40,821 nt of DNA, taken from the sequence record DRR723986_1305. One strand, 5' to 3'. A program made the position numbers and the translations under genes. The notes beneath the pieces are model-generated. The model was not told where the DNA came from. It ran no database searches and worked only from the letters and a program-made list of their open reading frames with translations. Position 1 is the first letter of the stretch, and the number at the start of each line of letters is the position of its first letter. Positions 1 through 40,821 of this stretch are shown here, piece after piece.

Positions 1-1155
1 CAGCTGCGTCAGCTTGATATCCAGCGGCACACGGCCGCCCGACAGGGCCGACACGGCCGCCTTCATCCGTTTGACATAGCCACCATGATCGGCGCCAAAG
101 ATATCGATCAACAGGTCATAGCCGCGCTCGACCTTGTCGTAGTGATAGGCGATATCGGGGGCAAAATATGTCCAGGCACCGTCTGATTTCTGGATCGGGC
201 GATCCACATCATCGCCATGATCGGTGGATTTGAACAAGGTCTGTTCGCGCGGTTCCCAATCTTCGGGGGTTTTGCCCTTTGGCGGCTGGAGCGTGCCGCG
301 ATAGATCAGCCCCTTGTCGCGCAATGCATCAATGGCCGCCTCGATCAGGCCGGTGCCGTAAAGCGATTTTTCGCTGAAAAACCGGTCCATCTCGACGCCC
401 AGCGCCTTTAGATCGGCGCGGATCAGTGCCATCATTGCATCGGTGGCATAATCGCGAATGTCGGCCAGCCATACCTCTTCGGGCTGGTCCAGATAGGCGC
501 CGCCCACCTTGTCTTTCAGCGCCTGGCCCACGGGCACCAGATAATCGCCCGGATAGGTGCCATCGGCAAATTCCACGCTGCGGCCATGCGCCTCGAGGTA
601 GCGCAGATAGACCGAGCGGGCCAAAACATCGACCTGCGCGCCGCCATCATTGATGTAATATTCGCGTGTCACCTCAAAGCCTGCGTAATCAAGCAGGCTG
701 GCCAGCGCATCGCCAAACACCGCGCCCCGGGTGTGGCCCACATGCAAGGGGCCGGTGGGGTTGGCGCTGACATATTCCACATTCACGCGCTGCCCCGCCC
801 CCATGGCCGAGCGGCCAAAACCCGTGCCTTGCGCCAGCACCTGGGCCACAATGGCTTGCCACAGGCTGGCCGACAGGCGCAGGTTCAAAAACCCCGGCCC
901 CGCCACATCGGCGCTGGCCACGCGCGCATCGGCCTGCAACAGGGCCGCCAGGGCCTGGGCAATCTCGCGCGGGTTTTTACCGGCGGGTTTGGCCAAAACC
1001 ATGGCCGCGTTTGTGGCCATATCACCATGCGCTGCATCGCGCGGTGGCTCTACCGCGACCTGTGCATAATCAAGATTTGCGGGCAGATCGCCCGCGGCAA
1101 CCATCTGGTTCAGGCTGTCAATCACCAGCCCGCGCATTTCGGTGAAAAGGTTCAT
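1..1155 (-). CDS. argS: Arginyl-tRNA synthetase, N-terminal part (runs off window start)
   Basis: Manual minus-strand translation from ATG at 1155 (MNLFTEMRG...) gives VEYVSANPTGPLHVGHTRGA (HIGH motif), EYYINDGGAQ, YFAPDIAYH and GADHGGY. Not in the ORF track because no stop lies inside the window. Confidence 0.96.
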   Translation of the reverse strand, partial: MNLFTEMRGLVIDSLNQMVAAGDLPANLDYAQVAVEPPRDAAHGDMATNAAMVLAKPAGKNPREIAQALAALLQADARVASADVAGPGFLNLRLSASLWQAIVAQVLAQGTGFGRSAMGAGQRVNVEYVSANPTGPLHVGHTRGAVFGDALASLLDYAGFEVTREYYINDGGAQVDVLARSVYLRYLEAHGRSVEFADGTYPGDYLVPVGQALKDKVGGAYLDQPEEVWLADIRDYATDAMMALIRADLKALGVEMDRFFSEKSLYGTGLIEAAIDALRDKGLIYRGTLQPPKGKTPEDWEPREQTLFKSTDHGDDVDRPIQKSDGAWTYFAPDIAYHYDKVERGYDLLIDIFGADHGGYVKRMKAAVSALSGGRVPLDIKLTQL

Positions 1156-1204
1156 CGCACCCATCCTTTCGTTCGGCCCGGGTTTAGCACCGCCACCGCG
1201 CAGG

Positions 1205-1861
1205 TCAATCTGATTGCGCGCCGCACCGCAAAGGAAAACACAGCCCCCCAAGGTTAGGGCGGGGGGCGGCAGATAAAAACGCCAGCAGCGGCGCGCTGGC
1301 CGCCAGGGCCAGGCCGGGCGCCAGGGCCACCATGGCCACCGTTATGCCCTGCGCCGCGCGCGCCTGGGCCAACAGCGCCATATGCTGCTGATGGGCGGCA
1401 AAGGCCACAGCCGCCAGGCGCGCATGCGCCCCGGCCCCCGCACCGACAGGGGCTGTGGCTGGTGCTGTGGCTGGGGCTGTGGCTGGTGCTGGGGCTTGGG
1501 CCAAGCATACCACCGCCCCCTGCCCCGCCATCAAGGCCGGGCGCATTATCGTCACCACCGCTTCCAAAGCCAGTTGCGCGGGCTCGATCGGGGCGGCAAG
1601 GGGCATCAGGTTGATCAGCCCATGCACCGGCTCGCGCCCCCAAAGCCGCGCCAGCCGGCGGCAGGCCGCCAGATCGTGAAAATCCATCGCCAGCACCTCG
1701 ATCTTTTCTGGGTGCAAGCGGGCCAGATGCAGCAATGGCGCCTCAAGCGGGCCAATCGCAATAATCTGCGCGCCCAATAGGGCCAAACGCTGCGCCAATG
1801 GCCCAGCCCCATCGGCGCCCGCCCCAATGATGACAATGGTTTTCCCCGCCAAACGCGGCAT
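1205..1861 (-). CDS. Degenerate SDR/Rossmann-fold protein
   Basis: MPRLAGKTIVIIGAGADGAG N-terminal Rossmann motif. No YxxxK is visible and there is an Ala/Pro/Thr low-complexity insert. Start placed at ATG 1861. Confidence 0.55.
   Translation of the reverse strand: MPRLAGKTIVIIGAGADGAGPLAQRLALLGAQIIAIGPLEAPLLHLARLHPEKIEVLAMDFHDLAACRRLARLWGREPVHGLINLMPLAAPIEPAQLALEAVVTIMRPALMAGQGAVVCLAQAPAPATAPATAPATAPVGAGAGAHARLAAVAFAAHQQHMALLAQARAAQGITVAMVALAPGLALAASAPLLAFLSAAPRPNLGGLCFPLRCGAQSD
1449..1496. repeat. 4 x 12-bp tandem repeat (ggggctgtggct/ggtgctgtggct) encoding APATAPAT
   Basis: Units read directly at 1449, 1461, 1473 and 1485; the last has one extra mismatch. Confidence 0.85.
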
Positions 1862-1929
1862 CGCACACACCCACCCTGCCATACCTACACACGCACACAC
1901 CTGCCCCCCGGCAGGCCTCTTGTGCCTAG

Positions 1930-3099
1930 CTATACATGCACCCGGCCGGGAAGCACAGTTTCACCTGTCAAACGGGTAAATTCCTGCAAAGCAAACCTGT
2001 CGGTCATACCCGAGATGTAATCGCTGACCAGCCGTGCCATGGCGGTTTCGCTTTGGGCTGCGGCCACATCGCCCGCCCATTCGCGGGGCAGCATCTGCGG
2101 CTGTGTCATGTAGATGGGAAACAACGCCTGGATCACACCGGTGACTTGGCGGCGCATCTCAACCACTGACGGGGCGCGATACATGCGCTGAAACAAAAAC
2201 GCACGCACCTGTTTCAAATCATCCCAAAGTGCGGGGCTGAATTGCACCATCATACGACCGGCATCGCGGATATCTTGGGCCGAGCGCGGCGCCAGCGCGC
2301 GCAGATTGGCGCGGCTGACATCGATAACATCTGCCACCAGCACCCCAAAAAAGCGGCGCAGCGCCTCGTGGCGGCGGCGGTTGTCATCCAGCGCCGGATA
2401 GGCCTGATCGACCTCGGCAAAACAGGCGCCAAGCACTGGCAGCTGCATCAGCTCGTCACAGCTGAACAGCCCCGCGCGCAGCCCGTCTTGCAGATCGTGG
2501 TTATTGTAGGCGATATCATCGGCCAAGGCGGCCACCTGCGCCTCGGCGCTGGCATGGCTGTGCAGTTCTAGATCCACCTGATCGTTGCAGGCCGCCAAGG
2601 CCCAAGGCGCGGGGCCGGTGACGGGGCCATTATGCTTGGCAATGCCTTCCAGGGTTTCCCATGTCAGGTTCAGCCCGTCCCATTCGGCGTAATGGCGTTC
2701 CAGCTCGCAGACAATGCGGATGGCTTGGGCATTGTGATCAAACCCGCCAAAGGGTGCCATCAATTCGGCCAAGGCATCTTCGCCCGTGTGGCCAAAGGGC
2801 GTGTGCCCCAAATCATGGGCCAGGGCCACGGCCTCGGTCAGTTCCAGGTTTAGCCCCAGGGCGCCAGAAATGGTGCGCGCCACTTGCGCCACCTCGATTG
2901 AGTGGGTCAGGCGGGTGCGGAAATAATCGCCCTCATGTTCCACAAACACTTGGGTTTTATGTTTTAACCGGCGAAAGGCGCTGGAATGGATGATGCGGTC
3001 ACGGTCGCGTTGGAACGGGGTGCGAAAGGCGCTTTCCTGTTCGGCAAAGCGGCGCCCGCGGCTGGCGGCGGGCTGTGCGGCATAGGCGGCGGCGGTCAT
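1930..3099 (-). CDS. dgt: Deoxyguanosinetriphosphate triphosphohydrolase (dGTPase, HD family)
   Basis: RTPFQRDRDRIIHSSAFRRLKHKTQVF, RTRLTHS, HDLGHTPFGHTGE, DYISGMTD. Confidence 0.95.
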   Translation of the reverse strand: MTAAAYAAQPAASRGRRFAEQESAFRTPFQRDRDRIIHSSAFRRLKHKTQVFVEHEGDYFRTRLTHSIEVAQVARTISGALGLNLELTEAVALAHDLGHTPFGHTGEDALAELMAPFGGFDHNAQAIRIVCELERHYAEWDGLNLTWETLEGIAKHNGPVTGPAPWALAACNDQVDLELHSHASAEAQVAALADDIAYNNHDLQDGLRAGLFSCDELMQLPVLGACFAEVDQAYPALDDNRRRHEALRRFFGVLVADVIDVSRANLRALAPRSAQDIRDAGRMMVQFSPALWDDLKQVRAFLFQRMYRAPSVVEMRRQVTGVIQALFPIYMTQPQMLPREWAGDVAAAQSETAMARLVSDYISGMTDRFALQEFTRLTGETVLPGRVHV

Positions 3100-3170
3100 T
3101 GCTTGCTTGTCCTTGTCGGCACGGTCATCCGCCCATATATTCCACCTTGAACGGGAACAAAACCATCAGG

Positions 3171-3503
3171 ATGGCTGATATGCAAATTCCGCCCAGTGTG
3201 ACCGAACGTGCCTTTGCGCGTCTGGCAGAAATTGGCGCCGCAGATCAAGGCCAGGCCTTGCGCGTGGCCGTCGAAGGCGGGGGGTGTTCGGGGTTTCAAT
3301 ACGACATCCGCCTGGATACGCCCGCGCAGGGTGATCTGGTGCTAGAGGCACAGGGCCAGCGCGTGGTGGTCGATGAGGTATCGCTGCCCTTTTTGGCAGG
3401 CGCGGTGATCGATTTCGCCGACGAGCTGATCGGCGCGCGCTTTGTCATCGACAACCCCAATGCCACCTCGTCGTGCGGCTGCGGCACATCGTTTTCGATG
3501 TAG
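3171..3503 (+). CDS. erpA: A-type Fe-S cluster carrier (HesB/IscA/ErpA family)
   Basis: GGGCSGFQY and NPNATSSCGCGTSF motifs; divergent from dgt. Start at 3171 or 3180. Confidence 0.88.
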   Translation: MADMQIPPSVTERAFARLAEIGAADQGQALRVAVEGGGCSGFQYDIRLDTPAQGDLVLEAQGQRVVVDEVSLPFLAGAVIDFADELIGARFVIDNPNATSSCGCGTSFSM

Positions 3504-3525
3504 CGGCGCCAGATCGCACCCTGCC

Positions 3526-4497
3526 CTAGCCGGGCTGGGTGCCCCCGGCCAGCATGGTTTCGATCAAAATTTGCACCTGCAGCGCCTCGTCTGGCGTAGC
3601 CAGGCGGTGTGGCTGGCGCTGCAGGCACAGCAATAAATCCCCCAGTTGCGCCTGTAACGCGCCACTGCGCGGATCGCCCGGGGGCAGATCAAGCGGGGCA
3701 AATTCGGCGCCGGTGCTGGCCCAATCTGCATAGAAATCGTTTATGCGGCGGCTTTCGGCCTGGCCTTTGATCACCAGCTCTTGACGGTCGGGCTGGGCAC
3801 CGCCGACGCTGGCAAACACCGACACAGGCACGCCATCGGCGTTTTCCAGCCGCGCCAGCATGTGCGTTTCGCACAAATCTGCATCTGCGGGGTAGCTGGG
3901 GCAGGCCTGCACCACATGCAACGGCCCCAAAATACGCTGCGACACAAACAGGAAATGCGAAATCACCTCGCGCGTCATGCCGCCTTCGGCGCGAAACCGC
4001 AGCCAATCGGCGCCTTGCTGCCACAGGCGCGGCCATTGCGCATAGCTGACCACAATATCCACCCCCGCCAGCGCCCCCAGCTGGCCCTGCTGCGCGGCCT
4101 GATGGGTGCGCGTCAGCGCGGGGCTGGCGGCTTGGGTGAAATTAACTGCGGCAGGCACGCCGCTGGCGGCAAGACGGGCCACCAAATCGCGGCTTTCGGC
4201 GATGTTCACGCCCAAGGGTTTTTCCAAAAACACGGCCTTGCCGGCGGCTGCGGCCTGCAGCGCATAGTGTTTGCGCGGCACGGGCGGGCAGGCCAGATAA
4301 ACCAGCTGTGCCGCATCGATGGCCTGCTGGGCACTGCCCGCAATCGCAAGGCCTGGCGCTGCGGCCTGTGCCTGTGCGCAGGCCTTTGCACTGGGGTCCC
4401 AGCCCGCCACCACCTGATAGCCCGGGTTGGCCTGCATCTGCGCCACCATGCGTTGGCCCATGATGCCCAAACCGATCACCGCTGTTTTCACCGCCAT
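3526..4497 (-). CDS. Gfo/Idh/MocA family oxidoreductase
   Basis: VIGLGIMG Rossmann motif, GKAVFLEKP signature, GGMTREVISH. Confidence 0.88.
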   Translation of the reverse strand: MAVKTAVIGLGIMGQRMVAQMQANPGYQVVAGWDPSAKACAQAQAAAPGLAIAGSAQQAIDAAQLVYLACPPVPRKHYALQAAAAGKAVFLEKPLGVNIAESRDLVARLAASGVPAAVNFTQAASPALTRTHQAAQQGQLGALAGVDIVVSYAQWPRLWQQGADWLRFRAEGGMTREVISHFLFVSQRILGPLHVVQACPSYPADADLCETHMLARLENADGVPVSVFASVGGAQPDRQELVIKGQAESRRINDFYADWASTGAEFAPLDLPPGDPRSGALQAQLGDLLLCLQRQPHRLATPDEALQVQILIETMLAGGTQPG

Positions 4498-4801
4498 ACG
4501 TTCCCCCTAAGTGCTAGATCGCGCAGGCGGCATCAGAGCGGCTTGGCCCGCGCAATGCAAGCCCGCGCAAACACGGCATTGGCGGCACCTGAATGGAAAT
4601 CTGGCCACCCAAAAACAACGCCAAGCTGTGCAAAACCGCGCTGCGCACAAAGCTTGGGCATAATTGGACAATCTTTTTGTCCAAAATTAAAAGTTTATTT
4701 CAGAAAAATCTTGCGGCTTTTCCCCCTTGCCCGCTAACGTGCCCCCACAGCCGCGAACAAGAATGGCTTTGCAAACTACCACAATAGAGGGGAATTCCCA
4801 T

Positions 4802-5887
4802 ATGGATCGTCGTAAGTTTATCAAAGGGGCAGCCATCGCCGGCACTGGCGCATCGCTTGCTGCCCCCGCCGTCGCACAAGAGCGCAAGCAGCTGGTCATC
4901 GTATCGACCTGGCCGCGCGACTTCCCCGGCCTGGGCCTGTCGGCACAGCGCCTGGCACAGCGCATTGGCGAAATCTCGGATGGCCATTTTGCCGTTGAAT
5001 ACTTTGCCGCCGGCGAGCGCGTAGGCGCATTCGACGTGTTCGACGAAGTGGCATCGGGCAACAGCCAGGCCTACATCGGCGCCGAATACTACTGGGGCGG
5101 CAAGCATGCCGGCTTTAACTACTTCACCGCCGTTCCGTTTGGGATGTCGACCCAGGAATGGACCGCATGGGTAATGTATGGCGGTGGCCAGGCCCTGTGG
5201 GACGAGCTGTCGGGCGAATTTGGCCTGAAAGCACTGACCTGCGGCTCGACCGGCACACAGGCCGGTGGCTGGTTCAACAAAGAAATGGAAACAGCAGACG
5301 ATTTCAAAGGTCTGAAAATGCGTATTCCGGGCCTGGGCGGGCAGCTGCTGTCGAAACTGGGCGCATCCACCGTGTCGCTGCCCGGTGGCCAGATCTACGA
5401 AAACCTGGTGTCTGGCGCCATCGAAGCGACCGAATGGGTTGGTCCGTATAACGACTACTTCATGAAGTTCTATGAGGCCGCAAAATACTACTACACCGGC
5501 GGCGTGCACGAGCCGGGCGGCGGCCTGGGCTTTGGCATGAACGCATCGTGGTGGGGCGGCTTGACCGAATGGGAAAAGAACGTCATCCGCGCAGCCTGTA
5601 ACGAAGAGCATCAGGCAGCACACCACGAAGCCATGGCGAAAAACGGTGAATACCTGGGCAAGCTGATCAACGAGCAGGGCGTCGAAGTGCGCGCCTTCTC
5701 CGACGAGATCTGGGATGCCTTTGGCGAAGCCGCGGTTGAGGTCTTTGAAGAAACCCGCGCCCATTCGCCGCTGGCTGCCAAGATCGATGATCACTTCCAA
5801 AAGTCACTGCGCGAAATCGGCGGTTCGATCAACTCGCTGGAAGGCACCTTCCTGCGTCAGCGTAACCGCGTTCTGGGGATCGGCTGA
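4802..5887 (+). CDS. dctP: TRAP transporter substrate-binding protein (TakP/FcbT1-type) with Tat signal
   Basis: MDRRKFIKGAA Tat signal, APAVAQ, STWPRDFPGLG, GLKMRIPGLGG, EWVGPYND. Confidence 0.93.
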   Translation: MDRRKFIKGAAIAGTGASLAAPAVAQERKQLVIVSTWPRDFPGLGLSAQRLAQRIGEISDGHFAVEYFAAGERVGAFDVFDEVASGNSQAYIGAEYYWGGKHAGFNYFTAVPFGMSTQEWTAWVMYGGGQALWDELSGEFGLKALTCGSTGTQAGGWFNKEMETADDFKGLKMRIPGLGGQLLSKLGASTVSLPGGQIYENLVSGAIEATEWVGPYNDYFMKFYEAAKYYYTGGVHEPGGGLGFGMNASWWGGLTEWEKNVIRAACNEEHQAAHHEAMAKNGEYLGKLINEQGVEVRAFSDEIWDAFGEAAVEVFEETRAHSPLAAKIDDHFQKSLREIGGSINSLEGTFLRQRNRVLGIG

Positions 5888-5910
5888 TCGCCCTGACCGG
5901 CTAAGACAAG

Positions 5911-5936
5911 ACAAGCGGGGCTGCGGCCCCGCTTGT
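5911..5936 (+). terminator. Stem-loop after dctP (terminator or mRNA-stabilising hairpin)
   Basis: acaagcggggc-tgcg-gccccgcttgt, a perfect 11-bp stem. Confidence 0.7.
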
Positions 5937-6046
5937 TGGTTATAATAGCAACGGGTGAAAGGGGTGCCCCTGCATTTGACGACCGCAACACGCGGCCCAT
6001 GTTGTGCAAGGCAATCCCATCGTACAAAAACACTACAGGGGGGAAT

Positions 6047-7042
6047 ATGACCTTACGGGCTGACACGATAGAACCTCGTTTCAGCGGCGATCCGGCGCCG
6101 GGCTGGCGTGCCCTGGGATGGGCGCTGCTTGGGGCATTGGCCGCATTCCTTGTGAACAACATCTTAGTCATCGGGTTTGGCGGCGCGCATCTGTCCAGCC
6201 TCTTTACCGAAGGTCTGGGCGCGGCTTGGGTGCCGCTGGCTGTTTACGCCATCTTCATGGGCGCGGGCGTGGCTTTTGCCATCAGCAGCAGCGATACCCC
6301 CCTGCGCCAGGATGCCGACCGCATTCACCGCTTTAACCTTTACATCGTGCGATCGCTGTTTTGGGCGGTTTTCATGATTGGGGTGGTTGATGCGCTGGTG
6401 GCTTTGATGCGCGTCGAAAACATGCTGAGCTTCTTTTTCGACAAGGAAACCGTGCGCGAATTCACCCGCTCGGCCTTTGTGGCGCCGATCTTTCATTTCC
6501 CCCTGATCGCGCTGGGCTTTGTTATTGGTGCCTTCACACGCACATTGGGCTTTAGCTGGCTGGCGCTGCTGATTGTGGCCAGCGAATTGCTGATCGTTTT
6601 CACCCGCTTTGTGTTTTCCTATGAACAGGCGCTGATGGGCGATTTGGTGCGCTATTGGTATGCGGCGCTGTTTTTGTTCGCCTCGGCCTACACGCTGTAC
6701 GACGAGGGCCATGTGCGCGTTGATATTATCTACGCCGGGCGCAGCAGCCGCACCAAGGGCAAGCTGAACACGGTGGGCACGCTGTTGCTGGGTATTGTCA
6801 CCTGCTGGACGGTGCTGGTGATCGGGATGAATGGCAAAACCGCCATCATCAACGCGCCGATCGTGAATTTGGAAATCACCCAAACCGGCGCCAACGGCAT
6901 GTTCATCAAATACCAAATGGCGGCTTTCTTGGCCATTTTCGCGGTGACGATGATCCTTCAATTCGTGTCTTACCTCTTTGAATCTCTGGCAGATTCGCGC
7001 GGCGAACCGGGCAAGCGCGAAATCGCTGCACCCGCACATTAA
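6047..7042 (+). CDS. dctQ: TRAP small permease, N-terminally extended
   Basis: Multiple TM segments, RFVFSYEQ...YTLYDEGHVRVDIIY DctQ motif, position between dctP and dctM. Confidence 0.88.
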   Translation: MTLRADTIEPRFSGDPAPGWRALGWALLGALAAFLVNNILVIGFGGAHLSSLFTEGLGAAWVPLAVYAIFMGAGVAFAISSSDTPLRQDADRIHRFNLYIVRSLFWAVFMIGVVDALVALMRVENMLSFFFDKETVREFTRSAFVAPIFHFPLIALGFVIGAFTRTLGFSWLALLIVASELLIVFTRFVFSYEQALMGDLVRYWYAALFLFASAYTLYDEGHVRVDIIYAGRSSRTKGKLNTVGTLLLGIVTCWTVLVIGMNGKTAIINAPIVNLEITQTGANGMFIKYQMAAFLAIFAVTMILQFVSYLFESLADSRGEPGKREIAAPAH

Positions 7043-7053
7043 GGAGCCAACCG

Positions 7054-9717
7054 ATGGAACTGTTTTTCCTCGTCCTGTTGATATTCATCATGGCGGCGGC
7101 GCTTGGCTCGGGCTATCCAGTGGCCTTTGCCCTGCCCGGTGCTGCGATTATCACGATCGGCCTTGCCGCCGGCGCAGGCGCGCTGTTTGGCGGATCGACC
7201 GACGCATTTTTCCACTCGGGTGGTCCATCGCAATGGCTGTCTGCGGGGGTGACAAACCTGCGAGGGGTCTATTGGGAGGTTGAACGCGATACGCTGATTG
7301 CGATCCCGCTGTTCATCTTCATGGGCATCATGCTGCAGCGTTCGAAAATTGCCGAAGACCTGCTGGTTGCCATGGCGCAGCTGTTTGGCCCTGTGCCGGG
7401 TGGCTTGGGTATTTCGGTGGTATTTGTGGGCGCGCTGCTGGCCGCCACCACGGGCATTGTGGGCGCCACGGTTGTGGCCATGGGCCTGATTTCGCTGCCC
7501 GCGATGCTGCGCAACAACTATTCGCCGTCGCTGGCCACGGGCACGATTGCGGCCTCGGGCACGCTGGGGCAGATCATTCCGCCCTCGATCGTGCTGATCA
7601 TTCTGGCCGACCAGCTGGCCTCGGCCACCGACCAGGCATCGGCCGCGCGCAAAGCGCTGCACAAAGAGGCCACGGGCGAGCTGAGCATGCCCTCGATCTT
7701 TGATGTGGGGTCTACCTCGGCAGGCGAGATGTTCCTGGGCGCCTTTGTGCCTGGCCTGCTGCTGGTGGCCATCTACATGGTCTACATTCTGATCTACGCG
7801 ATCTTGAACCCCAAACGCGCCCCCGCCGTGCCCTACGAGGGCGCGCGCGATAACGCGTTTTGGCGCAATATCTTCCTAACCTTGGTGCCCCCGCTGGCGT
7901 TGATCTTCCTTGTGCTGGGCTCGATCATTGCCGGTATCGCCACGGTGAACCAGGCCGGCGCCATTGGTGCGGCGGGTGCCATGGTGATGGCGGGCTACCG
8001 CCTGGGCGACAAGCGCCACGATACCTATTACCCGGCGTTTTTGGCCATTGCAGGTATTGCGCTGATTGCCTTTGCGCTGAACACCTTCCCGATGAACCTG
8101 AAAGCGGCCCATTCCAGCAGCGATTGGCTGGGCATTGGCATCGGCGTTATCGGCTCGATCATGGTGATTGCCGCGATCTGCTGGTCGGGGATGCGGATCT
8201 ACCGGTTTGAAAACACGCTAAACAACGTGATGTTGGAAACCGCGAAAACCACCTCGTTGGTCTTTATCATCCTGCTGGGCGCCGCCATGCTGACAGCTGC
8301 CTTCCGCGCCTTTGGTGGTGAAGAGCTGGTGCGCGATTTCCTGATGGGCCTGCCGGGCGGGTTCTGGATGCAGTTCATCATCGTGATGCTGGTGATCTTT
8401 ATCCTGGGCTTTTTCCTGGATTTCATCGAAATCGCCGTTGTGGTTGTGCCGATCGTCGCGCCAATTCTGCTGGCCGATCCCGGCGCCAATATCACCGCTG
8501 TGTGGCTGGGTGTGATGATTGGTTTGAATATTCAAACCTCGTTCCTGACACCGCCCTTTGGCTTTGCGCTGTTCTATCTGCGCGGCGTGGCGCCATCTTC
8601 GGTGAAAACGCTGATGATGTATAAGGGTGTGATCCCCTTTATCGCGCTGCAGCTTTTGGCGCTGACAGTCACCGGGCTTTACCCGCAGTTGGTGAACTAT
8701 CTGCCAAACCGCGTTAACTATTTGTCAGAAACAGCCCCACCGCCGCGTAACCCCAAGCTGCAATATTGCGTCGATAGCTTTGTCTTTGACCAGCTTGATA
8801 ATGGCGTGGGCGATGTGCCTGGCAAACTGGCCGCAGCGCGCACCATCGATCTCGCGGCCCTGCCGGCGGATTTGCAAAAAGATCTCAGCAAATCCTTTGA
8901 TCAGGCGCAGATTGCGCTGGATGCGGTGCCAACAATCCACGCAGCCGAGCGCGCGGTAGATGAGGCGGCCGTTGATTACCGCCCCATCCTGACCGAGGTG
9001 CGCGCCATCCAAAAGCAAGTGAACCGCCTGGCCAAAAAAGCCGAGGATCTGGGCCGCGAGGCCGGGCGCCTGCGCGCCACGGATGACAAAACCGTGGAAC
9101 AACGCGCCCGCATGGAGGCCCGCAAAGCCGCGCTCGAGGCCGAGATCGCACAGCTGCAAAGCGGCATTCCCGCAGATTGGGACGAGGTGCACAAGGCGTT
9201 TGAAAAGCTGACAAAGGCAGAAACAGACGCCCGCAACACCCACCGCCGCGCGGCCGATACGGCCTTTGACGACGCAGCCGAGGTTCTGGCCGTGTTGAAC
9301 GGCACTGCCAGCTTGCTGGCGCTCGAGGGCGACATCACCGGCCTGCGCAGCGCCGTGGAAAGCGGCGATGCGGTGCAGACAGCTGCAAAGCTGGATGCGC
9401 TGGCCGATCAGGTGCGCGAAATCGAGGGGGCTGGCGATATTCGCAAGGGCCTGAACAACGCCCGCAGGGTGCTGGAAAAAACCCCTGATGACCGCGCCAA
9501 GGCCCTGGCCGATTACGACAGTGCCGTGGCCGAACTGGCAGCCCAAAAAACCTGGCGTCTGGCGGCCGACAGCACGGTCAAGCCGCAGCTGCAGGCCTAT
9601 GTCGATGGCATCTTGGCCACATTGGGTGCGCGCAGCTTGGCACAGCTGTCAGAAGACCAGGCACTTTATATTGCCGCGTGCAATGCGGGCCACCGCGATT
9701 TGTCGCTAAACTTCTAA
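7054..9717 (+). CDS. dctM: TRAP large permease with long C-terminal soluble extension
   Basis: [43 protein letters not shown]; 887 aa; RBS aaggag upstream. Confidence 0.93.
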
Positions 9718-9741
9718 GCCGGCACCACACGATCATCACCG

Positions 9742-9767
9742 AAAGGGCCGCCCTGTGCGGCCCTTTT
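9742..9767 (+). terminator. Rho-independent terminator after the TRAP operon
   Basis: aaagggccgc-cctgt-gcggcccttt followed by T-rich sequence. Confidence 0.75.
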
Positions 9768-9854
9768 GCTTTGGTCCCCGCTACCGTTTTTTTGCGGCCT
9801 TGTTTTTGCCAGGCCAATGCGCCTTTACTTGGCCACCACCAAAAGGAGAGGCCC

Positions 9855-11144
9855 ATGCCCACACCGCCCCGCACCCACAGCTCTGCCCTGCCGGGCCTGC
9901 GCGCGCAAAGCCCCGCAGAACGCGCCAGCGCCGTGGCACAGGCCGCAGGCCTGCCGCCCGATACCCTGGCGCCGCTGCACAGTGCCGGCGCCCTGCCCCA
10001 TGCGGTGGCCGATGGTATGATTGAAAACGTGCTGGGCACATTCGAGCTACCCCTGGGCGTGGCCACGAATTTCACAGTCAACGGGCGCGATTATCTGGTG
10101 CCCATGGCGGTAGAAGAGCCCTCGGTTGTGGCTGCGGCCTCGTATATGGCGAAACTGGCCCGCCCCCATGGCGGTTTTCAGGTCAGCACCACCGCGCCCA
10201 TCATGCGCGCGCAAATTCAGGTGCTGGGCCTGACAGACCCTCATGGCGCCCGTGCACGCCTGCTGGCCCACCGCGCAGAAATCATCGAGACAGCCAACAG
10301 CAAAGATACGGTTTTGGTGGGCCTGGGGGGCGGCTGCAAGGATATCGAGGTGCATCTGTTCCCCGACACCCCCATCGGGCCGATGCTGGTGCTGCATTTG
10401 TTGGTGGATGTGCGCGATGCCATGGGGGCCAATGCCGTAAACACCATGGCCGAAATGCTGGCGCCGCGGATAGAGGCCATCACCGGCGGCACCGTGCGGC
10501 TGCGTATCTTGTCGAACCTGGCCGATCGGCGCGTGGTCACAGCCAGCCTGCGCCTGCCCGTCGCGGCGCTTGATACCGAGGCCTTGCAAGGCGCCGATGT
10601 GGCGCAGGGCATTGTCGAGGCCTGCACCCTGGCGCTGATCGATCCCTACCGCGCCGCCACCCATAACAAAGGCATCATGAACGGGATCGACCCGGTGGTG
10701 CTGGCCACGGGCAACGACTGGCGCGCGATCGAGGCGGGCGCCCACGCCTATGCCGCGCGCAATGGGCGCTACACCGCGCTAACCGCATGGGAGCTGGCGG
10801 GCGATGGCCATCTGGTGGGCACGCTGGAAATGCCCATGGCGGTGGGCATTGTGGGCGGCGCCACCCGCACCCACCCCGGCGCACAGGCCGCCTTGCAGCT
10901 GATGGGCATCACCAGCGCCGAGGAACTGGGCCATGTGATTGCAGCCGTTGGCCTGGCGCAAAACATGGCAGCCCTGCGCGCCCTGGCCACCGAGGGTATT
11001 CAACGCGGCCATATGCGCCTGCATGCGCGCAATATCGCTATCACCGCAGGTGCCACAGGCGCAGATATTGCCCGCGTGGCCGATGCCATCGTGGCGGCCG
11101 GTGATATCACCGTGGCCCGCGCCCGCAGCCTGCTGGGCGGCTAA
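9855..11144 (+). CDS. mvaA: Class II (degradative-type) HMG-CoA reductase
   Basis: [52 protein letters not shown] aaggag before ATG 9855. Confidence 0.93.
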
Positions 11145-11177
11145 CTATTTTTACCACCGAACAAAGGAGTGCGCCCA

Positions 11178-12482
11178 ATGGCGCTGATCGAAAACGGGCA
11201 TACCCACAGCTTGGCAGAATTGGCAGCCCATCGGCAAAGCGCCTGGGCGCTGCAGGCGGCCCATGTTGCCGAAAATTCCAACTTTTATCAACGGCTGTGG
11301 CAGGGCAAGGCACCGCCTAAATACCTGCAAGACCTGCCAGAACTGCCCTTTTCCGATAAGGCCGATCTGCGCCTGTCGCAGCCGGCCCACCCACCCTTTG
11401 GCGATTATCTGGCAGCCCCCGCGCATCAGGTGGCGCGGCTGCATCGCACCTCGGGCACCACGGGGCAGGCGATGAACCTGGCGCTGAGCGCGCGCGATTG
11501 TGTGATCACCGAAACCGTGGGAGCGCGCGCGCAGGGCCTGGCCGGGCTGGGGCCGGGCATGATGGTGGTGCATTGCCTGAATTATCAGATGTGGATGGGC
11601 GGGCTGACAGATCATATGACGCTGGAACGCACCGGCGCCACGGTGGTGCCCTTTGGCGTGGGCGGCACGGAATTGCTGATCAACACGATCTTGGAAACCG
11701 GCATCACCGCGATTTCCTGCACCCCCTCATACCCGGCGGTGCTGGAACGGGTGATCGCAGACCGTTTCCCCCATCTCAAGCCCCGCGATCTGGGGCTGAA
11801 ACTGGGGCTGTTTGGCGGCGAGCCGGGGCTTGATGACCCGGCGCTGCGCCAGCGCTTTCACGATACCTGGGGCCTGCAGCCGCGCAATTCGAACTATGGC
11901 GTGTCAGATGTATTTTGCAATTTCGCCTCGGAATGCCCGCATGACAGCGCGCTGCATTTCGTGGCCCATGACGTGCTGCATACCGAATTGATCGATCCCG
12001 ATACAGGCGCGCCAAAACCCATAGAGCCAGGCGCCGAGGGCGAATTGGTGCTTACCCATCTGGCCCGCGATTGCCAGCCCTTGGTGCGCTTTCGCACGGG
12101 CGATATTTTGCACATCACCGATACCCAGCCCTGCGCCTGCGGCTGCCATGGGTTTCGGTTTCGGGTGGTGGGGCGCTCGGATGATATGGTGGTGGTGCGG
12201 GGGCTGAACATGTTTCCCACCATGGTGGCGGCGGTTGTGACCAGCTTTGCCGAATTGTCGGGCGATTACCGCATCATGCTAGACAGCCCCCCGCCCCACG
12301 ATGTGCTGCCCGTGCATGTCGAGCTGGCAGCGCAGGCGGCAGATACCCCCGATCTGGCCCCTCGCATCGAGGCGGAATTCAAAAAACGCCTGGGCGCAAC
12401 GATCCGCATAACCGTGCAGCCACACGGCACATTCCCGCGCACCGAAGGCAAAACCAAACGCGTGATCAGGAGCTATGAATGA
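11178..12482 (+). CDS. Phenylacetate-CoA ligase (PaaK) family acyl-CoA ligase
   Basis: HRTSGTTG, YGVSD, PLVRFRTGD, GRSDDMVVVRGLNMFP, PRTEGKTKRVI. Confidence 0.88.
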   Translation: MALIENGHTHSLAELAAHRQSAWALQAAHVAENSNFYQRLWQGKAPPKYLQDLPELPFSDKADLRLSQPAHPPFGDYLAAPAHQVARLHRTSGTTGQAMNLALSARDCVITETVGARAQGLAGLGPGMMVVHCLNYQMWMGGLTDHMTLERTGATVVPFGVGGTELLINTILETGITAISCTPSYPAVLERVIADRFPHLKPRDLGLKLGLFGGEPGLDDPALRQRFHDTWGLQPRNSNYGVSDVFCNFASECPHDSALHFVAHDVLHTELIDPDTGAPKPIEPGAEGELVLTHLARDCQPLVRFRTGDILHITDTQPCACGCHGFRFRVVGRSDDMVVVRGLNMFPTMVAAVVTSFAELSGDYRIMLDSPPPHDVLPVHVELAAQAADTPDLAPRIEAEFKKRLGATIRITVQPHGTFPRTEGKTKRVIRSYE

Positions 12483-13240
12483 GCGCATATACCTATGAAA
12501 CCGTGCAATCGGCCCTCACCGCCCCAGGCGTGCGCACCATCACGCTGAACCGCCCGCAGGCGCTGAACGCGATGAACCTGCAGCTGATATTGGATGTGGC
12601 GCGGGCCTTTGACGATGCCAATGCCTGCCCCGACACGCGCGCGATTGTGTTTACCGGGGCGGGGCGTGCCTTTTGCGCGGGGGATGATCGCAACGAACAT
12701 GTGCACCCCGAAACCGAACAAGAGGCGCGCAGGCTGGTCGATGCCATTCAGGCCGCAACCGTGGCCATCATGTTTGGCGCAAAGCCAGTGGTGGGCGCCA
12801 TCAATGGCTGGGCCGTGGGCGGCGGGTTTGAATGGGCGATCAATTGCGATTTTCCCATCTGGGGCGAAAGCGCGCGAGGGTTTTTCCCCGAAGTGTCGCT
12901 GAACCTGTTTGTCACCGGCGCTGTGACCCATATTTTGCCAGGCCTTGTTGGCCCCTATAAAGCGCGCGAGATGCTGTTTTTGGGCGCAAAATACAGCGCC
13001 GCCGATCTGCACAGCTTGGGCGTGGCATGGCGCGTGGCCGCGGATGACGATCTGCAGCGCCAGGCGCAACAGGTGGCCGGCCAGCTGGCAGCCCTGCCCC
13101 CGCTGGCCTGCCGGGCGATGAAACGGGTGTTAAATCAAGCCACGGCAGGAGGGCTAAAAACCGCGCTCGAGCTGGAAACCGAGGCCACCGTGGCCGGTTT
13201 CATGGACCCGGAAACAACCCGGCTTTTGAAAAGCTTTTGA
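12479..13240 (+). CDS. Enoyl-CoA hydratase/isomerase (crotonase)
   Basis: LNRPQALNAM, FCAGDD, AVGGGFE...FFPEV; ATGA overlap with the upstream ligase. Confidence 0.92.
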   Translation: MSAYTYETVQSALTAPGVRTITLNRPQALNAMNLQLILDVARAFDDANACPDTRAIVFTGAGRAFCAGDDRNEHVHPETEQEARRLVDAIQAATVAIMFGAKPVVGAINGWAVGGGFEWAINCDFPIWGESARGFFPEVSLNLFVTGAVTHILPGLVGPYKAREMLFLGAKYSAADLHSLGVAWRVAADDDLQRQAQQVAGQLAALPPLACRAMKRVLNQATAGGLKTALELETEATVAGFMDPETTRLLKSF

Positions 13241-13247
13241 ACAAAAA

Positions 13248-13279
13248 GGGCCAGCCGCACCCGGTGGGTGGGCTGGCCC
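13248..13279. terminator. Hairpin between convergent genes
   Basis: gggccagcc...ggctggccc inverted repeat, preceded by an A-run (a U-tract on the minus strand). Confidence 0.6.
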
Positions 13280-13326
13280 ATGGCAATCATGGCCAGAATG
13301 GCCGGCATGGCCGGATGTGCCAAGCG

Positions 13327-14439
13327 TTAGGCGAGATGCGGGAAATAATCCTCGCAGGTGCCTTCGCGATAGACATCGGCGGTGCAGCAATGCAGCCCGC
13401 CACCAAAGGCATAGGCATCGCGCAGCTCTACCTCGACCACCTCCATGCCCAGCTTGTCCATCTGTTCGGCCTGATACACCTCGGATTTCTCGACACAGAC
13501 GGTTTTCGGGTCTAGCACCAGCACGTTCATCGACAACCACACGCTGGAATAGCACAGCGGCGGCGGGGCGTTATGCGCGGGCTGGGCGGCATCTACGATC
13601 TCCCAGCCGTTTTGCTCGAACATCTGGCGCTGGTCATCGGGCAGGCGGCGGCGCGGGTTGTTCAAGATCAGCCCCGGGCGCAGCGGTGTGAAGGTGGCAT
13701 CGATATGGATGGGATAGGGATCGCCGGGGAAATTCACCGCATGCACGCGATGATCGGGGAAATGGCGGCGCAGCCATTCGATACCTTTCAAATTGGTGGT
13801 AAAGCCGTGCTGCACCACCAGATCGCGGCCAAAGCGCAAAACATCGGCGGCATCAAACAGCGGCTCTTCTTCGGTGGTGACAAAGAATTTCTGCGCCGTC
13901 CATTCCAGACGCTTTTCGATGCCGATTTTCTCGCTCAGGTAATCGGGGCGGTAATCGGCATCGGTCAGGCGCGGCTTGGGCGCGCTTTCGTGGCGGAAAT
14001 TTGGATCTTCGTTGAAATATTTCTGCATCAACGGGCGGTAGTTCAGATATTCGAACCACCGGCATCGATACGACATGGTGGCTTCCAGCATTTCCGAGCC
14101 CACCGTCAACAACACATCGCGCGGCGGCATGCAGCCAAATTGGCTGTCGGTGTGGAAATCAGGCGTGGTGACGGGCAAAGAATGATCGATACAGGTGGGC
14201 CGATCAACACGAATGCCGCGATCTGTCAGCTGTTTTGCAAAAGCATCCAGCAATTCATTGGCCCGGTCGATTGTCTCTTGCGGGCGCCGCCCCCATTGGC
14301 CGCGCATATCGCTGTCTTCGGGCACTTTGGCGTCCAACGCGGGCTCTTCCGGCGGGATGTGGCAATTATCGGCCCGGCCCACGATGACATGTTTCAACGG
14401 GTCCCATTCATTCCAGCTGTTTACAACAGTCTTTTCCAT
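13327..14439 (-). CDS. Amidinotransferase (L-Arg:glycine/inosamine amidinotransferase family)
   Basis: VNSWNEWDPLKHVIVG, PRDVLL, FDAADV (Asp), PIHID (His), GGGLHCCTAD (Cys). Start placed at ATG 14439. Confidence 0.92.
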   Translation of the reverse strand: MEKTVVNSWNEWDPLKHVIVGRADNCHIPPEEPALDAKVPEDSDMRGQWGRRPQETIDRANELLDAFAKQLTDRGIRVDRPTCIDHSLPVTTPDFHTDSQFGCMPPRDVLLTVGSEMLEATMSYRCRWFEYLNYRPLMQKYFNEDPNFRHESAPKPRLTDADYRPDYLSEKIGIEKRLEWTAQKFFVTTEEEPLFDAADVLRFGRDLVVQHGFTTNLKGIEWLRRHFPDHRVHAVNFPGDPYPIHIDATFTPLRPGLILNNPRRRLPDDQRQMFEQNGWEIVDAAQPAHNAPPPLCYSSVWLSMNVLVLDPKTVCVEKSEVYQAEQMDKLGMEVVEVELRDAYAFGGGLHCCTADVYREGTCEDYFPHLA

Positions 14440-14559
14440 TTTTCGTCCTGTTCCCAACAAGGTTTCGTGCCAGCACCTGCCGCGCCAACGCAGCCATGCC
14501 AGATCAGCGCACGATGGCCAAAACCGCGCGCCGGGGCAAGCGCGCAAACGGCTGGGCAG

Positions 14560-14597
14560 AAAAAAACCCCAATGCGCGGATCGGTCCGCGTTTTGGG
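14560..14597 (-). promoter_or_regulatory. Intrinsic terminator-like hairpin in the amidinotransferase 5' region
   Basis: Minus strand reads cccaaaacgcgga-ccga-tccgcgcattgggg followed by T7, about 120 nt upstream of the start codon. Confidence 0.45.
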
Positions 14598-14684
14598 CTT
14601 GTCTTGGGCGCGCAATAGGCCAATCTTTGGGCATCCTCGGGCACAGGTGATCAGGGCCGCATTGCAAGCTATGAAAGGCGCAAA

Positions 14685-15611
14685 ATGCACCAAAAGGCAC
14701 TTGGGCCCGCACCGGCGCGCCCCCTTCTTTGGGTGGTTATGCTGGGGGTTGGCATGGCGTGGGGGGCAACCACGCCGCTGAGCAAAATTGCAATGGCTGG
14801 CGACATTCACCCCATCGGCGCCACAATCTGGCAATGCCTGATCTTGTCGCTGGTGCTCAGCGCCGCGCTGCTGGCGCAGGGGCGGCGGCTGCCTTTGGGG
14901 CGGGCCTATATCGGGTTTTACCTGCTGCTGGGGCTACTGGGCACAGCGCTGCCGCATCCGCTGGGCTATTTGGCGGCCCGGCATTTGCCCGCAAGCGTGC
15001 TTTCGGTGGTTTTGGCGGGCATTCCCATGGTGACACTGCTGGTGGCCAGCCTTGCCGGCATCGACCGGCCAAGCCCAAGGCGGGTTTTGGGCCTGCTGTG
15101 CGGCTTTGCCGCGATTGTGGTGTTGGTGGCCCCGTCAGGCAGCCTGCCCCAGGGTGTGGCATGGCTGTGGGTGCTGCTGCCCATCGCCAGCGCCTTTAGC
15201 TATGCGCTGGAAAATGTCTGTATCGACAAGCTGCGCCTGCCCCAGCTGGACCCGCTGTCAACGCTATGCGGCCTGTCTTGGGGGGCCTTGGCGCTAAGCG
15301 CCCCGCTGGCCTTGCTGCCGGGGGTGGCGGTGGCACCCTGGCCGCTGGATACGGGCCGCTGGGCGTTACTGGCCATCACCATGCTGCATATGGGCGCCTA
15401 TTTCGGCCTGATCTGGATGATCGGCCAGGCCGGTGCGGTTTTTGCCACCCAAGTCAGCTATGTGGTGACGCTATCGGGCATCAGCTTTGCCATCGTGTTT
15501 CTGAACGAGCCTGCCACACCGGCGCTGGCCGTGTCGGTGGTGCTGATGGTGCTGGGCCTGTCATTGGTGCGCCCACGCCAAGGGGCAAACGCGCGCCCGG
15601 GCCCACCCTGA
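14685..15611 (+). CDS. DMT/EamA family transporter
   Basis: About 10 TM segments, AWGATTPLSK, AGAVFATQVSY...FLNEP. Confidence 0.88.
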   Translation: MHQKALGPAPARPLLWVVMLGVGMAWGATTPLSKIAMAGDIHPIGATIWQCLILSLVLSAALLAQGRRLPLGRAYIGFYLLLGLLGTALPHPLGYLAARHLPASVLSVVLAGIPMVTLLVASLAGIDRPSPRRVLGLLCGFAAIVVLVAPSGSLPQGVAWLWVLLPIASAFSYALENVCIDKLRLPQLDPLSTLCGLSWGALALSAPLALLPGVAVAPWPLDTGRWALLAITMLHMGAYFGLIWMIGQAGAVFATQVSYVVTLSGISFAIVFLNEPATPALAVSVVLMVLGLSLVRPRQGANARPGPP

Positions 15612-15741
15612 TCATGCGAAACAGTTTTCCGTTCTGCGGTATTGTTTGGCGGCGCAATCCGTCCTAGCCTGAGCGCAGGGAGGACATCATGCGACACGCA
15701 CCAAACCCGCGGCACCAGTGCCGCCCATTGTGGCTATTGGC

Positions 15742-17454
15742 ATGGCTGGCTTAAGTTTTCAGCAGGCCGCAGCCCATGTGCTGGCCACCGAACCCCTGTT
15801 CGCAGTGACCGAGGCCGAGATTCGCGGCATCCGGTATAAGGTGTTCAAAAACATCCCCACCAGCGTGCCCGCATTGTTGCACGCAGCCCTGCCCGCCCAC
15901 CAGGATGGCACGGCTGAATATCTGGTCTATGGTGAAGAACGGCTGAGCTACGGCGCGTTTTGCACCCAAGTCTACCGCCTGGCCCATGCCCTGCGCCAAG
16001 ACTATGGGCTTCAGCCCGGCCAACGCGTGGCGATTGCCATGCGCAATTACCCCGAATTGTTGATGCTGATCATGGCCATTAGCGCCGCTGGCGGGGTGGT
16101 GGTGTTTTTGAACGCCTGGTGGACCGGCGCGGAACTGGCTTATGCCATCTCTGACAGCCAGCCCGCGCTGGTTTTTGCCGATGGCCCGCGGGCCGAACGG
16201 CTGCAGGGGCAGCCCGACTGTGCATCGCTAAGGGTGATCGGGGTGCACGACGGCGAGCCGCTTTGCGCCGAGAAAATCAGCCCAATGCTGGCCGATGGCC
16301 GCCCCGCCCCCCTGCCCGATCTTGCGGCGATTGGCGCAGATGATGATTTCGCCATCATGTATTCCTCGGGCACCACGGGCCAGCCCAAAGGGGTGGTGCA
16401 AACCCATCGCGGCGCGCTGAACGCGGTGTTCACCTGGGCCATGCAGGCGGCCATGGCGCCGCTGATGGACCCGCCCGCCGCCGATGCGCCCCCCCCACCA
16501 CGGCCATCGGCGCTGGTGGTTACACCGCTCTTTCATGTGACCGCCACGCATCCGGTGTTTTTGCTTAGCCTGCCCGCCGGTGCAAAGCTGGTGTTGATGC
16601 ACAAATGGCAGCCCGAAGAGGCAGTGGCATTGATAAAACGCGAAGCGATCACGCGGTTTTTGGGCGTGCCCACGCAATCGGCCGATCTGCTGGCCGCGGC
16701 CGAGCGGCTGGGGGTGGCGCTGGACAGCCTTGATTACATCGGCGCCGGTGGCGCCAAACGCCCCCCCGCCCAAGTGGCCGAGCTGACCCGCGCCTTTCCC
16801 AATGCCAAACCCGCCACTGGCTGGGGCATGACCGAGACAAATGCCAATGGCATCGGGCTGGTGGGCCCCGATTACGCCTCGCGCCCCGATGTGGCGGGCA
16901 GGCTTTACCCGCCGGTGCAAGAGCTGCGCATCCTCAATGAGGCAGGCCAGGAGGTGCCCATGGGCCAGGTGGGGGAATTGACCGTCAAAAGCCCCTGTAA
17001 CATGCGCTGCTATCTGAACAAACCCGAGGCCACAGCCGAGGTGCTGCAAGATGGCTGGCTGCGCACGGGCGATCTGGGCAGGATCGACGCCGAGGGCTTT
17101 GTGACCATCGTTGATCGCAAGAAAAACATCATCATCCGGGGTGGCGAAAATATCGCCTGTCTCGATGTCGAGGCAGCCCTGCACCGCCACCCCGATGTGC
17201 TAGAGGCCTGCGTTTTTGCCCTGCCCGATGCGCGCCTGGGCGAGGCGGTGGGCGCAGCTGTGCATCTGCGCCCCGGCACAAGTGCGCCCCCAGAGGCGCT
17301 GCAGGCGTTTTTGGCAGGCCAGATTGCCGCCTTTAAGATACCCGCACATATCTGGCTGTTCGACACGCCCCTGCCCCGCGGCGCCACCGCCAAACTGGAC
17401 CGCCGCGCAATACAGGCGCGCGCCCAGAGCTGGCTGCAAAAGGCGCAACACTAG
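15742..17454 (+). CDS. Long-chain acyl-CoA synthetase (class I adenylate-forming)
   Basis: MYSSGTTGQPKG, GWGMTET, GWLRTGD, DRKKNIIIRGGENI. Confidence 0.92.
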   Translation: MAGLSFQQAAAHVLATEPLFAVTEAEIRGIRYKVFKNIPTSVPALLHAALPAHQDGTAEYLVYGEERLSYGAFCTQVYRLAHALRQDYGLQPGQRVAIAMRNYPELLMLIMAISAAGGVVVFLNAWWTGAELAYAISDSQPALVFADGPRAERLQGQPDCASLRVIGVHDGEPLCAEKISPMLADGRPAPLPDLAAIGADDDFAIMYSSGTTGQPKGVVQTHRGALNAVFTWAMQAAMAPLMDPPAADAPPPPRPSALVVTPLFHVTATHPVFLLSLPAGAKLVLMHKWQPEEAVALIKREAITRFLGVPTQSADLLAAAERLGVALDSLDYIGAGGAKRPPAQVAELTRAFPNAKPATGWGMTETNANGIGLVGPDYASRPDVAGRLYPPVQELRILNEAGQEVPMGQVGELTVKSPCNMRCYLNKPEATAEVLQDGWLRTGDLGRIDAEGFVTIVDRKKNIIIRGGENIACLDVEAALHRHPDVLEACVFALPDARLGEAVGAAVHLRPGTSAPPEALQAFLAGQIAAFKIPAHIWLFDTPLPRGATAKLDRRAIQARAQSWLQKAQH

Positions 17455-17529
17455 CGCCCGTGCAGGCGCGGCAGAACGGGTAAAATGAGTATTTAGAGCA
17501 AGATGAAACAGGAAGGGGAGCAAGAAAAA

Positions 17530-18303
17530 ATGAGCCGGCTTTTTGATTTGAGCGGCAAGGTGGCGGTGTTGACCGGCGCCTCGAAGGGGATGGGGCTGGC
17601 CATGGCCACGGCCCTGGCCGAGCATGGCGCGCGCGTGGTGATCTCATCGCGCAAGCAAGATCAATTGGATGCCGCGGCCGCGGCGATCAACGAACAGGTA
17701 GGCGCCGAGCGGGCGGTGGGGATTGCCTGCAATGTGGGCTATAAAGAGCAGCTGGGCGCGCTGATTGAAAAAACCCGCGCCGATCTGGGGCCGATCGATG
17801 TGGTGGTGGGCAATGCCGGGGTGAACCCCTATTATGGCGTCACCTCGGAGATACCCGATAGCGCCTATGAAAAGACCATGCAGGCCAATGTGCAGGCCAA
17901 TCTGTGGCTGGCGCAATTGGCGGTGCCGGAGATGGTGGCGCGGGGGGCTGGATCGATGATGTTTACCTCGTCGATTGGGGCTTTTAAGCCTTCGGTGATG
18001 CTGGGCACTTATGGCATGTCGAAACTGGCCCTGATCGGGTTGGTGCGCAATTTGGCGGCGGAATTTGGGCCAAGCGGGGTGCGCTTTAACGCCATTTGCC
18101 CAGGGCTGGTGCGCACCGATTTTGCCCGCGAGCTGTGGGACAACCCGGAAGTGGAACAGCGCATTTCCAAAGATATTCCGCTGCGCCGCTTGGGCAGCCC
18201 CGAGGATTTTGCCGGGCTGGCGGTGTATCTGGCCTCGGATGCCAGCGCCTATATGACGGGGCAGGCGCTGACGGTGTGCGGCGGCTCGAATATGTGGACA
18301 TAA
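17530..18303 (+). CDS. Classical SDR oxidoreductase
   Basis: TGASKGMG, GNAG, YGMSK, NAICPG. Confidence 0.92.
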   Translation: MSRLFDLSGKVAVLTGASKGMGLAMATALAEHGARVVISSRKQDQLDAAAAAINEQVGAERAVGIACNVGYKEQLGALIEKTRADLGPIDVVVGNAGVNPYYGVTSEIPDSAYEKTMQANVQANLWLAQLAVPEMVARGAGSMMFTSSIGAFKPSVMLGTYGMSKLALIGLVRNLAAEFGPSGVRFNAICPGLVRTDFARELWDNPEVEQRISKDIPLRRLGSPEDFAGLAVYLASDASAYMTGQALTVCGGSNMWT

Positions 18304-18312
18304 GGGGGTGAT

Positions 18313-19095
18313 ATGGAACTGAAAGACAAAATTATCGTGGTGACAGGGGCGGCCAGCGGTATTGGCCGGGCCTTGGCGCAGCGGTTTGCCGCCGAGGGCG
18401 CGCGCAAGGTGATCTGTGCAGATCTGAATTTGGCCGGGGCGGAAGAGACTGCGCACGCTATTGATGGCCTGGCCTGGCAGGTGGATGTGGCCCAGGAGGC
18501 CGAGATTGCCACGATGATCGCGCGGGTTGAGGATGAGATCGGGCCGATCGATCTGTTTTGCTCGAATGCCGGGATTTTAACCGTGGGCGGCGTGGAAGTG
18601 CCCGATGCGCAATGGCAGAAAATTTGGGATATCAATGTGATGTCGCATGTTTGGGCGGCACGGCATTTGGTGCCGCGCATGGCCCAGCGCGGTGGCGGGT
18701 ATCTGCTGAATACCGCTTCGGCTGCGGGGCTGTTGAACCAGGTCGGGTCAGCCCCCTATGGGGTGACAAAACACGCCGCTGTGGGGCTGGCGGAATGGCT
18801 GGCGCTCAGCTATGGCGATCAGGGCATCAAAGTATCGGTGTTGTGCCCGCAAGCGGTGCGCAGCGAAATGACCCGCGGCCATGAAGAGGGCGTGGCGGCC
18901 ATGGACGGGATGCTAGAGCCTGAACCCGTGGCCGAGGCCTGTGTTGAGGCGATACGGGCCGAAACATTTCTGGTTTTGCCCCATGCCGAGGTGCTGGGCT
19001 ATATGCGCAAGAAAACCGAGAACTATGATCGCTGGATCGGCGGCATGCGCAAATTGAACCGCCTGTTCAGGGGCACCGTAGACAAGCGCCAATAG
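18313..19095 (+). CDS. Classical SDR oxidoreductase
   Basis: TGAASGIG, SNAG, YGVTK. Confidence 0.92.
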   Translation: MELKDKIIVVTGAASGIGRALAQRFAAEGARKVICADLNLAGAEETAHAIDGLAWQVDVAQEAEIATMIARVEDEIGPIDLFCSNAGILTVGGVEVPDAQWQKIWDINVMSHVWAARHLVPRMAQRGGGYLLNTASAAGLLNQVGSAPYGVTKHAAVGLAEWLALSYGDQGIKVSVLCPQAVRSEMTRGHEEGVAAMDGMLEPEPVAEACVEAIRAETFLVLPHAEVLGYMRKKTENYDRWIGGMRKLNRLFRGTVDKRQ

Positions 19096-19104
19096 GCCAA
19101 AACA

Positions 19105-19123
19105 GGGGGGCGGCCTGCCCCCC
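19105..19123. terminator. Short GC hairpin between convergent genes
   Basis: ggggggc-ggcct-gcccccc. Confidence 0.45.
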
Positions 19124-19126
19124 TAG

Positions 19127-20368
19127 TTAGCCGCAAAGCGCGCCATGCACCAATGCCTTTAGCTGTGGGCGCGCGGGATACGAGCTGCTGGGGGCCAGCT
19201 GGGTGAAAAACACCACCGACATATCCTGCACCGGATCCATCCAAAAAAAGGTCGAGGCCATGCCGCCCCAGCTGAAATCGCCCACGCTGCCCGGGCAGCG
19301 CGCGCGGCCCGGGTCAAGCACCACGGCGCCGCCCAAGCCAAAGCCCATGCCCTCCATCGGTTGTTCGGCAAAGCTTTGCGGGCCCATCGAGGCGATATCG
19401 CCGGGCAGGTGATTGCGCATCATGAAAGACAGGGTTTGCGGCGACAAAAGCCGCGTATCGCCTGCCTGCCCCCCTTGGCGCAGCATTTCCACAAAGCGCA
19501 TATAATCATCGATCGTGCCCACCAGGCCCCCACCGCCAGAATAGCAGGTGGCATTGTGAAAGATCGATCCTTCGGGCGCATCGGCCAGTTTCAGCCCCTG
19601 CGTGCGGCCGGCGGTATTGTTTAAATCAAACGCGCCGCCGCCTTCGGGGGTGTAAAGTGCGGCAAAGCGGCTTTCGGCGCCTTTCGGCACGGAAAACCCC
19701 GTGCTGTGCATGCCCAGTGGTGTGAAAATATGCTGGTCAAAAAACGCGGCCAGGCTTTGGCCCGATACCACCTCGACCACGCGGCCCAGCACATCGATCG
19801 AGACCGAATATTCCCAACGCGCGCCGGGGCGAAAGGCCAGCGGCAGCGTGGCCAGCCGGGCCACCTGCCCGGCCAGATCGCCCTGATCGGCGCGGAAAAT
19901 GATGCCTTCGTCATCCATCGCCTTGGCCAATACGCCCGGGTTGAACGGGTAGCTTAGCCCCGATGTATGGGTCAGCAGATGATGGAGCGTGGGGGTTTGG
20001 CAGGGCTCGGTTTGATCGATGCGGGTGGCACCGGGCACAAGCGCCTGCATATGCGAAAACGCGGGAATGAAATCAGATACCGGCGCATCAAGATGAAAGA
20101 GCCCGCGTTCGGCCAACATCATGATGGCAACCGACGTGATGGGTTTGGTCATCGAATAGATGCGCACCAGGCTGTCGCGCTGAAAGGCCAGGCCGGCGGC
20201 CACATCGCGCAGGCCTGCGGCGTTGAAATAGGCCTCTTGCCCGGCGCGGCGGATCAGAACCGAACTGCCGGGAAATTGGCCCGCATCGATGTAGCGGTTT
20301 TGCCAATCGCTGATACGGGCCAGACGGCCCGCATCAAAGCCCAGATCAGACAGGGGGAGCGCTGCCAT
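19127..20368 (-). CDS. Serine hydrolase, beta-lactamase/EstB-like esterase family
   Basis: RIYSMTK (SxxK), LLTHTSG, WEYS, WGG motifs. Confidence 0.9.
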   Translation of the reverse strand: MAALPLSDLGFDAGRLARISDWQNRYIDAGQFPGSSVLIRRAGQEAYFNAAGLRDVAAGLAFQRDSLVRIYSMTKPITSVAIMMLAERGLFHLDAPVSDFIPAFSHMQALVPGATRIDQTEPCQTPTLHHLLTHTSGLSYPFNPGVLAKAMDDEGIIFRADQGDLAGQVARLATLPLAFRPGARWEYSVSIDVLGRVVEVVSGQSLAAFFDQHIFTPLGMHSTGFSVPKGAESRFAALYTPEGGGAFDLNNTAGRTQGLKLADAPEGSIFHNATCYSGGGGLVGTIDDYMRFVEMLRQGGQAGDTRLLSPQTLSFMMRNHLPGDIASMGPQSFAEQPMEGMGFGLGGAVVLDPGRARCPGSVGDFSWGGMASTFFWMDPVQDMSVVFFTQLAPSSSYPARPQLKALVHGALCG

Positions 20369-20413
20369 ATGTCACCTTTTGTTTGGCGCCTGGCGCCGGG
20401 CTGGCCAGGCAGA

Positions 20414-21115
20414 TTACACCTCTAGCCATTCTTTTCGCACATCCTCGCGGCGGCGCAACTCGTCTGGGGTGCCTTCGAACACAATTTGCCCATGCCCCAT
20501 CACATAGACCCGGTTTGCAATATCCATGGCGATCGACAATTTTTGCTCGACCAGCAGCGTGGCAATGCCGCGGCGGGCGATTTCTTGTAAAATATCGGCC
20601 ACCTTTTGCACCATTTGCGGCGAAAGCCCCTCGGTTGGTTCGTCGATCATTACAAAATCTGGGTCGCCCATCAGGGTGCGGCACATGGTCAACATTTGCT
20701 GTTCGCCCCCCGACAGCACCGATGCCTCGACATCGGCGCGCTCTTTCAGGTTCGAGAACATATCGAACATATTTTGCATCGACCACCGGCCCATCCCGTC
20801 TTTTTGGCCGGGTTTCAGGCCAAGCGTCAGGTTCTGGCGGGTGGTCAGCCCCGGAAAGATATCGCGGTTTTCGGGCACATAGCCAATGCCAAGATTGGCA
20901 ATTTCATAGGCTTTTTTGCCCGCAATTTCCTGCCCCTTGAACCGCACCGAGCCTTTGGGTTCCAATTCGCCCATGATCGCTTTGCATGTGGTCGAACGGC
21001 CCACGCCGTTGCGGCCCAAAAGGGCAACGATTTCGCCCTCTTGCACATTCATGGTGACACCCTGCAGGATGTGCGATTTGCCGTAATAGGCATGCATATT
21101 CGTGACGTCTAGCAT
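20414..21115 (-). CDS. livF: HAAT-family ABC ATP-binding subunit (LivF-like)
   Basis: GRNGVGRST, LSGGEQQM, DEPTEGL. Confidence 0.9.
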   Translation of the reverse strand: MLDVTNMHAYYGKSHILQGVTMNVQEGEIVALLGRNGVGRSTTCKAIMGELEPKGSVRFKGQEIAGKKAYEIANLGIGYVPENRDIFPGLTTRQNLTLGLKPGQKDGMGRWSMQNMFDMFSNLKERADVEASVLSGGEQQMLTMCRTLMGDPDFVMIDEPTEGLSPQMVQKVADILQEIARRGIATLLVEQKLSIAMDIANRVYVMGHGQIVFEGTPDELRRREDVRKEWLEV

Positions 21116-21873
21116 CAGTGATCTGCCTCCAGGGCGGCGCCCAAATAGGCCTCTTGCACGCGGGCGTTGGCGCGCACATCGGCGGGTTTGCCAGTTGCGA
21201 TGATTTCGCCGTAAACCAACACAGAAATACGATCAGCCAGGCCAAAAACCACGCCCATATCGTGTTCGACCATGACCAGCGTTTTGCCTTCGGTCACGGT
21301 GCGGATCAATTCCACGATATAATCGGTTTCCGAATGGCTCATCCCGGCTGTGGGTTCATCCAGCATGATCACATCGGCGCCACCGGCGATGGTGATGCCA
21401 ATTTCCAGCGCGCGTTGCTCGGCATATGATAGCACGCCTGCGGGCAGATCGCGCCGCTGCAGCAGGTTGATCTGATCGAGTATCGCCTCGGCGCCTTCGG
21501 TCAATTCGCGCGAGCGGCTGACCATGTTCCAGAACGAATAGCGATACCCTTGCGCCCATAAAAGCGCGCAGCGCACGTTTTCAAACACCGACATTTTCGG
21601 GAAAATATTGGTGATCTGAAACGACCGCGACAGCCCAAGGCGGTTGATCTGATAGGGCGCAAGCCCCTGCAGATTGCGCCCATGCAGGCTGACACTGCCC
21701 GATGTGGGCGGAAAGCGTGCGGTGATCAGGTTAAAAAGCGTCGATTTACCCGCCCCGTTGGGCCCGATGATGGCATGGCGTTCGCCACGCCCTATCGATA
21801 AATCTATGCCGCGGATAATTTCGGTTTGGCCAAAGCTTTTGCGCAGGCCCTGAATATCGAGTGCCGCTGTCAT
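21115..21873 (-). CDS. livG: HAAT-family ABC ATP-binding subunit (LivG-like)
   Basis: GPNGAGKST, SRSFQI, LDEPTAG, VEHDM, AYLG. Confidence 0.9.
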   Translation of the reverse strand: MTAALDIQGLRKSFGQTEIIRGIDLSIGRGERHAIIGPNGAGKSTLFNLITARFPPTSGSVSLHGRNLQGLAPYQINRLGLSRSFQITNIFPKMSVFENVRCALLWAQGYRYSFWNMVSRSRELTEGAEAILDQINLLQRRDLPAGVLSYAEQRALEIGITIAGGADVIMLDEPTAGMSHSETDYIVELIRTVTEGKTLVMVEHDMGVVFGLADRISVLVYGEIIATGKPADVRANARVQEAYLGAALEADH

Positions 21874-23150
21874 GTGTCTGCCCCATCAGGTGTGTTTGCC
21901 TTGTGCCACGCCTCCATCAGCTGTGGCGCATTTTTACGTGCCAGCCAAAAGCCAAGCGCCGCCATCAGGGCAAAAACCACCCAAGGCCAGATCTCGGTAT
22001 GCTGGAACGTCACCCAAAACAGCGTCATCTCGGTTTCGCCGATGGCGGCGTGACGGGCGTGAAACAGCACCTCGATCAGGCCCGACAGGCCCAGAATGCA
22101 CACGATCGCCGGCACCAGGGTGACAATATAGGGCATCACCAACAGCCGCCATTTGCCCAGTTTAATGGGCACGATATGCATCTGCATCACGCCAGCCAGG
22201 CCGCTGGGGAAAAACATCACCGTCGCCACAAACAAGGCGCCCACGTAAAGCGACCAGATCTCGGTTTCCAGGCTAAGCACGGTTTGCAACAGGGTAAAGA
22301 CGATGGCGCCCACAACGGGGCCGAAAAACACCCCTACCCCGCCCAAAAACGTCACCAGCAAGATCGAGCCCGAGGTGGTAAGGTTCAGGTTTTCTTCGGT
22401 CAGAATTTCATAGTTGATCGCAAAGAGCCCCCCCGCGATACCAGCGAAAAACCCGGCTGCCACGAAAGAATTGTAGCGCACCCAGCGCGAGGAATAGCCC
22501 AAAAACTCGGCCCGCTCGGGGTTGTCGCGCACCGCATTGGCCATGCGCCCGATGGGCGTGCGCGAGAACAGATACATCAGCAGCGCCGAGATCAGCAGCC
22601 ATGCGGCTGTCAGGTAATACACCTCGATTTGGCTCAGAAATTCGACCCCAAAGAAGGGCAAGCCATAGGTGCGATCGCCCGATACCCCCTCTTCACCGCC
22701 AAAAAACACCACGATGATCACCGAACACGCCGCGATCAATTCCCCCACCCCAAGCGAGATCATGGCAAACACCGTGCCGGCCTTGCGGGTGGAAAAATAC
22801 CCCACCAGGCTGGCCAGGATCATGCCGAAAATGCCGCCCAAAAGTGGCAGAAAGGGCAAGGGAATGCTGCCGAAAATATCCCAGTTCATCACATGCACGC
22901 AGACAAAACCGCCCACGCCCATATACACCGCATGACCAAATGACAGCATGCCCCCCTGGCCCAGCAGCATGTTATAGCTCAGCGCAAAGACAATGGTGAT
23001 GGCCATCTGGTTCATGATGGTGATGGCGCTGTTGGATTGAAAGATGAACGGCATCAGCACCAGCATCACCGCCGATACGATCCAGGGCATCGCAGTTTTC
23101 ATCGATACACCGCCCTCGAGGCGGGTTTGCGTTTTATCTAAACTTTGCAT
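21870..23150 (-). CDS. livM: HAAT-family ABC permease (LivM-like)
   Basis: LLGQGGMLSFGHA, AVRDNPERAEFLGY, LGGVGVFFGP. Start placed at ATG 23150. Confidence 0.88.
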   Translation of the reverse strand: MQSLDKTQTRLEGGVSMKTAMPWIVSAVMLVLMPFIFQSNSAITIMNQMAITIVFALSYNMLLGQGGMLSFGHAVYMGVGGFVCVHVMNWDIFGSIPLPFLPLLGGIFGMILASLVGYFSTRKAGTVFAMISLGVGELIAACSVIIVVFFGGEEGVSGDRTYGLPFFGVEFLSQIEVYYLTAAWLLISALLMYLFSRTPIGRMANAVRDNPERAEFLGYSSRWVRYNSFVAAGFFAGIAGGLFAINYEILTEENLNLTTSGSILLVTFLGGVGVFFGPVVGAIVFTLLQTVLSLETEIWSLYVGALFVATVMFFPSGLAGVMQMHIVPIKLGKWRLLVMPYIVTLVPAIVCILGLSGLIEVLFHARHAAIGETEMTLFWVTFQHTEIWPWVVFALMAALGFWLARKNAPQLMEAWHKANTPDGADT

Positions 23151-24106
23151 CAGACGTCCCGCTTTCCAAACAAACCGTAGGGGCGGAAGACAAGGATCAG
23201 GATCATCAGCAGATAGGGCAGAATATCGGCAATCTGCGGTGATGTCAGCGTCCATAGGTCGGCCCAGGCGCTATCCCAAATCGGCTCGGGCTTGGTAAAG
23301 CCAAGGCTGGTTAGAATGTCTTCCATGCGAATGTTGTAGGCTTTGGCAAATGTGGTCAGCCAGCCAATGATCAGCGCCGCCACAAGCGCGCCGCCCAAAC
23401 TGCCCAAACCACCAATCACGATCGTCACAAACACGATAGAGCCCAGCACAAAGGCCATGCCCGGGAAGGTAGATAAAACCGGCCCGGCAATAACACCCGC
23501 CACGCCCGCCAGCGCCGTGCCCACGCCAAACACACCCATAAAGACCAAGGGCACATTGTGGCCCAGCGCCTCGACCGTGCGCGGATAGCTCAGTGCTGCC
23601 TGAATGATCATGCCCACCCGGGTGCGCGTCATCACAAAGAGCAGCCCCGCAAAAATGCCCAGCGACAGGAAGATCATGAACACTTTGTAGGCCGGGATAT
23701 CATAGCTGGAAATCGAAAAGGCAGCGCCTTCCAGGATTTCAGGAATTTGATAGGGGATCTGATCGTTGCCCCAGATGAATTTCACCAATTCCTCGATCAG
23801 CAGCGCCAGCCCAAAGGTGAAAATCAGCTCGGGCACATGGCCGTATTGATGCACGCGGCGCAGGCCATACCGCTCGACCGCGGCGCCCACGATGCCCACC
23901 AGCGGCGGCGCAATCAACAGGCCCATCCAAAAGCCCAGATATGTGCTGATCTGATAGGCGAAATAGGCGCCCAACATGTAAAAGCTGGCATGGGCAAAGT
24001 TCAACACGCCCATCATCGAGAAAATAAGTGTCAGGCCCGCAGACAGCATAAACAGCAGCAGTCCCGTGACCAAACCGTCGATAAGGTTCACCAGTATGAG
24101 GTCCAT
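23150..24106 (-). CDS. livH: HAAT-family ABC permease (LivH-like)
   Basis: GLTLIFSMMGVLNFAH, IGGLGSLGG, RPYGLFG. Confidence 0.9.
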   Translation of the reverse strand: MDLILVNLIDGLVTGLLLFMLSAGLTLIFSMMGVLNFAHASFYMLGAYFAYQISTYLGFWMGLLIAPPLVGIVGAAVERYGLRRVHQYGHVPELIFTFGLALLIEELVKFIWGNDQIPYQIPEILEGAAFSISSYDIPAYKVFMIFLSLGIFAGLLFVMTRTRVGMIIQAALSYPRTVEALGHNVPLVFMGVFGVGTALAGVAGVIAGPVLSTFPGMAFVLGSIVFVTIVIGGLGSLGGALVAALIIGWLTTFAKAYNIRMEDILTSLGFTKPEPIWDSAWADLWTLTSPQIADILPYLLMILILVFRPYGLFGKRDV

Positions 24107-24150
24107 GCCCCACTCCCCCCTGTTTTCAGGTCATTTTATTGGCAAGTTGG

Positions 24151-24178
24151 CCCCCGCGCAGACGCATCTGCGCAGGGG
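24151..24178 (-). terminator. Stem-loop after the binding-protein gene
   Basis: gcgcaga-cgca-tctgcgc core flanked by cccc/gggg. Confidence 0.55.
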
Positions 24179-24192
24179 TAGGAAACGCAGCC

Positions 24193-25437
24193 TTAGGGGC
24201 GTTTCATCTTGCAGGTGGTCGGCGCATCGGCCGAGGCCATGGCGACCGAGCTTTCGACAACCATGCCATAGCCCGAATTGTCGTAGTCAAACTGCACGCC
24301 TTCGTTTGTGTGGGCAAAGATGTGCACGTCTTGAATGGCCTGGTGGTCTTGCGGGCGCATCATGATCTTGCCACCCCACAGGCTGTCATGCTCCATGCCT
24401 TCCAGCGCATTGGCCACAGCCACCACATCGGTGGCACTGCCGGCATCGTTGATGGCGCGGGCCAGCATTTCGATCACATTGGTGATACGCGCCTGGCTGA
24501 CGTTGCCATCAGGGTATTTGGCTTTGAACGCTTTCACATATTCTGCCGCGCGATCCGATGCGATGGGGTTCAACGGCCCCTCGGATACCAGGCGAAGCGA
24601 GCCTTTGCCGGTTTCGCCAAAGGCCGCGGTAATGCCGTCGGCGGCAGCGTAATAGGTGTAGATCGGGCCTTTAAACCCGTTCTCGATCACCGATTTGCCA
24701 AGGTTCAACATGTCCGAGCCCCAGTTGCCGGTAATCACCGCATCTGCGCCCGAGGCCACGATTTTGCGCGCATAGGGCGTGAAATCTTTCACTTTGCCAA
24801 TGGGGTGCAATTCGTTGCCGACAATCTCGATATCGGGGCGTTTGGCGCCCAAAAAGTTCACCGCAGCTGCAGCCACGGCTTTGCCAAAGCTGTAATCTTG
24901 GCCAATGATATACACTTTTTTGATGCTATCATCGGCGGCCATCACATCGGTCAGCGCATCCATCTTGATATCGGCATTGGCATCGAAACGGAAATGCCAG
25001 AAATTGCATTTCTCGTTGGTCAGCGCCGGGTCAACGGCCGAATAGTTCAAAAACAGCACGCGGCTGTCGGGGTTGCGGCGGTTATGCTTGTCGATCGCCT
25101 CGGTCAGCGCGTTGGCCACGCCCGAGCTGTTGCCCTGCGCCACATAGCGAATGCCCTGATCGATGGCCACTTGCAGCTGGATCAGCGATTCTTTCGGGCT
25201 GATCTTGTTGTCAAAACCCACAATCTCGAATTTCTGCCCACCCAGAACGCCGCCATTGGCATTCACCAGCGTTTCGGCTGCGAATTCATACTGATGCAGG
25301 CCGTTGGTGCCCGTCGAGGCGAAAGGCCCAGACAGCGGATCGATAAAGGCAATCTTCACATTTTCTGCAAAAGCCGCAGAGGCCATAACAGCAAGCGACA
25401 AGGCGGCAACAGCACCGCGTTTAACGATGGTTCTCAT
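24193..25437 (-). CDS. HAAT-family periplasmic binding protein (LivK-like; substrate uncertain)
   Basis: Signal peptide ending AFA, KIAFIDPLSGPFA, DFTPY; first gene of the liv-type operon. Confidence 0.9.
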   Translation of the reverse strand: MRTIVKRGAVAALSLAVMASAAFAENVKIAFIDPLSGPFASTGTNGLHQYEFAAETLVNANGGVLGGQKFEIVGFDNKISPKESLIQLQVAIDQGIRYVAQGNSSGVANALTEAIDKHNRRNPDSRVLFLNYSAVDPALTNEKCNFWHFRFDANADIKMDALTDVMAADDSIKKVYIIGQDYSFGKAVAAAAVNFLGAKRPDIEIVGNELHPIGKVKDFTPYARKIVASGADAVITGNWGSDMLNLGKSVIENGFKGPIYTYYAAADGITAAFGETGKGSLRLVSEGPLNPIASDRAAEYVKAFKAKYPDGNVSQARITNVIEMLARAINDAGSATDVVAVANALEGMEHDSLWGGKIMMRPQDHQAIQDVHIFAHTNEGVQFDYDNSGYGMVVESSVAMASADAPTTCKMKRP

Positions 25438-25941
25438 TCTTTCCCTCCCAAGATCAGCCCTGCAAATTCATTTGTGATTTCAACGCAGGTCGATATCAAA
25501 AGCCTTGCACAGGCTGACCATAAGTCAAGCATTAGCCACGCCTTTGCAGGCCCCCGATTGGCCAGATCGTGCGCCAGGGGCGGGCGGAAATGGCCGGGCA
25601 TCTGGGTGACGCGGCGTGTGATTTGCCGCATTGCAGAATTCTATTCCATAAATTTAATGCGGCGCGATTTATGTGGTTTTACACGCCAAACAGTGCTGCA
25701 AAATCGCCTTGTAGGGCGCCCGTATCGGCCCTGATTTTGCAGCTGCAAAAAACCCGATCAGGGCGCAGAACGGGCCCAGTGCACGCGGCAAAGTTTTTCT
25801 GTGTGACGTAGCGGCGCAACAAAAACACATTCTGCATAGCGGAATTTTTTGCCGCATCTTTGCCGAAAATCCCTGCCCGCGCCCAACCGACAGAATCAAC
25901 ACCGCAATCTGCGCCCAAACAGCCGGCCCGTGCTGTGCCGT

Positions 25942-26355
25942 TCAGGCCCCCGGCTCCCCTTCTCCCAGGTAGTCCGCATCGCTGACATGGGCCCCCCAAT
26001 CGGCCACCTGCCCATTTAACGCCTCTTGAATGGCGATATGGGTCATCGGGCTATCGGGGGCGGCGCCGTGCCAATGCAGGCAACCCGGCGGGATCCATAC
26101 CGTATCGCCCGCCGCAATCCGTTGCACGGGCGCATCGCCCCACCCCACCAGCCCAACCCCATCGGTGACATACAAGGTTTGGCCCAAGGGGTGTGTATGC
26201 CAGGCGGTGCGCGCGCCCGGCGCAAAGGCCACTTTCAGCGCCCGCACCCGCGCAGGCGCTGGCGCCTCGACAATCGGGGTTTGCCAAACGGTGCCGGTAA
26301 AATACTCGGCCGAGGCCAATTTGCTGGGGCGCGCGCCCGCCTTGAAAATATCCAT
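25942..26355 (-). CDS. Cupin domain protein
   Basis: YFTGTVW, FAPGARTAWHTHPLGQTL, HWHGA. Start placed at ATG 26355. Confidence 0.9.
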   Translation of the reverse strand: MDIFKAGARPSKLASAEYFTGTVWQTPIVEAPAPARVRALKVAFAPGARTAWHTHPLGQTLYVTDGVGLVGWGDAPVQRIAAGDTVWIPPGCLHWHGAAPDSPMTHIAIQEALNGQVADWGAHVSDADYLGEGEPGA

Positions 26356-26487
26356 GCCAGTGCCCTCTCCAGTGCCCTTTTGCTGCATCTGCCCCAAAAC
26401 CTAGCGCAGCCGTGCACAGGTGCAAATGCCAATAGGCTGGCCAAGCCGCCATTGCCCGCGCTATATTTGCCCACAGAAAGAGGCCCC

Positions 26488-27471
26488 ATGCACCCCCACC
26501 AAGAAACCCAGCACAGCCCGGCTAAATCAGTGCTTCTTTTGGGGGCAACGGGCACGATTGGCCAGGCGGTGTTGCACCAGCTTTTGGCCGAAGGCCACCG
26601 CGTCACATGCCCGCTGCGCAGCCTTGCGCCAGATACCGGGGCTTTTGCCCAACCGGGCGTAACAGCCCACCCACAGGCGCAGCCCGTGCAGGTGGCCAAA
26701 GCCGCGCCATATGATGCGGTGATCAGCTGCCTGGCCTCGCGCACCGGCACCCCAACCGATGCTTGGGCTGTGGATTATGCCACCAATCTGGCCTATCTTG
26801 AGGCGCTGCAACAGGCAGGCCAAGCCCCTCATTTCATTTTGCTTTCCGCGATCTGCGTTCAGCGCCCCGAACTGGCCTTTCAGCAGGCGAAACTGGCGTT
26901 TGAGGCAAAACTGCAAACCGCAGGCCTGCGCTGGTCGGTGGTGCGGCCGACGGCATTTTTCAAATCACTTTCGGGGCAATGGGCACGGGTGCAGGCGGGC
27001 AAGCCGTTTTTGGTGTTTGGCACCGGCCAGCTGACCTCCTGCAAACCCATCAGCGATGCCGATCTGGCGCGCTTTATCACCGGCTGTTTGACGCGGGCCG
27101 AACGCTGGAACGCCGTGCTGCCCATTGGCGGGCCCGGCCCGGCAATAACGCCACTGGATCAGGCGCAGGCCTTATCTGATGTATTGGGGCGCAAGGTGGC
27201 TGTGCGCCATGTGCCGGTGGCGATGCTGGATATCATCATTGGCGGGTTGCGGCTGGCCGGTCTGTTTAGCCCAAAGGCGCGGGAAAAGGCGGAATTGGCC
27301 CGCATTGGGCGCTATTACGCCACCCAATCCATGCTGGTTTGGGAGGATCACACGCGCGCCTACAGCGCCCAGGCCACGCCGGAATTTGGCACAGAAACGC
27401 TGGCTGATCACTATGCCAAGCTGGGCCAGGGCACAGCGCAGGTAGATTTGGGCGCGCATGCCGTGTTTTAG
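26488..27471 (+). CDS. bciA: Divinyl (proto)chlorophyllide 8-vinyl reductase, BciA-like atypical SDR
   Basis: GATGTIG, SCLASRTG, AVDY, LLSAICVQRPELAFQQAKLAFE, VRPTAFFKSL, CKPIS, IGRYYATQSML match recalled BciA/plant DVR signatures. Confidence 0.8.
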   Translation: MHPHQETQHSPAKSVLLLGATGTIGQAVLHQLLAEGHRVTCPLRSLAPDTGAFAQPGVTAHPQAQPVQVAKAAPYDAVISCLASRTGTPTDAWAVDYATNLAYLEALQQAGQAPHFILLSAICVQRPELAFQQAKLAFEAKLQTAGLRWSVVRPTAFFKSLSGQWARVQAGKPFLVFGTGQLTSCKPISDADLARFITGCLTRAERWNAVLPIGGPGPAITPLDQAQALSDVLGRKVAVRHVPVAMLDIIIGGLRLAGLFSPKAREKAELARIGRYYATQSMLVWEDHTRAYSAQATPEFGTETLADHYAKLGQGTAQVDLGAHAVF

Positions 27472-27524
27472 CGCGCCCAATGCCATGATCGCCCGCCTTG
27501 CTGGCCCGTCTTTCTACCCTACCT

Positions 27525-28295
27525 TTACAGGGTGATGCCGCCGGCCTCGGCCACGCCCATGAAACTGCGGTTCCAGGTTGGGCTGATCAAGATCTCGTTC
27601 AGGCAGACATGCGGCGGGGCCTCGGCGATATAGCGCACGATGGCGCCCAGATCCTCGGATTTCAGCATGCGCGCCACATCTTCGGGCGATGGGGGCTTGG
27701 GGCGGTGTTTCAAAATTGGCGTGGCCACTTCGCCGGGCATCAGCGCGGTGCAGCGAATACCATTGCGCCCCTCTTCTTGGTTGATCGAATGGCTGAGCGC
27801 CACAACCGCATGTTTCGAGGCGCTATAGGCCGGGCCGGTCAGGCGCGAGGGGTGCCGCCCCGCCCAAGATGAGGTTAAGATCAGCGTGCCCTGCCCCTGC
27901 CTGCGCATGCCGGGCAGAACGGCCAGGATGCCATTCATCACACCATTCAGGTTTACATCGGTGATACGCGCAAAATCGGTCGCGGTGATGGCCCCAACCG
28001 CGCGGTTGGGCACGTTGATGCCGGCATTGGCCATGAAAATATCAATAACACCATGGCGCGCCATCAGATCATCAGCGATGGCTTGCGTGGCCTCGGCATC
28101 GGTCACATCAAGGGCGGCAACCTCGGCCTGCCCCCCCGCTTTGGTGATATCCTCGGCCACGGCCTGCAATTCGGCCAGCCTGCGCCCCGACAGCACCACA
28201 CGCGCGCCCGAAGCCGCTAATGCCTTGGCCGAGGCCTCGCCAATGCCGCCCCCCGCGCCCGTTACCCAAGCCAGCTTTCCGTTGAGTTGCGCCAT
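27525..28295 (-). CDS. SDR oxidoreductase
   Basis: TGAGGGIG, ANAG, YSASK. Start at ATG 28295 with RBS ggagg. Confidence 0.9.
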   Translation of the reverse strand: MAQLNGKLAWVTGAGGGIGEASAKALAASGARVVLSGRRLAELQAVAEDITKAGGQAEVAALDVTDAEATQAIADDLMARHGVIDIFMANAGINVPNRAVGAITATDFARITDVNLNGVMNGILAVLPGMRRQGQGTLILTSSWAGRHPSRLTGPAYSASKHAVVALSHSINQEEGRNGIRCTALMPGEVATPILKHRPKPPSPEDVARMLKSEDLGAIVRYIAEAPPHVCLNEILISPTWNRSFMGVAEAGGITL

Positions 28296-28397
28296 GTTAT
28301 CCCTCCTGTGATGCAGCGGCCTATGGGGGCATTGGGGCATAGCTGCGCGCGCCTGTCTATAGGCGCATAGGTGGGCATGGGCGCTAGGGCCGCAGCG

Positions 28398-29333
28398 TCA
28401 AACCAGCGCCACACCGCCAATGCGGGCCAATTGCCCGGCCTGCACGCAGGCGCTGACATGATCGATAAAGGCGCGCACCGCATTGGCACGATGCACGTTT
28501 TGGGCGGCCAACAGCCCCATGCGCATGGGGCGCAGATCACCCGCCAAGGGCACACAGACCACCGGGTTGCCATCGGGCGAGAGCGGGCTGAGCGGGCGCA
28601 CATTGGCGATCGAATAGCCAAACCCCTGCCCCACCAAAGACCGCATCACCGCCATGTCGCGGGTGCGTTCCGCGATCAGGGGCCGCCCCCCCAGCGCATC
28701 GAAAAACGACAGGAAATAATCGGCACTAAGCGGCAGGTCTAACAACACCATCGGATGGTCTTTCAGATCATCAACCGATACCGTAGCCCGCCCGGCCAGC
28801 GGATGATCTGGCGACAAAAGTGCAAAGGGTGGCAGCTGCAACAGCGGCGTGAATTGCAAATCTGCAGGCAAGCCCAGATCATAGGTCAGCGCCAGGTCAA
28901 TCTCGGACCGGCGCAGGGCGCTGAACAGTTCTACCTGGTTCATCTCGCGTTGGCGCATCTGCACATCGGGGTGGGCCTGCTGAAACCCGCGCCGCAGCCC
29001 CGGCAGCACCAATTGCGCAAATGTCACCAAACACCCCACGGTCAGCGGCCCGCGCACCTGGCCGGAAATATCGCCGGCAATATCGGTCAAACTGCCGGCC
29101 TCGCGCAGCACCACGCGCGCCTGCGCCAGCATCTCGCGCCCTGCCTGCGTCAGTGACAAGCCCTGCGCGTGTTGGCGCACAAACAGGGGCAGGCCGAATT
29201 CTGCCTCAAGCTGGGTGATGGCCGCCGAAATCGACGGCGACGAGACATTGATACGCTCGGCCGCGCGCGCGATGCTGCCCGCCTCGCCCACTGCAACGAA
29301 ATATTCGATTTGCCGTAATGTATATCGCAGCAT
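28398..29333 (-). CDS. LysR-family regulator (HinK-like)
   Basis: TLRQIEYFVAV...SPSISAAITQLE...LFVRQHAQGLSLT helix-turn-helix region. Confidence 0.92.
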   Translation of the reverse strand: MLRYTLRQIEYFVAVGEAGSIARAAERINVSSPSISAAITQLEAEFGLPLFVRQHAQGLSLTQAGREMLAQARVVLREAGSLTDIAGDISGQVRGPLTVGCLVTFAQLVLPGLRRGFQQAHPDVQMRQREMNQVELFSALRRSEIDLALTYDLGLPADLQFTPLLQLPPFALLSPDHPLAGRATVSVDDLKDHPMVLLDLPLSADYFLSFFDALGGRPLIAERTRDMAVMRSLVGQGFGYSIANVRPLSPLSPDGNPVVCVPLAGDLRPMRMGLLAAQNVHRANAVRAFIDHVSACVQAGQLARIGGVALV

Positions 29334-29401
29334 CGCCCGCCCAACCCATCATCTTGGGCCCAAGATGGAACAGCCGCCGCCCCCCTGGCAAGGCCAAAGC
29401 C

Positions 29402-30076
29402 CTAATCGTCGCCGGGCACACCATAAGATGGCGCCGCCGCCGGGTTGAGCGCACGCGCGACGTAATCGTTGATTTGCGGTTTATAAACCTGCCAGGCCGC
29501 CTGCAGCGCAGCGATTGGGCAATCAAGGGTCCAGTCGCAGCGCAGATCGGCCAAGGGCCAACTGTGTTGATCCACCAGCAGCATCCCCGCCGAATGCACC
29601 GGCCCCGCCTCGCCGCCCGCGGCCAAGCCCGCCTGCATGGCCGCTAGCAACCTGTCGCCCAAATGCCCCGATGCGGCCTGAAAGCCTGCCACCATGGCCT
29701 GTGGCACGCCTGCATCGGCCAGCAGATTGCCCCCGGCGGCCACGTTTTCGGCCTGTGCCTCGGCCCAGATGCCCAGCGCATTTGGCCCCGAATGAATGCA
29801 GGTTTCGCCCCGGGCATCCACCATCAGCACCTGCCGATACTGCATATGTTGGGCGCGGCGGCGCAAAATCGCGCGCACCTCGGCGGGGCTGGCGCCCGCC
29901 TGCATCAAGCCCAACGCCCAAGGGCCAAGCCGCGGATCGGTGACATTTTGCGAGGCCACCGCCCCAACGCCTGCCTGCGCATAGGCGCAGCGTGCCGCAA
30001 CCGCGGGCGACGACGAGGAAATGGCCACCCCAAACATGCCGCTTTGCGCACAGCGCGCCACTAGGGAAAATGTCAT
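29402..30076 (-). CDS. DUF1028 (Ntn-hydrolase-like) protein
   Basis: MTFSLVARC, GAVASQN, GNLLA, GGEAGPVHSA, DLRCD. Confidence 0.85.
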   Translation of the reverse strand: MTFSLVARCAQSGMFGVAISSSSPAVAARCAYAQAGVGAVASQNVTDPRLGPWALGLMQAGASPAEVRAILRRRAQHMQYRQVLMVDARGETCIHSGPNALGIWAEAQAENVAAGGNLLADAGVPQAMVAGFQAASGHLGDRLLAAMQAGLAAGGEAGPVHSAGMLLVDQHSWPLADLRCDWTLDCPIAALQAAWQVYKPQINDYVARALNPAAAPSYGVPGDD

Positions 30077-30498
30077 GATGCCTCATCCGGGATCACAGCG
30101 GTGGCATCGATCTCGACCAGCCATTCGGGGCGTGCCAGCGCGCTGACAACCAGCCCGGTGGATACCGGGTGCACACCGCGAATATATTCGCCCATGGTGC
30201 GATACACCGCCTCGCGGTGGCGCACATCGGTGATATAAACCACCACCTTGACCAAATGCTCGATGCGCCCGCCCGCCTCTTCGATCAGCTGCACGATGTT
30301 TTGCATCACCTTATGGGTTTGCTCTGCCGGGTCGTGGCTGTCGATGTTTTTGGCATCATCCAGATTTTGCGGGCATTGCCCACGCATCCAAACGGTGCGC
30401 CCGCCCCGGGTTACAACCGCCTGCGCCAGATCGTTATCGAGCTGTTGTTCGGGATATGTGTCGCGCGTGTTAAACGTGCGAATGCGCTGGTGCGCCAT
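30073..30498 (-). CDS. RidA/YjgF/UK114 family protein
   Basis: HQRIRTFNTRDTYPEQ, PVSTGLVVSALARPEWLVEIDATAV. Confidence 0.9.
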   Translation of the reverse strand: MAHQRIRTFNTRDTYPEQQLDNDLAQAVVTRGGRTVWMRGQCPQNLDDAKNIDSHDPAEQTHKVMQNIVQLIEEAGGRIEHLVKVVVYITDVRHREAVYRTMGEYIRGVHPVSTGLVVSALARPEWLVEIDATAVIPDEAS

Positions 30499-30578
30499 GG
30501 TTTGCCCCTTGAATTGCTGTGCTTTCCCACCATTCCCCAGCCCGCCGCAATGGCCAAGTATAGCTTGCCTTACCTGCA

Positions 30579-30616
30579 CTTAGGGGCGCCCTAAGATAGC
30601 TTAGGGCAAACCCAAG
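30579..30616. promoter_or_regulatory. Pair of LysR-type T-N11-A dyad boxes in the divergent promoter
   Basis: cttaggg-gcg-ccctaag (30579-30595, perfect dyad) and cttaggg-caa-acccaag (30600-30616); starts are 21 bp apart. Confidence 0.65.
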
Positions 30617-30698
30617 CAGCGCTTTGCCAAAACATGGGTTTGGCGCCCTGCCTGCAGCCCCTAAGCTTGGCCAACTGCACCAATCAAGGGGTCGCATC

Positions 30699-31994
30699 AT
30701 GGGCCAAAACGCGCTGCCAGCCGAAATCGATACCGTCATTGTTGGCGGGGGCCAAGCGGGCCTTGCCGCAAGCGAGCATTTGGGCCGCCAGGGCATTGCG
30801 CATATCGTGCTGGAACGGGCGCGCATTGCCGAAAGCTGGCGCAGTATGCGCTGGGATTCGCTGGTGATGAACGGCCCGGCCTGGCACGATCGCTTTCCCA
30901 GCCTTGCCTTCGATTGCCCCCCCGATGCCTTTCCCGGCAAAGACGAGGTGGCCCAGTATATGGAGCGCTATGCCCAGAAAATTGCCGCACCCATCCATTG
31001 CGGCATCGAGGTGGTGCGCGCAGCACGCGCACCCGGGCACAGCCATTTCCAGATAGACACCAGCCAAGGCCAGATTTCGGCGCGCAGCGTGATTGCTGCC
31101 ACTGGCCCGTTTCAAACCCCCATCATCCCCCCTATCCTGCCCGCCGATGCCGGCCCCCAGCAGATACATTCCAGCCAGTATCGCAACCCAGATCAGCTGG
31201 CGCCGGGGGCGGTGCTGGTGGTTGGGGCGGGCTCGTCCGGGGCGCAGATCGCCCAAGAGCTGGCCGCGGCCGGGCGGCAGGTGTATCTGTCAGTGGGCGC
31301 GCATGATCGCCCACCCCGGCGCTACCGCGGGCGCGATTTCGTTTGGTGGCTGGGGGTTTTGGGCAAATGGAACGCCGACACCCCCACCCCCGGCACGGCC
31401 CATGTAACGATTGCCGTCAGCGGCACCGACGGCGGGCACACGGTAGATTTCCGGCGGATGGCCCATAACGGGGTGGTCTTGGTGGGCATGACCGAAGCAT
31501 ACCGCGATGGGCGCGTGACATTTGCGGGCGATTTGGCCGAAAACATCGCCCGGGGCGATGCCAATTACCTGTCGGTTCTGGATCAGGCCGATGCCTATAT
31601 CGCAGCCCACGGGCTGGATCTGCCGCCCGAGCCCGAGGCGCGCATCCTGCCCCCCGACCCCGAGTGCCTGCGCCACCCCATCCGCGCGCTTGATCTGCAA
31701 AAGGCAAAAATTGGCACCGTGATCTGGGCCACAGGGTTTCGCCAAGATTTCAGCTGGCTAGAGGCCGATACGTTCGATGCGCAGGGCCGCCCCCAACACC
31801 AGCGCGGCGTGGGCCGCGTGCCGGGCGTTTATTTTCTGGGGCTGCCATGGCTTACGCGGCGCGGATCGGCCTTTATCTGGGGGGTTTGGCACGATGCCAA
31901 ATTCATTGCCGATCAAATTGCCATCCAGCGCGGCTACGACGCCTATAGCGGCACCGCAGCCCCCGTGCGCCCACAGGGCCACGCCCCCCTTTGA
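30699..31994 (+). CDS. Flavin-containing monooxygenase (FAD/NADPH)
   Basis: VGGGQAG, ATG, QIHSSQYRNP (FMO-like motif), VGAGSSG, WATGF. Confidence 0.9.
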   Translation: MGQNALPAEIDTVIVGGGQAGLAASEHLGRQGIAHIVLERARIAESWRSMRWDSLVMNGPAWHDRFPSLAFDCPPDAFPGKDEVAQYMERYAQKIAAPIHCGIEVVRAARAPGHSHFQIDTSQGQISARSVIAATGPFQTPIIPPILPADAGPQQIHSSQYRNPDQLAPGAVLVVGAGSSGAQIAQELAAAGRQVYLSVGAHDRPPRRYRGRDFVWWLGVLGKWNADTPTPGTAHVTIAVSGTDGGHTVDFRRMAHNGVVLVGMTEAYRDGRVTFAGDLAENIARGDANYLSVLDQADAYIAAHGLDLPPEPEARILPPDPECLRHPIRALDLQKAKIGTVIWATGFRQDFSWLEADTFDAQGRPQHQRGVGRVPGVYFLGLPWLTRRGSAFIWGVWHDAKFIADQIAIQRGYDAYSGTAAPVRPQGHAPL

Positions 31995-32056
31995 CATTGG
32001 CGCCCCCCCGCGCCACCCTGCCCAAATATTGCAACAGCCGCACCGAAAGCCCCGCC

Positions 32057-32515
32057 ATGCCCTGCGCGATACGCCCGCTGTCACCCACAGATCGCGAGAT
32101 CTGGGAAAGCCTGTTTCAGGCCTATGCCGAATTTTATAAAACCCGCGTGCCCGATGGCGGCTTTGACACGGTTTGGAATTGGGTTTTTGACCCCGACACA
32201 CCGTTTTGGTGCGATCTGGCGCTGGATGGCGCGGGCCAAGTGCGCGGCTTTGCGCAATACCAACAGATGCACCGATCGTTGGGCGGGGGCATGGTGTGCT
32301 ATCTCAGCGATCTTTACGTGCACCCCAGCGCCCGCGGCATGGGGATGGGGCGCGCGCTGATCGATCACGTGCGCGCCGCAGCCCGCGCCCAAGGGCTGAC
32401 AAACCTGCGCTGGCTGACGCAAGATTTTAACTATGGCGCCCGCCAGCTGTATGACAGCTACAGCCCCAAAAGCGATTTTATCCTTTATAGCATCGGCACA
32501 GATCCGCAGGGCTAA
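32057..32515 (+). CDS. GNAT family N-acetyltransferase
   Basis: YLSDLYVHPSARGMGMGRALI, WLTQDFNYGARQLYD. Confidence 0.9.
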   Translation: MPCAIRPLSPTDREIWESLFQAYAEFYKTRVPDGGFDTVWNWVFDPDTPFWCDLALDGAGQVRGFAQYQQMHRSLGGGMVCYLSDLYVHPSARGMGMGRALIDHVRAAARAQGLTNLRWLTQDFNYGARQLYDSYSPKSDFILYSIGTDPQG

Positions 32516-32662
32516 ACCCACAGGGATAAACCCGCAAAGCGCCCCTATAACCAAGGGCCAAGACCGGGCAAAAACGCCCGCCTGTAACCTGCGATTACAG
32601 ACATGCGGGCCTCCTGCCCCTAGCTTTTCCTTATCCCTGCAGAAAACAGATAGGAAAAGACA

Positions 32663-33103
32663 ATGTTACGCAGAACCATTTTACAATTGCTGTTAACCAC
32701 AGGTGCGGCAAGCTTTGTCACCATACCCTCTATTGCCTCGGCCAGCGGTGACGGCGGTGGCGATGGCGGCGATGGGGCCGGTGGCGGCAGCGGTGCAGGC
32801 GGCGGCGACAGCAGCGGCGGCGATGACGGCGCAGGCAGCGGTGGGGCAAATGGCGGCAGCGGGGCCGGTAGTGACGATGGCGCAGGCCATGGCAATGACG
32901 ACGGCGATGACAATGGCAATGACAGCAGCAACGATGATGGCGGCGCAGGCAGCGGGCCGGCCAGCGCCATTAGCGGCAGCAGCGCAGGCGATCGCGACAG
33001 CCAAAACGCCGCCATAGGCGAGGTGCAAGGCGCGATGGAGGCTGATGGTATGTCAGCGGTCAGCCCTGCGGATTTGTCGGGCACTATGGCGGCGTTCCGT
33101 TAA
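32663..33103 (+). CDS. Putative secreted Gly/Asp/Ser-rich low-complexity protein
   Basis: RBS agga, MLRRTILQLLL...IASA signal (twin-Arg-like), repeated DDGAG(S/H)G units. Confidence 0.6.
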   Translation: MLRRTILQLLLTTGAASFVTIPSIASASGDGGGDGGDGAGGGSGAGGGDSSGGDDGAGSGGANGGSGAGSDDGAGHGNDDGDDNGNDSSNDDGGAGSGPASAISGSSAGDRDSQNAAIGEVQGAMEADGMSAVSPADLSGTMAAFR

Positions 33104-33244
33104 TCTGCGCGATGGCGCAATAAACGTGGCATAAACGGCGGCATGTTTGGGGCACCCACACACCAGCGCCCTGCCGCCGTTTCTGCGCTGCCCCAGGCGG
33201 CGCCCACCCGCGCCTGCCCTTTGGGGGCAGCTTAGCCCGGGTGC

Positions 33245-33691
33245 CTATTGGCCGATCTGAATGCGATTGCCCACACCTGAAACCTGCCCCACAACCCAGC
33301 CATTTGGCGCCGCAGACACCGCCACCAGATTATGCGCGCCGGTCACCGCCAGCACCACACCAGCGCCCGGGGCCACGGTTAGCCTTGCCACGTTGCCCCC
33401 GCCGCTGACCATCAAATGCACCAAGGAATAGGGCTGTTGATGGATATAAAGGCCAGTATCATCAGGCGCGGTAACAGAATGCGTAACCGTCTCATCAGCC
33501 AGATAGATGTGCTGCGCGCCCTCTGGGCTTTGGCCAGGCACGGGCGCTGTGGCCTCGGCTGCCCCGACAGCATGCATAATTTTGTAAATGCCAGCCAAAT
33601 CCGACGCATGGGAAACCTGCGGCGCAATAGCGACGCAAAGAGCCGCCAAAAAGCGCAGGAAAGGGGCAAAGCTGGGAATAGCACGCGTCAT
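33245..33691 (-). CDS. Secreted protein with degenerate curlin-like repeats (CsgB-like nucleator candidate)
   Basis: Signal peptide ending VSHA; SGGGNVARL, TGAHNLVAV and SGVGNRIQIGQ; lies downstream of csgG on the same strand. Confidence 0.5.
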   Translation of the reverse strand: MTRAIPSFAPFLRFLAALCVAIAPQVSHASDLAGIYKIMHAVGAAEATAPVPGQSPEGAQHIYLADETVTHSVTAPDDTGLYIHQQPYSLVHLMVSGGGNVARLTVAPGAGVVLAVTGAHNLVAVSAAPNGWVVGQVSGVGNRIQIGQ

Positions 33692-33847
33692 CGCGGCTGG
33701 GTATCAGCGATAGCCCACCGCAGATATGCCATCAGTGGCATACCGCCCCAAAACAAAGCATAAACCGCCGCAAACTTATGCGCTTGATATAGCCAAAAGG
33801 CTACGACTGTGCCGCAGTTCAGTTAGGCCTTGCTGCGCGGGGTGATT

Positions 33848-34852
33848 TTACCAATAGCCCTCGGATGTCATATCAGAAATCAAATGCGACAGCGCCTGAC
33901 GAAAGGCAATATTCAGCGCAAATGTCTTAGGTTCGTTAAATGCGTAGCCACTTTCAAATTCTAAAATACTATCCACAGCAACATAAGATAAAATACTGCC
34001 CTGCTGCCGCTGGGAAACAATATCTTGGGTAATGGTTTTTGTGCTCAGCACGATGCCGCTGGATGCGCTGACAATTCTAAGGTTAATGGTAACCTTGTCG
34101 CGGCGAAACTCGCCCAAGCCGCCAATATTAAACAGCCGCAACCCCGTGCCACTGGAAAACAAATCTGCCTCATATGCCACGATAGAGCCTAAGACAATAT
34201 ATTCGGCGGTCGCCAGATCTGGCGCTGGCTTTGCCCCTTCGAATTGCGAAAATGGCTTTTCTGGCTTGATCCCTGCACGCCGCTTTTGTGCATAAGCTTC
34301 TAGGTTTGACAGGGTTTGTTCACGCGTTGGAACATCGGGGGGCAAATTGTTTGGGTCAAGTTTACTGTATTCCTGCAGCACCTGTCGGCGCAATTGGGAA
34401 ACCTCTTGTTCGATTTGCGATGCTTCTTTTGCAATGCGCCCGCGTTCAGCATTGATATGCGCGCGCTGACGGCGCTGTAATTCCTGTGCCTCGCGGATTT
34501 GGCGCTCGTTCAGCAGCGAGGCTGTATTTGACCGCTCGACCAATGTGAACCAGGTGCCCCCACCCACCGCTTTTAGAATTTCCATCAACAATGCCTCTGG
34601 CCCCTGCGGCATTGCTTTGGAAATTTCCGCAAAATCGGGGTTAGATTTATTTGCCCCCGTCTGATCGGGAATGGGATATACCGCTAACAGAATTGGGCTT
34701 TGTCGTGGGGGCAAATCATCGGTAGACACAAATGCAGGCGCGCCGGCCGCAATGTTCAAACCGGCATGGTTTTGCAAAGGGGCATTCTGCATTGCGCATC
34801 CTTGCAGCACCAAGATTGCGCATAACACACGAATAGTTTGGCCCAGCTTCAT
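33848..34852 (-). CDS. csgG: Curli secretion channel lipoprotein (CsgG/HfaB family) with internal insertion
   Basis: Lipobox LQGC, AVYPIPDQTG, SKAMPQG, WFTLVER...LLNERQI, GSIVAYE, DKVTINLRIVS, LEFESGYAFNEP; ATGA overlap with the csgF stop. Confidence 0.88.
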   Translation of the reverse strand: MKLGQTIRVLCAILVLQGCAMQNAPLQNHAGLNIAAGAPAFVSTDDLPPRQSPILLAVYPIPDQTGANKSNPDFAEISKAMPQGPEALLMEILKAVGGGTWFTLVERSNTASLLNERQIREAQELQRRQRAHINAERGRIAKEASQIEQEVSQLRRQVLQEYSKLDPNNLPPDVPTREQTLSNLEAYAQKRRAGIKPEKPFSQFEGAKPAPDLATAEYIVLGSIVAYEADLFSSGTGLRLFNIGGLGEFRRDKVTINLRIVSASSGIVLSTKTITQDIVSQRQQGSILSYVAVDSILEFESGYAFNEPKTFALNIAFRQALSHLISDMTSEGYW

Positions 34853-35277
34853 TGCAGTGGCACACAAATATTGCTGCTAGAACCAAGCGCAATATCCGTA
34901 ATTGCCACGCAGAATTGGTTTGTGTCTGTGTGGCTTTGATAGACGATATTCAGATCCCCAACACTGACCTCACCATCCTGGGCCTGTGCATTCGCATCCG
35001 TTGCATAGATATCTGAAACGATATTCGAGGCCACAGCGCTTAGCAATCGCCGGCGCAGTTGCTCTTCGAACAGTTCAACATCTGTCTTTTCGCGTGTTGG
35101 GTTGAAATCTGGCTTTTGCTGCTCGAGCAAATTCAGAAAGTAATTGGTATTCAGCCCACTTCCGCCAAATGACGGCAATGTAAATCTGTAGGTCAATTCA
35201 GCGCCCTGCACGGCTGTACACCCAAGGGTTGCTAAAACGCATATCGGTTTCAAAATTTTATTGCCTGTTTTCAGCAC
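34849..35277 (-). CDS. csgF: Curli assembly protein CsgF
   Basis: Signal peptide then AELTYRFTLPSFGGSGLNTNYFLN (CsgF-type N-terminus), FEEQLRRRLLS; GTG start with ggagg RBS. Confidence 0.8.
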   Translation of the reverse strand: MLKTGNKILKPICVLATLGCTAVQGAELTYRFTLPSFGGSGLNTNYFLNLLEQQKPDFNPTREKTDVELFEEQLRRRLLSAVASNIVSDIYATDANAQAQDGEVSVGDLNIVYQSHTDTNQFCVAITDIALGSSSNICVPLQ

Positions 35278-35485
35278 CCTATGCCTCCGCTTACAGGGCG
35301 GCGCGTGCGCCACTTGATGCTTTTCTGGAAAAGCCAAACCGCGCGAGGCTATTTTTACGCCATTACCGGCGCTTGTTTTGCCCCTTTGAACACATCAAGA
35401 AAACCACTTTAACAAGCCATCAAGCAGCACAGCCGCCTGACCATTTATCAACACATTACCAAAGGCACTTTGTTTTTTGCTTGCT

Positions 35486-36724
35486 CTAAAATTGCTCGAT
35501 CACCAGTTTTTTATTGCCGTTCACTTCGGTCTCTACGATGTTTGCCGCCGAGTGCTGTGCAAGCGTATAGGTGTTTTTATTGCCATCAATTGTTACAGTC
35601 GCCCGGGCCGTAGCAATGCTTTGGGTGACAGACACGTTGTTGCTGTTGCCATCAATGCTTAGGCTCAAATACACACTTGCCGCTGATTGCGTTGCAGAAA
35701 ACACGTTATTATTCCCTGCTACATGCGCCACAAACTGCGCGCCCTGTGCAAGGTTTGATTGTGTCAACGTCCCTTCATTATTATTTCCGCTAATATAAAG
35801 ATCTGCGGTAGCATCGCTGGCGCTTTGCGTGATCGTCACTGCGTTTTGCAGCCCATAAATATTGAGGTTTGTCGTTGCGCTGGCGTTTTGGGTCACATCA
35901 GCGCGGTTTTCATTCCCCTCAATATAAAGGTGGCTATACGCACCATCAGATGTCTGCGCCAAATCAACAACGGCATCGTTCCCCATAACTGTGATGATGG
36001 CGGTGTTGATATTGCCAGTTTGCACCGCGTCCAGCGTCGCATTTTCTGCAACAGCTGTTATAGACGCAATATTTTCATCACCGGTTTGCGTTATATTCGC
36101 TTGCCCGCGCCCGGTCGTTGCGTTGAGAAATGCAAAGATCCCGTTGTTATCGCCTGTTTGCACCGCACGAATACCAGTCGCCATAGCGCCAATTTGGCCA
36201 ATGACCAAAGTGTTGGCATCCCCCAGCTGGTCTAAAACCGCCACTGCGCTATCGCCAACCTGATAAAGCGCAACGCTATTGTCATGGCCCGCGCTGTCAA
36301 TATCAGCATCGCCGCCATCCCCAAGCTGTGTTCCAAAAACTGTATTTCGCAACCCAACTACATCTATTGTTGTTGTGGCGGATGATGCCGCCACTGTGCC
36401 GCCAAGCGCCGTATCAACGATTGTATTAATTTGCCCAGAAAGGGTGGTATGTTGATCTGATTTGTTATCAGAAATCGCGCTACTGCGGTTGTAAAACCCG
36501 CCTCCAGCCCATGTGTTTACAAATTTGGTTGCAGTCACCGCATCGGATTGACCCTGATAAAACTGCACATAATTCGCGTCATCTGCCAGCGCCGAGGCGC
36601 TAGAATCTACAGAAAATGTAAGGCTGTTACCTTCGGCAAAAGCAGCAGGAGCCTGTAGAGCGCAGCAAACAAACACACCAAACGCGGCTTTGCGACCCGA
36701 AGGTTCATTAAAATACTGGCACAT
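35486..36724 (-). CDS. csgA: Long curlin-repeat protein (CsgA-like major subunit)
   Basis: Sec signal ending AFA; about 13-14 repeats of ~22 aa with QxGxxN / GNxN...Q; RBS aaggag. Confidence 0.75.
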   Translation of the reverse strand: MCQYFNEPSGRKAAFGVFVCCALQAPAAFAEGNSLTFSVDSSASALADDANYVQFYQGQSDAVTATKFVNTWAGGGFYNRSSAISDNKSDQHTTLSGQINTIVDTALGGTVAASSATTTIDVVGLRNTVFGTQLGDGGDADIDSAGHDNSVALYQVGDSAVAVLDQLGDANTLVIGQIGAMATGIRAVQTGDNNGIFAFLNATTGRGQANITQTGDENIASITAVAENATLDAVQTGNINTAIITVMGNDAVVDLAQTSDGAYSHLYIEGNENRADVTQNASATTNLNIYGLQNAVTITQSASDATADLYISGNNNEGTLTQSNLAQGAQFVAHVAGNNNVFSATQSAASVYLSLSIDGNSNNVSVTQSIATARATVTIDGNKNTYTLAQHSAANIVETEVNGNKKLVIEQF

Positions 36725-36905
36725 CTCATGTCTCCTTTGAGATCATTATATCTTTAGTATGTGTAATATTTTATCAAAAGTCTATAAAAAACACTTAATT
36801 GCTTTTTTCATTTCAAAACAGGTGCTTAACTTATTTTGTCGCTTATTCGAATACCGTATTATGATAGTTACGATTATAATAACAACTTTTGGTAGATTTT
36901 ATGGC
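36725..36905 (-). promoter_or_regulatory. AT-rich upstream region of the curli operon
   Basis: Strongly AT-rich non-coding stretch directly upstream of the csgA-like gene. Confidence 0.5.
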
Positions 36906-37050
36906 CAGAATTTCCGCTACAACCCAGCGCTGCTCAAATTTAGCCCTTCCGCAGCCGATTGGTGCGCTTTTGGGTATCGACGGTGTGCAGCCGGGCTGTG
37001 CCCGCACCCTGCCGTGCTTGAAGCGCGGTATCACAAGCTTAGCCTAAATT

Positions 37051-37671
37051 TCAGACAATCCCGCGTTCCGGCAGGTCAAGGCCAAGCAGCCGGCGGACGC
37101 TATGGATGTAATAATTAAACACATCACGATCGACCGGCATGGCGTTTTTAACCCCCATCACAAACTGCACATAGGGGGTGCCTGCCAATTGGCCTTTGTC
37201 AGCCATATCTTTGGCCTTCAGAATGTGGCTCAGATCAAAGGCTTCGATTTCCGGTTTCACACCGTATTTCAGCATCTCGCCAGACAGCCAGTCAACCAGA
37301 TCCGGCGGGTTTTCATAAACGCGGGTTGGGAAATTGTTCGACCCAACCGACAGCGATGCCATATCTGGGCGCAGCGGCAGCATGCCCCCCCGCGTTTGAG
37401 CGGCGCCCGACCTGCCACCCGTTGAAAACTGGATGATCATGCCCGGGCAGTGCTTTTGCACCCCTTCTTTTAGGGCCGCGAACTTTTCTGGATCTGATGA
37501 GGGCGTTCCATCATCATTGCGCACATGCGCATGCACGATGGTTGCGCCCGCCTTGAAAGCCTCGTGGGTCGATTCCACCTGCTCGGACACGCTGATCGGA
37601 ACAGCCGGGTTGTTGGCCTTGGTGGGTAAGCTGCCAGTGATGGCCACGCATATGATGCAAGGGGTGGTCAT
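37051..37671 (-). pseudogene. kce: 3-keto-5-aminohexanoate cleavage enzyme (BKACE/DUF849), C-terminally truncated
   Basis: IICVAITGS, HAHVR, QFSTGG, PDMASL, KPEIEAFD, QFVMG. Stops at about 206 aa with no GGHxRxGLED motif. Confidence 0.75.
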
Positions 37672-37833
37672 AATCATCATCCGTATTGGATGCCGCGCAA
37701 GATGTGGCGCGGCATCGGGGGTATCGGTATTGCTGAATGCGCAACGCGCATTCAACCAACTGTTTTCAATGCATTAGGCCCCCGGGGTAATGGCGCTGTT
37801 GCGCATGCCCCTGTTGCCCTGCAGGGCTGCGCG

Positions 37834-38691
37834 TCAGGCCGCCTTGGCCGGATGCAGGGGCATCTTTTCCAATGCCTCTACAAAAAACGGGCGGAAACCT
37901 GCGGGATGTTCGCTCATTGGGAAATGGCCAAGCTCGTCCATGATGGCCAAGGTGGCGCCGGGAATGGCCCTTGCGGTGCGCTCTGCATCCTCGGGCGTGC
38001 AGGTCAGGTCATAGGCGCCCACGATGATATGTATCGGTGTCACTGCGGTATCGATTGTGGGCAGGCGCGGGATCAGGCTGTCATCGCGGGTATAAAAGCT
38101 AAGATCGCCCCGAAAGACGCCAGGGCCGCTTTGCATGAACATCCAAAGCGTATTCCAGCGCTCGGTATTTGGCGCATAGGGCGAAATATTGGCCGAAACC
38201 AGGGCGGCGCCCATTTCGCCCCCATGCGCATCGGGGCGGTGAAAACAGTCGATATCATACCAGGCGGGCTGAAAATCCGACGCTTCGATGGCGATAAACC
38301 CGCTGAATTTATCCCTGTGCAGCGCTGCCAGCTGCAGCGCAATCCGCCCACCCATCGAACAGCCCGCAAGCACCGGGCGATCAAGGCCCAGCGCATCGAT
38401 CACCGCCAGAACCGTTTCAATATAGGCCTCGGTGGTCAGCAAATATTCTTGTGTTTCAAAGCCTTCGGGCGGCAGGGATTTCCCGTGCCAGGGCATATCA
38501 AAGGCAATCAAGCGGTTCGTCGCGGTGATCTCGGCGTCATTCATCAAATGACGCCACTGCCGGGTATCGGCCCCAGCTGTGTGCAGGCAAACAACAGGGC
38601 GGCCCTGCCCTGCCTCCTCAAAATAAATCCGGCGCGGCGTGCCTTCAACATTTACCGTGACATAGCGGCCGGTAATCGCTTCGATGCTCAT
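37834..38691 (-). CDS. Alpha/beta hydrolase
   Basis: CLHTAG, FDMPWHGKS, GCSMGG nucleophile elbow, LGHFPMSE. Confidence 0.9.
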   Translation of the reverse strand: MSIEAITGRYVTVNVEGTPRRIYFEEAGQGRPVVCLHTAGADTRQWRHLMNDAEITATNRLIAFDMPWHGKSLPPEGFETQEYLLTTEAYIETVLAVIDALGLDRPVLAGCSMGGRIALQLAALHRDKFSGFIAIEASDFQPAWYDIDCFHRPDAHGGEMGAALVSANISPYAPNTERWNTLWMFMQSGPGVFRGDLSFYTRDDSLIPRLPTIDTAVTPIHIIVGAYDLTCTPEDAERTARAIPGATLAIMDELGHFPMSEHPAGFRPFFVEALEKMPLHPAKAA

Positions 38692-39068
38692 GCTGCCAGT
38701 TCCTTTTCTTGGCGGGCAAGGCCCAAGACTTCTTTGAAAAAGCGCAGGTTCTTCACAAGGCTCAAGATGTCGCCGTCAATCCGGCCGCGGCCAATTTTTA
38801 CTAGGCCGAAAATATCGTGAAACCCAGGCGCGGGTTCGGGCTGCCAAAACTTTGCAAGCGCATCACCATCGGTGCGCAACGCAAAGCACCAAGGCGTTTT
38901 GCGGCTGGGCCCTGCGACGATAGAAACGATACGCCCCTTTTCAAAGGTCAGATACAGCTCGTTGCCGTCGATCTCGATCAGGACGGTTTCGGAAAACAAC
39001 CGGCCAAGGCGCAACAGATGCGGCGTGGCGTCGAGACGTTTTTGGATATGCGCAAATTTATCAATCAC
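38688..39068 (-). CDS. Hypothetical protein (possibly SCP2-like fold), coupled to the hydrolase
   Basis: GTG start with RBS gagg; ATGA overlap with the hydrolase; GRGRIDGDI-type C-terminus. Confidence 0.7.
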   Translation of the reverse strand: MIDKFAHIQKRLDATPHLLRLGRLFSETVLIEIDGNELYLTFEKGRIVSIVAGPSRKTPWCFALRTDGDALAKFWQPEPAPGFHDIFGLVKIGRGRIDGDILSLVKNLRFFKEVLGLARQEKELAA

Positions 39069-39355
39069 AGTGGCCTCTCATGCAGTCATGTACTGCTGCT
39101 TTGGTGCCACGATTGCCGCGGCCTTCGCCGTGCCAACCTGGGTATGGGGCAATACTTTGGCGCGCCAAACATGCGCGGACGTGGGCTGAACGGGTGAAAA
39201 ACCATTCGCGCAAACGCCCAAGGTTAGGACCGGTATCACCCCATACCGTAACAGGCATTGGGCCGGCAGGCAGATTGCGCAATGTCTATAGCACGACGAG
39301 AGGCTGGGCGCATCTCGCAAGCAAACATTCACAATGCCAGGAGGAGGATTTACCC

Positions 39356-40015
39356 ATGGGCATCGTCAACCAAGACAACATCACCGACGTCGTGATCGCA
39401 AGCCTCGGCAAGCATGGCGACATCACCGATCGTCAACGCACGCTGGCCACCGGCCTAATCAAGCACCTGCACGCTTTCATCAAGGATGTGAAACTGCAGC
39501 ACGACGAATTCCTGTTCGTTTGTGATTATCTGGCCCGCGCCGGCAAGCTGTGCAACGACAACCGCCAGGAATTCATCTTGCTAGGTGATATCCTGGGCGT
39601 CGAGGTTCTGGTCGATATGATGAGCAACCCGGTTGAAGGCAACGAAAGCGAATCCACCGTTCTGGGCCCGTTCTATCGCGAAAACCCGCCGGTTCTGCCC
39701 AAAGGCGGTTCGACCATCCAAAAGCATTACGACAACGAAGAAACCGCCTATTTCGAAGGCTACATCAAAGACGAGAACGGCAATGGCATCGCCGGTGTCA
39801 CGCTGGATGTGTGGGAAGACGCGCCCAACGGTGTTTATGAAAACCTCGACCCGGATCAGCCAGAATACAACCTGCGCGGCCGCTTTGAGACCGACGAGAA
39901 CGGCCATTACGCCTTTGTCGCCGTGCGCCCTGTTCCCTACCCGATCCCAGATGATGAAACCGCGGGCGCGCTGCTGCGCTTTATGGGCCACCACCCCAGC
40001 CGCCCTGGCCATTGA
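39356..40015 (+). pseudogene. Intradiol ring-cleavage dioxygenase (hydroxyquinol/catechol 1,2-dioxygenase family), truncated
   Basis: RBS ggagga; IKHLHAFIKDV, RQEFILLGDILG, STVLGPFY, NLRGRF, PVPYPIP. Ends at HHPSRPGH*, before the second His of the RPxHxH motif. Confidence 0.8.
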
Positions 40016-40230
40016 TGCGGGTTTGGGCCCCTTGGCGTTTGAATGCCAAGGGGCCTTCGCCTGCCCATGCCGCGTGGCGACCGCGCGGGTTATAGCAGCC
40101 GTTGATCTATTGAAACATGGCTACCTCAGCCTGTCGGCGGCTTTTCCAAAGCAAATGCAATACACAAAACAGCCGCATATTCACGCTGTTTTGTCTCGCT
40201 GTATGTCGCGGTGAAAAAAACAAAAGGCCC

Positions 40231-40374
40231 CACCATTTATGGCTAAGCCATTGAAAATAATGGTGCCCCGACATGATCTGCCACATGTGTTTAGTTTCAG
40301 AAACTTAGATCAAAGTGCGGGATTATATGGGCCATTGAAATCATTAGGCTTTTTTGGGGGGTGTCCCGCACCTT
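40231..40374. mobile_element. Putative attachment-site/integrative-element end
   Basis: tggtgccccg (40261-40270; reverse complement cggggcacca resembles a tRNA 3' end), GCCATTGAAA at 40247 and 40331, gtgcggga/tcccgcac inverted repeat. Confidence 0.35.
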
Positions 40375-40524
40375 TTTGAAAAAACCCAACATTCAAAAAG
40401 GCAGTGTCAAGAAATGCTACCACAAAATGTAAAGTTGTCTGATCGGTTTAAAAATATGATGGATCAGAGGCCTTACAGCGCAGTTCGCCAAGCGGCACTA
40501 AAGTTTAGTAAGAGGTAAAGATGA

Positions 40525-40821
40525 CCAGAGATCCTACCACGCGCCAATTACCTACCCAGCGAGGACAACACCCAAGATCCTCATATCTTGCGGGCCATTG
40601 GCCGTGCATGGGCCTGGCGGCGGCGGATGGAAGCCGGTGAGTTCGAAACAGTGCGCAACCTGGCAGTCGCCGTGAACCTCGCCGAGCGTCATGCCAGCAG
40701 GCAGTTGCGCTTGGCCTATCTGGCGCCAGAGGTGCTGAAGCGGCTGGTATATAAGCGGGAGGTTTCGGAAATTGCCATAAAGCAGCTGGCAGATTGTGCG
40801 CTGCTGTCGTGGCAAGATCAG
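40525..40821 (+). pseudogene. 5'-broken small gene of the type found beside large serine recombinases (runs off window end)
   Basis: Manual translation PEILPRANYLPSEDNTQDPHILRAIGRAWAWRRRMEAGEF...RQLRLAYLAPEVL...SWQDQ; in-frame TGA at 40522-40524 immediately upstream. Confidence 0.6.

What the first reader, a model, noticed from the sequence alone, without database searches (positions are those of the whole stretch)
34223..34483. CsgG secretion pore with a ~75-aa extra helical insertion at the periplasmic helix, in a locus with no csgE
Seen: 87 highly charged, heptad-like residues (ELQRRQRAHINAERGRIAKEASQIEQEVSQLRRQVLQEY...REQTLSNLEAYAQKRR...) lie between the conserved LLNERQIREAQ and PDLATAEYIVLGSIVAYE. 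Known: in E. coli CsgG this link is only about a dozen residues and lies at the periplasmic end of the nonameric pore, the side capped by CsgE. Inference: the insertion could form a built-in coiled-coil vestibule or gate that replaces CsgE and handles the unusually long curlin. It is also a natural architectural variant of a nanopore-sequencing scaffold.
Basis: partly seen in the sequence, partly recalled or inferred. Interest (0 to 1): 0.8.

Follow-up and report, generated by a model that had tools for sequence, protein, structure and literature searches.

The report
CsgG curli pore with helical arm
A marine Rhodobacteraceae curli secretion pore (CsgG) carries a conserved, confidently folded 74-residue helical hairpin on its periplasmic side, a hallmark of a small unreported CsgG subfamily, but nothing ties it specifically to the missing helper protein CsgE.

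Summary
The csgG ORF (33848-34867, minus strand) has 84 residues (130-213) where E. coli CsgG has 10, a net gain of 74. AlphaFold2 folds them at pLDDT 95-98. Helix alpha2 runs on to 55 residues, followed by a turn, a 17-residue return helix and a conserved extended strap.

The insertion marks a small CsgG subfamily:
- 15 loci, all Rhodobacterales, each with a minimal curlin-csgF-csgG operon.
- Longer versions (up to a 211-residue linker) in Hyphomicrobiaceae.

It replaces loop T104-R110. In E. coli that loop lies outside the periplasmic chamber, beside the crevice that docks the CsgA N-terminus (PMC6957492).

The CsgE-replacement idea has no specific support:
- csgE is missing from 0 of 14 insertion-type genomes.
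- It is equally missing from 0 of 22 alphaproteobacterial genomes whose csgF-csgG lacks the insertion.
- Longer curlins occur with insertion-less pores.

Best reading: nine separate periplasmic arms that act as a docking or guide crown, or as struts. A closing gate is less likely. The oligomer geometry remains unmodelled. This is a new variant of a known kind, of moderate interest.

The parts
33848..34867 (-). csgG, the outer-membrane lipoprotein pore of the curli (type VIII) secretion system. The ORF runs from TTG 34867 (339 aa). The likely true start is ATG 34852-34850 (334 aa).
   Evidence: Pfam CsgG 4e-31. VIA-align Z 16-17 to CsgG structures 7brm, 4uv3 and 6l7a; Foldseek E 2e-14. Cys24 is invariant after a signal helix. 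ATG 34852 overlaps the csgF stop as ATGA, and close homologues P0002 and P0004 are 334 aa.
34229..34480 (-). The insertion proper: residues 130-213 of the 339-aa ORF, with no counterpart in E. coli CsgG. It takes the place of E. coli precursor residues 117-126 (mature 102-111).
   Evidence: phmmer alignment to PDB CsgG chains. Linker measurement over 159 sequences.
34361..34480 (-). C-terminal prolongation of helix alpha2 (residues 130-169). With the canonical part it forms one 55-residue helix, 115-169. The proximal part carries the conserved polar stripe Q128/Q134/R135/H137/E141. The distal part carries a heptad seam.
   Evidence: AF2 DSSP H115-169 at pLDDT 95-98. Conservation. Hydrophobic pattern.
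34325..34360 (-). Pro-rich turn at the tip of the hairpin (residues 170-181), with invariant P180.
   Evidence: AF2 shows no secondary structure at 170-181. P180 is invariant.
34274..34324 (-). Return helix (residues 182-198), which pairs antiparallel with the distal half of the long helix.
   Evidence: AF2 H182-198. Hydrophobic columns at 182, 186, 189 and 192.
34202..34273 (-). Extended strap leading back to strand beta3 (residues 199-222). It contains the conserved motif KPEKPFSQFEG (clade consensus EKPFSxFEG).
   Evidence: AF2 shows no helix or strand here, but pLDDT is 90-97. P205 and F206 are conserved.
34849..35337 (-). csgF, translationally coupled to csgG.
   Evidence: Pfam CsgF 2.8e-17. 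Found directly upstream of csgG in all insertion-type loci that keep upstream DNA.
35486..36724 (-). Curlin (CsgA-like subunit, 412 aa), the first gene of the operon.
   Evidence: Pfam Curlin_rpt 2.1e-12. NCBIfam CsgA and CsgB matches below cut-off. The family is shared by 11 loci, the window among them.
33245..33691 (-). orf148: a small protein with a signal peptide, downstream of csgG, with GxGN-type repeats at its C-terminus. It is possibly a minor curlin. It is shared only with the closest relative.
   Evidence: No Pfam or NCBIfam match. The only homologue is in L001/L003. The curlin-like reading comes from inspecting the sequence, not from a test.

Best explanation
This is the CsgG pore of a minimal three-gene curli operon (curlin-csgF-csgG) in a marine Rhodobacteraceae.

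Shown:
- Periplasmic helix alpha2 is prolonged by about 40 residues. From standard helix geometry that is about 60 A.
- The chain turns at a Pro-rich tip and returns through a 17-residue helix. That helix zips onto the distal half of the long helix through one heptad seam.
- A conserved extended strap (EKPFSxFEG) then leads back to the strand that rises into the membrane barrel.
- This hairpin is a heritable hallmark of a distinct CsgG subfamily.
- It replaces the short loop T104-R110 of E. coli CsgG.

From the literature: in E. coli that loop is flexible and lies outside the periplasmic chamber. It becomes ordered when the CsgA N-terminal targeting peptide docks in the adjacent crevice.

Inferred: each of the nine protomers hangs one rigid arm below the outer rim of the periplasmic ring. 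Together the arms make an open crown that deepens the entry zone. The arms serve as a built-in docking and guide surface for the unfolded curlin, and they may reach toward the peptidoglycan. They do not form a lid that closes the channel, and they are not a specific substitute for CsgE.
For: Structure:
- AF2 gives pLDDT 95-98 over residues 100-220, with H115-169, H182-198 and an ordered strap.
- The core matches the CsgG fold at Z 16-17, with 191-221 residues aligned within model range 47-339, so the hairpin is left over.

Site:
- Query residues 130-213 replace E. coli mature residues 102-111.
- Yan et al. 2020 place loop T104-R110 outside the periplasmic chamber. It orders on CsgA-N22 binding, and its deletion reduces Congo-red binding (PMC6957492, passages).

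Conservation:
- Mean column identity is 0.42-0.54 in the insertion and 0.63-0.66 in the core, over 21 sequences below 90% identity.
- An invariant polar stripe lies on one helix face at the base.

One seam only:
- Bulky hydrophobic columns make up 15-24% of the hairpin helices, and all of them sit in the intra-hairpin a/d seam.
- That fits solitary arms better than a packed 18-helix wall.

Lineage:
- In a tree built on the core only, 25 of 26 long-linker proteins fall in one clade (support 0.94). The query's group sits in a 21-tip clade (support 0.999).
- The 15 loci with the ~105-residue linker are all Rhodobacterales.

Context:
- Only curlin, csgF and csgG are shared among the 15 insertion-type loci (13 with the ~105-residue linker plus L059) and the window.
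- Curlins of the clade keep a hydrophobic-x-aromatic-Ser motif just after the signal peptide, for example VTYSS, IIYSS and, in the window, LTFS. This is a lead for conserved N-terminal docking.
Against: - No oligomer model exists, so the direction and spacing of the arms are inferred. The basis is the beta-alpha-beta topology and a sentence in a paper whose supplementary figures I could not see.
- Nothing shows that substrate binds the hairpin.
- The E. coli crevice residues are not kept. T31/G32 correspond to Q56/S57, and the protein ends at W339, the equivalent of W237, so D238 and the C-terminal helix are missing. Docking may therefore work differently or elsewhere.
- Related proteins carry very different lengths at this site (78-211 aa), and some are low-complexity. 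That fits a spacer or strut at least as well as a specific docking surface.
Confidence: 0.45

Rival explanations
1. Built-in CsgE substitute. The nine hairpins pack into an 18-helix coiled-coil cage or gate under the periplasmic mouth. This cage encloses the curlin and closes the channel, which makes CsgE unnecessary.
For: - No csgE above cut-off in any of 14 insertion-type genomes, and none in the window.
- No other accessory gene is shared by these loci.
- The hairpin is rigid and conserved.
- A review asks how csgE-less Alphaproteobacteria with large curlins could trap them without a larger cavity (PMC4389571, passages).
- My own arithmetic, not a model: 18 helices at about 10 A spacing give a ring of about 57 A, close to the reported mouth size.
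Against: - csgE is equally absent from all 22 alphaproteobacterial genomes with insertion-less csgF-csgG, and from Alphaproteobacteria in general (PMC3521004).
- CsgH does not track the insertion either: 0 of 14 insertion-type genomes, 3 of 22 insertion-less, and 2 of 5 with the very long insertion.
- The replaced loop lies outside the chamber.
- There is only one hydrophobic seam.
- Insertion length varies from 78 to 211 aa, and some versions are low-complexity.
- Longer curlins go with insertion-less pores.
Confidence: 0.13
2. Envelope strut. The arms are spacers that reach, or pass through, the peptidoglycan layer. They fix the pore's position or keep an opening in the sacculus below it, and they never touch the substrate.
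For: - The arm adds about 60 A to the periplasmic reach here. The Hyphomicrobiaceae relative P0027 has a 110-residue alpha2 helix, an extension of about 140 A. Lengths are from helix geometry.
- Other CsgG homologues carry periplasmic add-ons that bind the wall, namely C-terminal SPOR domains in P0068 and P0098.
- The insertion clade lacks any C-terminal tail.
- The surface is highly charged, with a net charge of +5.
Against: - No peptidoglycan-binding family matches the insertion. There are only weak coiled-coil matches below cut-off.
- The conserved polar stripe at the base, next to the E. coli docking site, suggests a specific contact rather than a plain spacer.
Confidence: 0.25
3. Assembly collar. 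The hairpins contact neighbouring protomers, or the N-terminal lipid-anchor linker. They stabilise the ring or change its subunit number, making up for the lost C-terminal helix.
For: - The clade ends at the residue equivalent to E. coli W237, so it lacks the C-terminal helix and tail present in most relatives.
- The strap and the polar stripe are conserved.
Against: - No oligomer model was obtained.
- Arms on the outer rim would stand about 35 A apart if they are straight. This is my own geometry from the published ring size, which I recalled and did not check.
- The distal half looks self-contained.
Confidence: 0.1

Closest known systems
E. coli CsgG (PDB 4UV3, 4Q79, 6L7A/6L7C, 6SI7), the curli type VIII secretion pore
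   Same: - Same Pfam family and same fold: Z 16-17, 31-35% identity over the aligned core.
- N-terminal lipoprotein Cys.
- Two predicted transmembrane hairpins.
- csgF and a curlin sit next door.
   Different: - 84 residues replace the 10-residue link that contains loop T104-R110.
- The protein ends at the W237 equivalent, with no C-terminal helix.
- The constriction residues Y51/N55/F56 align to N76/E81/I82, with an extra conserved F79 (this is a loop region, so the alignment is uncertain).
- It scores 113.8 bits against a 505-bit cut-off for the NCBIfam CsgG equivalog.
- No csgE, csgC, csgD or csgH was found nearby.
CsgG-CsgE capped complex of E. coli (a nonameric CsgE cap at the periplasmic mouth)
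   Same: - Both add protein mass to the periplasmic side of the pore.
- Both could in principle enlarge or enclose the entry chamber (reviews).
   Different: - CsgE is a separate soluble protein that docks at the bottom of the chamber. The hairpin is covalent and starts from a loop described as outside the chamber.
- The insertion has no similarity to CsgE.
Insertion-less alphaproteobacterial CsgG (Devosia, Rhizobium, Mesorhizobium, many Rhodobacteraceae)
   Same: - Same csgF-csgG pairing, and the same lack of csgE.
- Both forms occur in the same bacterial family.
   Different: - Their linker is short, at 20-36 aa.
- They instead carry C-terminal extensions, with ORFs of 350-526 aa.
- In the sampled family they are commoner, 13 genomes against 3 out of 401.
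Hyphomicrobiaceae long-hairpin CsgG (P0027, P0028, P0031, P0072)
   Same: - Insertion at the same site, in the sister clade of the core-only tree.
- The insertion is also a helical hairpin.
- csgF is adjacent in 2 of the 5 Hyphomicrobiaceae-type loci scanned.
   Different: - The linker is 148-211 aa, and the alpha2 helix is 110 residues long.
- CsgH is present in 2 of 5 of these genomes.
- A C-terminal helix is retained.
TolC- or Wza-type periplasmic helical barrels (a comparison of workings only, recalled)
   Same: Long antiparallel helices hanging from an outer-membrane pore into the periplasm.
   Different: There is no homology. A barrel arrangement has not been shown here, and the single hydrophobic seam argues against one.

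Membership tests
CsgG family (Pfam PF03783) | Profile match above the curated cut-off | tested here: met
   108.4 bits against a 20.8 cut-off, E 4e-31, in two stretches split by the insertion.
CsgG family (Pfam PF03783) | CsgG fold: an alpha/beta periplasmic domain with two beta-hairpins that build the barrel | tested here: met
   VIA-align Z 16.1-17.1 to 7brm, 6lqh, 4uv3, 6l7a and 4q79. Foldseek E 2e-14. Hairpin strands are predicted at 223-245/248-267 and at 273-292; the return strand of the second hairpin has low pLDDT.
CsgG family (Pfam PF03783) | Outer-membrane lipoprotein: a signal peptide ending in a lipobox Cys | tested here: met
   An N-terminal helix precedes LQGC, and Cys24 is invariant in 30 and in 13 aligned sequences. 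No dedicated lipoprotein predictor was run.
CsgG family (Pfam PF03783) | Nonameric ring | not testable with these tools
   No oligomer model was obtained.
CsgG family (Pfam PF03783) | Constriction loop with the E. coli Y51/N55/F56 rings | tested here: inconclusive
   The HMMER alignment pairs these with N76/E81/I82 and leaves the conserved F79 unpaired. The loop is modelled at pLDDT 56-62.
Enterobacterial CsgG equivalog (NCBIfam NF011731) | Score above the equivalog cut-off | tested here: not met
   113.8 bits against a 505-bit cut-off. It is a family member, not an equivalog.
Curli / type VIII secretion operon | csgG beside csgF and a curlin-repeat subunit | tested here: met
   CsgF 2.8e-17 and Curlin_rpt 2.1e-12 in the two genes upstream. 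The same trio appears in related loci.
Curli / type VIII secretion operon | Accessory genes csgE, csgC/csgH and csgD, as in the E. coli-type system | tested here: not met
   None among the 41 window ORFs scanned. CsgE and CsgH are above cut-off in 0 of 14 related genomes. The window's own genome is not held. CsgC and CsgD were not searched for in those genomes.

The most novel reading that the evidence does not exclude
The nine hairpins tilt inward and assemble into an 18-helix periplasmic barrel. This barrel would lengthen the CsgG vestibule by about 6 nm here, and by about 14 nm in Hyphomicrobiaceae relatives. It would give a three-gene curli system a built-in, TolC-like conduit or folding cage. 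That cage would do the trapping job that the separate CsgE cap does in E. coli. The result would be a natural long-vestibule version of the nanopore-sequencing scaffold.
Probability: 0.12. Interest if true: 0.8.

Novelty: new variant of a known kind. Interest (0 to 1): 0.45.

Why it matters
How csgE-less Alphaproteobacteria secrete large curlins is an open point raised in reviews (PMC4389571).

This subfamily shows that the CsgG scaffold tolerates a large rigid periplasmic appendage, and has kept it through evolution. The appendage sits exactly at the loop that E. coli uses when it recognises the CsgA N-terminus.

It comes in natural length variants, from about 60 to about 140 A. Cultured carriers exist for experiments: Leisingera sp. 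ANG-M1, Donghicola tyrosinivorans DSM 100212 and Cognatishimia sp. 1_MG-2023.

It also marks a site on the CsgG nanopore where long insertions are compatible with folding.

The finding does not by itself explain how these bacteria manage without CsgE.

Tried and rejected
- **Oligomer model.** Complex prediction with three copies of residues 25-339 gave "no answer": median score 0.26, mark 0.32, runs of 0.26, 0.36 and 0.00. The alignment was not used and no controls were folded. This says nothing either way, so the oligomer geometry stays open.
- **Whole-genome search for csgE and csgG.** No genome is held for this window. I used 14 related genomes instead.
- **Goyal et al. 2014** (the CsgG and CsgG-CsgE structures) is not held under its DOI or PMC id. 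What I say about ring dimensions is recalled.
- **Supplementary figures of PMC6957492**, which show the loop and the crevice, are closed.
- **Match for the insertion alone.**
  - Pfam scan of residues 113-222: only sub-threshold coiled-coil families.
  - ESM Atlas on the whole protein: only CsgG clusters, mostly viral.
- **Earlier findings of this scan.** None by sequence.
- **Origin of the low-complexity sister group.** P0018 against viral contigs and genome contigs found no relatives.
- **CsgH as an alternative correlate.** No clean pattern.
- **Rejected: frameshift or fusion artefact.** This is one ORF, conserved in 15 loci.
- **Rejected: disordered linker.** pLDDT is 95-98.
- **Rejected: adaptation to long curlins.** Insertion-less loci have longer ones.

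Full report
**What is there.** The minus strand of 33.2-36.7 kb carries a compact operon:
- a 412-aa curlin (35486-36724, Pfam Curlin_rpt 2.1e-12);
- csgF (34849-35337, 2.8e-17);
- csgG (33848-34867, PF03783 4e-31);
- a small secreted ORF with no family match (33245-33691).

The csgG ORF finder starts at TTG 34867. However, ATG 34852 overlaps the csgF stop codon as ATGA, and the closest homologues are 334 aa. The real protein is therefore probably 334 aa. I keep the 339-aa numbering throughout.

The operon has 50-52% G+C, against 57-65% in the flanking DNA. The rest of the window encodes ordinary metabolic and transport genes. No csgE, csgC, csgH or csgD is present.

- Against PDB CsgG sequences the match breaks at query residue 129 (E. 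coli precursor 116) and resumes at 214 (precursor 127). So 84 residues stand where E. coli has 10.
- I analysed 159 sequences: the query, the 150 best library representatives and the other stored homologues. The library search found 642 proteins at E <= 0.001.
- The linker between the NER and GxIxxY motifs is 20-36 aa in 132 of the 159. It is 103-105 aa in the query's group and 78-211 aa in a handful of others.

**What it looks like.**
- AlphaFold2 with a 30-sequence alignment gives pLDDT 95-98 across residues 100-220.
- Helix alpha2 runs uninterrupted from 115 to 169.
- A Pro-rich turn follows at 170-181, then a return helix at 182-198.
- An ordered, non-regular strap at 199-222 leads into the strand that rises into the first transmembrane hairpin.
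- The core superposes on solved CsgG at Z 16-17, with 191-221 residues aligned, which leaves the hairpin over.
- By helix geometry the prolongation is about 60 A.
- Across 21 clade members below 90% identity, hydrophobic columns form one a/d seam between the distal long helix (145, 152, 156, 159, 163, 167) and the return helix (182, 186, 189, 192).
- The proximal 20 residues have no conserved bulky hydrophobic column. They carry instead a conserved polar stripe: Q128, Q134 and R135 invariant, H137 and E141 nearly so.
- The hairpin therefore looks self-contained and otherwise solvent-exposed.

**Where it sits.**
- It is periplasmic by topology.
- Yan et al. 2020 use mature numbering (they cite Tyr51, Asn55 and Phe56). 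They describe loop T104-R110 as flexible and as lying outside the CsgG periplasmic chamber.
- That loop orders when the CsgA N-terminal peptide binds the adjacent crevice, and its deletion reduces Congo-red binding (PMC6957492, passages). I could not see their supplementary figures.
- Query residues 130-213 replace mature residues 102-111, which is exactly this loop.
- The protein also ends at W339, the equivalent of crevice residue W237. It lacks the C-terminal helix that most relatives keep.
- Curlins of the clade keep a hydrophobic-x-aromatic-Ser motif right after the signal peptide. This is a lead that N-terminal docking persists, not a test of it.

**Distribution.**
- A scan of one genome per species found 78 distinct loci. 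Fifteen have the ~105-residue linker, and all fifteen are Rhodobacterales: Lutimaribacter, Marivivens, Halocynthiibacter, Amylibacter, Donghicola (two loci), Leisingera, Cognatishimia and several MAGs.
- One Rhizobium locus has a longer version.
- In 401 sampled genomes of that family, 16 have a CsgG. Three have the insertion type and 13 the insertion-less type.
- In a tree built on the core with the insertion removed, 25 of 26 long-linker proteins fall in one clade (support 0.94).
- Its sister branch is Hyphomicrobiaceae proteins with 148-211-residue linkers. One of these models with a 110-residue alpha2 helix and a matching return.
- Another branch has low-complexity N/Q/P-rich fillings.
- The site is thus an old insertion point of one CsgG subfamily, and its length varies.

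**Testing the interpretation.**
- CsgE (PF10627) is above cut-off in 0 of 14 insertion-type genomes.
- It is also above cut-off in 0 of 22 alphaproteobacterial genomes whose csgF-csgG lacks the insertion. The only hit among the 24 genomes of that search is a gammaproteobacterium.
- Dueholm et al. 2012 already report that all Alphaproteobacteria lack csgC, csgD and csgE, and that CsgG size does not follow curlin size (PMC3521004, passages).
- CsgH gives no pattern either: 0 of 14, 3 of 22 and 2 of 5.
- Curlins beside insertion-less pores reach about 684-809 aa, against 349-565 aa beside insertion-type pores.
- Only curlin, csgF and csgG are shared among insertion-type loci.
- So the two inferences "replaces CsgE" and "handles the long curlin" have no specific support. 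A closed cage is not excluded either, because no usable oligomer model was obtained (see Tried and rejected).

**Reading.**
- Most likely (0.45): nine separate rigid arms hang from the outer periphery of the periplasmic ring, at the substrate-docking site. They act as a docking and guide crown.
- Rivals: a peptidoglycan-reaching strut (0.25), a CsgE-like cage or gate (0.13) and an assembly collar (0.10).
- The strut idea gains from the length variation, and from the SPOR and PEGA add-ons on other CsgG homologues.

**Novelty.** Five full-text searches turned up no description of this insertion. The library lacks most subscription papers and all patents. I rate it a new variant of a known kind, of moderate interest.

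Noticed in passing
window 34849-34852: The csgF stop codon and an ATG of csgG overlap as ATGA. The csgG start is therefore probably ATG 34852 (334 aa), not the TTG at 34867 given by the ORF finder.
   Followed up: yes
window 34001-38000: The curli operon and its upstream flank have 50-52% G+C, against 57-65% in the rest of the window. This suggests horizontal acquisition. Cognatishimia (L016) shares the flanking GNAT and LysR genes.
   Followed up: partly
window 33245-33691 (-): A 148-aa ORF with a signal peptide and C-terminal GxGN-type repeats, with no Pfam or NCBIfam match. It is shared only with the closest relative (L001/L003). It may be a minor curlin or nucleator.
   Followed up: partly
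window 32620-33103 (both strands): Two overlapping ORFs. The plus-strand one is a Gly/Asp/Ser-rich low-complexity protein with a signal-like start. The minus-strand one is a Pro/Ser/Leu-rich protein. The stretch is conserved in L003. Which strand codes is unresolved.
   Followed up: no
window 33848-33850 (C-terminus of csgG): The whole insertion clade ends at or near the Trp equivalent to E. coli W237. It lacks the C-terminal helix and tail that insertion-less relatives carry.
   Followed up: partly
proteins P0068, P0098, P0104, P0094 (library representatives): Insertion-less CsgG homologues with C-terminal SPOR domains (P0068, P0098) or PEGA domains (P0104), and one protein with CsgF and CsgG fused in a single 687-aa chain (P0094).
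   Followed up: no
L007 and L015 (Donghicola tyrosinivorans DSM 100212): Two separate curlin-csgF-csgG loci of the insertion type in one genome, on different contigs.
   Followed up: no
L083 3620-4012 (-), 5489-5914 (+) and 6001-7419 (+): A Hyphomicrobiaceae-type MAG locus with CsgH, CsgF and a 473-aa CsgG. Its alpha2 is modelled as a 110-residue helix with a full-length return.
   Followed up: partly
window 35486-36724 (-) and curlins of L007, L010, L014, L015, L016: Just after the signal peptide, curlins of the clade share a short motif: hydrophobic, any residue, aromatic, Ser. Examples are VTYSS, IIYSS and VIYST, and LTFS in the window. It is reminiscent of the E. coli CsgA N-terminal docking peptide.
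   Followed up: partly
window 34618-34680 (csgG residues 63-83): The constriction loop differs from E. coli. The positions aligned to Y51/N55/F56 are N76/E81/I82, with an extra conserved Phe79. The model is only of moderate confidence here.
   Followed up: partly
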